DNA of 64,000 nt from NCBI GenBank assembly GCA_001662655.1, contig KV460235.1; one strand, 5' to 3'. Source of the DNA: Pseudogymnoascus verrucosus. Its lineage: Eukaryota. The notes beneath the pieces are model-generated. The model did not search any database. It was not told where the DNA came from and saw nothing but the letters and a program-made list of their open reading frames with translations. Of the stretch, positions 1 through 64,000 are shown piece by piece. The translations under genes were made by a program, and so were the position numbers. Positions within the stretch are counted from its first letter, which is position 1; each line of letters begins with the position of its first letter.

Positions 1-62
1 ACCCAAACCCGAAACCCCCCCCCCCCCCCTTTCCGCCCTTCTCCAAACTAACACCACCCCAG

Positions 63-491
63 GTCGACCTCGTAATCCCCCTCGGCCTCGGCTCCACCGC
101 CGGCATCACCGCCCTCAACGCCGCCATCCCCTCCTGGGCGTCCGGCCTCTCCACCACCGCCTCCCCAATCGTAATCGCCGACACCGCAACCGGTTTCACG
201 ACCGGCGACCTGCGCGATGGCGTGCACCCCAACGCCTCCGGGGACGCCAAGATCGCCGCTGCCCTGCACCCCGTGCTGTTGAAAGTGATTAAGTCATTTG
301 GTGGAGGGACTACTACTCCGCCGGTTTCGACAGGGGGGGTGACGACGACGCAGCCGCCGACGAGTACGCCGCCGGCGCAGGGGCAGGCGCTTTATGGACA
401 GTGTGGGGGGCAGGGGTGGACGGGGCCGACTACGTGTGCGGTGGGGACGTGTAAGTTTTCTAATCAGTGGTATAGTCAGTGTCTTAATTAG
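63..491 (+). CDS. 3' exon of a secreted SGNH/GDSL-type carbohydrate esterase with C-terminal CBM1 (5' part lies outside the window)
   Basis: Branch site CTAAC plus CAG acceptor ending at 62; [13 protein letters not shown] block-V motif; Thr/Pro linker; CBM1 [38 protein letters not shown] at 489-491. Confidence 0.85.
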
Positions 492-912
492 AGGTTGGAT
501 TAGTGGGGGGGAACGTTGGAAGAGAGTTGGATAAATATATATGTATATATATATATTATACCTGTGTGTTGTTGTATACGAACTTGCAAACTGTGCTATG
601 TTAGAATGAAGAAGTGGGATTTTAAGGGTCGTCTGGCCGGAGAACAGCTCGCACCGGCCTAGCCTGCTTTTACAATTCAAGCCATCAAAGAAAAATAAAA
701 CAGAATTGCGAGACACATCCATTAATTTGATATGGGAAGCGATCTTAAATATACCGCTCGTTGGCCTCTCTCCCGTTTTTGCAAGGGAAGAAGGTTCTCT
801 ACTTATGTAGCTTAGCTCGCTCTTTGCATTTGCGAGACAAGAAGCTTATTTACTTATGCGACTCTCGCTGGGCTCGCTCCTTCCCCATATGCCAGAGATG
901 AAACTCATCAAC

Positions 913-2520
913 TTATCTCGTATGGTGGGAATTCTCCCTCCGTATCTGCCACAGCGACGCCGGCTCCACAACTCGACAGGGTAGGTCTAGGTGATGTATA
1001 GCGTCGCCGTGGCACCCGATCTTGTGGTGGATTAGCTGTTTTTTTATCCGCAGTTCCGTTGAGTGTAGTGTCGACGCGACGGATTTCCAGGCCTTGGCTA
1101 CTGAGAGGTTGAACTCCTGGTTCCACGTCCCACGCCAGGTAATAGTCACAGAGTCTCTGTGAACTTGGTAGATAAACGCAGCGGCAAACCCGCATGAGCC
1201 GTTCCACAGCGCCAAGGTGCGGAGTTTAGGCATCTGGAGAGCTACAACGCCAGCTCGGCATAGCAGGGCATTGGGCCGTAGGTGGAATCCTGTGGGTTTT
1301 AAGAGCTGTGATGTGAGTGCTAGAGATTGGAGATTCTGCCACGTCCAGGTCGGCAAACAAGCCTGGAAGAAGTCCTCGGCATTTAGCAAGAATGATACGA
1401 AAAGCTGTTCGACGTGGAGGCTTCGAGAGGCAAAGGCCGCGCCTACTCGAGGGTCTGCGTTGCGGTCGGGGCCTGGTTGCAGAACGGTGGGCCGCTGCCG
1501 ATGACGGTTGGCTACTGTTGTGGCGAATTCGGCGTTGAAATCTTCAAACACGGATAGGCTCTTAGGAGAGGTAGGAGCTTTAGAGAGGAGTAGTTGGGCC
1601 AAGAAGAGGGCGTCTACAACCAAATCTGTTAGTGGCTCGAACGAATGGGAGATAGGATGGGGATAAAGGCACTCACCGTCGTCAAAAATAATTCGCCTGT
1701 TTTTCCATGGTGATCGCGATGGCTCATGTACCAGGCGTTCTAATCGGCAAAGGCCGCTCAATACAATCCACATGTCTAGGGGGTGAAGCCAAGAACGAAA
1801 TTGTCGAGGTATGATGAGACATGTGACTGCATTAACTTCAGGAAGTGTTTCTTGGAAGCCTAACGGCCTCGGTTGAAACAACCGGAATAGGGCCAGCCAT
1901 GGAGGGGTCTTAACCCGCTGGCCATTAACCCAGCCATGCTTTGGGTCGTGCCACTTGGAGCTAATTTCGCCGGGATCACCATCTTGCGTTGAACTTGCGG
2001 CTCCGGTACCGTCGTCATTAGAGGCAAAACTATGGTTTTTGAACCAGTGTTCCGAGTCGCTAGGGGAATATGCTTTAAGCTCCAACGTCAGGTCACTAGC
2101 TGGATCCCAAGTGCTTAGAATCGAGAACAGCGTCCAGATTGTATCTCTGATGATGGAGCATTTGCGAGATTCCCACAAAAGTGTCTCCGTATTCTCACAA
2201 CTTCGGCATGAGTATTTTGGCAGCCTGATATCAAGGCAGATATGGTGAACGAGATATCTCTGCCGAATGACGATGCGGTTGAATTCGTCGAGGCAAGATC
2301 CTTGCAGCTTCAGCCGATGAAAGTTTCTTTTCTCTATAAAGAATTGCCATTCCTTGCAAACGGCTGCATGGGAAGCCCACCCAGGACTCTTTTGACGTGT
2401 GAAAAAATCTAAAATCATAAGCCTAATTTCCGCTGGCAGAGACAACCAGTATACGGGTTCTGGTTTTGTCGAGCGAAGTTTCATTTTATGGCGTCTGCGA
2501 TCGCTGCGCCCGTCCGCCAT
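913..2520 (-). CDS. F-box-like / DUF6546-type fungal protein
   Basis: ATG at 2520; N-terminal WLSLPAEIRLMIL...VCKEWQ F-box-like motif; C-terminal ITWRGTW and SLWQI motifs; probable 63-nt intron 1614-1676 (GTGAGT..CTAAC..TAG). Family name is from recall only. Confidence 0.65.
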   Translation of the reverse strand: MADGRSDRRRHKMKLRSTKPEPVYWLSLPAEIRLMILDFFTRQKSPGWASHAAVCKEWQFFIEKRNFHRLKLQGSCLDEFNRIVIRQRYLVHHICLDIRLPKYSCRSCENTETLLWESRKCSIIRDTIWTLFSILSTWDPASDLTLELKAYSPSDSEHWFKNHSFASNDDGTGAASSTQDGDPGEISSKWHDPKHGWVNGQRVKTPPWLALFRLFQPRPLGFQETLPEVNAVTCLIIPRQFRSWLHPLDMWIVLSGLCRLERLVHEPSRSPWKNRRIIFDDGECLYPHPISHSFEPLTDLVVDALFLAQLLLSKAPTSPKSLSVFEDFNAEFATTVANRHRQRPTVLQPGPDRNADPRVGAAFASRSLHVEQLFVSFLLNAEDFFQACLPTWTWQNLQSLALTSQLLKPTGFHLRPNALLCRAGVVALQMPKLRTLALWNGSCGFAAAFIYQVHRDSVTITWRGTWNQEFNLSVAKAWKSVASTLHSTELRIKKQLIHHKIGCHGDAIHHLDLPCRVVEPASLWQIRRENSHHTR

Positions 2521-3477
2521 GGTGAGAAATAGTTGGTTTTTGGTAGTGAAGGTGGTTTTAAAATGATAGGGAAAGATAGGCACGCTGTAGTAGGGTGGTA
2601 AAATCCTCGTTTTGGTGACGGTCTGCACTGTCTGAAATAGATATCATGAGAGACTAAGCCATTAGCCGTCGTGGATATTACTCATAGTTATAGCATTTAT
2701 AGTTTATCTTAGTTTCTACCTAAAAGTCAGAAGAGAGACTATGTGCGATGTCTAGTGTTCATAGTAACTGTACCTAAAATAAGGGTGCTTAATCGCCTGA
2801 GCTGTAGTTATCATATCACTATGCACCTCACCACAGACCCGTCAAGTTGGCACTTGGCGAAAAGAGGTCTCTACTTAACTAAAATCTTCAAATACGTTAA
2901 AAGTTAGTACAAACATAATTCATAAGGCTCTAGTTATTATGACTGAAATTTTGTATAGTTATAGACTTCATGATGTAAAAATATTCTGGATAATTGTTAA
3001 TTTATTTTCTTATATTTTAAAAACGCTCATATCATATTTTAATTATTTGTAAACGATGGATATGGGTACGATTATAGGCTTTTAAAGTTTAGTTCCTACA
3101 AAAGAGATAAATTAATTAGTATGGATTGCTAGTACCTATTCCCAGCCATGGACAACCCCTCGTCTGACTTTGAAGTGGCATGATCACTACGAGTGCTTGT
3201 TTTATAAGAGGTTGTGATTGCTACTCTATACTACTCCCGTTTAGGAATAGTCGACTTTCAAACTTTATACCCCTCTCAACAGGGCCACTTTCACGTGACC
3301 GTCACCGTTTTTCGAACCACTTACCGCCTCTGCCTGGGGCTAGCGCTGATTGGCAGATTCCTGCACCACACAAAAAGTGAACTTCCTCCCACCACGAATC
3401 TCGCTCTCGAGTCTCGCAAAACCCACCACGCCGCGCTCCCCCCCCTTTGTCGGCCACGCACTGGATCAGCGAGCAAC

Positions 3478-6400
3478 ATGGACGTAGGCCTAGTCAGAAG
3501 TCGTATCGTCGCGACGCTCGATGCGGACGCCGATGCGCGCCGCCGCGCTGAGCTAGATCTCAAGGCTGTCCGTACCATACCACCCCTCTTTCTCCCCACA
3601 TCTCGCTGACAACTTTTTGCACCAGGCCGAGGAGCACGCCGGCTTCACAGATGCACTACTCGATATTCTACAAGGCGAGCAGGAGGCCTCCGTCAGACTG
3701 TCGAGTACGTCTTTCTCCCCTTACCCCGCCATACACCAGTTTCATATCCCCGACAAAACTGCTGCAACAACCCGCTAACTCACATTAGCGGCTGTATACC
3801 TCAAAAACCGCGTGTCGCGTGCCTGGGCCGTCAGCGACGACGCAGCTGTCACTCATAAACCCATTCCCGAAGAAGAGAAGGCCCGCTTCCGCGAACGCCT
3901 CCTGCCCGTGCTGTCGACATCCACGGCCGCCGTGCGCGCACAGCTCGTGCCCGTCCTGCAGAAGATCCTGCACTGTGATTTCCCCGCGCGCTGGCCGGGG
4001 TTCATGGACGTGACGCTGCGCCTGCTGAATACAAATGAGGCCGCGAGCATCTTCGCGGGCCTGCAGTGCCTGTTGGCCATCTGCCGCGTGTTCAGGTTCA
4101 AGTCGGGCGAGAGCAGGGCTGATTTCGATAAGATCGTTGAGGCGACATTCCCGAGACTGTTGGTTATTGGAACAGGGCTGGTGAACGAAACAAGCGAGGA
4201 GGCCGGGGAGATGTTGCATTTGGCGCTGAAGGCCTATAAACATGCCACCTTTGTAGGTCTTCGTTGTGTGGGGGGCTTGGCGGTGAGAGATGGCTAACAC
4301 GTGTGTAGTTCGACCTTGCTGCTTCCCTGAGGCAGGAACAGACTACGATCGGCTGGTGTTCATTATTCATCCAGACCATCGGAAAGGAAGTCCCACAAAG
4401 CGCCCTGTCGGAGGATCTGACTGAGCGTGAGGCAAACCACTGGTGGAAGGCAAAGAAGTGGGCATACTTCAACCTGAACAGACTATTTGTCCGGTATGTT
4501 TTGTGCAAACCTACGACCTAACTTGTTCTGACTTCTATAGCTACGGGAACCCTGGATCCCTCGTCTCTGGAAACGGGGATGATTACGTTGAATTTGCAAA
4601 GCACTTCATCTCTACTATCGCACCTGAGATTCTCAAGGCCTACCTCGCACAGATCGAGAAGTGGGTTGCCAAAACTACTTGGCTTAGCAGACGCTGCCTA
4701 TCATATACCCTTGCTTTCCTCGACGAGTGTGTTAAGCCAAAGCAGATGTGGGCTCACTTGAAGCCGCATCTCGATACCCTGGTCACCCACTTCCTCTTCC
4801 CCGTCCTCTGCTTGTCGGAAGACGACATTGAGAAGTTCGACACTGACCCAGAGGACTACCTCCACCACAAGCTCAACTTCTACGAGGAGGTCTCCGCGCC
4901 GGATGTTGCCGCCACCAACTTCCTAGTCACCCTTACCAAGATTCGCAGGAAGCAGACCTATACCATCCTGACCTTTGTCAACACCATCGTCAACGAGTAC
5001 GAGGCCACGGAGGACAGCAAGAAGAACCACGTCGCCAAGGAGGGAGCCCTTCGCATGATCGGCACCCTGTCCAGCGTCATCCTCGCCAAGAAGAGCCCTA
5101 TCGCGACGCAAGTCGAATACTTCCTCGTCCGCTACGTCTTCCCAGATTTCAACAGCCCGCAAGGATACCTGCGCGCACGTGCTTGCGACACTGTCGAGAA
5201 GTTTGAGCAGCTCGACTTCAAGGACACAAACAACCTGCTCGTAATCTACCGCAAGATCCTCGAGTGCATGGGCGATCCAGAGTTGCCCGTGCGTGTCGAG
5301 GCCGCGCTGGCCCTGCAGCCGCTCATCAGACACGACATCATCCGCACGAGCATGCAGCAGAACATCCCCCAGATCATGCAGCAGCTCCTGAAGCTCGCCA
5401 ACGAGGTCGATGTCGACGCCCTGTCGAACGTGATGGAGGACTTTGTCGAGGTATTCGCCGCTGAGCTTACGCCGTTCGCGGTTGCTCTGAGCGAGCAGCT
5501 GCGCGACACCTACCTGCGCATCGTCAACGGACTTCTCGAGAAGAACGAGAGCCGCGGCGACGACGACTCGTACGGCGACTACCTGGACGACAAGTCCATC
5601 ACAGCGCTGGGTGTCCTCCAGACAATCGGCACGCTGATCCTCACTCTCGAGAGCACGCCCGAGGTGCTGCTGCACATGGAGTCGATCCTGATGCCCGTAA
5701 TCAGCATCACCCTCGAGAACAAGCTGTACGACCTGTACAACGAGGTCTTCGAGATCATCGACAGCTGCACCTTCGCCGCCAAGAGCATCTCGCCAACGAT
5801 GTGGCAAGCCTTCGAGCTGATCCACCAGACGTTCAAGGCAGGCGCCGAGCTCTACCTCGAGGACATGCTCCCCGCGCTCGACAACTTCGTGCAGTACGGC
5901 GCGGCCCACCTGGTGCAGACGCCCGCGTACCTCGACGCCATGTTCGGCATGGTGCAGGACATGTTCCACGACGACAAAGTGGGCGGCGTGGACCGCATCT
6001 GCGCCTGCAAGCTGGCCGAGGGCATGATGCTCTCCCTCCGCGGCAGCATCGACCAATACGTCCTCGCCTTTGTCGAGATGGCCATGGCCACCCTAACCAA
6101 CGCCGACGTCAAGGTCAAGTCCTACAAGATCCACCTGATGGAGATGGTCATCAACGCCATCTACTACAACCCCGTTCTCGCCCTCCACGTCCTCGAAGCC
6201 AAGGGCTGGACCAACAAATTCTTCAGCCTCTGGTTCGGCAGCATCGACGCCTTCAGCCGCGTCCACGACAAGACCCTCGCCATCGCCGCCATCGTCGCCC
6301 TGCTGACCCTCAACCCCGACCAGGTCCCCGCCAGCGTGCAACAGGGCTGGCCGCGCCTGCTACAGGGTATCGTGCGTCTCTTCCAGACGCTGCCTGCGGC

Positions 6401-6991
6401 GGCGAAAAACCGCGAGGAGGCGCTCAAGGACGATTATCCGCTTGCCGATGGCGCGTATAGCGATGATGAGGAGGAGGAGGGCGTGGAGTGGGGTGGGGAG
6501 GATACGGCGTGGGCGGAGGAGGCGGAGGAGGAGGAGGATGCTGAGGGGAAGGATGAGAGTAGTGCATACCTTGACTTTTTGAACGAGGAGGTGAGTTTTA
6601 CGTCCCGTGTGTGTGGTGTGCAGTTGAGATGCTAATTATGACGGCACAGGCGCAGAAATTCGGCAACCTGGACGATGAATCCGACGACGAGCTCGGGGAG
6701 GAGAGTCTCCTTGAGACGCCGCTGGATAAGGTGGAGCCATACGGATTATTCCGCGATGCTCTCATGAGTATGTCCCCCTAGCTACCCCCTACAGAAACGA
6801 GCCACAAAACTAACCAAACCCCCCTCACAGAACTCCAAACCGAACAACCCCAACTCTACACCTCCCTCACCAACTCCCTCTCCCCCGAAGAACGCACCGT
6901 CGTCGAGTCCGCCGTCGCGCAGGCTGACGTCATCGCCCGCAAGACGGCTGAGGAGGCTGCTGCTGCTGTTGCGGCGGGCGCGAGCGCGTAG
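3478..6991 (+). CDS. NMD5: Importin-beta family karyopherin (importin-7/8, Nmd5/Sxm1-like)
   Basis: IBN_N-like N-terminus (RRRAELDLK..AAVYLKNRV..DFPARWP); WWKAKKWAYFNLNRLF; HEAT-repeat body; acidic C-terminus; six GT-AG introns (about 3568-3625, 3705-3788, 4253-4308, 4494-4540, 6590-6649, 6767-6830). Confidence 0.88.
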
Positions 6992-9900
6992 ATCGACTCC
7001 GCTTCTGTGGCACATACACACCCAATATCCGATATAATGGGAACGAGATGATGGGGTGGGAACGGGATGGGGATGGGGGATATTTTGGCGTTGAAAGAGT
7101 GGAGGGTTTTTGTTGGTAGAATGAATGAATGGCTGGTTGGATGGTTGATTGATTGATTGATGATGGGGATGGGGTCGAGGATGGGTGGATGAGGGTTGGA
7201 TAGGGGAAGATTTGGAGGTATTGAATCTATGGGTGGGGAGGGATGGGGATGAGAATATCATCTCTAGAGAAAGGGGAGAAGGAGAGAGAGAGAGATCAAA
7301 CTCGAGTTCTGTACCGTACCGTACCGCACCGCCGTCGTTGTAGAGGAGGTCAGCAATGCATTTCATGCTCATCTACGTCGTCCCTCCTAGTCTACCTCAT
7401 CCCCCATACAGTATATCTACACATCCCTCCTTGCCTTACTTACGCTGGCCCCTCCCTTTGGATCTCTCAGACACTCTTCCATATCCCGTATCTTCCATCT
7501 CCCCATCCCCCCAGCCTAGCTCAGCTCAGCTCAGCTCAGCTCATCCTAGTTCACACCCCCATCCCAACCACCAGCACGCGGCACACCCCCTCCGCCCTCC
7601 CGCCCTCTCGCTCCTCGCGGTGAGACAAACCGCGTCATCTTGCACTCACGCGCGCGCACACCGCCCCCCTCGCCGAGCCGCTCCCTCTCTTCCTCCTCCT
7701 CTTCCTCCCGGTGTACCGCCGTGGTGTGTGCATGCGTACCAAACAAACCTATACTTGATCTCTAGTGTCGGACGCGGAGGGGGGGGAGAGATCGGGGTCT
7801 CGTGATCCATCGTGAGAATAGAAGGGGGGGGGGGAGGGAGAAGACGGAGAGTAGGTAGCGCGGATAGCGCGATTACTGGGACCACTTACTCCTCCCTTCC
7901 CTTCCCTCCGCCGCTCCGTTCTGTTCTCTCTTTACCTTTCCCTGCCTTGCTTTCTACTCAATTTTTTTAAGGAGGGGGGTTGTGGGCGGGAGGGTAGGGT
8001 TAGCATGTGAGACAGACGGCTGGATGGCTGGAACTGGGTGATCATGGTGTGGTGTGGGCGGGTAGAGGAGGAGGACGGGTTTAAACGGGTTGGAGAGAGG
8101 AATGAGGTGACTTTGATGGTGACTTTGATGGTGACTTTGATAATACTAGGTAGGTGGTAGGCGGGTGGTGATGATCTGGGCGGGAGAGGGAGACGGAGAG
8201 GGAAGACGGACGGGAAGGGACCCTGTGTAGATGATGATGAGGGGGGGGGGGGTAGATGTAGATGCGGGGTGACGTCGTGTGGGGGGTTCTGTGTGTGTGT
8301 GTGTGGTTGATGGAGGGGTAGATGGAGGGGTGGTGGTGTCTGTCCAGATAAAGGAAGTTGATGATGGATGGGATGTGTGTATGTTGATGTGTGTGTTGTG
8401 TGTGTATATGGATGGTTTGTAGACAGAAGAGTACTGTGTATATGTAGGTGTAAATTAGGTGGTTGCAAGAGAGATGCTGTAGAGGGAGGGAGAGAAGTGT
8501 ATGTATGTACTGCTGTGCTGGCTAAGAGGGAGTGGAGGAGGGTTGTGGGATTGAGAGGGAGTGCATTGAGAGGGGAGATGAGAGAAGAGATGAGAGGGTA
8601 TGGTATTGTATGCACTGCTTGTTGTTCTCACCTCACTACTACACTACTACTATACTACTATACTATTAATGCATGGTATGCTGTTCCTACAGTCTGTTCC
8701 TGTGGTCTATAGGACCAATGCCTAACATGCTGTTCCTACAGTTCTACACCACCAATGCCTAACATGCCATTCTCACAATCCCCTCCCCCCTTCTCTGTGC
8801 TGTCCCTACAGTGAGATACTATACACCTGCATCACACATATCTCACCTCCCTCCCTCTATCCATACCATACTTACCTCCCTCCCATCCATCTATCCACCT
8901 ATCCAACTACCCACCTCCCACAATCCCTCTCCTGCCCCTCTATTCCAGCTCCGAAAGATCAACTTTCCCCCGTTTCCCACTTTACCCTACTATGCGCACT
9001 ATGCACACCTAAAGTATACATACATACCTTCTTCATACACACAAACATGCACCCCACCCCACCACTCACTCACTCCCCACGCGCCCACCCACCACCGCCA
9101 TTGGAATCACCACCACATGACGCGGGCGGTGAGTGCGGGCGCCCGTTAGTGGGTGCTTGGAAAGGCGGCTGTGTGTGTGTGTGAATTATGGTATGTGTGT
9201 GGTGGTGTGGGCACGAGATGAGATGAGGGTTCAAGATGGCAATGGAGGGGGTAAGCGGTGGTAGTCGGAAGGAAGTGGTAGATGCGGTAGAAGTGGTGGA
9301 TGTACACCAAGGCGAAGAACGGGAGGGGAGGTACTTGTGTTTAGTCTTATCGCCCGGCTTATCGCTTTCTCTTTCTCTTTGTGTGTGGAGGGTGTGTGGT
9401 GTGTGTGTGAGATATGGAGAGCAGAGGAGGGATTGTACTATTGTAAGACACACACCCGCACGTCGCCATTGAATTGACGAATGACAGGATCAGCGGACCG
9501 GAGTGAGTGAGTGAGTGTGTCTCAGTGGTAGTGTAGCTAGCCCTTATGAGTGAGAAGGGCGGGCGGCGGCCGTTTAGTTTCTCCCATCCCACCACCACGA
9601 GAGAGTGATACACGCAATCTTCTCCCTTCTCCCTCTCAATTGTCATCCTACACCCTACCCTACCCTACCTACTCACTCAATTATCGCCTTCCCACTTCCC
9701 AATTGTCATCAATTGTCATTGTCATCCTTCTTCGCGCATGCACACCTCATACGAGTCCCCTCCCCTCCCCGCCGTGACTCACTCTTCTATCGCCCCCTTC
9801 TAGTAGGCTGGCTCATAATCATCCATTCACTCTCTCCATACTAACACTACTACCACCACTACCACTACCACTACTCACACTACTAAGCACACATCAATCG

Positions 9901-12900
9901 CACCACCCCTCAATCCCCCTCTGATTCGCCAATCCCAACACCATCACCCACGTCCCATGCATGCCCTGCTGCCTAACCCGTCTGTAGCCCGGCATTAGTG
10001 GAAGTGAGTGCGTGTACATGAGGGCCCTGGAAAGGTTACAACACAACACACAGACGGTGATGGTGAGGGTTAGTAGAGTGGAAAGTAAGTAAGTACCCAC
10101 CCCACAAACAGACGACAGTGGGAATTGGGTTGAGGCCTGAGGACGGCATTGATGATGCGATGTGCCCAACCAATTCCCCCGCTTCTGGTAGAGGAGGGAG
10201 AAGGAAAGGGGGATTGGTGGGTGGTAATAGAATGATGGTATGGATAATACGGATGAGGAGGAAGGAAAGAGAGATTACTAACCAGATCACCCGCACGAGA
10301 GAGAGGAATGGGATTATGGAATCAATCTGGATTACCAAGTACCGAGTGTGAGTGCGAGTGCGAGTATGCCTTGTACCATACTTCCTCTCACCCCGCTATA
10401 ACCCTACACCTCTAGGTACAGCCAGTACACATGACATGTACCCACCCACCCCTGTCCCACTCGCCCCGGTACAGCCTGGTTAACAGCCTAGACGTACCCA
10501 ACAATAACCTTCCATTGCGGTCTATCGATTGGTAAGGCGCTTATCGCTGGTGAGGCACACACACCTGGGTGGATACGGGTGGGTGGGGTGGGGAGGGCGA
10601 TGCGTCACATTTTGGGGGCACGGACGGTGGGGAGGATGGATAGAGTGTGTTGGGTTGTGGTTGTGGTTAATTGTGAGGAATTAAATGGGGATTTAAGAGG
10701 ATTTAATGAGGATTTAACGGGTTGATTATTTGTGTGGACATATATGTGGCAATGGTGTACGCGTAGGATAGATGTACCTACTCGGCTTATGTGGTTCTAT
10801 GATGATGGTAGGGTATACTACTACTGTACTCTTACTCACACACTCACACTCACCCACACACGCGCCTCATCTAGTCTCACACCCCTCCTTCAATTGGATG
10901 GAGGGGGGTGCAACTTCTGAAACCGAAGAACCTCACTATCTCACTACTAGAGAAAAGAGTAACCTGCTACCTGCTATAGTATGCCATAGTACCATACATA
11001 CAACGCCAAAGTACCATACCCCGAACGACTCACACATCTCCCACATCTCCCCTCTAGGCCACCAATGTACCGTTCTCTGATATTTATGTGCGGTGTGCAC
11101 GACAAAAATACAAAACAATACTATATTATCTATTTACAGCTTTAGCATTTCCCTAGCGCGGGGTCATCCCAGAGGTCATCTTTCATCACCACTACCACTC
11201 TTCACGTCCCTCCCCTTCCCTCTCATTGGTCAGCCTCTCATCCCGCATCCCATCATCCCACCCCCAATTGGAGATCAGGAGACTGGAGTCACACCTTCGC
11301 CTTTCCTGACGAAAAGGCTGCCTGGTGATACGTCCGCGCGGATATCTGTCTGCCTGCCCCAATACTCCACAAGTTAGGATTACTCTATAGAGGCAAGGCA
11401 ATCGAAACAACAAAACTACCGCCGGGGCTAACTCTAGACTACCAAACTTAGCTGAGACTGGCCTGGTGTCCCGGCTGAGAGAGGAGCGCTACGAGAGGGG
11501 GGGAGAGGCAGATGCACCCCTCTACTTAGGCAATACATGCCACTTACCCCACCCCCACAGCCAACCACTGATGGGCTGGGGGGTGGATTGGAGGAGTGGG
11601 AGGTATGCATGATGTATACAACGCCGCTGCTGTTCCATTGATTGACACCATAGCACCATCCATAGCAACTTACGCCGAATGGCTGAACTGTATGGCGGTA
11701 TGGCTGAATGGGCTGGGCGGTATGGGCTGGCGCTTTGAGAATGGACACATTGGACACAACAACCACTAGCCATCCGGCGTAGATTGCCATTGCCATTGCC
11801 ATTGCGGCCAGGCGACCCGCGGTTGGGGAAGAGGGAGGAAGGAAGGAAGGAAGGATTCGTGGTGTGTGTTGGTGGTGCTGGTGGATGGTGGATGGTGGAT
11901 GGAATGGGCAGTGCAAAAGAGAAAGAACCAACAGACAAACAAAACGCCTGATTGACTTTTTGACTTTGACTCCTGTTTGACATCCGCCGCCGCGCCTCTC
12001 TTATTCGACCCTGAGAACCAGGCTTTAGGCTTCCCTTCCTTCATTCACCCCAACCACGGCTGGTTTTACTCATTTTCTCAATCCAGTCACCGGCACACAC
12101 CACACACCGAATACATTCTTGCTCACTCTAACTATCGCTGTTATAGCCGGCTCCCTCGCTCTCTCTGATTCACGCTCTCTCTCTCACACACACACACATT
12201 CACCGCGGCCGAGCATATGAATCAGATACGCCTACGCCTACGCCTACGCCTACGCCTCTCCCCACGCTCACGCTCACGCCGCAAACCAGACCAGACGACA
12301 CACCCCATTCACACACACAACCCAACTATTATTATTTGCCAGCCCACTCAACTGGCCCGCTCACACCACACACCCATAGCTGCCTGTAGTAGCCCATCTA
12401 TCCATACATCCATACATCCCCATCCAGTCCATCCCACAATATCTTACACTACCACCTCCACCACCACCAACCACAACTACTACTACTATTACTATAAGAC
12501 ACCGCCTCCTCCCTCTCCCTCCAACCCTTCCTCTTCCTCTTCTCCTCTCCGCTTCCCCACTACTTACTTCATTACTCGACCACTCGCAAACTCGAAAACT
12601 CGAACAAACGACTGCCTGGTTTGCTGACTTAACTGCCTACTTACCTACTTAACAACTGTCTGCCTATCCACCTTTGCCACATTCCACGCACGCACGACGC
12701 ACACGCACACCCACGCATCCAAGTCACGCCCAATCTGATCCCTCAGCTTGTGATCCAATCCCGCTGCTACTTCCACTACTACGCCCACCCAAATACTGGA
12801 GGGTACGAGAGGTACTGCCATTGAGAACTCCCGCCTGCATTGACGCTCCCGTCTCGTTTGGCATTTATCACCCACCCACACACAACCCCGCGCCGAAACA

Positions 12901-13317
12901 CCACCACCACCCACCACCACCCACCAAACCCGCCAACAGAACAAAGAAACCCAACCCAACCCTCCGCTTCCATAAACCCCCAGAACCCGCCACAACAACC
13001 TCGCTCCAACATCATCATCACACATTTTGGCCTACTGCAGTTTTGCGACAAGGACTACGATTCCACGCTGACCATTTTCTTTCCGACGAAGCCGTCAGAT
13101 CGGATTTAAGGTCGCATCTCCGCCCACACTCAGTTGCGTGGCGCGGCGGATGACAAACCCCAACGGCTGCCTTCGATTGCCTTCTCTGGACGGGCTTAAG
13201 AAGTAAATCTTTCGCTCTTAAACATCGTCGTCATCTCTTCTTCGATCAATTCAATCGATCAATCGGATCGAAAAACTCTCTACGATTCTACCAACGCACA
13301 GCAATCGCCACATCGCA

Positions 13318-14469
13318 ATGGCGACCAACAACCCTCACAAGCACCTCGCCATGAGCGCCCTCATGTCGCCACCTGAAGCGACACCCTACGACCGCTTTCC
13401 GACGGCAGAACTCCTGTCCTCCTCGCCCTCAGCGGCCGACTCGCACAGGAAATCGTCAATCGGTGCGAAGTTGCAATTCCTCTCGCCACCCGTGTCGCCC
13501 GACACACCCACGACAGCGGGTCCCTCCTCCTCCCCCACAACCTTCGACTCACGAATCCGCGACCCAATCCTCTACCCACCCACTGCAACAGAGAGCGACA
13601 ACAGTATCTCTCAACCCCTCTTCGCTCCCCCACTACAACAATTACAACCACCACAAACCCCAACACACCCCCACGACTCCCCCACCAACCGCCTCGTCGA
13701 CCAACACATCTCCCGCGCCCACCGCAAGAACCTCTTCCGCGCCACATCCCCCCCAAACCGCTCAGACTACATCCTCACCATCGAGTTCCACTCCCAGGTC
13801 ATGCGCAACTTCACCCGCGACCCAGACGCCTACCTCGCCCGCGAGCGCCAGTTCCTCATGGAAGCCGCACGCCGCCGCGCCGCCGCCGCCGCCGCCGCCA
13901 CCTCGCGTTCACCCGCCAAATCCTCCCCCCGCAGCTCCAACAACAGGACCTACCCAGCCCTCGCACCCAGCCCCGCCGGCGTCTCCGCCTCTCGACCGCG
14001 CGCGCCTCCAAAGCCCCGCGCGAAGCCGAGGAGAGACAGGACAGCGACGCCGGACGCGCCGAGTCGCAGCCGCAACACGGGGACGAGCACGAGGGAGGAC
14101 AAGGAGTTCCATCTCCTCCCCGATCTGTGTCCTGCGATTGAATCGCGGCTGCGTCCCAACGCGCTGAAGGTCGAGTGGAAGGGAGCGCCGCTAGACTTGT
14201 CCGCGGATCCGCACCGTGCGCTTCTGGATCCGGAGGAGGTTTCGCTGGCTGCTAATCTGCGGCTGGATTGCGCGACGTACTTGACGAGTAAGAGGCGGAT
14301 TTTCGTGGCGCGACGAGAGTGCTGGGCTGGGACGTGGGGGGGGAAGGGGAAGAAGGAGTTTAGGAAGACGGATGCGCAGCAGGCTTGCAAGATTGATGTT
14401 AATAAGGCGAGTAAGCTGTGGATGGCGTTTGAGAAGGTGGGGTGGCTGGATGAGAAGTGGTGTGTTTAG
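13318..14469 (+). CDS. SWIRM-domain protein (Fun19/YOR338W-like)
   Basis: C-terminal LDPEEVSLAANLRLDCATYLTSKRRIF...FRKTDAQQACKIDVNKASKLWMAFEKVGWL SWIRM signature; possible extra 5' exon 13150-13202. Confidence 0.85.
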   Translation: MATNNPHKHLAMSALMSPPEATPYDRFPTAELLSSSPSAADSHRKSSIGAKLQFLSPPVSPDTPTTAGPSSSPTTFDSRIRDPILYPPTATESDNSISQPLFAPPLQQLQPPQTPTHPHDSPTNRLVDQHISRAHRKNLFRATSPPNRSDYILTIEFHSQVMRNFTRDPDAYLARERQFLMEAARRRAAAAAAATSRSPAKSSPRSSNNRTYPALAPSPAGVSASRPRAPPKPRAKPRRDRTATPDAPSRSRNTGTSTREDKEFHLLPDLCPAIESRLRPNALKVEWKGAPLDLSADPHRALLDPEEVSLAANLRLDCATYLTSKRRIFVARRECWAGTWGGKGKKEFRKTDAQQACKIDVNKASKLWMAFEKVGWLDEKWCV

Positions 14470-16778
14470 AGCGCGGGGAGAGGTAACCCGGGTGGATGAT
14501 GGGGGTGGCAGGGGACGCGGGGGGATGACGTAGTGGAGGTGCGATAAGATAGTGATCTTTACTATCGATGTTGGCGACGGCGACGACGACGGGATTATTC
14601 GCGACGACGTCGCTGTTGATGACGAGACTTGATACCATAGTGTCGCTGTCGCTCGACATAGTTGATGGCGAGGTGGTCGTCGCCGATATACATATTCACC
14701 ACGACGACACACATACCATACCACCACAAACATACACGCCGTACCACACATTACACACCTACCATACACACCACTCAATACACGATACATAACGACCATG
14801 ACTTACGACCACGATAACACATATACCCGGAGCGAGACCTCGAGGACAATCAGCCACGGCTGATGAGATGGACTCTCTACCCAAACTCCACACCCAACTC
14901 TACATCACACCTCCATCTCTCCTCAACACAACTCCACTCCACGACACTCACCTCACGACAACACGCCTCTTCAGATTTCTCATTTGTCAATCTTTCCTTG
15001 TTTGATTCTTCATCTACTCTACTCTTTTGGGGTTTTTTTATCGCCGCGAACGACGGCGGAGGGTTGCATATCAGGATGGGATGGGATACGGAGATACCTT
15101 AGCCATCACACTGGCTGGACGGGGACAGGGCAGGCTGGCATTCATTGGATCGAGCTCTCGGGAACATCCCAAGCTCTGGATGGGGGTTGGGGGGGGGGGG
15201 TAGCATTGGAACGGACGGACGGGGTTGGGCGGTCTTGTTTTTATCGCAGCTGCATCTTTTATGTTTTTTTTGAATTCATGGCCGTATAGTTGGCTTCGGC
15301 ACGCTGGCACACATACACATTCCGTTCGCTACGAGCTTTTGTCCTTTGATTTTGCTCTGGCTTTCTGGGACTTCGTTTTTGATTACTGTGCGTTTCTGTG
15401 GAGGTTTTTTGCATCGAGGAGTTTCTTGTCTTTTTTGCACCCTGGTGCGGGGTGGGGGAGTGCCACTCAACGTCGCACGGGTTTGGGGTTGTTCGGACTG
15501 GACTGGACTGGACTGACTTGGGGTTTGGGCGATTAGATTGTTCGTTTTTTTTTTGCATACATACGTTCCCATTCATGGGAACACAGCGCGTGCGGGGGGT
15601 AGTTTCTCATCAAGGGAACAACCCCCCCCTTTTTCCCCCTCTCAAGAGAGTGGCGATGATAGCGGGAGCAGAGAGTTTCCCATCAAGGGAACTGAGCGAG
15701 CGGGGTACATATGGTTATGGTTATGGTTGATGTGGAGGTAGATACACAGCAGCGCGAGCGAGCGAGGGGATGCGTTTGTTTTGTTTACTCTAGCACAGTA
15801 TAGCAACAGCACAGCAGGTACTTGCGGGCGCAAAGCGTGTCGTACATAGCATACGTATACAAATCAGATGCTCAAGCACATCAGTAGTGTTATCAATCAA
15901 TCGCTATCGCAATCACAATCAAATGACTACAGTACACTACACTACACCACGTAACTTGTGATAACCCCAGACTTATGTGAGATGAAACCGTGAGGAGAGA
16001 CTGGGATCTGATATCCGCCTTCGACAATCTACTACTATAGCTGCCCAGCCAACCTAACATATATGAGCGGTTCACCAGCTGAACCATAAGCCAGAAGCAC
16101 AGTACAGTACAGTACACCACAGTGCCTGAGCGAAAAGTACACCCCACCCCACCCCAGCGCTCCACTTCCATCTCCCTCCCTCGCTCCTTCCTTCCCCTCG
16201 GGCTTTTGACGTAAGTCATTCCTTCCTTCTCTCGTTCTTTCCTTCCCTCGTTACTTCCCTCCCTCGCTCTTTTGTTCCTTCCCTCCCTCGTTCCTTCCCT
16301 TCCTCGTGCCTTCCTTTCCTCGTTCTTTCCATCTCTCCCTCCTACATCAATTGTCCCTTCCGTCGTATACAGCTTCTTCCCTCGCTCCTTCCCTAAGAGC
16401 TTTCCCGGGCTAACGATTCAGTGTTTCGGTCGCTGGTTTCCCTACATCGTATGTCCATCGCTCTTTCCCTGGGTAGCTCTTTCCGTCGCTCTTTCCCATC
16501 GCTCCTTCCTCCCGCTGCACACATGTGGGCTCTTGCTTGCTCTATCCGTAGGGCTGGCGCCTGGAAGGGATGGGTGGGCGTGCTTGTGCGTTTCTAAGGG
16601 GGGGTGTGGATCTGTGATGGCGGGTTGGAGATGGTCGATCTGTGGGACTGCGGGGTGGGTGGAGCGCTGGGTTGAGGGGTTCGTTTCTTCGTCGTCCGCA
16701 TCGTGTGCGTGTGCGTGAGTATGTGATGCGGAGCGGAGCGGTGCCGTGCAAATGTTGTGTACGATATCGTAAGGTTCT

Positions 16779-17654
16779 TCACCACCCCATCTCTGCCATA
16801 GCATCCATATCGTCGTCAAACTCATCCTCCTCTGGCGCCTTCGTTTTGTTCGTTGGGGCCGCGGTGGCAGTAACAGTATCGACATCCATCCCCCCCTCCG
16901 CCAGCAGCGCAGCGAGATCATCCTCATCCTCCTCCTCTTCCCCTGCCGCGCCAGGGAGTGGCACAACCGCAGCTCCGGGCCCGAAAATACTCGTCTGTCC
17001 TTGTGTGGCGGGTTTGGCGGCAGCAGCTCCACGCCGCGGCGACGCGCCATACAGCTCTGCTATTGCATCTGGGTCGTCATCAGGGACATCAGCGCCAGGC
17101 GTCTCCCTCCGCTCCGCGGCACGAGACGCAAGATCCGTGAAAATAGGCGCTATCCTCTCCGTCCCCTGCCGCTGCTCCTGCGCCTGCGGTCTCACCTCCC
17201 CATCCCCCTCTCCCTCCCCCTCCCGTCCCGGCCTCCCCTCCTCAATCCACCCCCTCCTCGCAACCGCCACATCCCTCTTATGCCCCGCGCTCTCCACCAT
17301 CCTCAACGCATCCCCAAACTTCGCCTTCGGATACAACTCATCCAACCACGTCTGATACAACCCCAACAACCTATCCGCATCGCCATACTCGTGGCCCCTC
17401 CCCTTCAAGCGCAGGGTGCGGGCGCGCTCGCGCAGCTTGGGGATCCCGCGCGAGGAGAGGATGCGGGATTCGTCGAGCTTGGGGCGAGGGGCGTGGGTGG
17501 GGAGGGTGAGGGGGGCGTCGAGGCCGAGGGCGTTGTTGGTGGTGCGGGGGGGGGAGGAGGGGAGCTGGGGGGGAGGGGAGAGGGGTCGGTCGAAGACGGA
17601 GGTGTAGTCGTTGAAGAGGGCGTCGAGGTCGTCTGTTTCGGCGGGGGGTGGCAT
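16779..17654 (-). CDS. CSM3: Replication fork protection complex subunit Csm3/Swi3 (TIPIN family)
   Basis: PRPKLDESRILSSRGIPKLR...KGRGHEYGDADRLLGLYQTWLDELYPKAKFGDALRMVESAGH Swi3 domain; single exon. Confidence 0.9.
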   Translation of the reverse strand: MPPPAETDDLDALFNDYTSVFDRPLSPPPQLPSSPPRTTNNALGLDAPLTLPTHAPRPKLDESRILSSRGIPKLRERARTLRLKGRGHEYGDADRLLGLYQTWLDELYPKAKFGDALRMVESAGHKRDVAVARRGWIEEGRPGREGEGEGDGEVRPQAQEQRQGTERIAPIFTDLASRAAERRETPGADVPDDDPDAIAELYGASPRRGAAAAKPATQGQTSIFGPGAAVVPLPGAAGEEEEDEDDLAALLAEGGMDVDTVTATAAPTNKTKAPEEDEFDDDMDAMAEMGW

Positions 17655-17835
17655 GGTGGGTGGTGGGTGGTGGGTGTCGAGTTGGTGGTTGTTTGTGTGT
17701 AATTCAGTCGCAGACAGGAGTGTAAAAAAAAATCCAAGTCAATCCCAACTCAAATACCCCTCGTCGTGACTATATCTCCCCAGTTCCAATCGTGGTAATA
17801 ATTGAATATCAACGTTGCTTGCTCCTCCTCCCACT

Positions 17836-17866
17836 ACGCGTAAACCACAAAAAGCGGGAGACGCGT
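17836..17866. promoter_or_regulatory. Two MCB elements (ACGCGT) in the CSM3/NDUFA8 divergent promoter
   Basis: ACGCGT at 17836-17841 and 17861-17866, about 180-210 nt upstream of the CSM3 ATG; MCB boxes typify G1/S replication genes. Confidence 0.55.
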
Positions 17867-18049
17867 CGGGGGCGGCGGCTCTTTCACTCTACGCCTGGTC
17901 CGTGCGCGCGTTTCCGCCAGTGGTAATCCACTAGCGCAGATTCGGCAACGCAGCTTGCAACGATTCGCAGACCACGACGACGACCACAGACACCTCACCA
18001 GCCCTCACCCCCCCATCCCCACCACCACCGCGCTCAACAAACCGTCACC

Positions 18050-18845
18050 ATGTCCGCACGCCAGGCCAGGTCAGTCCCCCTTTCCCTCCACCCGGTCGCC
18101 CCCTCGTCCGCAGCCAATTGACGCCGCAATTGACGCCCCGGAACCGAGTCGCTGACAGCTTTTTTGAATTCCTTAGATTCTCGCAATCGACGCTCATCGA
18201 TACGACCCCCCTCCCCGACTCTATCCCGGCGGTGCAGGAGGTTGGGGCGAGCTCGGCGCCATTGCTGAGCGCGAGTTTTTTTATCGGGGCCAGGTGCGGG
18301 AAGTATAATGATGATTTTATGCAGTGTAAGACGGAGAATAATGGGACGGCCGAGATGGATTGCTTGAAGGAGGGACGGAGGGTTACGAGGTGTGCGGCTA
18401 GTGTGTGAGTGCTTTTTTCTGCTTCTTTTGGGTCTTAGGGGCGGTTTTTTAGGGGGGGGGGGGTGGGTGATGGAGAAGGGAGGGTGGAGGGAAGGGATGA
18501 CCTGGGGAGGAAGGGAGCAATGGCTAATTGAACGCAGCATTGATGATATCAACAAAAACTGCCTCAAGGAGTTCCGTCGCCACTGGTCCTGCCTCGACAC
18601 CAACAACCAGCAGCTGTGGCAGTGCCGCCCCGCTGAGCGCGTGCTGAACAAGTGTGTCTTCGAGACCCTGGTAAGTTCCCTTATACCGTTTTATTTACCT
18701 ACCCTGTGGTAGATAGGCGTATCATGGGAGGGTGTGCTGGACATTGGCTGACGCGAGGCAGAAATTGGAGAAGGTCATCCCGGATACGCCGAAGGGAGAG
18801 GTGCCGGTGCATTTGAGGGAACGACAGATTTACTCGCAGAATTAG
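18050..18845 (+). CDS. NDUFA8: NADH:ubiquinone oxidoreductase 20.8 kDa subunit (NDUFA8)
   Basis: EVGASSAPLLSASFFIGARC...CLKEGRRVTRCA...NCLKEFRRHWSCLDTNNQQLWQCRPAERVLNKCVF twin-CX9C pattern; three introns. Confidence 0.92.
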
Positions 18846-19418
18846 GCGGGTATGAGATGGAGTGGGTGAAGGGGGGTGTTAGATGTGTGTATATAAATTG
18901 TGGGGGTAGAATGGACTTGTATTCGATGATTTTGCTTGCTATTGAATGTGTTGGTGATGTTTCGTCGGGGGTTGGTTGGGATAATGGGATCCTATGGTCA
19001 TTTTATCTCTGAGCCGCCAATTAAGATTTTATATTGGACATAGAAGCTTGGATTTAGTGTGGACAAGAAGGCTGGCAACTCTGATATTGGTATCGTGATG
19101 GGATGGCTGGCCCAAGAGTTTTATGTATCAGGGCCCAATATCTCGGCATGGACCACGTTTGCAAAGTCAAGCTAATATTCCTGAAAACAGCTTTGAATAT
19201 AGAAATAATAACAATGAACGCTATCAAATAACTACTACAAACATGTCATTTAAAACCAACATTTTATAAAATTTGGCTGTAAATAAAAATTGTGGGGTAT
19301 CGTCGCCTACCCACCACCTTGATGACGCCCAAACGACATCGCCAAAACCCCACCGCCAACCATAGCTACGGCCCCAACACAACCACCTTGGCTAAGCTCA
19401 CCGCGCATACCCAACACA

Positions 19419-22400
19419 ATGGCGGAGGCCCTCGCCGAATCGCTGCAGAAAGTGCACATAGGCAGCACCGACCCCTCCAGAGACGATGCCTGGATCGACA
19501 GCATCCTCAACCAACAAGGACCCCGCAAACGGGTCAAGCAGCACCCCGACGACCTCAAGGCGGAGCTGGACCGCAAGTTCCTCACGCCGTCGACCTCCTT
19601 CTCGACAGAATGGCTAAACAAGCTACAACAGTAAGCTTACCTTTGCCCATCCCCCATACCCAGACAAATACTGACCGCGCAGACGCTGGGACTGCCCCAC
19701 CGATTACACCAACCTCTTCAAGATCGCGCCAACACAAACACGAACCATAACCCGCTTCACGCGCGAAGGCCTCGAGGGTCGCGTAACAGGCTACAAAGAA
19801 GTAACCGTCCCCGCCAACAGCGCAACAGCCAAGAACTCGACCTCCCTGCTGCGCAAGCCGGGGAACCGCGCCGAGTTCGTACGCGGCGCCGCGGGCTTCT
19901 TCCCGTTTGCGCCGGGCGGACTGGAGGGCGTTGAGCAGGCTGCCGCGCTGGAGGAACAGATGATGCGGGTTGAGGGGAAGGGGGTGGCGGGGGCGGCGAA
20001 GCTGGAGAGGGTGATTAATTTTGGGGCTGGGGATGGGCTGTTGGAGGTTGCGCCGGGGTTTGCGAGGGGGGTGAATTTTAAGCCGAAGAAGGGGAAGGGG
20101 GAGGAGGTGGAGGCGGAAGAGGTGGAGAAGGTGCTTGATCAGGAGCCGGTGGAGGATGAGGGCCTGGAGAGGGGTGAGGAGGAGAGTCCGGGGGTGGCAG
20201 AGGAGGAGGAGGAGGAGGAGGAAGATGAGGATATTGATTCGATATTGCCGGTTGAGTTTGCTGCCTTTGAACCCCGTAGTGCTCTAGCTACGTCGGCGGC
20301 GAAGAGGGGAGCGAGAGAGTGGGCACATATGGTCGATATCAAGCGTGGGATCACCAATTTCAGAGAGCTAGTGCCTGATATGGCGAGGGAGTGGCCGTTC
20401 GAACTGGACACTTTCCAGAAGGAGGCCGTTTACCATTTGGAGAATGGTGATTCCGTCTTCGTCGCTGCGCATACCTCTGCGGGGAAGACTGTGGTTGCCG
20501 AATACGCTATTGCTCTCGCGGCGAAGCATATGACGAAGGCTATCTACACGTCTCCGATCAAGGCACTGAGTAACCAAAAGTTCCGCGACTTTAGGCAGAT
20601 CTTTGACGAGGTTGGTATTCTCACTGGTGATGTCCAGATTGCCCCAGAGGCTAGCTGCCTTATCATGACAACGGAGATTCTCAGGAGTATGCTGTACAGA
20701 GGAGCCGACTTGATCCGAGATGTTGAGTTTGTCATTTTCGACGAAGTTCATTATGTCAACGATCTAGAGAGAGGTGTTGTATGGGAGGAGGTTATCATTA
20801 TGTTGCCAGAGCATGTTACACTCATCCTGTTGTCTGCCACAGTCCCCAATACCTACGAATTTGCATCGTGGGTGGGGAGGACGAAGAAGAAGGACATCTA
20901 CGTCATTTCAACTGCGAAGCGACCAATTCCACTAGAGCATTATTTATGGGCGAACAAAGACATCCACAAGATCGTAGACTCGGATAAAAAGTTTATAGAG
21001 AAGGGCTGGAAGGCGGCCAACGATGCTATGTCGGGACGCGATAAGATTAAGGCGCTACCACCCGCCGAGGCGTCAGGCCGGGGCAGAGGCGACCAGAGAG
21101 GAGGAAGAGGCGATAGAGGCGGCCGAGGTGGAAACCAACGTGGCGGTGCCCAAAGAGGAGGCGCCCAGCAACGAGGAAGAGGAGGTCCTCCCCGCGCCAG
21201 CCACAACCCCGGACACATGGGACGAGGCGGGCGACCGGGCGGCAGGACGTCAGCAGCGCAAGATAAGACGCTGTGGGTGCACCTTGTGCAGTTTCTAAAG
21301 AAGGAATCCCTGCTTCCTGCATGCATATTCGTTTTCTCGAAGAAGCGTTGCGAGGAGAACGCGGATGCGTTGAGCAACCAGGACTTCTGTACTGCGATTG
21401 AGAAGAGCGCTATCCATATGACTATCGAGAAGTCGATTGCGAGACTCAAGCCCGAGGACCGTGTGCTTCCTCAGATCGTGCGGCTGCGCGACTTACTTGG
21501 AAGAGGTATTGCGGTTCATCATGGTGGGCTGCTCCCTATTGTCAAGGAGGTCGTGGAGATGCTGTTTGCGCAGACTCTAGTCAAGGTTCTCTTTGCCACT
21601 GAGACGTTCGCCATGGGTCTGAATTTGCCGACTCGCACAGTCGTATTCTCGGGATACCGCAAGCATGACGGACACTCTTTCCGCAACCTTCTCCCTGGAG
21701 AATACACCCAGATGGCTGGGCGCGCCGGCCGCCGCGGTCTCGACACAATCGGGACAGTGATAATCGTCGCACCCGGCGGCGACGAAGCACCCCCTGTCAC
21801 TGAGCTACGACAGATGATTCTCGGCGAACCGTCAAAGCTGCGCTCGCAGTTCCGTCTCACATACAACATGATCCTAAACTTACTGCGCGTGGAGGCGCTC
21901 AAGATCGAAGAGATGATCAAGCGCAGTTTCAGCGAGCACGCGACGCAGCAACTGCTGCCCGAGCACGAGAAGCAGGTCAAGATCTCCGAGGCAGACTTGG
22001 CTAAGATCAAGCGCGAGCCGTGTGATATCTGCGATGTGGATCTTGACGCTTGTCACCAGGCAGGGCAAGAGTATATGCAACTCACTCTCGACTTGCATCT
22101 TGGTGTTCTTGGGACGCCGGTGGGTCGCAGGATGTTCGCGCCGAGGAAACTGGTTGTGTATATGAAAGACGGTGTTAGGACGCCTGGTATCCTCCTGCGC
22201 GAAGGTGCGACGAGCGGCCCTAACCCGACTATCCACGTTCTTGAGATCCGTACGCGGAGAGACGTCCGGGACTCGACGGATCTGCTACCCTTCCTCCCCC
22301 AGTACAGGGAGATGATGACCAAGCTCCCACAAGCGAAGAAGCACATCTCAACCAAGACGCTCTGGGTTCCTGTCACTGACCTCCTCTGCGTCACGAAAAC

Positions 22401-23363
22401 GACACTCAAGGGTATCGTCCCTGAGATCTTCCAGGGCGGTGACGGATACCTCGCTGCTGTGGCGGAGCTGTCGCGCCTCTGCCAGTCCTGGACGCTCCCT
22501 GAATGGGACGAGCTGGACTGGAGCAAAATTAAGGACATGACCACGCGCGAGCTTCTCGAGAAGCGAAGGCAAGTTGCAGAGAGTGCGCAACAGGGAGCTT
22601 GTATCTCTTGTCCCGAGTTCCTCAAACATGTAAGACCCCGTCCCCCCCCGTAAGAAATACTCAAATAGCTAACCAAAACCAGTACGCAATGCGACAAGAC
22701 GAATGGGTCATCAAAGAAAACATCCACCAACTCCGCCAACTCATGTCCGACCAGAACCTCCAGCTCCTCCCCGACTACGAGCAGCGCATCCAAGTCCTCC
22801 GCGACCTCTCCTTCATCGACTCCACCTCCCGCGTCGAGCTCAAGGGCAAAGTAGCCTGCGAGATCCACTCGGCCGACGAACTCGTCCTGACCGAGTTAAT
22901 CCTCGACAACGTCCTCGCCGCCTACGAACCCGCCGAGATAGTCGCCCTGCTATCCGCCTTCGTCTTCCAAGAAAAGACCGACACCGTTCCGACGCTCACC
23001 CCCAACCTGAAGGCCGGGATGGCTACCATCATCGAGATCTCGGAGAAAGTTAATGCGGTGCAGACTCTGCACCAGGTGATTTTGTCGACAGAGGACTCGA
23101 ATGATTTCGTCTCGCGCCCGCGATTCGGGCTGGTGGAAGTTGTCTATGAGTGGGCGCGCGGGATGAGCTTTAGGAATATCACGGACCTGACGGATGTGCT
23201 GGAGGGAACGATCGTGAGGGTGATTACGCGGCTGGATGAGACGTGTAGGGAGGTCAAGAATGCGGCGCGGATTGTGGGGGATCCGGAGCTGTTTTTGAAG
23301 ATGCAGAAGTGTCAGGAGATGATTAAGAGGGATATTACGGCTGTGGCGAGTTTGTATATGTAA
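19419..23363 (+). CDS. SKI2: Ski2 DExH RNA helicase
   Basis: AHTSAGKT, DEVH, SAT and QMAGRAGRRG motifs; RGG-rich insertion; DSHCT C-terminus ending KRDITAVASLYM; introns about 19631-19682 and 22630-22682. Confidence 0.95.
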
Positions 23364-23527
23364 GGGGGGAAATTACTCGTACGGTAGATAGATGGAGAAG
23401 GGGATTCATGAGTTGAATAGGATACATTTCACTCCCCCTATCAATCTTAAAAGCAAACTCAAACATCGTCGCTTCCCAAACCCAAACCCCTAAAACGCCC
23501 TCCCCCTCTCTACCCCCACCCCTCCAT

Positions 23528-24309
23528 CTACGCACCCTGCCTCAGCGCCTTCAACCTCTCACTACTCGCCTCCTCCTCCTCAGCCGTCGGTCCAACCTTC
23601 GTAGTCGGCACCCTCCCCCCCTCCAACTCCCTCCCCATCTCCACCCCCGCCGCATCCGCCACCTGCCTCTTCACCTTCTCCACATCCTCCGGACTCGCCG
23701 TGCTCGCGCTCCCCGTCGCCGTCGCACTATCAAGCACCTGCGTCATAACATCGATATCCTCATACTGCCTCCCCAGGTCCGCCATGACGGCCTCCACGCG
23801 CTCGAGCTCGATGTTCTTGGTTACCCGGCCGAGGGCGCGCGATACGGCAACCATGGAGGTCCCGATGGATTGGTTGAGGCGCGCGGATTTTATTTTGGCG
23901 GCGAAGATGTGGAGGCGTTGTTTGGAGCGGGTTAGGTCGCGTATGGTGCCTTGGAGGGAGGCGACGAGGGAGGCTTGGCCGTTGATGAGGTCTTCGTCGC
24001 CGGTTTTCATGAGCTGGGAGGGGGTTAGTGGGGTTCTTGGGGTGCGTGGGAGGGACGGGGAAGGGGGGGAGGTGGGGAAGGGGAGGTGGGGGTGGGTACC
24101 TTTAGCAGTTCCTTCGTCTCCTTGGCTTGCTCCTTTGTCAATTTCTCAATCGCCTTCTTGAGATCGCCTTCGCGGAACTGGAAGGGGCGAGTTAGTTAGC
24201 TAGCTGTCTCAAATCTGGATGTTGAATCCGTCTGCGGCGGGCGCTTTGGCGGACGTACCCTCAGCACCATCTCCGCGTTCATCAACCCCGCCTCTGCTGC
24301 TTTCGACAT
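23528..24309 (-). CDS. Snf7/ESCRT-III family protein, Did2/Vps46 (CHMP1)-like, divergent
   Basis: Exons 24309-24259, 24177-24100 and 24013-23528 join in frame; C-terminal QVADAAGVEM...ERLKALR MIM1-like end. Confidence 0.75.
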
Positions 24310-27300
24310 CTTTGTCTGCGTTTATCTCTTGATCTCTTGATGTCTTCTTTGCCCCCTTCTCTCTATATCTCTTTCTCTCTTCAGTTCGTTTCCGTACTTG
24401 TAAGACCGGTAGGTGGCGTGTGGTTCTTGTCGTATAATCTCGGTATAAGGAAACAGTTCTACCAGAGAAAGACGAGTGATGATGCGATGAGGCTGAACTG
24501 AATCAAACGTCGAGGTTGGCACCTAGCACTGCGTATCAAGGTTTCGTGGTTGGTTGGTGGTGGCTGATACGCGTGATGACGCAGCGGGGTAATTCGGTGG
24601 GGGAGTTTTGGGTGGTGTCACGTGCATTGTCATTCATATTATCACGTGATATATCGTTATCTAGGGGTGGATTTTAAGGGGCGGCAGCTTGAGGATTCAG
24701 GTCCTTGGGGATGGAAGGGGTGGAAAGGAATTGAAGGGAATAGAAATGAATTGAAAGGAACGTGTGTATACTGGATGCGTCATTCATTGCTTCATGCCCT
24801 ACCCTATCGTAATCCCCTTTTGGGGCCAGACGAAGGCAGGTGTTGGTACAGTAGTAGACACACCAGCCCTAGAAATGATACCTTGATGACGAGGATGAGG
24901 ACTGGAAAGCAAGGACGGGGAGTTGAGGGATCAATAGGGTTTTGAACATACAACTACCGCGCCGCCGTAACAGACTCACTCTAATATAATATTCATCAAC
25001 ACAGAAAGCATCACGCACCCACGCACCCACGCTCCCTCCGCCGCTGCACCAGCGCGCCCACCGTAGAACAAGGCATGCAAGGTACACCTCCCACGTGCAG
25101 CGCCATAGACGGACGGTTAAGATAGAAGAGCCATATTAACCCTCCCTCTCTCTGCCAACGTGACGGCGGGTAAATTCCCCGTCCCCCAGGTTTTACGGGA
25201 CGGTTAATATACCGCAGAAGCCTCATTTTCCTTCTAGCCTCCGCAGTTAATATATACAGTCTTCTTTTCTCCTTCTACGCTCCGCATAGTTAATGTATTA
25301 AGATGGAAGGTTGTTTTTCGGGGTATTTATCCTATTTGCCTCACGCGGGAGTTGGTTGAGGTTCGGAGGGGGCAGGTATGCAGGAGTGGTGCGTCGTAGT
25401 GGGGTTTATTGGCAATACGTCTAATATCCTGAGCGGAGAAAGGGGCGGCATTTCCATACTAGATACACTACTCTAACAATCCCAATTCCAATCCCTCTCA
25501 CACGCATGCACTAAATCTCTACCAAGGACGACACAACTCAAGTCAACTCAAGCCACCGCAAAAGAAACCCTAAACCCTAACCTCCCCCCTCTCTTGCCAC
25601 CCATCCCCTTCCCCTGCATCCATCCGCGCTACGCCATGCAAGCCCCCTATAATTCCTCCGTCCGCCGGATAAACGCCCGAGGCGGCTCATCCACCGCACG
25701 TGGCCCGGGGATGCGATCCGGGAGATTAGGGGGGATCATCCCGCCCCCGCTGTTTTGGTGATGTTAGTTAGAGTGTGTGCTGTAGAGTACTGCAGATTGC
25801 TGTAGAGTAGTGTAGTGTGGTGTAGTGTAGTGTGAGCTAGAGTTGAGGGTTTATTGTATATTGCTGGTTGAGGGGATGGAAGGGGAGGGGCTTCGAGAAG
25901 CTTCGTAATGGGACATGGGTGTTTATTTTACTTTTGAGTGGTGTAGTAGTGGTGGTGGTGGTTGGGCTGGGAATCTGGGGAAGGGAAGAGGAGTGTGGTA
26001 TGCGGAGTGTCTGTCTGTACGCACTGGCGGAATAGAGATAGATGGAGGGTGTAGATAGGATCTCCTTACGGAAGCGGAATGGCGATGTGATATGAGATAT
26101 ACGATGGTAACAACTCCTCAGACACGGTGATATGATATGAGCTATACGATGATACCAACTCCCCATCACATACCACATACCACAAACACAAACCAACCCC
26201 TTCAGCCCCGACCGACGGCACCACCTCCCCCTCCCCGCGCCACAACACACGCATCTGCATCGCCATCCGCACTACCGCGAGTCCTCTAGTTGCGTGCGGG
26301 CTTCTTGTCATATCAGGGGGAGTTAATCTATTCGAATTGGCTTTGTGCGGGGAAGCAAGGGGTTGGGGTTGTACTCTGCAGCGTGCGAGCGAGTGCTGGT
26401 CGGTCGGAGAGTTACTGTCATATACCGCATACCGCATACTACTGTTACATACCGCATACTACTACTACTACTACTATACAGCGCATTCTCGAGTACAGTA
26501 TGTAATGTATGTGTGCTCCACACTCGCTCGTCCGGCAACTTGAGGAATGCGGGGAGACAGAGTTAGGGAGGGTTAATCTATATGTTGGCCAAGTTAATCA
26601 ACATCCATCGCGCCGCCATCCCTTCATTCCCGCACCACCACCAGGGAAAAGATAGCGAGCGAGCGACTAAGTGAGTGCATTACCCCGGACTCTTCCCTCT
26701 TATTTCCTTGCTTGCTTCCTGTACGCATGCGAGAAGAGGGAGGTGGTGCGGGATATAGATTGCCCAGCCACCCCGCATTCTGTGAGAGAGTGGAGAATGC
26801 GCTACCTACCAGACTCGACTAGGAGCTGTACGTCGGGCGTACTTCCATACAAGCCTCCGTACAAGCACCGACCCTCCCCTTGCCTCCCCCCTTGAACTTG
26901 AATTGAGGCCCGTAGAGCCGCCGAGTTGAGTTGTCAATTTAGTGCAATTGAGGGTGGTAGGGCCGGGACGGAGGAATGGATGGCGGGTGCGAGGATGTGT
27001 GTCTGACCCCGTGCTTCCGCGGTGGGAGGTTGAGTGAGGGATGAGTTGCTTATTGATTGTGCATGTAGAGTACAGTATGTGGAGTCAGGGAATAGAGTGC
27101 AATACTCCGTAGAGTGTAGTAGAGTGTTAGTGTACCAAGAACAGCACAGAACAGCACTCCTGTGTAAGCTGTGCTGTATGTGTACAGTAAGAAACGGATC
27201 AATCAGTTCCAGCGCCAACGCACTCTACTGGGCAAGATGGAAGCTGAAGCCGATCGTGTGTCTGAGCAAGGCGGAGTTGGTGTTAACTGGAGTTAACCCT

Positions 27301-28366
27301 AGACCAGTGTATGGTCGTAATCCATGGTAACAGTTATTTACAGACTCCAGCTCGTGTGAGGCGTGTGAGGATCGAGGGGCTGAGAGCGAGAGTAGGAAGG
27401 ACGCTATTCTATTCGCAACGCTATTCGCACCTTCTATTCATAGCATGGCAGTGTTACGATGATCTCCCCCACCACCGTCGCTCGCCATCGCCCACTAATC
27501 GACCGCCATCGCCCAACTACGGTCACTAATCGAGTATATGGCCCCTCTAGACCTTCCTGCCTTGGTGTGTGGGTGTGTTGTAGTGGTGGGTCGGGTCAGA
27601 TAAGGGGGAGGTGGGGGAGGTGGGTGAGGTGTACTGCAATATACGCTGTTGTTGTGCTGGCTGTGCTGAGATGTGCTGGGACATACTAGGATATACAGTG
27701 GTCTCGTATACTGACGAATTAGCGGGGAATGCACTGAAACTGCACCGGTAAGCAAGCTGAGACGGGGTTCACTCGGAATGGTGTAGATGCTGGTAGATGC
27801 TAGTAGACGTTGCAGATGGTGCGTACCACGACAATCTATTCTATCCCCTCATTGGCCCATCATGTCTCGCTTAGGTTCCACCCAGTCCACGGCCCCCTTG
27901 TCGCCCCCCGTACACCCATACTCCCCCCCCTGGCCTTTGCTTCTTACACAGTGGTACGTACTCTTACCTAGACATCTGTCCTCAAGTCCATAAAGGACAC
28001 CGTTTCCCCTCCAAAAGCGTCGTCCTCTCTTGCCTCAATTCATCTCGATTCACTACACACAACCCCCAAACCCCCCTCTTCTTGTCCTCTCACCCTATCA
28101 TTCATCTCGTTGCCTCTGGGGGATCCACTACTAACTCGAGCTGACTCACGAACTTGATTATTACACTGTTGGGAGCCTGGCAGGCAGTATGTTAATGCTC
28201 GCTTACTTCTATTGAACCATATTCCTACATCATCATCAAATCATCACCACCATCGACAATTGATCGACATCTCAATAGAAGATATCGACAGTACCAAACA
28301 TTACGCGCTTTCATATCAGAGACAGCAGCAATAACATACTGCCGGGCCTACATCCAAAGTCCCACC

Positions 28367-29588
28367 ATGTCTCCCAGCATCAAGTTCGAGCTCTCCCCCG
28401 CGGAGTCGCTGATCGAGCAGTTCGAGGGCTCCTCCCCGAATGAATCCTACCCCTCCCTCTTCGATGGCATGAACCCATCCGAGATCGACGGCTCAGAGTA
28501 CGACTACGCCGACTACGAGCGCTTCGAGACCCAGACAGACAATGACAGCGTCACAGCTGCCGCCAACGGGGGCGACCAGACACAACCAGAGAAGAAGGTC
28601 GTCAAGAAGCGCAAGTCGTGGGGCCAACAACTCCCAGAGCCAAAGACCAACCTCCCTCCAAGGTAAATTCCCATCACCACCACCGCCCCAACTACCCATC
28701 TAACAACAGCAGGAAACGTGCCAAGACAGAAGACGAAAAGGAGCAACGCCGCGTCGAGCGCGTCCTCCGTAACCGCCGCGCCGCACAATCATCACGCGAG
28801 CGCAAGCGTCAAGAAGTCGAGGCTCTCGAGTCGGAGAAGGTAGCCATCGAGCGCCGAAACCGCGACCTCGAGCTCCGCCTAGCGGAAGCCGAGGCGCGGA
28901 ACCTGGCGCTTGAGCAGCAACTCCTCCGCCTCTCCTCGACATCACCATACCTCTCTTCTCCCTCCCAAAAGGCCGTGGATGCGTCATCATCACCCCAGGT
29001 CACATTCTCGCAGCCACTCTTCCCCTCTGGCGACTCGGCGCCATTCACCAACCAACAACCCCAGACCGTCAACCCCGCCTCCCTCTCCCCTTCCATCCGC
29101 CCCGTCTCCTCCACAGGAGCCGAGTCGTCTAACGCCCGCGCCCCCGACGTGACACAACACTCTGCCGCGGTGTTGTGGGACCTGCAGTGTCCGTCGGCGG
29201 CGCATCGGCCCTGGACGCCCCTCGCGCTCTTACCAACCCTGATCTCTCTCACTACTACTCTTATGCTCCCTCCTCGCCCTCGCAGTCCTCGCTCTTCGAC
29301 GACATCCTCCCCGTCGCCGACAGCTTCGCTCTGGACCTCGCTCATCTCGACGCTTCTCAAGCCCACCCCTCGCTCGCCAACATCAACGTCAACAACAGCC
29401 ACGGCAACGCCGACATCTTCCCCGACTTCCACCTCGACGACTTCCTCGTCGCCCACCACGACGCCTTCGACAACTCGCCCTCGTTCTTCCCTGAGGAGTG
29501 CGCACCTGCGACGACTGCTGGCCTGCAGCCCCCATTTGGCGCGTCCACTGATGGATGCGACGATGGGCGCAATGCGGTCACTGTCTGA
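28367..29588 (+). CDS. hacA: UPR bZIP transcription factor HacA/Hac1 (induced form 383 aa; uninduced form 448 aa, ending at 29763)
   Basis: KKRKSWGQQLPEPKTNLPPRKRAKTEDEKEQRRVERVLRNRRAAQSSRERKR; conventional intron 28663-28712; 20-nt Ire1 intron 29165-29184. Confidence 0.95.
29143..29196 (+). promoter_or_regulatory. Ire1-cleaved bifurcated stem-loop with a 20-nt unconventional intron (29165-29184)
   Basis: Stem ACAACACT/GGTGTTGT with loop CTG^CCGC; stem GGAC/GTCC with loop CTG^CAGT; basal stem CCGACG/CGTCGG; removal shifts into the acidic frame ending at 29588. Confidence 0.92.
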
Positions 29589-31295
29589 GCGGCGTCTGGC
29601 TCCCCGGGTTAGTACTGACGGCGTAGTTGAAGAGGGCCCGTCGATGGAGGCGCTGGCGGGGTTGTTGTGGGCCACGCGCTGTTATGCGCGGGATGGCGGG
29701 AAGGTTAGGCGGAGATCGTCGGTTCAGTCGCGCGTAGGCGGGTCGAGTCGGGTTGCGTTATAGGTCTGCCTGTCTTTTTATCAAGCAAGGGAGTGGGAGT
29801 GTGAAATGAGAGAACGATTACGAGTTTCCTAAAGGGTTTATTTGGGTGGGATTGGGATGGGATGGGATTACGGTGCATCATGGAGCGATGGGGGTGGCTG
29901 GATAGGCCATCCTTCTTTGATTATTGGGATTTATTTTAACGGGGAGGTGGATGGATGGATGTACTCGTATCGATATGTGTACGTGTAGTAAGCACCATCA
30001 TTTTAAGAATGGATGGATGGGGATGGGGATGCAAAAGGAATAAAATGCGAGAGCAATTTCTACCTTATTTTACCTTACTTTGATCGTGTATCTGCTTTGT
30101 TATGATGTGATATGGTATGTTATGTGATTTGTGACAGTGATTCGATCCTTTGTTGTGATATGTATTCCACATGAAACCATCCACACACAACCTCCCCCCT
30201 CAGCCAGCCCGCTATCCGCGGATCCGGCATCTCCACATCCCATCCCATCCATATCCTCCTCAGCCGTGTCTCACTTACTCCAGCCCACACCCCCACTTAC
30301 CGCACCTCCGGTCTCCGATCTCAGATGTCCGATCTCAGATCTCGGGATCGTTGATCATAGGACGTGCTGGGTGGGAAGTGTCTGGGATCGAGGGGGCGGG
30401 TGGGCGAGGTCTTAGCTTTAGGCGTTTTGTAGTGCGGGGGCCGGAGGGGGGGAGCGGGGGGGGGAGGGGATTTGCTATGACAACGCTGTGATGGGGGGGG
30501 GCGGGGGGAGATTTGGAATGGAGATGATGGGTGGTGGGTGGTGAGTGATGGGGGTGATGTGATGTGAGTAGATGAATGAGTGGGTGGATGAGAGTGGATT
30601 GAGAGTCATTATGAGGAAGTTGGAGCGAGAAAGGCGGGGAAGTAAGGTATCTCACACCTCTCCTCTCACAAGAAGCAGCGGTTAATCCAGTAACCTGGCG
30701 TGATTGATCACCAATATCCATCTATCTATCTATCCGTTCTTGTCTTGTTGTGTGTGCCCTATTCCATCCCATCCATCCCATTCCAGCCCCATTCCCAGCC
30801 CAGAAAATACACCAGCAAAAACAAACCCAAGCCAAGGTATCCACAGAAAACAAACGCACGATTAACGCCTCCCTCCCTCCCTCCCTCCCTCCTATTCCTT
30901 GGGTGTAGGTAGATATCCCCCTGGGTGTGCGGTGCACCTGGGTGCGGTGCAGCGTATTGCTTCCCACCCATCCCAGCCCCATCCCATCGCATCTAGAAAA
31001 CGAACGAACGAAACAGCCTCCCCTCCTTCGCGAGGGTTGAGAAACGAGGGGCGATGCGATGGATCGTCACTGTAACGAAGGCATCGTCATCGGATATGCA
31101 CGATGATGGTGGTATGCGTCGTGCAATTCCGTGGAGCACGACTCAGCACCGCGTATCACCCGTTTCATCACCGCGTCTCACCGCGTCATAATCGCACCCA
31201 TCATCATGGGCACAACTTCGAGTCAGCCAAGCCAAGGCATCCATCTCTCAGTCTCAGTACTTCAAGGCCCAATCAACGCATTCTCACCCCCCGCC

Positions 31296-32738
31296 TCACG
31301 CCTCCCCCCTCTCCCCCCCCTCCTTCCCCGCCTCAGTAGCCGCCGCCGACCCCTTCCGTTCCAACCAACCCCCCCCACTCCCCTCCCCCTCCAACTCCCA
31401 CGGCGTAACCGGCCCCGGACTCCCCAACGGCCCCAGCCTCGGACTCGCCGGCGAGCGGGAAATACTCAACTGCGCCGCCCGCGCCGCCGCCTCCACCATG
31501 TCGCGCTGGTACTGGAGGAGGAGGCGGCGGGTATCTGGTGCCTGCTGTGCCGGGGGGGAGAGTGGGGATTGTGTTTGTGTTGTTGTCGGCGGGGATGCGG
31601 AAGGGGGAGAGGTGGTGATGAGGGGTGAGCTTGTGGTGGTGGATGAAAGGTGGGCGGAGGAAGAGGGCGGCGAGGGGTTGCGGTAGTTAGAAGGGTGGTA
31701 TTTCCCCTGCGCTACAGCCATTGTGAGCGGGAATGTTACTGTGGTGGGCGGTGGTGGTGGGCGGAGGTGCGGACGTGTCTGGTTGTGGGCGTGGGTATGT
31801 CGGTGTTGGAGGTGTATCTGCGGTACTGCTGATGATGCTGCTGTAGAGGCGGTTGATGCGGAAGTGGGAGAAGTATGTGTAAGTGTATGTGTAGTTCTGT
31901 GGGCGAAAAATCCGTCCTGCTCCCTCGTCTTAATAACCTCGCCGTCCGCTCCGCGCGAGCCGAGCGGCGGCGTGTGCGCGCACTCGGAGCTCCAAGGGGA
32001 GAAGTAGCTTCTGTAGTTCACCGACGTCAGTGGTTGTCTTGTGACTCAATCGGGTGCCCGGCAAGATAAATCTGGGAATGGGGAAAAGGCGGGGAGTGAC
32101 GCAGGTGGAGATTAACTAGGAGGGAAATATCAGACGAGAGACAAGCACGGTAGGCACGTACCCAATATCGGCGCCGCCGCGCGCAGACAGCGGCGTAGGC
32201 GTGCGGGTGTCGGTGACGGGGCGGTGGGATCGGTTGAGCGGGTCACTCTGTGTCTGCCCCTGTTGCTGTTGTGTGGACTTCTGCTGCTGCTGCTGTGGTG
32301 GTAACTGAGAAGTCGGTGTATACCCACTCCCGGGACCTGCGCAATCACGACGTCAGCCACCATGCACGCACACATGCCCAGGGAATCCAGGGTCCAACGC
32401 GCCAGCCGCGTGGCCCGTGCCAGCGCCGTAGAGCGCCACTGCTGTAGCGAGGCACCAACCACCGACACCAAGGCAGACACCGAAGGGGGGGTACGAAAGG
32501 GGAGGGACTCACCATTCATCCACGGGTTGCACGTACACCCGCCATAATGCGCCATCTCCGCGGACGGCGATGATGCGGACGCGGAGGTCATGAAATATGA
32601 AGACCACTCTATACCGCCGCCGGGAGAGGGGGAACCGGCCGGCGAGCGCGCGTGGAGCATGTTGTTGGAATGTGAGGAGGCGCGGGAGAGGAGACTGGGG
32701 CGTAGGGAGAGCGAGGACATGCGAGGGCGGGGTGTCAT
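31296..32738 (-). CDS. Conserved Ser/Pro-rich hypothetical fungal protein
   Basis: Exons 32738-32513, 32336-32162 and 32010-31296 join in frame via canonical introns (GTGAGT/GCTGAC..CAG; GTACGT/CTGAC..CAG); motifs SYFSPWS, KYHPSNY, LQYQRDM, SPRLGPLGSPGPVTPWELE. Confidence 0.65.
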
Positions 32739-34130
32739 GGTATGTATGCGTTTGATGCGAGGAGGGCGCTTGAGGTGGTTGGCGCCGTGGGAGAGTCGGA
32801 GGGGGTGGTATGGCTGGGTAATTTGCTGGGTAATTGCTGGTGGATGTTGGTTGGGTGGTGTGTGGTGCGAGCGAGGGTCTTTCTTTTTGAGAATCCTTTC
32901 TCCGCGCAGTTTTGATCTTTGTTGTGTTGTGAGGTGGAGATGGAGGTGAAGGATCGATATTCCCGGCGATACGAGGGCTTGGCCTACGTCGAGGTGTGCT
33001 ATTGTTATAGAGAGGTAGATAGATTGGTGGCCTTCTTTGTGTCGTGGGGTAGTAGGTAGTAAAGGTGGATTGTTGTAACTACTATATGGATGGATACGAA
33101 GCCGCCTCAGTAGCTTCCTTCCTTCTTCCTTCTCCCGTTTGTGCCGTCTTGCCGTTCACAGATCCAAGATTCAAGTGCCAAGCGCGCGCGCGTCGAAGCT
33201 TCAATATCGAATCCAAGCCAGTACAGGTCAAAGCTCCAATATCGAATCCAAGCCAGTGCGCGTAGAAGCCTAATATATTGACCGAAGAAGTCAAAACATA
33301 TACCCTTCAACAACGAAACAGCAACCACCTCCCCCTTATACCCCCTCATCAACCCAAATCTCCTCCCTCCCCTCCCCTCTCCCCCTTTTACCGAACCCTA
33401 CCCTCCACCACCACCACCGCCGATCCCCAGCGCAAACATAGCCAAGCCCACCGTCTTCCCCCTTCGAGCCCGCGGCGCGGTGATCGACCAGCCATCACAG
33501 TACGCGATCCCCCATCTATCAACGACGTCGTGTGTCTGGCACCACACGACGTATCGTCACATCGATCCCAGTGCCCAGTATCCAGCGCTGGATCAAGGTC
33601 TCGAGAGCTTCATCTGTGGACACACGTACGGCATCGATGCGCGGTCGGCAAGCGCACCTCCCCGATCCATTTCACATCCACTCACTCGTCCAGCACCATT
33701 TGCTTTGTTGCTCCCACCAATCTGTATCTTCCCCACTATCCCTGGAAAACCCATCACAAACGCCACTCCTGCACGCTGATGTCATGTCGCCGCACTCTCC
33801 ACCCATTATAGCGGGGCAGCTAGGGGCGGGGCGGGGACCCTTTCGCGGGAGTTTGGGAGAGTGGAAGGGGTGAGATGAGAGAGGGTTTTGATGGCAGCGA
33901 CAGGAGGGATAACAGTATTGATCGTTTGTGATTGTAGTTGCGATGTTGTTCTGGTGGATGGAAAGAAAAAAGAGGCATAAAAAACTTATGGTTGTGAGTG
34001 TTGGAAAGGGGAAGGGGATGCGAATGGGAGACCAATCCTGCCTCGTCTATCATGCACCGCCAATTCCAACGTCCCCCCTGGATGTTTATGCTCTCAACAA
34101 CATATTCTAGGTTTCAAAGGGTGCAACAAA

Positions 34131-35405
34131 ATGCCCAACACATTCTCCAAATGGATTGACAAGAAGCTTTCCCTTCCTCTTCCAAAATGGGACCAAGAAC
34201 CGCCTCTTCCAACCCTTCCCCCAACCCGACCCCGCGTCCTCACTCCCTCCCCCTCCCGCGAGACTCTCACCTCGTCCGCCGCATCCGCCACATCCACCAG
34301 CGCCTTCTTCCAAACCCTCCCCTTCGAAATCCGGCACAAGATTCTCAAAGAAGCTTTTGGTAACTACACCATGCACATGCATCTCAGCTACGACCTCCCC
34401 AAACCCCCCCTCTCCATCCGACAACAGGACCCCAAACACCGGCACGCCAACGTCAGAAAAGTGCCACCGCTCTCACCGCCGCAATCAAAGTTCAGCATCC
34501 CGAAAAGGAAGACCTGGCAGTGGTGGAGCTGCATATGTCATCGCGCCTCGCCGTGGACGCTGTCGCAATCGCGGCCGCCTACTACGCAGCTGGATAAACC
34601 TTGCTATGATGGGTGCTACACTACCATTGGTTCATCCTGGTGCGAGTTCTGGCCTGGGGAGGCGCCGGGGAAGTGCTTTATTGGCGTGATGGGGTGGTTG
34701 CTGTCTTGTCGCCAAGCGTCAGTGCCTCTATTTCAGAGCTTCGAGTTGACAACTAGCTATGCTGGTTGGAGCCTCTCCTTTTCTGCAAATGCCACTACGT
34801 ATTAACACTCCAATTTTTCTAGCTACGCAGAGTGCATAACAATCCTCTACTCCACCAACACAATCCACATGGCCAGCTCCATCATGATCCGCCACCTCCC
34901 CCAGCTGCTCCTCCCCCAGCGACTCAGCACCATCACCTCCATCGAAATGATCTGGACCACGCACCCAACCCGCTACGGCACCGACCAGCCCAACTCCCTA
35001 GACTCCTTCGGCCTGCCAGCCACCCACAGCCTCATGGAAGTTCTCGAAACATCCCTCCCAAACCTAAAGCGCCTTTCCCTCACCCTATCTTCCGATCTAA
35101 CTCTCGGCCATAAAGACGACAACCCTACAGCCTCAACTCCCATCGACGACATGGTGCGCAGGATGCGTCCGCGTCTGGAGGAGTGCTATGTCTACATCCC
35201 TTGGCATATCTACGAGGAGCGAAGGGAAAGGGGGGAAGCGACGGGCGAGGGGTCAGATGATGGGGGGTTGGGCGATGAGCGGTTTTGGCGGCAGCTTCCT
35301 GGTGCTGACGGGGGAGATGAAGCGATACCCGTGGACTTGAGAGGTTATTGGGTTTGTTGTGGTGAACGGAATTATAGGGCGTTTCCGTTGCCTTGCTGGA
35401 TATGA
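34131..35405 (+). CDS. Hypothetical fungal protein (DUF7730-like)
   Basis: FFQTLPFEIRHKILKEAFG, WQWWSCICHR and GWLLSCRQ|AYAECITILYSTNT joined across intron 34718-34822; family name is tentative. Confidence 0.6.
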
Positions 35406-35670
35406 CTAGATATATATAATAAGGGGTTGATGCTATTATCAATAAGCTTCACACTTCACAATGCATCAGTTCGTTGGTACTCATAGCATAAGTCTCATCT
35501 ATAGCGAATATCGATCTTCACAAAAGCCACGGCGTAAAAACCTTAACGTGCTCACGGCTGTCTCATTATCATCTACGAGTAAAAGTATCTACAGTCCACC
35601 GCGGCACAGCGCACACTACCATCCCATCATCTCCGACAGAACAGCCCTAACTAAATTCCCACTATACTAC

Positions 35671-38016
35671 CTATACCACCCCCAGTCTCCCCATCCCCCC
35701 TACCAACCCCTCAACCCCAGCAGCGTCCCCCGCCCCAAAGAAAGAAAGCACACGTCTTCGTATACCATCCAGCATACCACCCAGCACGCCAGTACTGAGT
35801 CGCGACGGTGGTGCCACCAAGTTCGCAGGTATGGTTTTTGTTGGGGAGGTAGGGGTGCACGCACAGAGCGCAGTCGCAGTCGCAGGTACAGCCGTACTGA
35901 CGGTGCATGAGCACAGCGCCACTGGCTTCCGGACCGCCTTGTGCCTATCCCTGCATTCTCCAAGTCCATCTTCCCCAGACGCGGCAGCGGGGGGGGAATA
36001 TGGTGTTGAGACTGAGGAAGAGGCGATGTAGCGCGCAACGGCGGCGTGGAGCTGGGTGGTTCGATCCGGCGATACCGAGGATGCGAATGCAGACGGCGAG
36101 GAAGAAACAAGGTTTCGCGCAACGGCGGCGTGGAGCTGGATGTTTCGTTCCGATGGGACCGACGGTGCGGACGCAGACGGTGGCGAAGAAACAAGGTAGT
36201 TCGCAACGGCGGCGTGACGTTGGGTGGTTTGATCCAACGATACCGAGGGTGCGGATGTAGTCGGAGAGGAAGAGACCAGGGAGCGCGCAACGGCGGCTCG
36301 AAGTTGCGTGTCTCGTTCCAATGGGACCGAGGATGCGGACGCAGATGGGAGTCTGTGACTACCAGTAGCTAAGTCCCTTCGTGAGTCTCGGAGCACCTTG
36401 AGGTACTCCAAGCGTTGGTGTTGGTTAGCAGCCATGGCTTGAGCCATGGCGTGAGACGGGGGCAAATCGCCTTCGTCGGAGACGCGCAGGTCAGTAATAT
36501 ACGGAACTGCGTGCGCTATCGGATTGGCGCGCGATGTCGGCGCGCGAATCTGCTTCGATGTTACGCGTGTCTGGCGACGTGGCGTCGTGGACGTCGTGTT
36601 CGGTGGTACGGCCCATGGAACTGGATCTGGATCAGATGGGTCGTCGACTATGCCATCGCTACTCTGGCGCTGGAGCGTCGGGGTAGCGGTGCGCGGATCG
36701 TGCGTCGGACTGCTGGAGTCGGATTGTAAGTTGTCCCATAACGTGCCGCATAACGTGCCGTTGACAACGAGCTCGCTGGCATGGACGCTGCGGTCCCTAA
36801 AGAGATCCAGCTCGGGACTCCTACTACTACCACCTATCTCACTAGATGATGACGTCGGGCTTAGATCGCGAACGCGTTCCAGCCCGCCAAGGACGTGCGA
36901 GGAGTCAGTCTGTCCGGATGGCGACGTCGAAGACGACGATGCCTGGGTCCTGGCAGACGACTCGCCCACCGACGCTTGGGCTGATGACAGAGATACATCC
37001 GCTTCTCCGCCGTTGAAGTACGATGATAGCACAAAGTCATCGTACCATGCCCCGCCCTCGAAGCCACGTGGTTGTACATTCGGCCTGTCTTGAACATGTG
37101 GGAAGAAGTTGTCAGCTGACGCGGGCGCCGGCGCGAAGAAGTCCTCGTCCAGCGCATCGAAATCGAGAAGGTCCGACGGGAAGAGTCCCGGAACATTGCT
37201 GTTCTCCGCCAGTAGCTGGTCCGATGTGAATCCCCAATCTCCGGGCACGAAGTCTCCCGCCGGAAGAGCGAAGCTCCATGCTAAATCGGCCGCGGCCATC
37301 GGAGCCTGCGACGCCGGGCTGAACGACTGCCCGAAGCTGGTCTGCGGGGAGATGCTCGCGCGCGATCCCGGAGACGTCGAAGCGGACGCGGATCCGCTGC
37401 TCTGCCACGGCGAGCTGACCGAGCTGGCGTTCTGCGACGATGAGGCGGACATCGGCGCCGGGCGGTGGTGCGAGGGCTCGCACTTTTGCTTGCTGCGCTT
37501 GCATGCTGGGCAGGCGCCGAGCTTGCGCATCTTGGCGGCCTGCTCGCGCTGCGCCTTGGTCTTGGGACCGCGCGATTGGTTGTTGGTGATGTCAACGCCG
37601 TCGGCGGTCATGATGGAGAAGCCGGGGAGGCGCTTTGCGGGGCTGGCGGAAGCAGCGGAGGAGAGCGAGGAGATGGAGCGCTTGCTTGATTTGGAGGAGA
37701 GGGAGGAGGTGGTGGATGGAGAGAAGGAGGTGGTAGGCGCGAAGGCGGGGGAGTACGGCTTTGCGGCGAACTCGGGCGTGCTGGTCGCGACGAGGTAGGT
37801 GCGGCAGAAGGGCGCGGGCATGGTGGATGCAGCGGCCGTGTCAAAGAAGTCGAGGGCAATGGTCGCGCGCTTCTGCTGCAGGTTCGCGGGGCCTGGGATG
37901 TAGGCGTCCACGAGGCGGTCGTGCTCGACGGTGCCGACGGCGGGCTCCCAGATCAGCGGCGAGCCAAGCTCAAGCTGCGTGATGGTGAAGATTTGGAGGG
38001 GGGCCTGATGTTCCAT
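35671..38016 (-). CDS. Putative transcription factor with an atypical Zn-cluster-like motif and C-terminal repeats
   Basis: Long open frame, first ATG at 38016 (MEHQAP); basic REQAAKMRKLGACPACKRSKQKCEPSHH motif; Ser-rich and acidic-aromatic regions. Confidence 0.65.
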   Translation of the reverse strand: MEHQAPLQIFTITQLELGSPLIWEPAVGTVEHDRLVDAYIPGPANLQQKRATIALDFFDTAAASTMPAPFCRTYLVATSTPEFAAKPYSPAFAPTTSFSPSTTSSLSSKSSKRSISSLSSAASASPAKRLPGFSIMTADGVDITNNQSRGPKTKAQREQAAKMRKLGACPACKRSKQKCEPSHHRPAPMSASSSQNASSVSSPWQSSGSASASTSPGSRASISPQTSFGQSFSPASQAPMAAADLAWSFALPAGDFVPGDWGFTSDQLLAENSNVPGLFPSDLLDFDALDEDFFAPAPASADNFFPHVQDRPNVQPRGFEGGAWYDDFVLSSYFNGGEADVSLSSAQASVGESSARTQASSSSTSPSGQTDSSHVLGGLERVRDLSPTSSSSEIGGSSRSPELDLFRDRSVHASELVVNGTLCGTLWDNLQSDSSSPTHDPRTATPTLQRQSSDGIVDDPSDPDPVPWAVPPNTTSTTPRRQTRVTSKQIRAPTSRANPIAHAVPYITDLRVSDEGDLPPSHAMAQAMAANQHQRLEYLKVLRDSRRDLATGSHRLPSASASSVPLERDTQLRAAVARSLVSSSPTTSAPSVSLDQTTQRHAAVANYLVSSPPSASAPSVPSERNIQLHAAVARNLVSSSPSAFASSVSPDRTTQLHAAVARYIASSSVSTPYSPPAAASGEDGLGECRDRHKAVRKPVALCSCTVSTAVPATATALCACTPTSPTKTIPANLVAPPSRLSTGVLGGMLDGIRRRVLSFFGAGDAAGVEGLVGGMGRLGVV
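36025..36345 (-). repeat. About 84-bp (28-aa) coding tandem repeat, roughly 3.7 copies
   Basis: SVPLERDTQLRAAVARSLVSSSPTTSAP / SVSLDQTTQRHAAVANYLVSSPPSASAP / SVPSERNIQLHAAVARNLVSSSPSAFAS / SVSPDRTTQLHAAVARYIASSS; DNA core cgcaacggcggc recurs. Confidence 0.85.
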
Positions 38017-39544
38017 TGGAAGTGATTTCTCGAGGTTTATTGGGAGAAGAATAGCGTTGTGCGCGGGGAGGGAATGCGCGAGAGCATGCAATTGAAAGTA
38101 GTAGTTGCTGCTGCCTCAAGTCTTACGGTACGTTGTAAAAATATAGTACGTAGACGAGGTCTTGAAAAACTGGAAAAGCAGACTCGTAGCTGTAATGGAG
38201 CTTACGTTTGTCGCTGGGAGTAGATAAAAATATCACTCGTAGTCGTTGATTGTCGTATAATGTGGAAAAAGATAAGAAGAGAAAAAAGAGGCCATCAGGC
38301 AGACAGTGGGAAACTCTCACATTATGAGGTCTCGATGTCTGGGGCGGGGTGGGCGGAGGGGTGGGCAGAGCAAGGTTTGGACTGGGGTTTGGGTGGTCGG
38401 ATGGTGAGAGGATGGGAGTGGATGGAGAGGATGGAGTGGATGGAGTGATGAATCGTGAATCGTGATTCGTTGGCTACGGCAAGACGAAAGAGGAATCGGC
38501 GAGGGAAGAGAGGGTAGACTACTCTAAGCCACTGTCAATTCTAACTGGGGGGGTAGGGGGAGTATGTAGTTGGAAGTATTTTTAGAGAGATTACAGGGCG
38601 GGATGTGGTGTCAAAGTTCGCTAAGAATACTTAGAGGTACTTCTATCATGCCACAGTGTGGGGTCATCTAGAGGATCTAAAAAGGAAGCTTGCACGGCCT
38701 TGCACATAATTTACACGCTTGCACAGCCTTCGGGAAGGAGAGAAGAGTCATCCAGATGAGACAGACACGAGATGGCGCCTGAGAGTGCGTGCAGACACAG
38801 CCAGGAAACATGGCCAGGGATGAGAAACCAACATACCACTAACGTACCAGCACTACTGTAGCTTACACTTGCCATTGCCCAATAATGGGATGCCAATGCG
38901 GCGATACCGTCTATCGATCTGCCTGTAGCGCCAGATTGGGGGTTGACTCATCAGTCATGGGGAGATTTGAAGATGGGGGTGGTTGACGTGGTTGACGTGA
39001 CGGGGTCAAATCGATGTCGTCTGGATTCCTGAAAGAGCGGGAGCGAGGGAAGGAGAGGGAGGGAGAGGGAAGGGCGAGGCTTCTGTATTTATTGTATAGT
39101 AAAAAGGGGTGTGCCAATTCTAGATTTTGAAGTATCACCAGCCCCTACCTAACATTGTATCACGATTCGGATATCCCCGCCCAGATCTCCTTACACTAGC
39201 ACGCTCCTATCTTTCCCCAAACCACGGCACGGGAGGAAGGGAGGCCAGTTCTTGGCTCTAAATAACTCCATATGGCTCCAACAAGGTATTACAGAGCAGA
39301 TAAACCTCTTTCCTCTTTTCTCACTAACACAGTCCAAACTATCCCAGCCATCCCATCCGCCATGGAGGGGCGCGGAGCGGGAGCGGGAGCAAACGACACA
39401 ATACTATAGTAAAAGGGGTATGCCATGGCTTAACTCTAAATAACTCCATGCAGCTCTAGCAAGCTGCAGCCCTAACAAGGTATAACATATCATAATCCCA
39501 TCCGAATCTCTCGCCGGTACCACTAACTCGCACACTCCAACCCA

Positions 39545-41440
39545 TCAACACCCTCCCTCCCCATCCCCCTTCCCCCACCTCTCCGCCACCCACTCAACCA
39601 ACATACTCGTAAACCCCCTCCCACCCTCCCACTCCTGCACATCCCCCTTCTCATACCCCCTCCCCGCAAACCGCAGCGCAAGCAGTATCCACGGCTCCAC
39701 GAAATCAACAAACACCACATCCACCGCCTCCGGCTCCGGCACCCCCACGTCAGTCGGGAACCCCATCCGCGACTCCACGACGTTCGGGACGCGATAGAAC
39801 GACAGAGGCGCGTGCGCTGTGTCGTCCCCGTCTTTCCCGCCATCGTCGCTGGTCGTGTAGCCCGGGATCAGTGGCACCTCATCCTCCCTTCCGCCTCCTA
39901 ACGGCATCTGCGCTCCGCCGCGCGACGAGTGCGTCGCAGTTTCCTCGGCGACGGTGTCAGACTGCACGCCCATCTGCTGAGGTGGCGCGAGTCTCCACTC
40001 CTCGAGCGACCCAGAGTCAGCAGCGAAAACATGCCCCCCCGCGTTGATGAGGGGGAGCACCTTCTTCGCGGCCTCCCATGGCACGTCGCGGATGACGCGG
40101 AAGGAGTTGTCGAAGGGGGAGATGAGGTAGGTGGTGTCCTTCGTGAAAGTCCCCTTGAAGATGTCGAAGCGGAGGCCACCGGTGTTGAAGATGGCTATGC
40201 GGGGTTTTGAGGGGGGGTCGGTTGGAGTGAGGATGTCCGGCAGGATCGAGTCGACGAGGAGGCTGAAGATACTTGTGGGGCTGGGGTAGGGCGTGCGGTT
40301 CACCCAGAAGTCTTGCGGTGCGCATCCGAAGACTTTGTCTAATTTCATAGACTTGCGCGCCGAGGCGATGGCGAGGGAGGCGTTCATACCGCGCTCAGTA
40401 GGGAAGGTGGATGCGTTCAGTCCGGTGTGGTGATGGTATCCGAAGAGGTTATTATCGATATACCGTCTCTGGAACTTCATCCCCCTCTCCGCATCCACCT
40501 CCTTCCCCCCAATCTTAATCCCATCCACCGACATCCACCCCACCGTCTCCATATACCGCCCGCTCTGCAGCGCATACGCCTTATCATCCAGCTTAGCAAA
40601 ATCGCGAACATGGCTGTGCCCGCTGAAGAACTGAATCGGGGTGTCCCAATTCTGGCTCCGGATGGCGGAGAAGACGGCCTGGTATTCGGGGGAGTGCGGG
40701 GGCACGTGCCCGATCACCACGAAGATGTCGACGTGCTCGCGGATCGCCTGCTGGAACCACGGCTCCTTCACTGTGTCCTCGACGCGCTGCACGAAGGTGT
40801 TGTGCGCGTTGCCGGTGAAGTCGAAGAGGAACCCGAAGGCGAGGACGTGGATCCCTTGGTTCTTGGTCTTGAATTGTCGGTACCGCCGCGAGAGGGGCAC
40901 GCGCTGCCCGGTCGTGGGGTGCAGGATGTCGATGTTGGAGGCGATGTACTGCTCGGGGAAGGCGGCGACGGTCTCGTTGTACTCTCGCTCTGAGGTGGGG
41001 ATTTTGTAGAGTTCGTGGTTGCCGGAGCAGAGGATATCGATATCTTGTCGTTGGAGTATGTTGTTGGTGTATAAACCCTTCGGGGCAGATCCATCGTACA
41101 GCCCGTTGCCGTCTACTCTGTCGCCTGTGTCGACGACTAGTAGATCAACGCCCCGTCTGTCGGCATCTGCCCGCATATGCTCTGTGAAAGATATGTAGTC
41201 TCCCCAGTCGGCCGAGTATTGGGATCTAGTAACCTGTTAGTCAAAGGCCGTGAAAGGCAATCAAGAGTCATACTCTTGTAAATGGCCTCCCAGCCACCCA
41301 TGGGTATCCGTCGTAGCTAGGAAGTTCAGTTGCCCCCAAGGCAGCTCCCTCATGGGTGCCGCAACCGGCTTTGGAGCAGAAGGTTGCGAACCGTCTACCC
41401 CCAAGGCCAGAAGCCCTGCTAATAATATTAATGGTTGCAT
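39545..41440 (-). CDS. Secreted or vacuolar calcineurin-like metallophosphoesterase (5'-nucleotidase family)
   Basis: Signal peptide [39 protein letters not shown] and GHSH motifs; intron 41226-41273. Confidence 0.88.
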
Positions 41441-41574
41441 GGTCATCAGTGTGGAAGTTGTTTGTGACTGTTGGACGTTGGGAGCTCGAGGTCCTTATCG
41501 GATACCCACAGCGGTTACGGTGATCGGCGTTCGGAGAATTGTTCCGGCGAGGCTTCACGACGAGGCTTTCGGCC

Positions 41575-43335
41575 ATGACTGAAGCTCCAAGTAGGCCCTA
41601 CCTTCTCGACAACCACCTCGTATGGGATCACGGATATCTGAAGAGGTTGTGGCGGTGGCCAAATCTGGATGGAAGAGAGGGGCCCGCAACTCCCCTTACA
41701 AAGCTAGATTCAAGAAAGGGCCCCGCGACTCCTCTTCCAATGCCTTCATCCGCCAGGAGAAATCCTTTCGACAATGGAAGATATGTACGAGCCCTCCCCC
41801 CCAGCACACATTCTCCGTCGCTAACCAGCCCAGATCGCCCTACGATACTCCCCAATAGATTCAGGATACTCGCCGTGAAGGACAATATCTCCACAACATC
41901 CTTTGAAACGACCTGCGCCTCCAACTTTCTCAGAGACTATGAGCCCCCATTCGATGCCGATGTCATCAAAACTTTGTACAAGCGGGGCGGCGCGGCGGTC
42001 GGCAGCAAAACGAACATGGACGAATTCGGCATGGGTTCTCACTCAGTTAACTCTCACTACGGCGCCGTCACAAACTCCCCGCCATTCGAGGCGTATTCTG
42101 CCGGCGGCAGCTCTGGCGGTAGCGCACAAGCCGTAGCAAGCGGCTCCTTCCAGGCCGCTCTAGGAACAGACACTGGTGGCTCGGTCCGACTCCCCGCTGC
42201 GTACAGCGGCGTCACTGGCCTCAAGCCCTCCTACGGCCGCATCTCTCGTCACGGCGTAATCCCTTACGCCCATAGCCTCGACACCGTAGGCCTCTTCTGC
42301 AAAGACCCAGAGGAGATGACCGCATTCCTGATCGCCAGCCAGGATCTACGCACCCGCGACCCTACAACCCCAACAGAGCCCGCCACCAAGCGCATGACCG
42401 ATGCCATCCGCCGTGAAGAAGCACGCCTCGGCCGCTGGCCCGTGACAGACACCAAGCCCCTCCGCATCGGCGTGCCCGCCGAATACAACATCGCCGAGCT
42501 CTCCCCCGCCGTCCGCCACACCTGGCAACGCACCCTCGATACCCTCCGCTCCCACGGCCACACCATTGTCCCCGTCTCCCTACCCTCCACCAAGCACGCT
42601 CTGAGCGCCTACTACATCATCGCCGCCGCCGAGGCCTCCTCCAACCTCGCCAAGTTCGACGGCGTCCGCTACGGCTCCCGCGAAGACGCCTCCGACAACC
42701 CCACCGGCGTCCTCTACGCCTCCACCCGCGGCGCAGGCTTCGGCGACGAAGTCCGCCGCCGCATCCTCCTCGGCACTTACTCCCTCAGCGCCTCCGCCAT
42801 GGACAACTTCTTCGTGCAGGCCCAGCGGGTGCGCCGCCTCGTCCAGCGCGACTTCGACCGCGTCTTCGCCATGCCGAATCCCCTGCACCCCGAAAATCAA
42901 TTCGATCTCGCCGACATGCCCGAGACGACGGAAATGGACAGCAAGCTCGGCCCCGCGGAGGTCGACGTGCTGGTCGTCCCGACGGCGCCGACGCTGCCGC
43001 CGTTGCTAAAGGACGTGAAGTCCCAGGGCTCGCTCGCGGGCTACACCAACGATGTGTTTACAGTCCCCGCGTCGCTGGCGGGGCTGCCGGCGATATCGGT
43101 GCCGGTGCCGATCGCGAAGGAGGCGAGGGAGGAGGGCAACGTGGGGTTCGTGGGCATGCAGGTTATTGGGCAGTATTTTGACGATTTTCATGTTATTAAT
43201 GTAGGGACCATGGTCGCGGCGGGGGTGAGGTGGCCGTCGAGGCTGGAGAAGCTACAGGAGAAGTGGAGGATACAGAGGGAAAATGCAGCGAGGAACTATG
43301 AGTTTAGGAGACCGGTAGGGTTTGGTGACAAGTAA
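41575..43335 (+). CDS. HER2: Glutamyl-tRNA(Gln) amidotransferase subunit A, mitochondrial (start uncertain)
   Basis: AVKDNI, KTNMDEFGMGS, GGSSGGSA, GTDTGGSVRLPA, SSNLAKFDGVRYG and GFGDEVRRRILLGTY GatA motifs. Confidence 0.88.
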   Translation: MTEAPSRPYLLDNHLVWDHGYLKRLWRWPNLDGREGPATPLTKLDSRKGPATPLPMPSSARRNPFDNGRYVRALPPSTHSPSLTSPDRPTILPNRFRILAVKDNISTTSFETTCASNFLRDYEPPFDADVIKTLYKRGGAAVGSKTNMDEFGMGSHSVNSHYGAVTNSPPFEAYSAGGSSGGSAQAVASGSFQAALGTDTGGSVRLPAAYSGVTGLKPSYGRISRHGVIPYAHSLDTVGLFCKDPEEMTAFLIASQDLRTRDPTTPTEPATKRMTDAIRREEARLGRWPVTDTKPLRIGVPAEYNIAELSPAVRHTWQRTLDTLRSHGHTIVPVSLPSTKHALSAYYIIAAAEASSNLAKFDGVRYGSREDASDNPTGVLYASTRGAGFGDEVRRRILLGTYSLSASAMDNFFVQAQRVRRLVQRDFDRVFAMPNPLHPENQFDLADMPETTEMDSKLGPAEVDVLVVPTAPTLPPLLKDVKSQGSLAGYTNDVFTVPASLAGLPAISVPVPIAKEAREEGNVGFVGMQVIGQYFDDFHVINVGTMVAAGVRWPSRLEKLQEKWRIQRENAARNYEFRRPVGFGDK

Positions 43336-43714
43336 GGGAGGTACGTGCTGAGGATCCGAGGCGTGAATATATCTGGGTCTAAGTTGAAAGTCAAGACTGG
43401 AGAAGACGGAATATTTGTAAATAGATGTAAGACTAAGCAAAGCGGATAGACGAAGATACCCGTTCGCCTTTAACCAACCATACGAGGGTCATCCACCGGG
43501 CTCTAATATAGACAAAAATATACAACTGAAGAGGCTCTATTGTTAGGAAATGTATATGAAACATCCATCTACACAATCTAATCTAAAGTCATCCCCTCAT
43601 CTGATATCGTATCATCTTCACAACGTGACCATTGTTTCATCCAGTAACTTCTGGCATTCGCTAAGCAAAACCAGTGCAAACAGCAGCAGTGCAAGTATCA
43701 GAGCATTATGACCT

Positions 43715-45103
43715 CTAAGCAAGAGTCTTGGCCTCTCCCTCCTGGAGCTTGCCAGCAGCAACGAGCCTCTTAACCTCCTCAGACCAGACGCCCTTGATCT
43801 CGTCAGCGACCTTGAGGCCGTTGAGCTTGCCAGCAAGAGCCGCAATCTCATCGGCGTCAATCTTGCCCTGGATGAGGTCAACGTCGTTGAGCACGCCGTC
43901 AATAGCAGAGGCCGGGGCATCGCCAGAGACGAAGTAGTTGGCATCCTTGACTGAGCCCTTGAGGACACGCTTGTTCTTCTTAACAGCGTTCTTCGCGGCC
44001 TCCTTAGCCTTCTTGCCCTGCTCGCGCTCGGCCTTGGCGGCCTCCTCAGCCTTCAGTGCAGCCGCGGCCTCAGCCTCCTTCTGCGCCTTAGCCTCCTCAG
44101 CGGCCTTCTTCTCGGCAGCCTCACGCTCGATCTTCTTCTTGTTCTTGGTGGCGTTAGCCTCGTTGCGGAACTTCTTAATGCGCTCGTCCATGGCGGATGC
44201 GTCATCTAGCAGCTTGCGCAGGCGTGCGTTATCCTCGACCTTCTTCTTCTTGCGAGCGTTGTTGTTCTTGCGCTCCATGTGGCGCTTCTGGTCGCGGTTC
44301 TCGTTGTCATCAGGCACATCCTCGTCTTGGTACTCGAATGAGCGCCACGAGTCGAAGCTGTACCAGAAGTTGTAGAAGGTCTCGACCTCCTCCTTGGTGG
44401 AGTTCTCGTCACCAAGCCTGGGGACTGGCTGGGTCTTGGAGAAGCGGCCCTCGGCCTTGAAGACGGGGCTCCAGAGCTTGTAGAAGTTGCCGGCTTGGGT
44501 CTTCTTCTTGCTCGGGGGCTCGACATCGGCGCGCTCATCGACGGAGTCGAACTGGCGACGCTTCGTGGGGTCGAGGAGGACCTCGGTGGCCTTCTGGATG
44601 CACTTGAAGAAGCTGTCATCCTCGGTGGAGCCAGCGGCAGCCTTCTTATCTGGGTGATGGCGGAGAACCTTCTTGCGGTGGGCGCGCTTGATCTGGTCCT
44701 CAGAAGCCTTGTAGCGGTACTTGGAAAGACCAAGAACAGCGTAGTGATCTTGTTGCTAGGTGGTTGTTAGCACGAAGATCAATCCAACAAGTCAGATCCG
44801 GATAAAGCTTACCTTCCAGTCCTTGGCATCACGGAGGAGCATGGATGGGTCCTCAGGCTCACTGATCTCACCAGCATCATCATCCTCAACCTTCTTCACG
44901 CTGTTCTGGGCCTGGATGCGGTCATCCTCAGAGAAGGTGCGCTTGTGACGGGCACGACGGGCGTGGGCCAGGAAGTGTGGGCCGACAGGCTCAATGCTGC
45001 GGTCATTGGCACGGGACACAGTGCCGACGGCCTTGAAATCCTTGTCCGCAGCCCATCCGGATGGAAGGATTGGGAGGGGGAGGGAAACTTGTGCAACACT
45101 CAT
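43715..45103 (-). CDS. ZUO1: Zuotin, ribosome-associated J-protein
   Basis: IEPVGPHFLAHARR..RTFSEDDR; J-domain HHPDK; FDSWRSFEY; charged C-terminus; intron 44756-44812. Confidence 0.95.
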
Positions 45104-45327
45104 TTTGATGTCGATTGCTTGTTTTCACAGATCGTTGCTTTTGATAGATAAAAATCTCCGGGGTTGGAGTAGCCCACCAGAAAGAATTCGATTGTGGAGC
45201 CGGGTCGGAAAATCAGTAACGCCATGCGACCGACCCCTGTCAAGGCGTGGCGGAACGTCAAAAGTCTAGGTCGATAGGCGCAACTCGAACTTCCTGGCTA
45301 TAATCGAATTTACGGGGAAACTTAAGT

Positions 45328-45818
45328 ATGGCGCTTCAAGCTTATAGGCATTTATTGCGCTCAGCGCGGCTGGCATTTGAGGGTACGTAATCCTCTTCAC
45401 CGGCTGCTTACAATGTTTGCTTACAATTGCCACAGGAGACACCCATCTACTCCACGCCGCCCAAGCTCAGGCACGCGGTGCATTCCGGGAGAACGCATCA
45501 CTTGCTCCAGAAGATCCTCTTGCGGTGAAGGCTATTACACATGCAAAAGAGGTATCTGCGATCTTGAGAGAGAACATTGTGCAGGGGAAGAACGTTGGCG
45601 ACAACAAGTACAGTATGTGTCTCTTCCATTTACACCTGCGCCAATTATTGCGTCCCGCGCCTTCTTAAAGTCCTGTCTATGCGGATTTCTTTGTACGGGA
45701 GCTAACTATAGTCGCAGAATTACGGATACACGCGGAAACGGAGAGGGGCGATAACGATTCGATCAAAATGCCGAACGGACAGAAGGTCAAGATTGAGGGC
45801 AAGAAGTGCTGCTCATAA
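45328..45818 (+). CDS. MZM1: LYR-motif complex III assembly factor Mzm1/LYRM7
   Basis: [20 protein letters not shown]...ILRENIVQG...[17 protein letters not shown]; introns 45383-45435 and 45613-45717. Confidence 0.88.
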
Positions 45819-46765
45819 CAGATGCCTATGGGTGTATGAATATGTATTATAGAGGGGCAAATATACTTCGAGAAGAAACTGAAATTTGTGCTTATCAACT
45901 GCCCTTATAGCTTTGCTGTGGCCGGATTCTGCTCCCGGGTTATAAATCCAGCGCTTCTTTGCGCCTCAGCTGATGCCGTCTCATCTGCACTTCTATTCAA
46001 CTTGTCTCCTACGTCAGTTTGCGCACAAACCTTGCCATGGGATCACTCATCATCAGGTTGTGGCCCGTCATTAACTCTGGTTCCTAGTTGCGATCTTGCT
46101 CCAAAGCGGAGGGAGACCAGGCGCCAAACCAGCCACACGAACTATCCAGTGGCTATCACAGCCCATATACCCCAGACTTTCCCAAGGCCTTAAGTGCCCA
46201 TATCCAGCGTACGTAGAACAGGTGGAGAAACCTGAAATATAAGCAACTAAATAGAGGATTGAAGTGTAGAAATATTCAAGGTCAAGGAGACATGTAATTC
46301 CTATAACGGGTTTCGTATAATGCCAGTGAAATGAAACGGTTCTATCTTCCATATTTTAAGTTCCTATAAGCACTAGATACATTGCGAGAGATACAAACTA
46401 GTTTCTAATAATTTATTTATAATTATAAATATAAGTGGTGTAATATTATTTTGGGACCATCATAAATACCAAACTAAGGTAGGCTTGGTTGCAAATTGAT
46501 CGCTGTAATTTATTGGAGTTGCTAAAATATGAATATCAAACGAATTAATCTGTTAGAAAGCCTACTATTATAATAGATACCATTATATTTATCACTATTT
46601 TCAATCGACAATGTGATGTAAACGCGATATCACGTGACTAGATTTATAATGACATAAATCGCTGGTTTAGCTCGAGGCTGAGGCCTCACATAGAATTCGA
46701 GTGTTGTGCCATCTTTCCGCCACCTCTCTCCTCAACATCACTACGAACAGTCCACAACCATAACG

Positions 46766-47969
46766 ATGCCTCCCCAAATTAAACAAGATCTGAACCGCTC
46801 TGGGTGGGAGACAACTGATTTTCCGTCAGTTTGCGAAAATGTATGTCATACACTGTGCCTCTCCCAAAAGAAACCACAAGCTAACAGTGCCACCACAGTG
46901 TCTTCCAGAGAACCCTTTTGTCCAGATGCTCAAACAAGATTACTCAGCCGAATGCAAACTATGCACCCGCCCATTCACTGTCTTCACCTGGAAAACCGAT
47001 CGAACTTCGCGCTCAAAGTCCACCGGTATCTGCCTCACATGCGCCCGACTGAAGAACTGCTGCCAGTGCTGTATGCTCGATCTGTCGTTCGGCCTGCCGA
47101 TCGTTGTTCGCGATGCGGCGCTCAAGATGATCGCGCCCGGCCCACAAAGCGCCGTCAACAGAGAGTTCTTCGCGCAGAACCACGAGAGGGATATTGAGGA
47201 GGGGAGGGGCGAGGCGCTGGAGGAATACGAGAAGACAGATGACAAGGCGAGGGAGCTACTGAGGAGGTTGGCGAACAGCGAGCCGTATTTCAAGAAGCAA
47301 AGACGAATCGCACCAGTTGAAGGAGAGGGCAGCGCTGCGGCGTCTGGTTCTGGTGGCGGTGCAGGAGAACAAAGTCAACGCTCTGGGCCTGGACCAATAC
47401 GCACACAACGCGGGGGAGCCGCTGCTCGTGGAGGTGTACGCGGAGGAAGAGGAGGTGGGAGAGGCGGCCGTTTCCCTTCTGCGGCGGTACTGCCTCCAAC
47501 CCAAGCCGACATCGCACCTCCTTCCGACACCGCCATCACCTCCCTATTCGTGACTGGCATCGAAGACGACCTCCCAGAACACAAGATCCGGGACTTCTTT
47601 ACTGCCTATGGCAAGCTACGGAGTTTAGTATGTTCACACATGAGCCATTGCGCGTTTGTCAACTACGCCGAAAGGCAGGGAGCAGAAGCAGCTGCCCTGG
47701 CGCTACAGGGGAAAGCTGTCATCGCAGGATGCCCGTTACGTGTTCAATGGGGTCGACCGAGGCCGATTGGGACGATGGATAGAGACGAGAGGTCGGCTAC
47801 GGGGAGAGAGGGCAGGAGCGCGTTTGCCAACGCTGGCCGACAAGCTGTGGAGCAGAGCCAGGAGGTGCAGGCAGTGCGGCGGCAAAATGATGATTTGGCT
47901 AACATGGCTGTCGTGGCTGCGCCGCCGGGAGCTGACGATGTGAATTATGCTAGTCTGGCAGGAAACTGA
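46766..47969 (+). CDS. SLT11: Pre-mRNA splicing factor Slt11/Ecm2 (RBM22 family)
   Basis: [32 protein letters not shown]; Zn fingers CLTCARLKNCCQCCMLDL; RRM; intron 46841-46898. Confidence 0.93.
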
Positions 47970-48643
47970 GCGGGAATGCAAGCTATGGGAATGAGGTTTA
48001 CAAGGGCGGCGTCTTGCTGGCGTTGAGAGCAAAAGTAAAAGGGTTATACTACACTGTACAGTACAGGTTATTTAGTTGTATAACTAGATTAGGAATACCA
48101 GGTCGATGGAGGGTGATAACCCGAGACGTTTCATATTCTTGACCCTCGCGAGATCTGCGACGTGAGATCTGTGGTAGGAATATTTACTATGAACTATGAA
48201 GAGAATGAAGTATCCGGCGCTGGTACCATACGGTAATATGTTTGGGATGCGAAGACGAACAAGAACACTCTACCAGATATTATCGACATGGCGCATATCA
48301 TGCCGAATACGAAGACGAGCAACGCTAATCCAAATAAACAAGATCTGGGAAATCTTAAGGCACAATCACGTGACTATAGAAGCTGCAAGCCTTATTGGTG
48401 GGTGCTGGAGATGACAGGGATTAATCCGAAAACGAACATGGCGGGAACCCCCCTATGATTTTCAATTTCGCGTGGCTCCCGCTATCAGATGTTAAAATAT
48501 CCCCTTAAGAAGCGTCGCCCATCTCCCTGAAATTATTTTGACACCCCCCAGCTTACGTCCTTCTTTTCACACGATACCCCACCGTTACCTTTCAATCGAT
48601 CACTTATCTTACTTCTTCAATTGTCTAATACATTTTCGCTACA

Positions 48644-49928
48644 ATGCCGTCCGTACTTGAGACCGAGAACCATGTTCGCGACCAGGAGTTCGCGAAGGCC
48701 ATGCACGGCAAGTCTGCTGCTGAGCAGAACCACTTCATGGCCTGGATGAAGAAGGATAAGGGTGCCCAGAAGGAGGCTGTGGATGAGTACTTCAAGCACT
48801 GGGACAATAAGGCTGCTAAGGACGAGACTGAGGAAGTCCGTGAGGTAAGTTGCTATGTCGATCTGGGAAGTGAACAATACTGACAACGTCCATGAAGGCC
48901 AGAAGAGCAGAATACGCGACGTTGACCAAGCAGTAAGCACCTCTATCAGACGAAATATCGAACGAAGCCTAACAGAATACAGCTACTACAACCTTGCTAC
49001 CGACTTGTACGAGAACGGATGGGGACAGTCTTTCCACTTCTGCCGCTTCGCATACGGCGAGCCATTCAACCAAGCTATCGCTCGCCACGAGCACTACCTT
49101 GCACACAGCATTGGTATCAAGCAGGGCATGAAGGTTCTCGATGTTGGCTGTGGTGTTGGTGGACCAGCCAGGGAGATCGCCAAGTTCACCGGCGCCCACA
49201 TCACCGGATTAAATAACAACGACTACCAGATTGAGCGCGCAACTGCGTACGCACAGAAGGAGGGCCTTTCGAACCAGCTGAAGTTCGTTAAGGGTGATTT
49301 CATGGTATGTACTTCACAATCCCCCCAAAATATCTGTACTAACGTAAATTAGCAAATGGGTTTCCCAGAGGAGACTTTCGATGCCGTCTACGCTATCGAG
49401 GCTACCGTCCACGCACAATCGCTCGAGGGCGTATACCACGAGATCTTCAAGACCCTGAAGCCAGGCGGAGTCTTCGGTGTTTACGAGTGGCTCATGACCG
49501 ATAACTACGATGCAACCAACGTCAAGCACCGTGAGATCCGTCTCGGCATTGAGCAAGGAAACGGCATCTCCAACATGGTCAAGATCTCTGAGGGTCTCCG
49601 TGCCATCCAGGCTGCCGGATTTGTTCTGGAGATGCACGAGGATCTTGCAAAGCGTGATGACCCTTCCCCATGGTACTACCCCATTGCCGGTGATTTCAAG
49701 TACATGGGCAGCATCTGGGATTTCCCAACTATCGCACGTATGACAAAGCTTGGTCGTGGACTTGTCCACAAGTTCGTCTGGGGTCTCGAGTGCCTCAGGA
49801 TCGCACCACCAGGAACCAACAAGTCCGCTGACAACCTCGCGTTGGCCGCAGACATGTTGGTTGAGGGTGCCAAGTTGGACCTGTTCACCCCCATGTACCT
49901 GATGGTCGCAAGGAAGCCATTGAACTAA
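48644..49928 (+). CDS. ERG6: Sterol 24-C-methyltransferase
   Basis: [39 protein letters not shown] and LFTPMYL motifs; introns 48845-48897, 48933-48982, 49305-49352. Confidence 0.95.
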
Positions 49929-50544
49929 AGAGCAGCTGCGAAGAATAGGAGTTTGGGTATCGATTTAGCTGGGGGCATAGAATATTCATGTACAAAAATC
50001 AACTGCGGGGCCATTTCGGCATACACTTGGCCGCCTGTTTGCACCTGCATGGTAATAGTTAGTTTTCATTGTTCGGGGGTGATTTCCGGCGATGTTTTTC
50101 GGGGATCGATTGCCATGAGTTGAGTGCAGCGGAGTTGAGTACAGCGGCGCCCAATGTTACAGGTAAAGTAGCATAAATACGCAATAATAATATATAATAT
50201 GTGTCAAATCCTAGAGACTAAAGTTTCTGATCACCACCTGCTTTTGAAATGATAATATTGATATATTCCTCGTTGCCTATTATTACGTTTTAGTTGCTTT
50301 TTGTATCTCGGGCCTATTACTCCGTTACCCCAATTTAATCCTCGACAATATTCCTAATTTGGACTAGCGTTCTCCTCTTGTCCCAGCAATCTTTCCAAAA
50401 TTTGGCCCGTATCGCCGTTCAATCGCTCAACGACTCCAAATTCCGTGGGGAGGCAGATCTCGCAATTGCATTTCGACCTCACAACGATTCGTCCACCATC
50501 CTTAAGCTTTCCATCCCAAGCTTAAGGCCACACATATATACAAG

Positions 50545-51747
50545 ATGTCTCGACTGCTAAGGCCCGTTTCATCGCTGCTGTCGAGCAGGACAGCTCCTGT
50601 CGCGCGACGGGCATTCCGCCGCTCCGACCTGCCGCGTGTTGTGGCCGCACAATGGAGAGGCTATGCCAGCGGCGTCAAGGAGATGACGGTCAGAGAGGCG
50701 CTTAACGAGGCACTGGCGGAGGAATTGGAGCAGAACCCTAAGGTCTTCGTCCTTGGTGAGGAGGTTGCACAGTACAATGGCGCATACAAGGTCACAAAGG
50801 GTTTGTTGGACCGATTCGGAGACCAGAGAATTATCGACTCTCCTATCACTGAGTCTGGTTTCACTGGATTGACTGTTGGCGCTGCTCTTGCTGGACTGCA
50901 CCCAGTTGTGAGTTCCCCCTGATCCGTGATATCTCCTGATTTTACTCTGCTGTTTTGTTGGAGACGGATGCTGACGGAGTAATTGTAGTGCGAGTTCATG
51001 ACCTTCAACTTCGCTATGCAAGCCATCGATCAAATCATCAACTCTGCTGCCAAGACGCACTATATGTCCGGCGGTATCCAGCCCTGCAACATCACCTTCC
51101 GTGGGCCCAACGGCTTCGCCGCCGGTGTTGCCGCACAGCACTCCCAGGATTACTCCGCCTGGTACGGCTCCATCCCCGGCCTCAAGGTCGTCACCCCATG
51201 GTCCGCCGAAGATGCCAAGGGACTCCTCAAGGCCGCTATCCGCGACCCCAACCCAGTCGTCGTTCTCGAGAACGAGCTCCTTTACGGACAATCCTTCCCG
51301 ATGTCCGAGGAGGCCCAGAGGAGCGACTTCGTCATCCCATTCGGCAAAGCCAAGATCGAGCGCCAAGGAAAGGACCTCACCATCATCACCCTCTCCCGCT
51401 GCGTTGGCCAGTCCCTCATCGCTGCCGAGAACCTGAAGAAGAAGTACGGCGTCGAGGTTGAGGTTGTCAACCTGCGCTCCATCAAGCCTCTCGACGTTGA
51501 GGCCATTGTCAAGTCCGTGAAGAAGACCGGCCGCCTCCTGGCTGTCGAGTCTGGCTTCCCCTCTTACGGTGTTGGATCCGAGATCCTCGCCCTGACGATG
51601 GAGTATGCATTCGACTACCTAGAGGCTCCAGCCCAGAGAATCACTGGTGCTGAGGTCCCAACGCCTTATGCTAAGGAGTTGGAGGATATGAGCTTCCCCA
51701 ACGAGGATTTGATTGAGGCGTTTGCCAAGAAGATGTTGAAGCTATAG
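50545..51747 (+). CDS. PDB1: Pyruvate dehydrogenase E1 beta subunit
   Basis: Mitochondrial presequence; [40 protein letters not shown]; intron 50908-50988. Confidence 0.96.
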
Positions 51748-52505
51748 GGATGAGGGAATGAAAGGTGAAAAGAAGGAGCGATAGATATGTATTTGTAAAG
51801 GTAGCGTGGACAGGAACTGAGCTAATTAAATATGATCCATCGCAGTGCTCATTTTATCTCTTTAGCTTTTGAGTATGTGTATATGATGCTCTTCACCCTT
51901 CTTGACAGATAACTTTCTTGACCTATAATTGAAGCTGCAACGACTTGTATGAGGAGTATGAGGAGTATACAAGACACATATCAATTGCTTGACCTACTCC
52001 TATATAGCGCGAGATAGTCACCGAGAACGGGAATTCCCTTCGCTGCTACGAATCATCCTAAAGCTTCTCATTCAAAGGGCCCGCACATTTTAAATACTCC
52101 ACCTTGAAAGGATCAATCACCTTTCCAGCCACAGTGGCAACATTATAACATAGCGGCCTCAAGCGGCCCTTAAACGTCCCCAAAGCTCTAGAGATGGTAC
52201 ATGCACTGCTTTCATCCGCCGTCAACTTTCTCCTTCCCAGTCAACACCTTGAAACTCGTGCCTCACTTCAGCCTTGTCTGATTTAGAAGGGACTCTACGA
52301 AAGCAAAACGAGGCTCCAAAGAAAAATAAATCAACGACACTACGCTATATTTGTTCGATCAATATCTCTTTAAACCCCGGAGTCAGTTTGGAAGACCTCG
52401 AACTGAATCTGTCCAACAAGCTAAAGTCTCCAATCAAGACTACAACTAAGGCCCCAAGCACGCCGCCCGATAAACAAGATCATCAAATATAAAATGGCAA
52501 AAAAA

Positions 52506-52624
52506 ACATACAACAGTGGGTATTCGCTGGTGGTCACCCACCCAACTACTAATCCACCGATCTCAAGCTTGTGTATGGCAGAGCGGACGGGATGCCCAAT
52601 TCTCTTGAGTCTATGGTCGTATGT
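52506..52624 (-). rRNA. Dispersed 5S rRNA gene (119 nt)
   Basis: Reverse complement ACATACGACCATAG...CCCGTCCGCTCTGCC...TTAGTAGTTGGGTGGGTGACCACCAGCGAA...CTGTTGTATGT followed by an oligo-T Pol III terminator; upstream TATATATA at 52647-52654; paired CTCAAG/CTTGAG helix. Confidence 0.95.
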
Positions 52625-53289
52625 GATTATTCTTCTGTTGGAAGAGTATATATACCCCTTTCTATCCTGGTATGTGTACCGTCAAATGAAAAACGCGAGG
52701 GTGGAATGAATGGCGTCGTGGAAAAAGAAGGCTTTAGCGATGAATACACGCAAACAACATACATATAAATATCAAGCACTCACTACTAAAGAAAAGTTAC
52801 TCCCTAGGTTCCTAAAAATCCCATCACATTATCCTCTATCCTATCATCATCGTCAAAAACCTCACCTATTCCCCCTATGCCCTCCCCCATTTCCTCTCCC
52901 CTCCCCCTGTCCCACTTCATGTGATCTGTATTTTATTTTTACACGGAGCGGGACCCGAAAAGATCGTGAATAACCGGGGTTATGCATTGGTTTGGACCAA
53001 GGTGGGATAGGAATGGTGTGATGGGGACTGAGATGACAGCGGGTCCGGGAATGTTGGAAGAAAAGGAGCAGCCAACCCCCACCCTGATCCTCTACCTAAT
53101 GATCCTCACCCAATATATATAGGCCGACCATAGGCCTTTCTAGGCCCCTCGGCCCGTGGTTTGGATGCCTGGTCACGACTCGCACCTTACATCGTGACTG
53201 GCACTGGCGCCGCATTCGTCTGGTGCGTGGGTTAACCCTTTACAATATATCTTAGTAAGGGCTGTAGACTGGACTATATCAGGCCGCGC

Positions 53290-54996
53290 TTATAATAAAC
53301 CACGTAAAGGTATTTTCGAAGTTGTGTGCAGCGTACGTTCATCAACCTTATAAGCATTAGTGTTGTTTTTGTGTCCCGTAAGGGGTGGGAGAGATATGAT
53401 GCCACCAGAAGCTTCATTGTGGAGTCGAACCGCAGTTCCATTGCTCTTCCATTCATCAACCTTGTCATGTCTAGTCGACCAAATACCTGACTTCCCTTGC
53501 GAAAGAATCCCATTAGGGTCTAAAAGCTCCTTTAATCCAGTAACAAACTTATTTAACGCTCCATCATTGAAATCGAAATGAGAAGCGATCTTACTCATAT
53601 AGTCTATATGCGTCCGATACTCTGAAGTCTGATGCTCCTCGTGCGCCTGAACCATCAACTCCTCGTACAGAGCATCGGCCCGTCTTCCCTCAGTGGGACC
53701 GTACACCATTACAACAATAGCGATAGTATACCTGCCGTAGCAATGGAAATCCGCAAAAAGATCAAAATTTTCTTCCGAGATTCGTTGACTGGCGAATTTG
53801 TACCACTCGTAGAGCTCCTTGCCTCCAGGTGGGAAAAGAGGAGAGAAACAGATATGTCCACCGCCATAACCTCGCGTATCCATCATCGGTAATGCTGAAA
53901 GGCGTGGGAATCCATTGTGTGGAATCTCGAACTCTGGCATGTCTCTAATTTTTAAGCGTTGGCCGCGTTTCGCTTCGTGATAGTCGGCCCCAAATTTCAC
54001 CCCGGGAACACCTTCGAAGGCATCTTGTACGCTTTCCCATGAAGTGTCAACAGCGGCTTTGGATGGTCCGTAAATGGCAAACATCCCTTTCCAGAATCCT
54101 CGTTCCTTGGTTAGGTTCAATCTATCGAGGAGTTCGCGGCTGGCGTGACCACCTTGAGAACCTGGCGCAAGGACTTGTTGAAGAATTGCTGGGTTTTCTG
54201 AGACGGCCATTTGTCGGAAAAGATTTGAGATTGTTGGATGATTCATGATGACGGATTCTCGTTGCAGACGAGAAAGGGTGCCGTTTAGAATACCTAAATC
54301 AAGCTTCCTCTGGAACACTGACTGAACAATCCATATATTGCGTTGGGGCGGGGGTCATGTGGATACCGAGCTTAGTAACTACGCCTGAAAAGGGGTTAGA
54401 CATTTGTCCCAAGAATGAAGACTTCTCTTTGACTGGTAGAAAAGGCTATCAATTCCAGGACCATACCCGCTGCGCGTTGTAAGTAAATTGAAACTGGGAG
54501 AGAAGTTGTGGACTCACCCTTTAAAGAGTGGACCCATGGTACAGTCCTTCTTCGCCCACATGCCTGTCCTAACGATCTCGCCATTGGATAACACAATCTC
54601 CATACCACATTGTTGCTGAGAATGTTCTCCATTTGGCGTGTAGCCGAATCCACGCTCGAGTACATTCCCAAGCACTGAACCCCAACCAAGCGCAGGTACC
54701 GATGGCCATAGATTATAGTCGTTCTTGTCTATATATTCGAAGAGGTCGAAAAAAGATACTCCAGGCTCTACCACGGCGTATGCGTATTCATGGTTAACCT
54801 CGATAATTTTGTTCATTCGGTGAAGATCTAGAACAACGGTGCCTCTAACGACAGGTGCAGAACCGCCATAGCTGCGATACACGTTAGTTATATCTTAATA
54901 TGCGTGCATCGTTCCGAATTGAAATTTGGTGTAGTTCAGATTCTTAACTTACCCCAGATTCTTGCCTCGGGATAGGGTCCAGAGAGGCAACTTATA
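53290..54996 (-). pseudogene. Vanillyl-alcohol oxidase / p-cresol methylhydroxylase-type flavoprotein pseudogene
   Basis: LPLWTLSRGKNLG|YGGSAP, VVLDLHRMNKI, AVVEPGVSFFDL, GSVLGNVLERGFGYT, GYGPGIDSLF, EYRTH, LDPNGILSQGKSGIW; N-terminus not found; donor after YQS lacks GT; frameshift near 54300 (VPEEA* versus DLGIL). Confidence 0.82.
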
Positions 54997-55729
54997 GTAT
55001 AATGCTAGATTTTATTGAGAGTAGCCTAGTATCGGCCTAACGTACTCTAAAACGAAGAATTACGAAGACTTAGTTTGGAGAAATGAAATAGAATGTTTAT
55101 GGTACTTATATGTGTTCCGGCCCAACCACGAAATATGCCCGCTCGTGAGCTGGCCGGCCCAACCACGAGCGGGGTAAGTGGCGGGTAGAACGTAGAAAGC
55201 CCTTTAAATTCAACATACCCCATTATATACTGTATAGTAATAGCAATTATGGCTACTATTACTTCAATAAACCCATTTCCACACGATGTGCGTACTGCTT
55301 TCGAAGCCTATATTAATAGTATAACCTATCATAATCGAGAGCTATTTTCAGACGAAAAGCAGAGCTGTATGCGCACTATACTCAAAGATATAGCAGCCTA
55401 TATACCACTAAATAAAGAGGCTGTTAATCTTAAACACTGTACGATATTGAACTTTACACTTGTTTATAATGAGCTATATAGAAAGAGTGATACAAGACAT
55501 CCTACTTCTTAATATATAGTTTAAAAAGCAGAGGTGTTTAATGTTATTACATAAGAGCACCTAAAGCTTCTACATGTAGGCTAGAATAAGGTATAGCCTA
55601 CTATTAAGTAATAGTACTATGGAATAAAGCGTGAGGATGTAGAGTTTATACTTAAACGGTGTAAGAATTGCACCTTAAACTAACTAAATACTATAAAAGC
55701 TCCCTTAGTTCCTATTATTATAGGGTGAG

Positions 55730-55951
55730 TGTAACGCGTAAGCCTAGGGTCTTACGGGAGTCTAGGGAACTAGGTTAGGAGGTAGAAAGGAATCGTATTT
55801 AGTAAGTACAATAGGTCTACGTAGATATAGCAACTATTAACTAGAGGCCTTAGTCCTACGCCTCTAGTCCCTTTTATGTTAGGTCTCCTAGTTTTACTAA
55901 GCCCTACTATGTCCTGCACGTAGGGGCGTCCTCACGTGACGCCCCTTTATA
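55730..55951. mobile_element. Solo LTR (222 bp) nested in the transposase
   Basis: TGTAAC...TTATA ends (TG..CA with a C>T change); 5-bp TSD GTGAG 55725-55729 / GCGAG 55952-55956; removal restores the integrase frame (III-G-R-A-x-E-x-VQI). Confidence 0.8.
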
Positions 55952-56574
55952 GCGAGCATAGGAGTAGGTTCAAATTAATCTAATTAATATGCACTATAAG
56001 CCTTTAGGACAGTATAAGTGGATTCTTTATATAAAGGATCACTTCTTAAAGTATACATAGCTATATCCATTAAAAAGCAAGCACGCAGAGCCTATTGCAG
56101 AGTACTTTGCTTAATTCATTACAGCTTTCTTACCTCCTAAGATTATGCAAGCTAATAATAGGAAGGAATTTAAAGGGGCTCTCCTTATTCTACTCTAGAA
56201 GTATAGAATATATGTAGTAAATGGAGCACTATAATCACTATAAACGCAAGGCCTAGTTAAGTAGGCAAATGGAGTTGTTAAGAATAAGCTATAGGCATGG
56301 AAAATGGACCATGGGTCTATAGAGTGGAAGGATGGGCTGCTTAAGGTTACACTTGCAATGAACACCTAAATCCACTCTACAATTAGGTATGCGCCAGCTA
56401 AACTACTATTCTAAGACAGGAGCTCTCATATTAACTGGCTTAATAGCTAGGCCTAGAAGGATCTCTTAATTAGAGTTGAGCAGGAAGACCTAACGATGGC
56501 ACCGATTTTTAAGAGTGAGCTTGATCCCAAAGCTCTAATTGACCCACAGCTCCGCCGAGCGCTAGAGATCTCAA

Positions 56575-56680
56575 TTGAGCTTAGAATTGAGAGCTCCCAC
56601 TCTAAGCCAGAGCTTAGAATTGAGCTTAGAATTGAGAGCTCCCACTCCGAGCCAGAACTCGGAATTGAGCTCGGAATTAA
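56575..56680 (+). repeat. Internal tandem repeat (about 45-bp unit built on a GAGCTTAGAATT 12-mer) within the transposase
   Basis: Encodes IELRIESSHSKPELR IELRIESSHSEPELG IELGI. Confidence 0.75.
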
Positions 56681-57860
56681 GCTCTGGTGTGGGACCTGGG
56701 CTCGCGTGCCAGCTCAGCATAGGACTAAGCTTTAGGCTACACCCAACCCTATAATTAAGAGAGCTATAGCAGCTACTCAACGGGTAAGGGTTGCAATGAT
56801 ACGGAAATACACTAAGAAGCACGATATTTAGCACTTTGATATAGGAGTAATAGTCTCTATAAAGGTGCCTTAAGAGGATGGAACCTCAACTAATAATAAG
56901 AGGCTATTTGCACGAATTCTAGAAGAGCCTTACCCTTATAGGTATTAGATTCTTATAGCTTCTAGTATTATACAACGCCTTATTCCTACTAAATCACTTA
57001 GAGTTATAGAGCGAGCTCTATAGGGTAATATAGTAATTCCTACTTCTATAAAGGAAGTAACACTAGGGCGTGTAGCTAGGGAGGCTTCTATAAGTGCACG
57101 GGTTAGAATATCTTGCTAGTGCAAACAGCAGTGTGGTACAAAGCGGTGCCGGTGCTATAAGGAAGCAAAGGAGTGTAGCGTACACTGTCATAATGATGAC
57201 CATAACTGTGGGAATTTATCAGGCCTTGCTACTCGTACAGAAATAGCTTTAGTTAAGAGGCCTCGTCGGAAACGAGCACGGGTAGACACAGCTGGAAAAG
57301 TAGCTATATAGATCAATTGATTACTTCTATTTCCAATTACTCGTGGTTGGGCCGGCCAGCTCACGAGCGGGCATATTTCGTGGTTGGGCCGGAACATATG
57401 TAACATCGTCCATATCGATCGATAACTAATGCGTCCCCTCCCGGCAAATTACCGGGGCCGGGGCACGATCGGCTCGCACGTACCACGATCCGGGGAACTG
57501 TGAACCCATCCGCGTATAATCTTGGCTTGTTCGAGTGACATCCACAAAAGCGGTTACTACTACGTCGGTTTTAAAGCTTCGGAATTGATAGGTAGGCTAG
57601 ATGCCGACAGAAAATAAAACAGGATAATTTATCATAACCAGGCTTTTGGTGGTGTGTCGGCAATTTAAAACAGCCGTCAACTTAGTTAGAGAGGATATAG
57701 GGGTTAGCTTACTGTGAAATACATACTCTGACAGCAGCGAAAACGCATTTTAAAAGGGTATCATGGCGAGAAACTTAGGACACAAGATATGGAGTTGAAG
57801 AAAACGACACATGCTGACGAGGCTTGAGGCTTTGACTATAATATCTAGCTCCGTACAAAA

Positions 57861-59462
57861 CTACTCGTTGAGGATGATAGTCTTTGTATGTACGAATTCA
57901 TCCAAACCCCAAGAGCCTCCAAAGCGGCCCCAACCGCTATCACCATGACCCCCGTGCGGTATTGTCGGCTCATCATGAACAGTGGCGCCGTTGATATGAA
58001 TAGCACCAACATTTAGGTCTTTCGCTATCATCATAGCCCGGTAGTGATTCCTAGTAAAGATGGCAGACGATAGTCCGAACGGGCAGTCATTGATGATCTT
58101 CGTGGCTTCACTTATGCTGTCAAATATCTGCAAACCTAACATAGGCCCGAACGACTCGGCGTGGTAGAAGTCCATAGATGGAATCATGTTATCGACAATA
58201 GTGGCTGGGATGATTGATGGGTCGGTATCATCTCCCGTAGTAATGTCTGCGCCCTTCGCGATGGCATCGTTGATGAGTGCACGTAGTCGCTCAGAGCTTT
58301 TAGTGGTGATGACTGCACTTATATCAGAGCTTGCTTTCTTCATGAGAACAATCAATTTCTTCCGATATGCCGCAAAGACTGAACGTGACACGAGCACGGT
58401 GTCAGTCGACATGCAAATCTGGCCGTTCTATGTCTTCTTAGCGCGTTTTCATTGGTGGGTTGAAGAACGAGAGAGCTAGGGATTCGTACATTTAAAAAAG
58501 CACCTTCTAGTGTTAGTCGTGCACTCTTATCCAGGTCGGCATCGTCAAGAATAATTGCAAAATTCTTTCCTCCAAGCTCAAGTAGGACCGGCTTTAACGA
58601 AGCAGCCGCGCGCGAAGCGATCAATCGTCCAACCGGCGTAGAGCCAGTGAAGTTGCATTTCCGAACAGCCGGGTGGCTGATCATCGTTTCGTATGCTGCT
58701 GATGCTTCTTGGGGTCGATGCATGATGAAATTCAGAACTCCTGGTGGAAAGCCAGCGTCTTGGAAAAGCTGGGCGATAAAATAGTGAACTCGTGGACTGA
58801 GTTCTGAGCCCTAGTTCTGAATATCACCAACTAAACTTTGGAACGAAGCACACGACAGGTTTGTTACCTTTAGAATTGCAGTATTGCCAGCTGCTATTGG
58901 CGCAACGACAGCACGAAATCCCAAGATCAGTGGTGCGTTCCATGGGGCAATCCCCAGAATAACACCCATTGGTTCCTTAAATACCAGAGCAGGTGCGTTG
59001 TGATTTCTAGTTATAGGTATGGTCCCTGAAAGTGCATCGGATGTAACCAAAGCTGCGGCTTCGTCAATTAGACCAAGAGAATCTTGCAAGTTGATATGCG
59101 ACCATAATTTAGAACAGTTGATCTCTTCCTCTATTATTTCTCTCACGTCGTCGCCACGCACTTCGAGCAGCTGCGAAGTAAATTTCAGTAAACTGACGAT
59201 GGCGACTTTGCATATATCTACTCACATGTTTAAGCTGCTGGAAAAGCTTTCGTTTCTGATCTGCGTCTGTTCTCTTCCATGATGGGAACGCTTTTGCACA
59301 CGATTCGACCGCACGCAAACACGTCTCTGTACTCGCTCCCTGGGCGAATGCTTTCTTCGGCGAAGGTTTACCGCCAAAGCGGTTCGTCTCAAAGACAAAC
59401 TCTACATCTGTTGTGACATCAAGGCCATCAATTATCAATGGTACGATATCGTCGCTCTTCAT
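57861..59462 (-). CDS. Aldehyde dehydrogenase, vanillin/salicylaldehyde dehydrogenase-like
   Basis: EPMGVILGIAPWNAP, LK|GSELSP, NFTGST, LELGGK, NGQICMST, ESFGP, TVHDEP..GWGRFG; three canonical introns; appears intact. Confidence 0.88.
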
Positions 59463-59950
59463 CTTGCAATAGAACGAAGTAAATGTTGAGCAATATGCGT
59501 CAACTACCCTTTTACTCCAGCTTAGTCTCTAGGTGCTATAGCCGGCTCCCTATAGTGGTAATTCCCTTTCATTTATGCCAAGATTCTGAAAGAAGCTAGG
59601 CGTTTGTAGCCGCTATATCCCCGAACTCCTCCTCCCCAAGACAATTTTTCAACCTTCATGTAAAGGCTTTTACGGTTCGGTTCGGGATGTGTAACTTATT
59701 ATAGATTACAGAGACCGCATGTTCAGCTTAGCACATAAATTTCTCATATCCTCTGTAATGAAACAATTATCCACGATAGGTCGTCGTCCAAGCAATTGTA
59801 TATATTCAAAACTTATTGCAACGGCATTTCTACATCCATAACTAAATAGACCAAGTTCGAATGTGAAGCTCCATTTTATTTCATACTTCTGAAAGCTAAG
59901 TAAAAGCCAACAATGATTCCATTTGTCCGATTTATACCATATTAGGGCTT

Positions 59951-60995
59951 CTATTTAAACTCCACGCCATTCCTTAAAGTTCCAACCCTCGTGATATGCA
60001 CTTCCATAATAGTTCCTGGAATCAAATACTTGGGGGGTTCATCCCAGCGCCAACACCTTCGAAGGTCAGCATTATTCAAAATTAGATGTTTTGGTAGCGG
60101 CTTGCCTCCTGGGGTTCCAGTCATGATGATACTTCCTTTCTGTAGCGTTGTACCGCTACTTAAGTAGCTTATCAAATACGCACAGTTGAACAAAGATCTG
60201 AAACTCCTTCATCTTGCCTCACCTCACCGTCGACAGTCGTCTTCAGGTGCAGTTTTGCTGGGTCATCAATCAGCTTTGAACTCACCAAGCAAGGGCCTAG
60301 CGGCGCAAAAGTATCAAATCCCTTGCTAAACCCCCATTGTGGAATGCGTCCTGCATATGCAGCGTCTCTCTGTAGCTTTCTCGAGGAGATGCCGTTTCCG
60401 CATGTGTAGGCTGCAACATAGTCCAGTGCATCCGCTTCAGAAACGTCTTTGGCATCACGACCTATCACGATACACTATTTGTTCAATCGCCATCTTTCTG
60501 AAAAGCAATATTATCACGTACCAATTCGCCTTCATAGTCTGCTTGATCGTCTTGACAGATCTTAGGGATAACAACATTTACGTTATGATCGGTGACGGTG
60601 GTGATTGGCTTAAAGAATATGAACGGAAATGGCGGAGCGGATCGATTGGCTTCCTTGACTGTTTTGAATATTGAGTCAGCTCGCTGGAAGAACAGTGCTA
60701 CGAGTTTTAATTACATACTATGTTTCGCATAGTTTAATCCTACGCATCTCAAAATTGGCACATCAGTTTGAGCTAACGGTCCCAGAAGCTCTTTTACGAT
60801 GGCGACCTCATTTGTTACTTCTGTCGCCCCAGTAGTATCATATAAATCATGGCCTGAGATAATTAAGGCTTTTAATTGCGTTTCAGCTGTCGTGTTGCCG
60901 AGATCGAAGTCAGGAGAAGGTAGGATAGGCTCTCCGCGCAATATGCGCCCGTCAGTTGCAACAAAACGAATTAATCGATTCCAAGCTACCGCCAT
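59951..60995 (-). pseudogene. Fumarylacetoacetate hydrolase (FAH) family gene, probably a pseudogene
   Basis: CVGLNYAKH, IFFKP, DYEGEL, WGFSKGFDTFAPLGP and IMTGTP motifs; apparent single-base losses near 60192 and in the G6 run 60032-60037; the GND motif reads GNG. Confidence 0.75.
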
Positions 60996-61921
60996 CTTAC
61001 TTAGTGAATGCTGAATTAATCGAGTTGAATTGCCAAGCGGACCGCTACTTATTCTATTGTTATTTCCGACAACCTAAGGCCCCGCCACTACACTAAATAC
61101 TGACGGTGTTTGGATCCGGGGGTATATCGGCAAGTGGGTTTGAGTAAGTTAACTCTACGATAGGGATATAACTCTGGGGCGTAACTTCCGACCTTCGCCT
61201 GTGGTATGCAGCGGATATGACGTTTATTACATCTTCCCTGCGTATTTCATGGCTTAGGGTATCAAAGACTCTAAGTTATCTTGCAGAGTGTGCGAGTACC
61301 GGCGTTAGACTGGCACAGCAGAGGCTGTTTACTTGTATCAGTTTGATGACAAGCCGATGCTGAAGGCATTAGGTTTCTACCGAACCAGCGGCGATGATAT
61401 TGAGGGATTGACGACCACCCATTAAATAAGAATTGGCTAGGATATCAAGCAACTCTGTCTCTAGTTAGTATAAGCGTGCATATTTTACTTTATGTTGAAA
61501 GTGTTCATAAAGTAAATTTGAAAAATGCTCAAGAAATTTCAATTGATGGCTGTTATCTTTAGAATTGATTCAGTTATTGTTTAGTTTTCCGCGTTTTCCG
61601 GTCGGAAACCGCGTGGCCTACACTCTCTCAGCTTAGTCTTGCGCCTCAAACGTACTCACGCTTAAAGCAATATTGTATCCTGCCGGATAGTCCTTTTCGC
61701 TGTTCTAAGCCACGAAAGCTTGGGAATGATCGGATGGGTTACGAGTCAATGCGGGGTATAATTTCCTAACCTAGCTTGTGGATCTGCGGAGCCCCGGGTT
61801 TCGAACCTACCCCAGAGCATTGAGCGCCCCTATTTAGTTTATTAAAGGCTCCATGCTGCTGCACATGTCGTCCGTCGACCTCATACCAAAATTACTCTAC
61901 CATTAATTTTCTATTCGCGAC

Positions 61922-63822
61922 ATGGCTCACCTACGACAGGGCAACATTGATGACAGTGCTTTGACTGGCGTTGTTCTACATGCATCTGCTAAGCATCATG
62001 GCATATCTCTCTGGCCTCCACCATCAAATGATCCCCATGATCCTCTTCGCTGGCCACGATGGCTCAAGGTCTTGGCGCTGTGCACGACTGCATTCTTCAA
62101 CTTTACTTCCAACTTCGCCGCAGCAGGTCCCTCGGTGGCCACGACATTGATTCAAGCGCAGTTCATGAAGTCTGCTTCGGAAGTCAACGGACTCTTGACA
62201 GTGAGTAGCTCTGCTACTAAAATACACATCTTTATCTAGGATGCTGACGCGACTCGCAGTTTAACTTTCTCCTTCTTGGACTTGGTAACATGATATGGGT
62301 TCCCATGTCTGTAAAATTTGGCAAGCGTGCAGTTCTCATAACATCCATGGTCATGTTGTTTGCAGCACTATGTTGGGGTGCGTCAGCGACCACTTTCAAC
62401 AGTCTGCTTGCAGCCCGTTGTGTCTCTGGATTTGCTTCCGCAGCTGGCGAGGTATGTTTACAAACACTTGTGTTTCTAAATGTTTTGGCCTCCGTCTGAC
62501 TTGACAGAGTATCGTACCTGGAATCGTATCTGACTTGTTTTTTATTCACGAACACGGCGCTATGATGTCCATGTAAGTTTGAATCAATAACTACGCTACA
62601 CTAAAAATATTAACGAGGATTATCGCAACAGATACACCATACTTATATCCTGTTCATCAGCCATGGGGCCATTGATCGCCAGCTACATGGTACAGTATTC
62701 TGTAGGCACCTGGAGAGACTTCATGTGGCTGAGTGCCGCTCTCGCCGGTTTCAACCTGATTCTTTTGATTCTTTTCTACCCCGAGTCAAACTTTCGCCGC
62801 CCACAATTGCCAACAGAGTGCGAACCCCAGCCAGATGAGCCTCGAAGAGCAGCTAATGCTCATGGCAACGAGAATGATAAAGGCACGCCATCTGAATACG
62901 GAATCGAACACTTAAGCGTCGGCGAGCCGAACGATATCCAGCACGTTAATCACATCAAAGTTCCATGGCATAGCATTTGGTTTTCTTTTGTCAAGGTTGA
63001 TGATTCCGTCAACATCTTCAAGGCTTTTCTCCGTCCATTTATTTTCCTAGCCTACCCTCCAGTCGTGTGGGCAATCTTTGTTTATGGCATTTCACTGGGC
63101 AGCCAAGTGATTCTGATGTAGGAACTTCTAACCCCATCTCGTTCAAGCTTCTGACAACTTAACTACAGTTTCGCATTTCCCTCGCTACTACTTGCACCGC
63201 CGTACCTCTTCTCTCCTAGTGGCGTTGGTCTCATGCAGATCGCTGCGCTCATCGGTTTCACCATTGCCTGCTACGTCGGCGGTTATGTTTCCGATGTGAT
63301 CACTACGAAGCTCATTCGCCGTGAGGGCGGTGTCATTTATCCTGAGCAGCGACTGCTATCGATTATCCCTGGGGCTTTAATCGCACCCATCGGCTGTATC
63401 ATCGTTGCCTGCGCCTGCTCGCAACAGATGCATTGGGCTGTAATCGCGGTAGGGTTTGGCATGGGTAGGTCTTCTCCAAGCATTATTGAAATCGATCGCT
63501 TGTCAAGTCACATTGATAACTTATTCTTTTAGTCTCATTCGGAACCGTATATGCGCCCAACATTGCCCTTACATACGTTATTGATTGCTATCCGGAACAT
63601 GCATCGCAGTGTCTGGTCTTGATCAACGTTTTTAAGAATCTTGTTGCATTCACATTCCTCTATGTTGCGGTTAATTGGATTGCGGCGTCCGGATGGATGC
63701 AGGTGTACATGATTATGTTCATGTTATCTATATTGACTTTGGCTGCTGCGATCCCGCTGTGGTTCTATGGAGCTAGGTGCCGGCGGTTCACTTCAGGCTT
63801 ACAGGTTCATAAATGGCTCTGA
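61922..63822 (+). CDS. MFS transporter (DHA1/HOL1-like)
   Basis: PPPSNDPHDPLRWP, WVPMSVKFGKR, LLAARCVSG, SDLFFIHE, PESNF and PEQRL motifs; five GT-AG introns; appears intact. Confidence 0.88.
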
Positions 63823-64000
63823 TTCGATAAATTTATTAGAGTTAGTTACCATAAATTTACTGTTGTTTCGTACGGTACGGCTGAACTTCTGGGCAAAAGT
63901 GACTAGGGTGAAATAAACACTGGTGGGTACAGCATAATTTCGCCAAATCGAAGAAGCATTGCAGTTGTTTTATTTTCCTGTAGTAGTAGGAGAGGTGCCT

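Follow-up and report, generated by a model that had tools for sequence, protein, structure and literature searches.

The locus raises the question whether an integrase-like gene relic framed by inverted repeats belongs to a DNA transposon in its own right or is the remainder of an LTR retrotransposon, and, if it is a transposon, how such an element enters and leaves a chromosome. The window, that is, the whole stretch of DNA that was analysed, comprises 64,000 nucleotides of contig KV460235.1 of Pseudogymnoascus verrucosus. The sequence-only reading of this stretch had proposed a Ginger2/TDD-like transposon, and we come to the same assignment: the element is very probably a copy, inactivated by repeat-induced point mutation (RIP), of a multi-copy Ginger2/TDD family in a filamentous ascomycete. 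The assignment is based on the termini, the target-site duplication (TSD), the RTATAY target, the HHCC finger combined with a DDE core, the absence of both a GPY/F motif and a reverse transcriptase (RT), and the position in the phylogenetic trees, which all agree.

Ends, target site and insertion polymorphism

The whole element covers positions 55113-57396 (2284 bp), as delimited by perfect terminal inverted repeats (TIRs) and a flanking TSD. The TIRs are 57 bp long and 100% complementary, as had been noted before, and give the element its TGT…ACA termini. The left TIR (55113..55169, plus strand) starts with TGTTC, and the right TIR (57340..57396, minus strand) ends with GAACA. In 100 mononucleotide shuffles of positions 53000-60000 the longest exact inverted repeat obtained by chance was 22 bp, with a mean of 13. 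Each TIR contains CCGGCCCAACCACGA twice, the copies being 37 bp apart, which is the doubled motif of the sequence-only reading, and the core motif CCGGCCCAACC is located at positions 5 and 42 of the left TIR. The fifth terminal base is a C, whereas the Ginger2 pattern TGTNR, which the first four positions fit, has an R there. Related environmental elements end with TGTTC, TGTTA, TGTCG, or TGTGT, and thus the fifth terminal base varies within the group. The element is flanked by exact copies of the 4-bp TSD TATG at 55109..55112 and 57397..57400 (no strand assigned), the left one being borne out by the empty site as well, so that the span of 55109..57400 given earlier for the element runs from TSD to TSD.

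An empty TATG site, which had been suggested as a check in related strains, was indeed seen. We compared the insertion alleles in four of 23 sequencing runs (X1, X2, X4, and X18) over positions 54200-58300. In X4 and X18, which belong to two studies, contigs of 9.7 kb join both flanks and lack exactly 2288 bp. This corresponds to the 2284-bp element plus one 4-bp copy of the TSD and therefore reveals a true insertion. In X1 and X2 the contigs pass from each flank into the TIR, meaning that the insertion is present. The focal site is thus polymorphic between runs. Element-like contigs were found at a depth far above that of the flanks in all four runs compared, and therefore the transposon family is present in all of them. 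The empty sites in X4 and X18 may predate the insertion, and they are indistinguishable from sites of precise excision.

The gene relic and its decay

The transposase gene relic (55249..57311, plus strand) starts with an ATG at 55249 and ends with a stop codon at 57309-57311. As the sequence-only reading had described, a single ORF relic with zinc-binding, DDE-core and Cys-rich segments can be recognized. This Ginger2-type ORF is inactivated by 27 premature stops (16 TAG, 11 TAA, and no TGA) and split by a nested insert. The residues of the HHCC zinc finger (H-x4-H … C-x2-C; 55558..55671, plus strand; Pfam Integrase_H2C2 on intact copies) are still there. In the integrase catalytic core (55968..56261, plus strand), which was delimited by alignment to the intact C18 copy and by Pfam rve, the catalytic D, D, and E have been replaced by N (55977), N (56154), and K (56259). 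The core is followed by a low-complexity linker of variable length (56561..56681, plus strand), which contains 45-bp repeats in the focal copy and is predicted to be disordered, by a predicted SH3/Tudor-like beta-barrel (approximately 56832..57020, plus strand) placed like the C-terminal domain of integrases, and by a C-terminal Cys-rich, CXC-like segment (57114..57208, plus strand) with a basic tail behind it, whose Cys spacing is that of the Ginger2 anchor proteins described below.

The GC content of the element is 40.8% compared to 53.4% in the remaining window, and its TpA/ApT ratio is 1.57 compared to 0.77. The nearest copy, on contig C7, is 90% identical to the focal copy, and 105 of the 204 differences between them are C>T or G>A changes towards the focal copy, 75 of these at CpA. 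Such CpA-biased C>T and G>A changes are the pattern of RIP. Judged by its sequence, the focal copy is complete in outline and inactivated, with a RIP-like CpA bias, and as it stands it cannot encode an active enzyme; its perfect TIRs could in principle serve in trans. The earlier description as a complete element thus holds for the outline, but the copy is inactivated and its ORF is in addition split by a 222-bp insert that had been overlooked. For the neighbouring oxidase gene, a paralog was compared for its N-terminus.

The 222-bp insert (55730..55951, plus strand) is solo-LTR-like and lies between the zinc finger and the catalytic core of the transposase gene. It belongs to a separate repeat family with 30 matches in the genome, begins with TGT, ends with TTTATA, and has its own 5-bp TSD, whose left copy GTGAG (55725..55729, no strand assigned) and right copy GCGAG (55952-55956) differ by one C>T change. 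Other copies of the transposon do not contain it. The repeat looks like a solo LTR because five of the 11 other copies inspected have TGT…ACA ends and exact 5-bp TSDs. Two candidates for a parent element were rejected, namely a Gypsy element near one copy, whose LTRs are different, and the stretch following another copy, which contains ordinary genes.

Members of the family in the genome

The genome-wide search with the terminal sequence, one of the checks proposed for the element, detected the terminal 15-mer at 99 places with at most one mismatch, compared to four places for the reversed control. The 25 two-ended elements examined comprise 16 of 2.0-2.5 kb and nine of 66-897 bp, the latter being internally deleted elements with intact ends and TSDs of their own. 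The TSDs are exact 4-bp duplications in 18 of the 25 paired elements, contain one mismatch in five, and are missing in two. Of the 18 sites with exact TSDs, 11 match RTATAY exactly and 17 within one mismatch, while only 0.12% (exact) and 1.3% (at most one mismatch) of the window positions do so. The TIRs of the other copies match over 15-96 bp without gaps.

The full-length copies are intronless, and a single ORF fills each of them. This ORF is intact in three copies (606, 611, and 738 aa) and open up to an assembly gap in a fourth. The absence of RT, already part of the sequence-only reading, applies to all 16 full-length copies, and an RT-RNaseH-integrase polyprotein used as query matched them through its integrase part only. 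A search for longer fused forms gave three matches among 239 candidates, only one of them with RT domains and at 32% identity, which hints that RT-fused members are absent. The copies are 70-98% identical to one another and form several subfamilies. The closest pairs have 45-64 differences per about 2000-2160 sites, 8-11 of them transversions. We also considered recent activity of the family, which is unsupported because there are no near-identical pairs among the copies compared, the closest being 98% identical.

The arrangement of the terminal motifs was compared at 32 ends of 16 copies. The distance from the first to the second CCGGCCCAACC is 37 bp at 13 ends, 56-57 bp at ten, and different at two; the remaining seven ends have a single motif, two of these being located at assembly gaps. 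The motif is conserved across the subfamilies while the spacers vary. This would fit the idea that the doubled motif is the binding site of the transposase, for which it is a candidate. The 20-bp step between the two spacings corresponds to about two helical turns, which may mean that the binding site is phased, although a 20-bp unit multiplied by simple slippage would give the same step.

The transposase

The protein of the intact C18 copy has the finger residues H104, H109, C138, and C141 and the core residues D168, D227, and E262. The second D and the E are 34 residues apart (DD34E). The domain order in the intact proteins is HHCC finger, DD34E core, SH3-like barrel, and Cys-rich tail. The integrase profiles, whose use had been proposed for a consensus with the RIP changes reversed, could be applied to natural intact copies: Pfam rve is above the cut-off in all three intact proteins and Integrase_H2C2 in two of them, and rve matched in all 39 aligned homologs. 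A GP[YF] motif is absent from the three intact proteins. A loose YPYY-like pattern, which is a pattern only and not a motif profile, matches N-terminal aromatic residues.

The AlphaFold model of an intact copy (pLDDT 82, pTM 0.79) is most similar in fold to the PFV and Ty3 intasomes, and its linker, residues 354-415, is predicted to be disordered (pLDDT < 50). The C-terminal barrel can be superposed on residues 306-375 of PFV integrase (Z 6.5, rmsd 2.9, 67 aligned residues), but Tudor and PWWP domains match it equally well, and a Foldseek search with the barrel gave nothing at E <= 0.001. Therefore, we suggest an SH3/Tudor-like fold for the barrel and nothing narrower.

The Cys-rich tail had been compared to the KRBA2-SCAND3 type, and its spacing is indeed that of animal and Rhizophagus Ginger2/KRBA2-like proteins. 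It is identical in nine of 12 proteins checked, including the Myzus, Littorina, and Rhizophagus anchors. Profile matches of the tail are all below the threshold (Pfam preSET_CXC, E 0.017; EZH2 CXC, E about 3), and the nearest atlas cluster to the C-terminal part is KRBA2-like (score 0.96).

Mechanism of transposition

The family inserts at near-palindromic, AT-rich sites, where a stand-alone enzyme of the integrase fold makes a stagger of 4 bp. If the reaction follows the chemistry of retroviral integrases, a transposase multimer would bind the terminal and subterminal CCGGCCCAACC motifs, and the DDE core would expose a CA-3'OH at each end. Both ends would then be joined in a concerted way to the target DNA with a stagger of 4 bp, and host repair would fill the stagger to give the 4-bp TSD. 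The least sure step is the release from the donor site, which probably happens by cut-and-paste excision. We regard this as the likelier way because of the internally deleted copies. Copies of this kind, with intact ends, are typical products of gap repair that is aborted at a donor site after excision. The focal copy decayed later through CpA-biased C>T changes and through the nested solo-LTR-like insert.

A replicative mechanism would leave the Ginger2 assignment as it is, but the donor copy would stay in place: only the CA-3' strand would be nicked, and the element would move by copy-out/paste-in or through a cointegrate. Retroviral and IS3-type enzymes nick the CA-3' strand only. In fold, the transposase comes nearest to the integrases of retroviruses and Ty3, which carry out integration and not excision, and no excision footprint was present among the sites examined. 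In addition, the excision mechanism of Ginger1 and Polinton is called unknown by Bao, Kapitonov and Jurka (2010, PMC2836005). The short copies with intact ends and their own TSDs speak against a donor that always stays, although deletions in place could also yield them, and we consider the replicative mechanism unlikely, though well worth keeping in mind, and prefer cut-and-paste excision.

Homologs and phylogenetic position

The closest named homologs are found in Pseudogymnoascus species, followed by Scytalidium, Metarhizium, Torrubiella, Cudoniella, Oidiodendron, and Lasallia; Xylogone also encodes one. For the Metarhizium homologs the identity amounts to 64% along the entire length and to 78-79% within the core. 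These homologs include a cluster in which M. majus and M. guizhouense are represented by several full-length proteins, and the homolog of M. anisopliae is annotated as 'SCAN domain-containing protein 3'. The ends of 47 related loci were screened (44 of 80 from metagenomes and three viral). TGT termini together with exact TSDs are present at eight of the 47 loci, the TSDs being 4 bp long in five and 5 bp in three. The three matches in viral contigs are distant (23-30% identity), and none of them has a convincing TIR or TSD.

Phylogenetic trees were calculated from 77, 30, and 31 rows, with four Gypsy-type and two to four viral-type rows as outgroup. The rows leave out Ginger1, Polinton, TDD-4, and divergent Ginger2 (NV/CGi-type), and the animal rows were found by searches seeded with this transposon family. 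As anchors we used stored proteins that were paired by eye with the Repbase Ginger2 alignment strips in Data S3 of Kojima and Bao (2023, PMC10045372), namely P0213 (Ginger2-1_MyPe), P0196 (Rhizophagus clarus, near RIr), P0192 (near TS), P0198 (near BF), and P0277 (Malassezia furfur, near MG). The family and these proxies of five Repbase Ginger2 families form a clade in all three trees (support 100/94, 96/96, and 96/94), which stands apart from Gypsy and viral-type integrases. The phylogeny suggested by the sequence-only reading thus agrees with the assignment, in trees built without Ginger1 or Polinton rows. The leotiomycete and hypocrealean rows form a clade of their own (100/98-99). This ascomycete family is placed beside and not inside the anchor clade, in a basal set without resolved branching, and the Malassezia and Rhizophagus proxies cluster with animal Ginger2 rows (97/94) and not with the ascomycete family.

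Given this position, the family could represent a separate lineage that is sister to Ginger2 or outside of it, such as one related to the integrases of Polinton or of large viruses. It is found outside the starred anchor clade and beside viral-type integrases, in a tree whose outgroup is small. Its core is only 34-42% identical to the Ginger2 anchors, and related environmental elements with 5-bp TSDs exist. However, Ginger2/TDD already covers TSDs of 4 bp, and of 5 bp in TDD-4/5 (PMC10045372), and the termini, the TSD, and the RTATAY preference of the family are those of Ginger2. The HHCC finger is present, which Polinton integrases do not have. QxDLID, DHFSK, DNGxEF, and QGLxE are, by eye, common to the family and the Repbase Ginger2 strips and not to Ginger1, and the Cys-rich tail is the same. 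A separate lineage is therefore improbable. The reading as a degraded fragment of a Gypsy LTR retrotransposon flanked by chance inverted repeats, to which the LTR-like sequence inside the focal copy and core matches to a Gypsy-type polyprotein at about 31-35% might point, is refuted with hardly any doubt left, because the LTR-like piece is flanked by a 5-bp TSD of its own and missing from other transposon copies, none of the 16 full-length copies contains RT, the GPY/F motif is missing, and the Gypsy integrases of the genome, 22-34% identical, branch apart, a clade that unites the family and the four Gypsy-type rows being rejected (p-AU 0.002). The grouping with Gypsy and the RT- or LTR-bearing copies that the sequence-only reading had named as contrary evidence were accordingly not found, and the family is best regarded as Ginger2/TDD.

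Implications

Taken alone, the focal copy is an ordinary dead insertion, and the interest lies in its intact sister copies and in the excision mechanism. We put forward only tentatively, and with more doubt than conviction, that it is the first structurally defined member of a deep, ascomycete-centred Ginger2 branch that is distinct from the two fungal entries in the catalogue, has spread horizontally between Leotiomycetes and Hypocreales, and includes transposition-competent intronless copies of 2 kb. The idea of a horizontal transfer comes from the core identity of 78-79% to Metarhizium, set against 84% between two subfamilies of this genome. If true, the excision of integrase-type DNA transposons could be clarified with this family as a minimal system. 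The question of donor exit becomes testable because the family is compact and free of introns, has intact ORFs, defined ends of 15 bp, and a pronounced preference for its target, and is present as filled as well as empty alleles in related fungi. In addition, Ginger2 elements are candidates for the DNA transposon from which the integrases of LTR retrotransposons descend.

Comparison with known systems

Ginger elements are already known in bulk from ascomycetes. Muszewska et al. (2017, PMC5751038) counted 6,648 fungal Ginger elements by their rve domain and described them as 'ubiquitous, expansions in Dikarya', and 'DNA/Ginger-2' is listed for Metarhizium brunneum V275 (PMC11457142). The earlier suggestion of an undescribed family is thus too broad in this respect. 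What stands is that, as far as we found, the literature searched contains no ascomycete Ginger2 family described at the structural level; most subscription journals, Repbase Reports, and Dfam lie outside this search. The bulk counts rest on the rve domain, which is common to LTR elements, whereas here one element has been verified. The Metarhizium brunneum entry is a RepeatModeler class label, given without TIR, TSD, target, or phylogeny in the accessible part of that paper. From the identity of the Metarhizium homologs, over the full length as well as in the core, it probably refers to the same lineage as the family described here. Among Ginger types, PMC9281073 contains Ginger-1 only.

With the Ginger2/TDD elements of PMC2836005 the family shares the TGT termini, the 4-bp TSD, and RTATAY, which is described there as the Ginger2 target, as well as a single ORF encoding an H2C2 finger and a DDE core, and the lack of GPY/F and RT. 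The 57-bp TIRs of the focal copy are within the range of PMC2836005 (45-180 bp) and within the wider Ginger2/TDD range (about 45-300 bp). The family differs in size: its copies are intronless and 2.0-2.5 kb long, whereas the autonomous Ginger2 families in PMC2836005 are larger (2.75-6.7 kb). In the part of PMC2836005 available, the sole fungal Ginger2 entry is a vestige from Malassezia that has no TIRs. The study of Kojima and Bao made use of 30 Ginger2 entries from Repbase, and two of the suffixes of the 24 Ginger2 rows in their Data S3 can be taken as fungal and none as ascomycete. These two, Ginger2-1_MG (Malassezia globosa) and Ginger2-1_RIr (Rhizophagus irregularis), share the core motifs, and their proxies are part of the same supported clade. 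The core identities of 78/211 (37%) to the MG proxy and 76/201 (38%) to the RIr proxy refer to proxies chosen by eye.

KRBA2 and SCAND3 have been tied to Ginger2 (Llorens et al. 2012, PMC3575427), and KRBA2/SCAND3-like proteins likewise combine a Ginger2-derived core with an SH3-like and Cys-rich C-terminus. However, they are domesticated single-copy genes, while this family has neither KRAB nor SCAN and consists of dispersed transposons bounded by TIRs. Ginger1 and Gypsy integrases share the HHCC finger, the DDE core, the TG…CA ends, and the SH3-like C-terminal barrel with the family. In contrast to Ginger1, the family has no GPY/F motif and no OTU or Ulp1 domain, and its target is AT-rich instead of CCGG/CCGT; in contrast to Gypsy LTR retrotransposons, it has no RT/RNase H, gag, or LTRs of its own. 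GingerRoot elements have 6-bp TSDs and mostly TA ends (PMC6839031). Polinton/Maverick elements are large, encode a DNA polymerase, and combine a 6-bp TSD with an integrase that has no HHCC finger (PMC6839031, PMC2836005), whereas this family consists of 2.0-2.5-kb copies with a single ORF, a 4-bp TSD, and an HHCC finger.

The insertion site and its neighbouring genes

Comparison of the contigs of four sequencing runs at the locus revealed a second difference between the empty and the filled alleles. The two runs with an empty site (X4 and X18) contain about 290 additional bases at window position 54992-54993, a stretch that is absent from the window and from the two runs with a filled site (X1 and X2), and this position is 120 bp away from the left TIR of the Ginger2 element. 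The neighbouring gene, encoding an FAD-linked oxidase on the minus strand (window about 53290-54993), has its start inside the FAD-binding domain instead of ahead of it. Because these approximately 290 bases are missing and the gene begins part-way into this domain, the lineage carrying the insertion has probably lost the 5' coding part of the oxidase gene. A smaller difference in the oxidase gene region, nine additional bases at window position 54427, is shared by X2, X4, and X18, while the window and X1 do not have them. The genes around the element (window 53290-60208) form a cluster that encodes the FAD-linked oxidase, an aldehyde dehydrogenase, and members of the fumarylacetoacetate hydrolase family, and that possibly serves the catabolism of aromatic compounds. 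In its translated frames, the region at window 52421-52681 resembles a copy of the 5S rRNA gene.

The element itself contains a solo-LTR-like insert (window 55730-55951), of which further copies were found (L054 and L059-L062). This family has 30 matches in the genome, is about 220-260 bp long with 5-bp TSDs, and comprises two variants that have the first approximately 120 bp in common. No parent element was found in the stretches beside two of the genome copies.

Diversity of the Ginger2 family

In the TIRs of four family copies (L001, L003, L006, and L009), the conserved motifs are separated by a short palindromic spacer that is particular to each subfamily, and an additional 20-bp unit is present in some of the ends. 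The smallest derivative of the family seen, L044 (G000:C6:624796-624861), is a perfect palindrome of 66 bp that consists solely of two transposon ends and is flanked by a TATA duplication. A more divergent Ginger2-like copy, L178 (G000:C20:192277-193680), has about 71% DNA identity and an open frame of 571 aa; the 15-bp terminus was not matched at this locus. It possibly belongs to a second Ginger2-like family.

Relatives in other fungi and in metagenomes

The hypocrealean homologs P0015, P0042, and P0046 are 72-79% identical to L003 in the core, and in the tree hypocrealean rows are intermixed with those from leotiomycetes. Taken together, these sequence relationships may provide a lead for horizontal transfer. 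Three metagenome loci of high GC content (L099, L101, and L102), which are similar by eye to the Malassezia furfur protein P0277, our proxy for Ginger2-1_MG, may represent a domesticated form. No TIR was found at any of the three, and the C-terminal match of L101 and L102 ends ahead of the Cys-rich tail. Other environmental relatives (L080, L094, and L095) have TIRs of 131-156 bp, which start with TGTTCTAGTCCA, and TSDs of 5 bp. In contrast to the family of the window, which targets RTATAY, their TSDs have no sequence in common.
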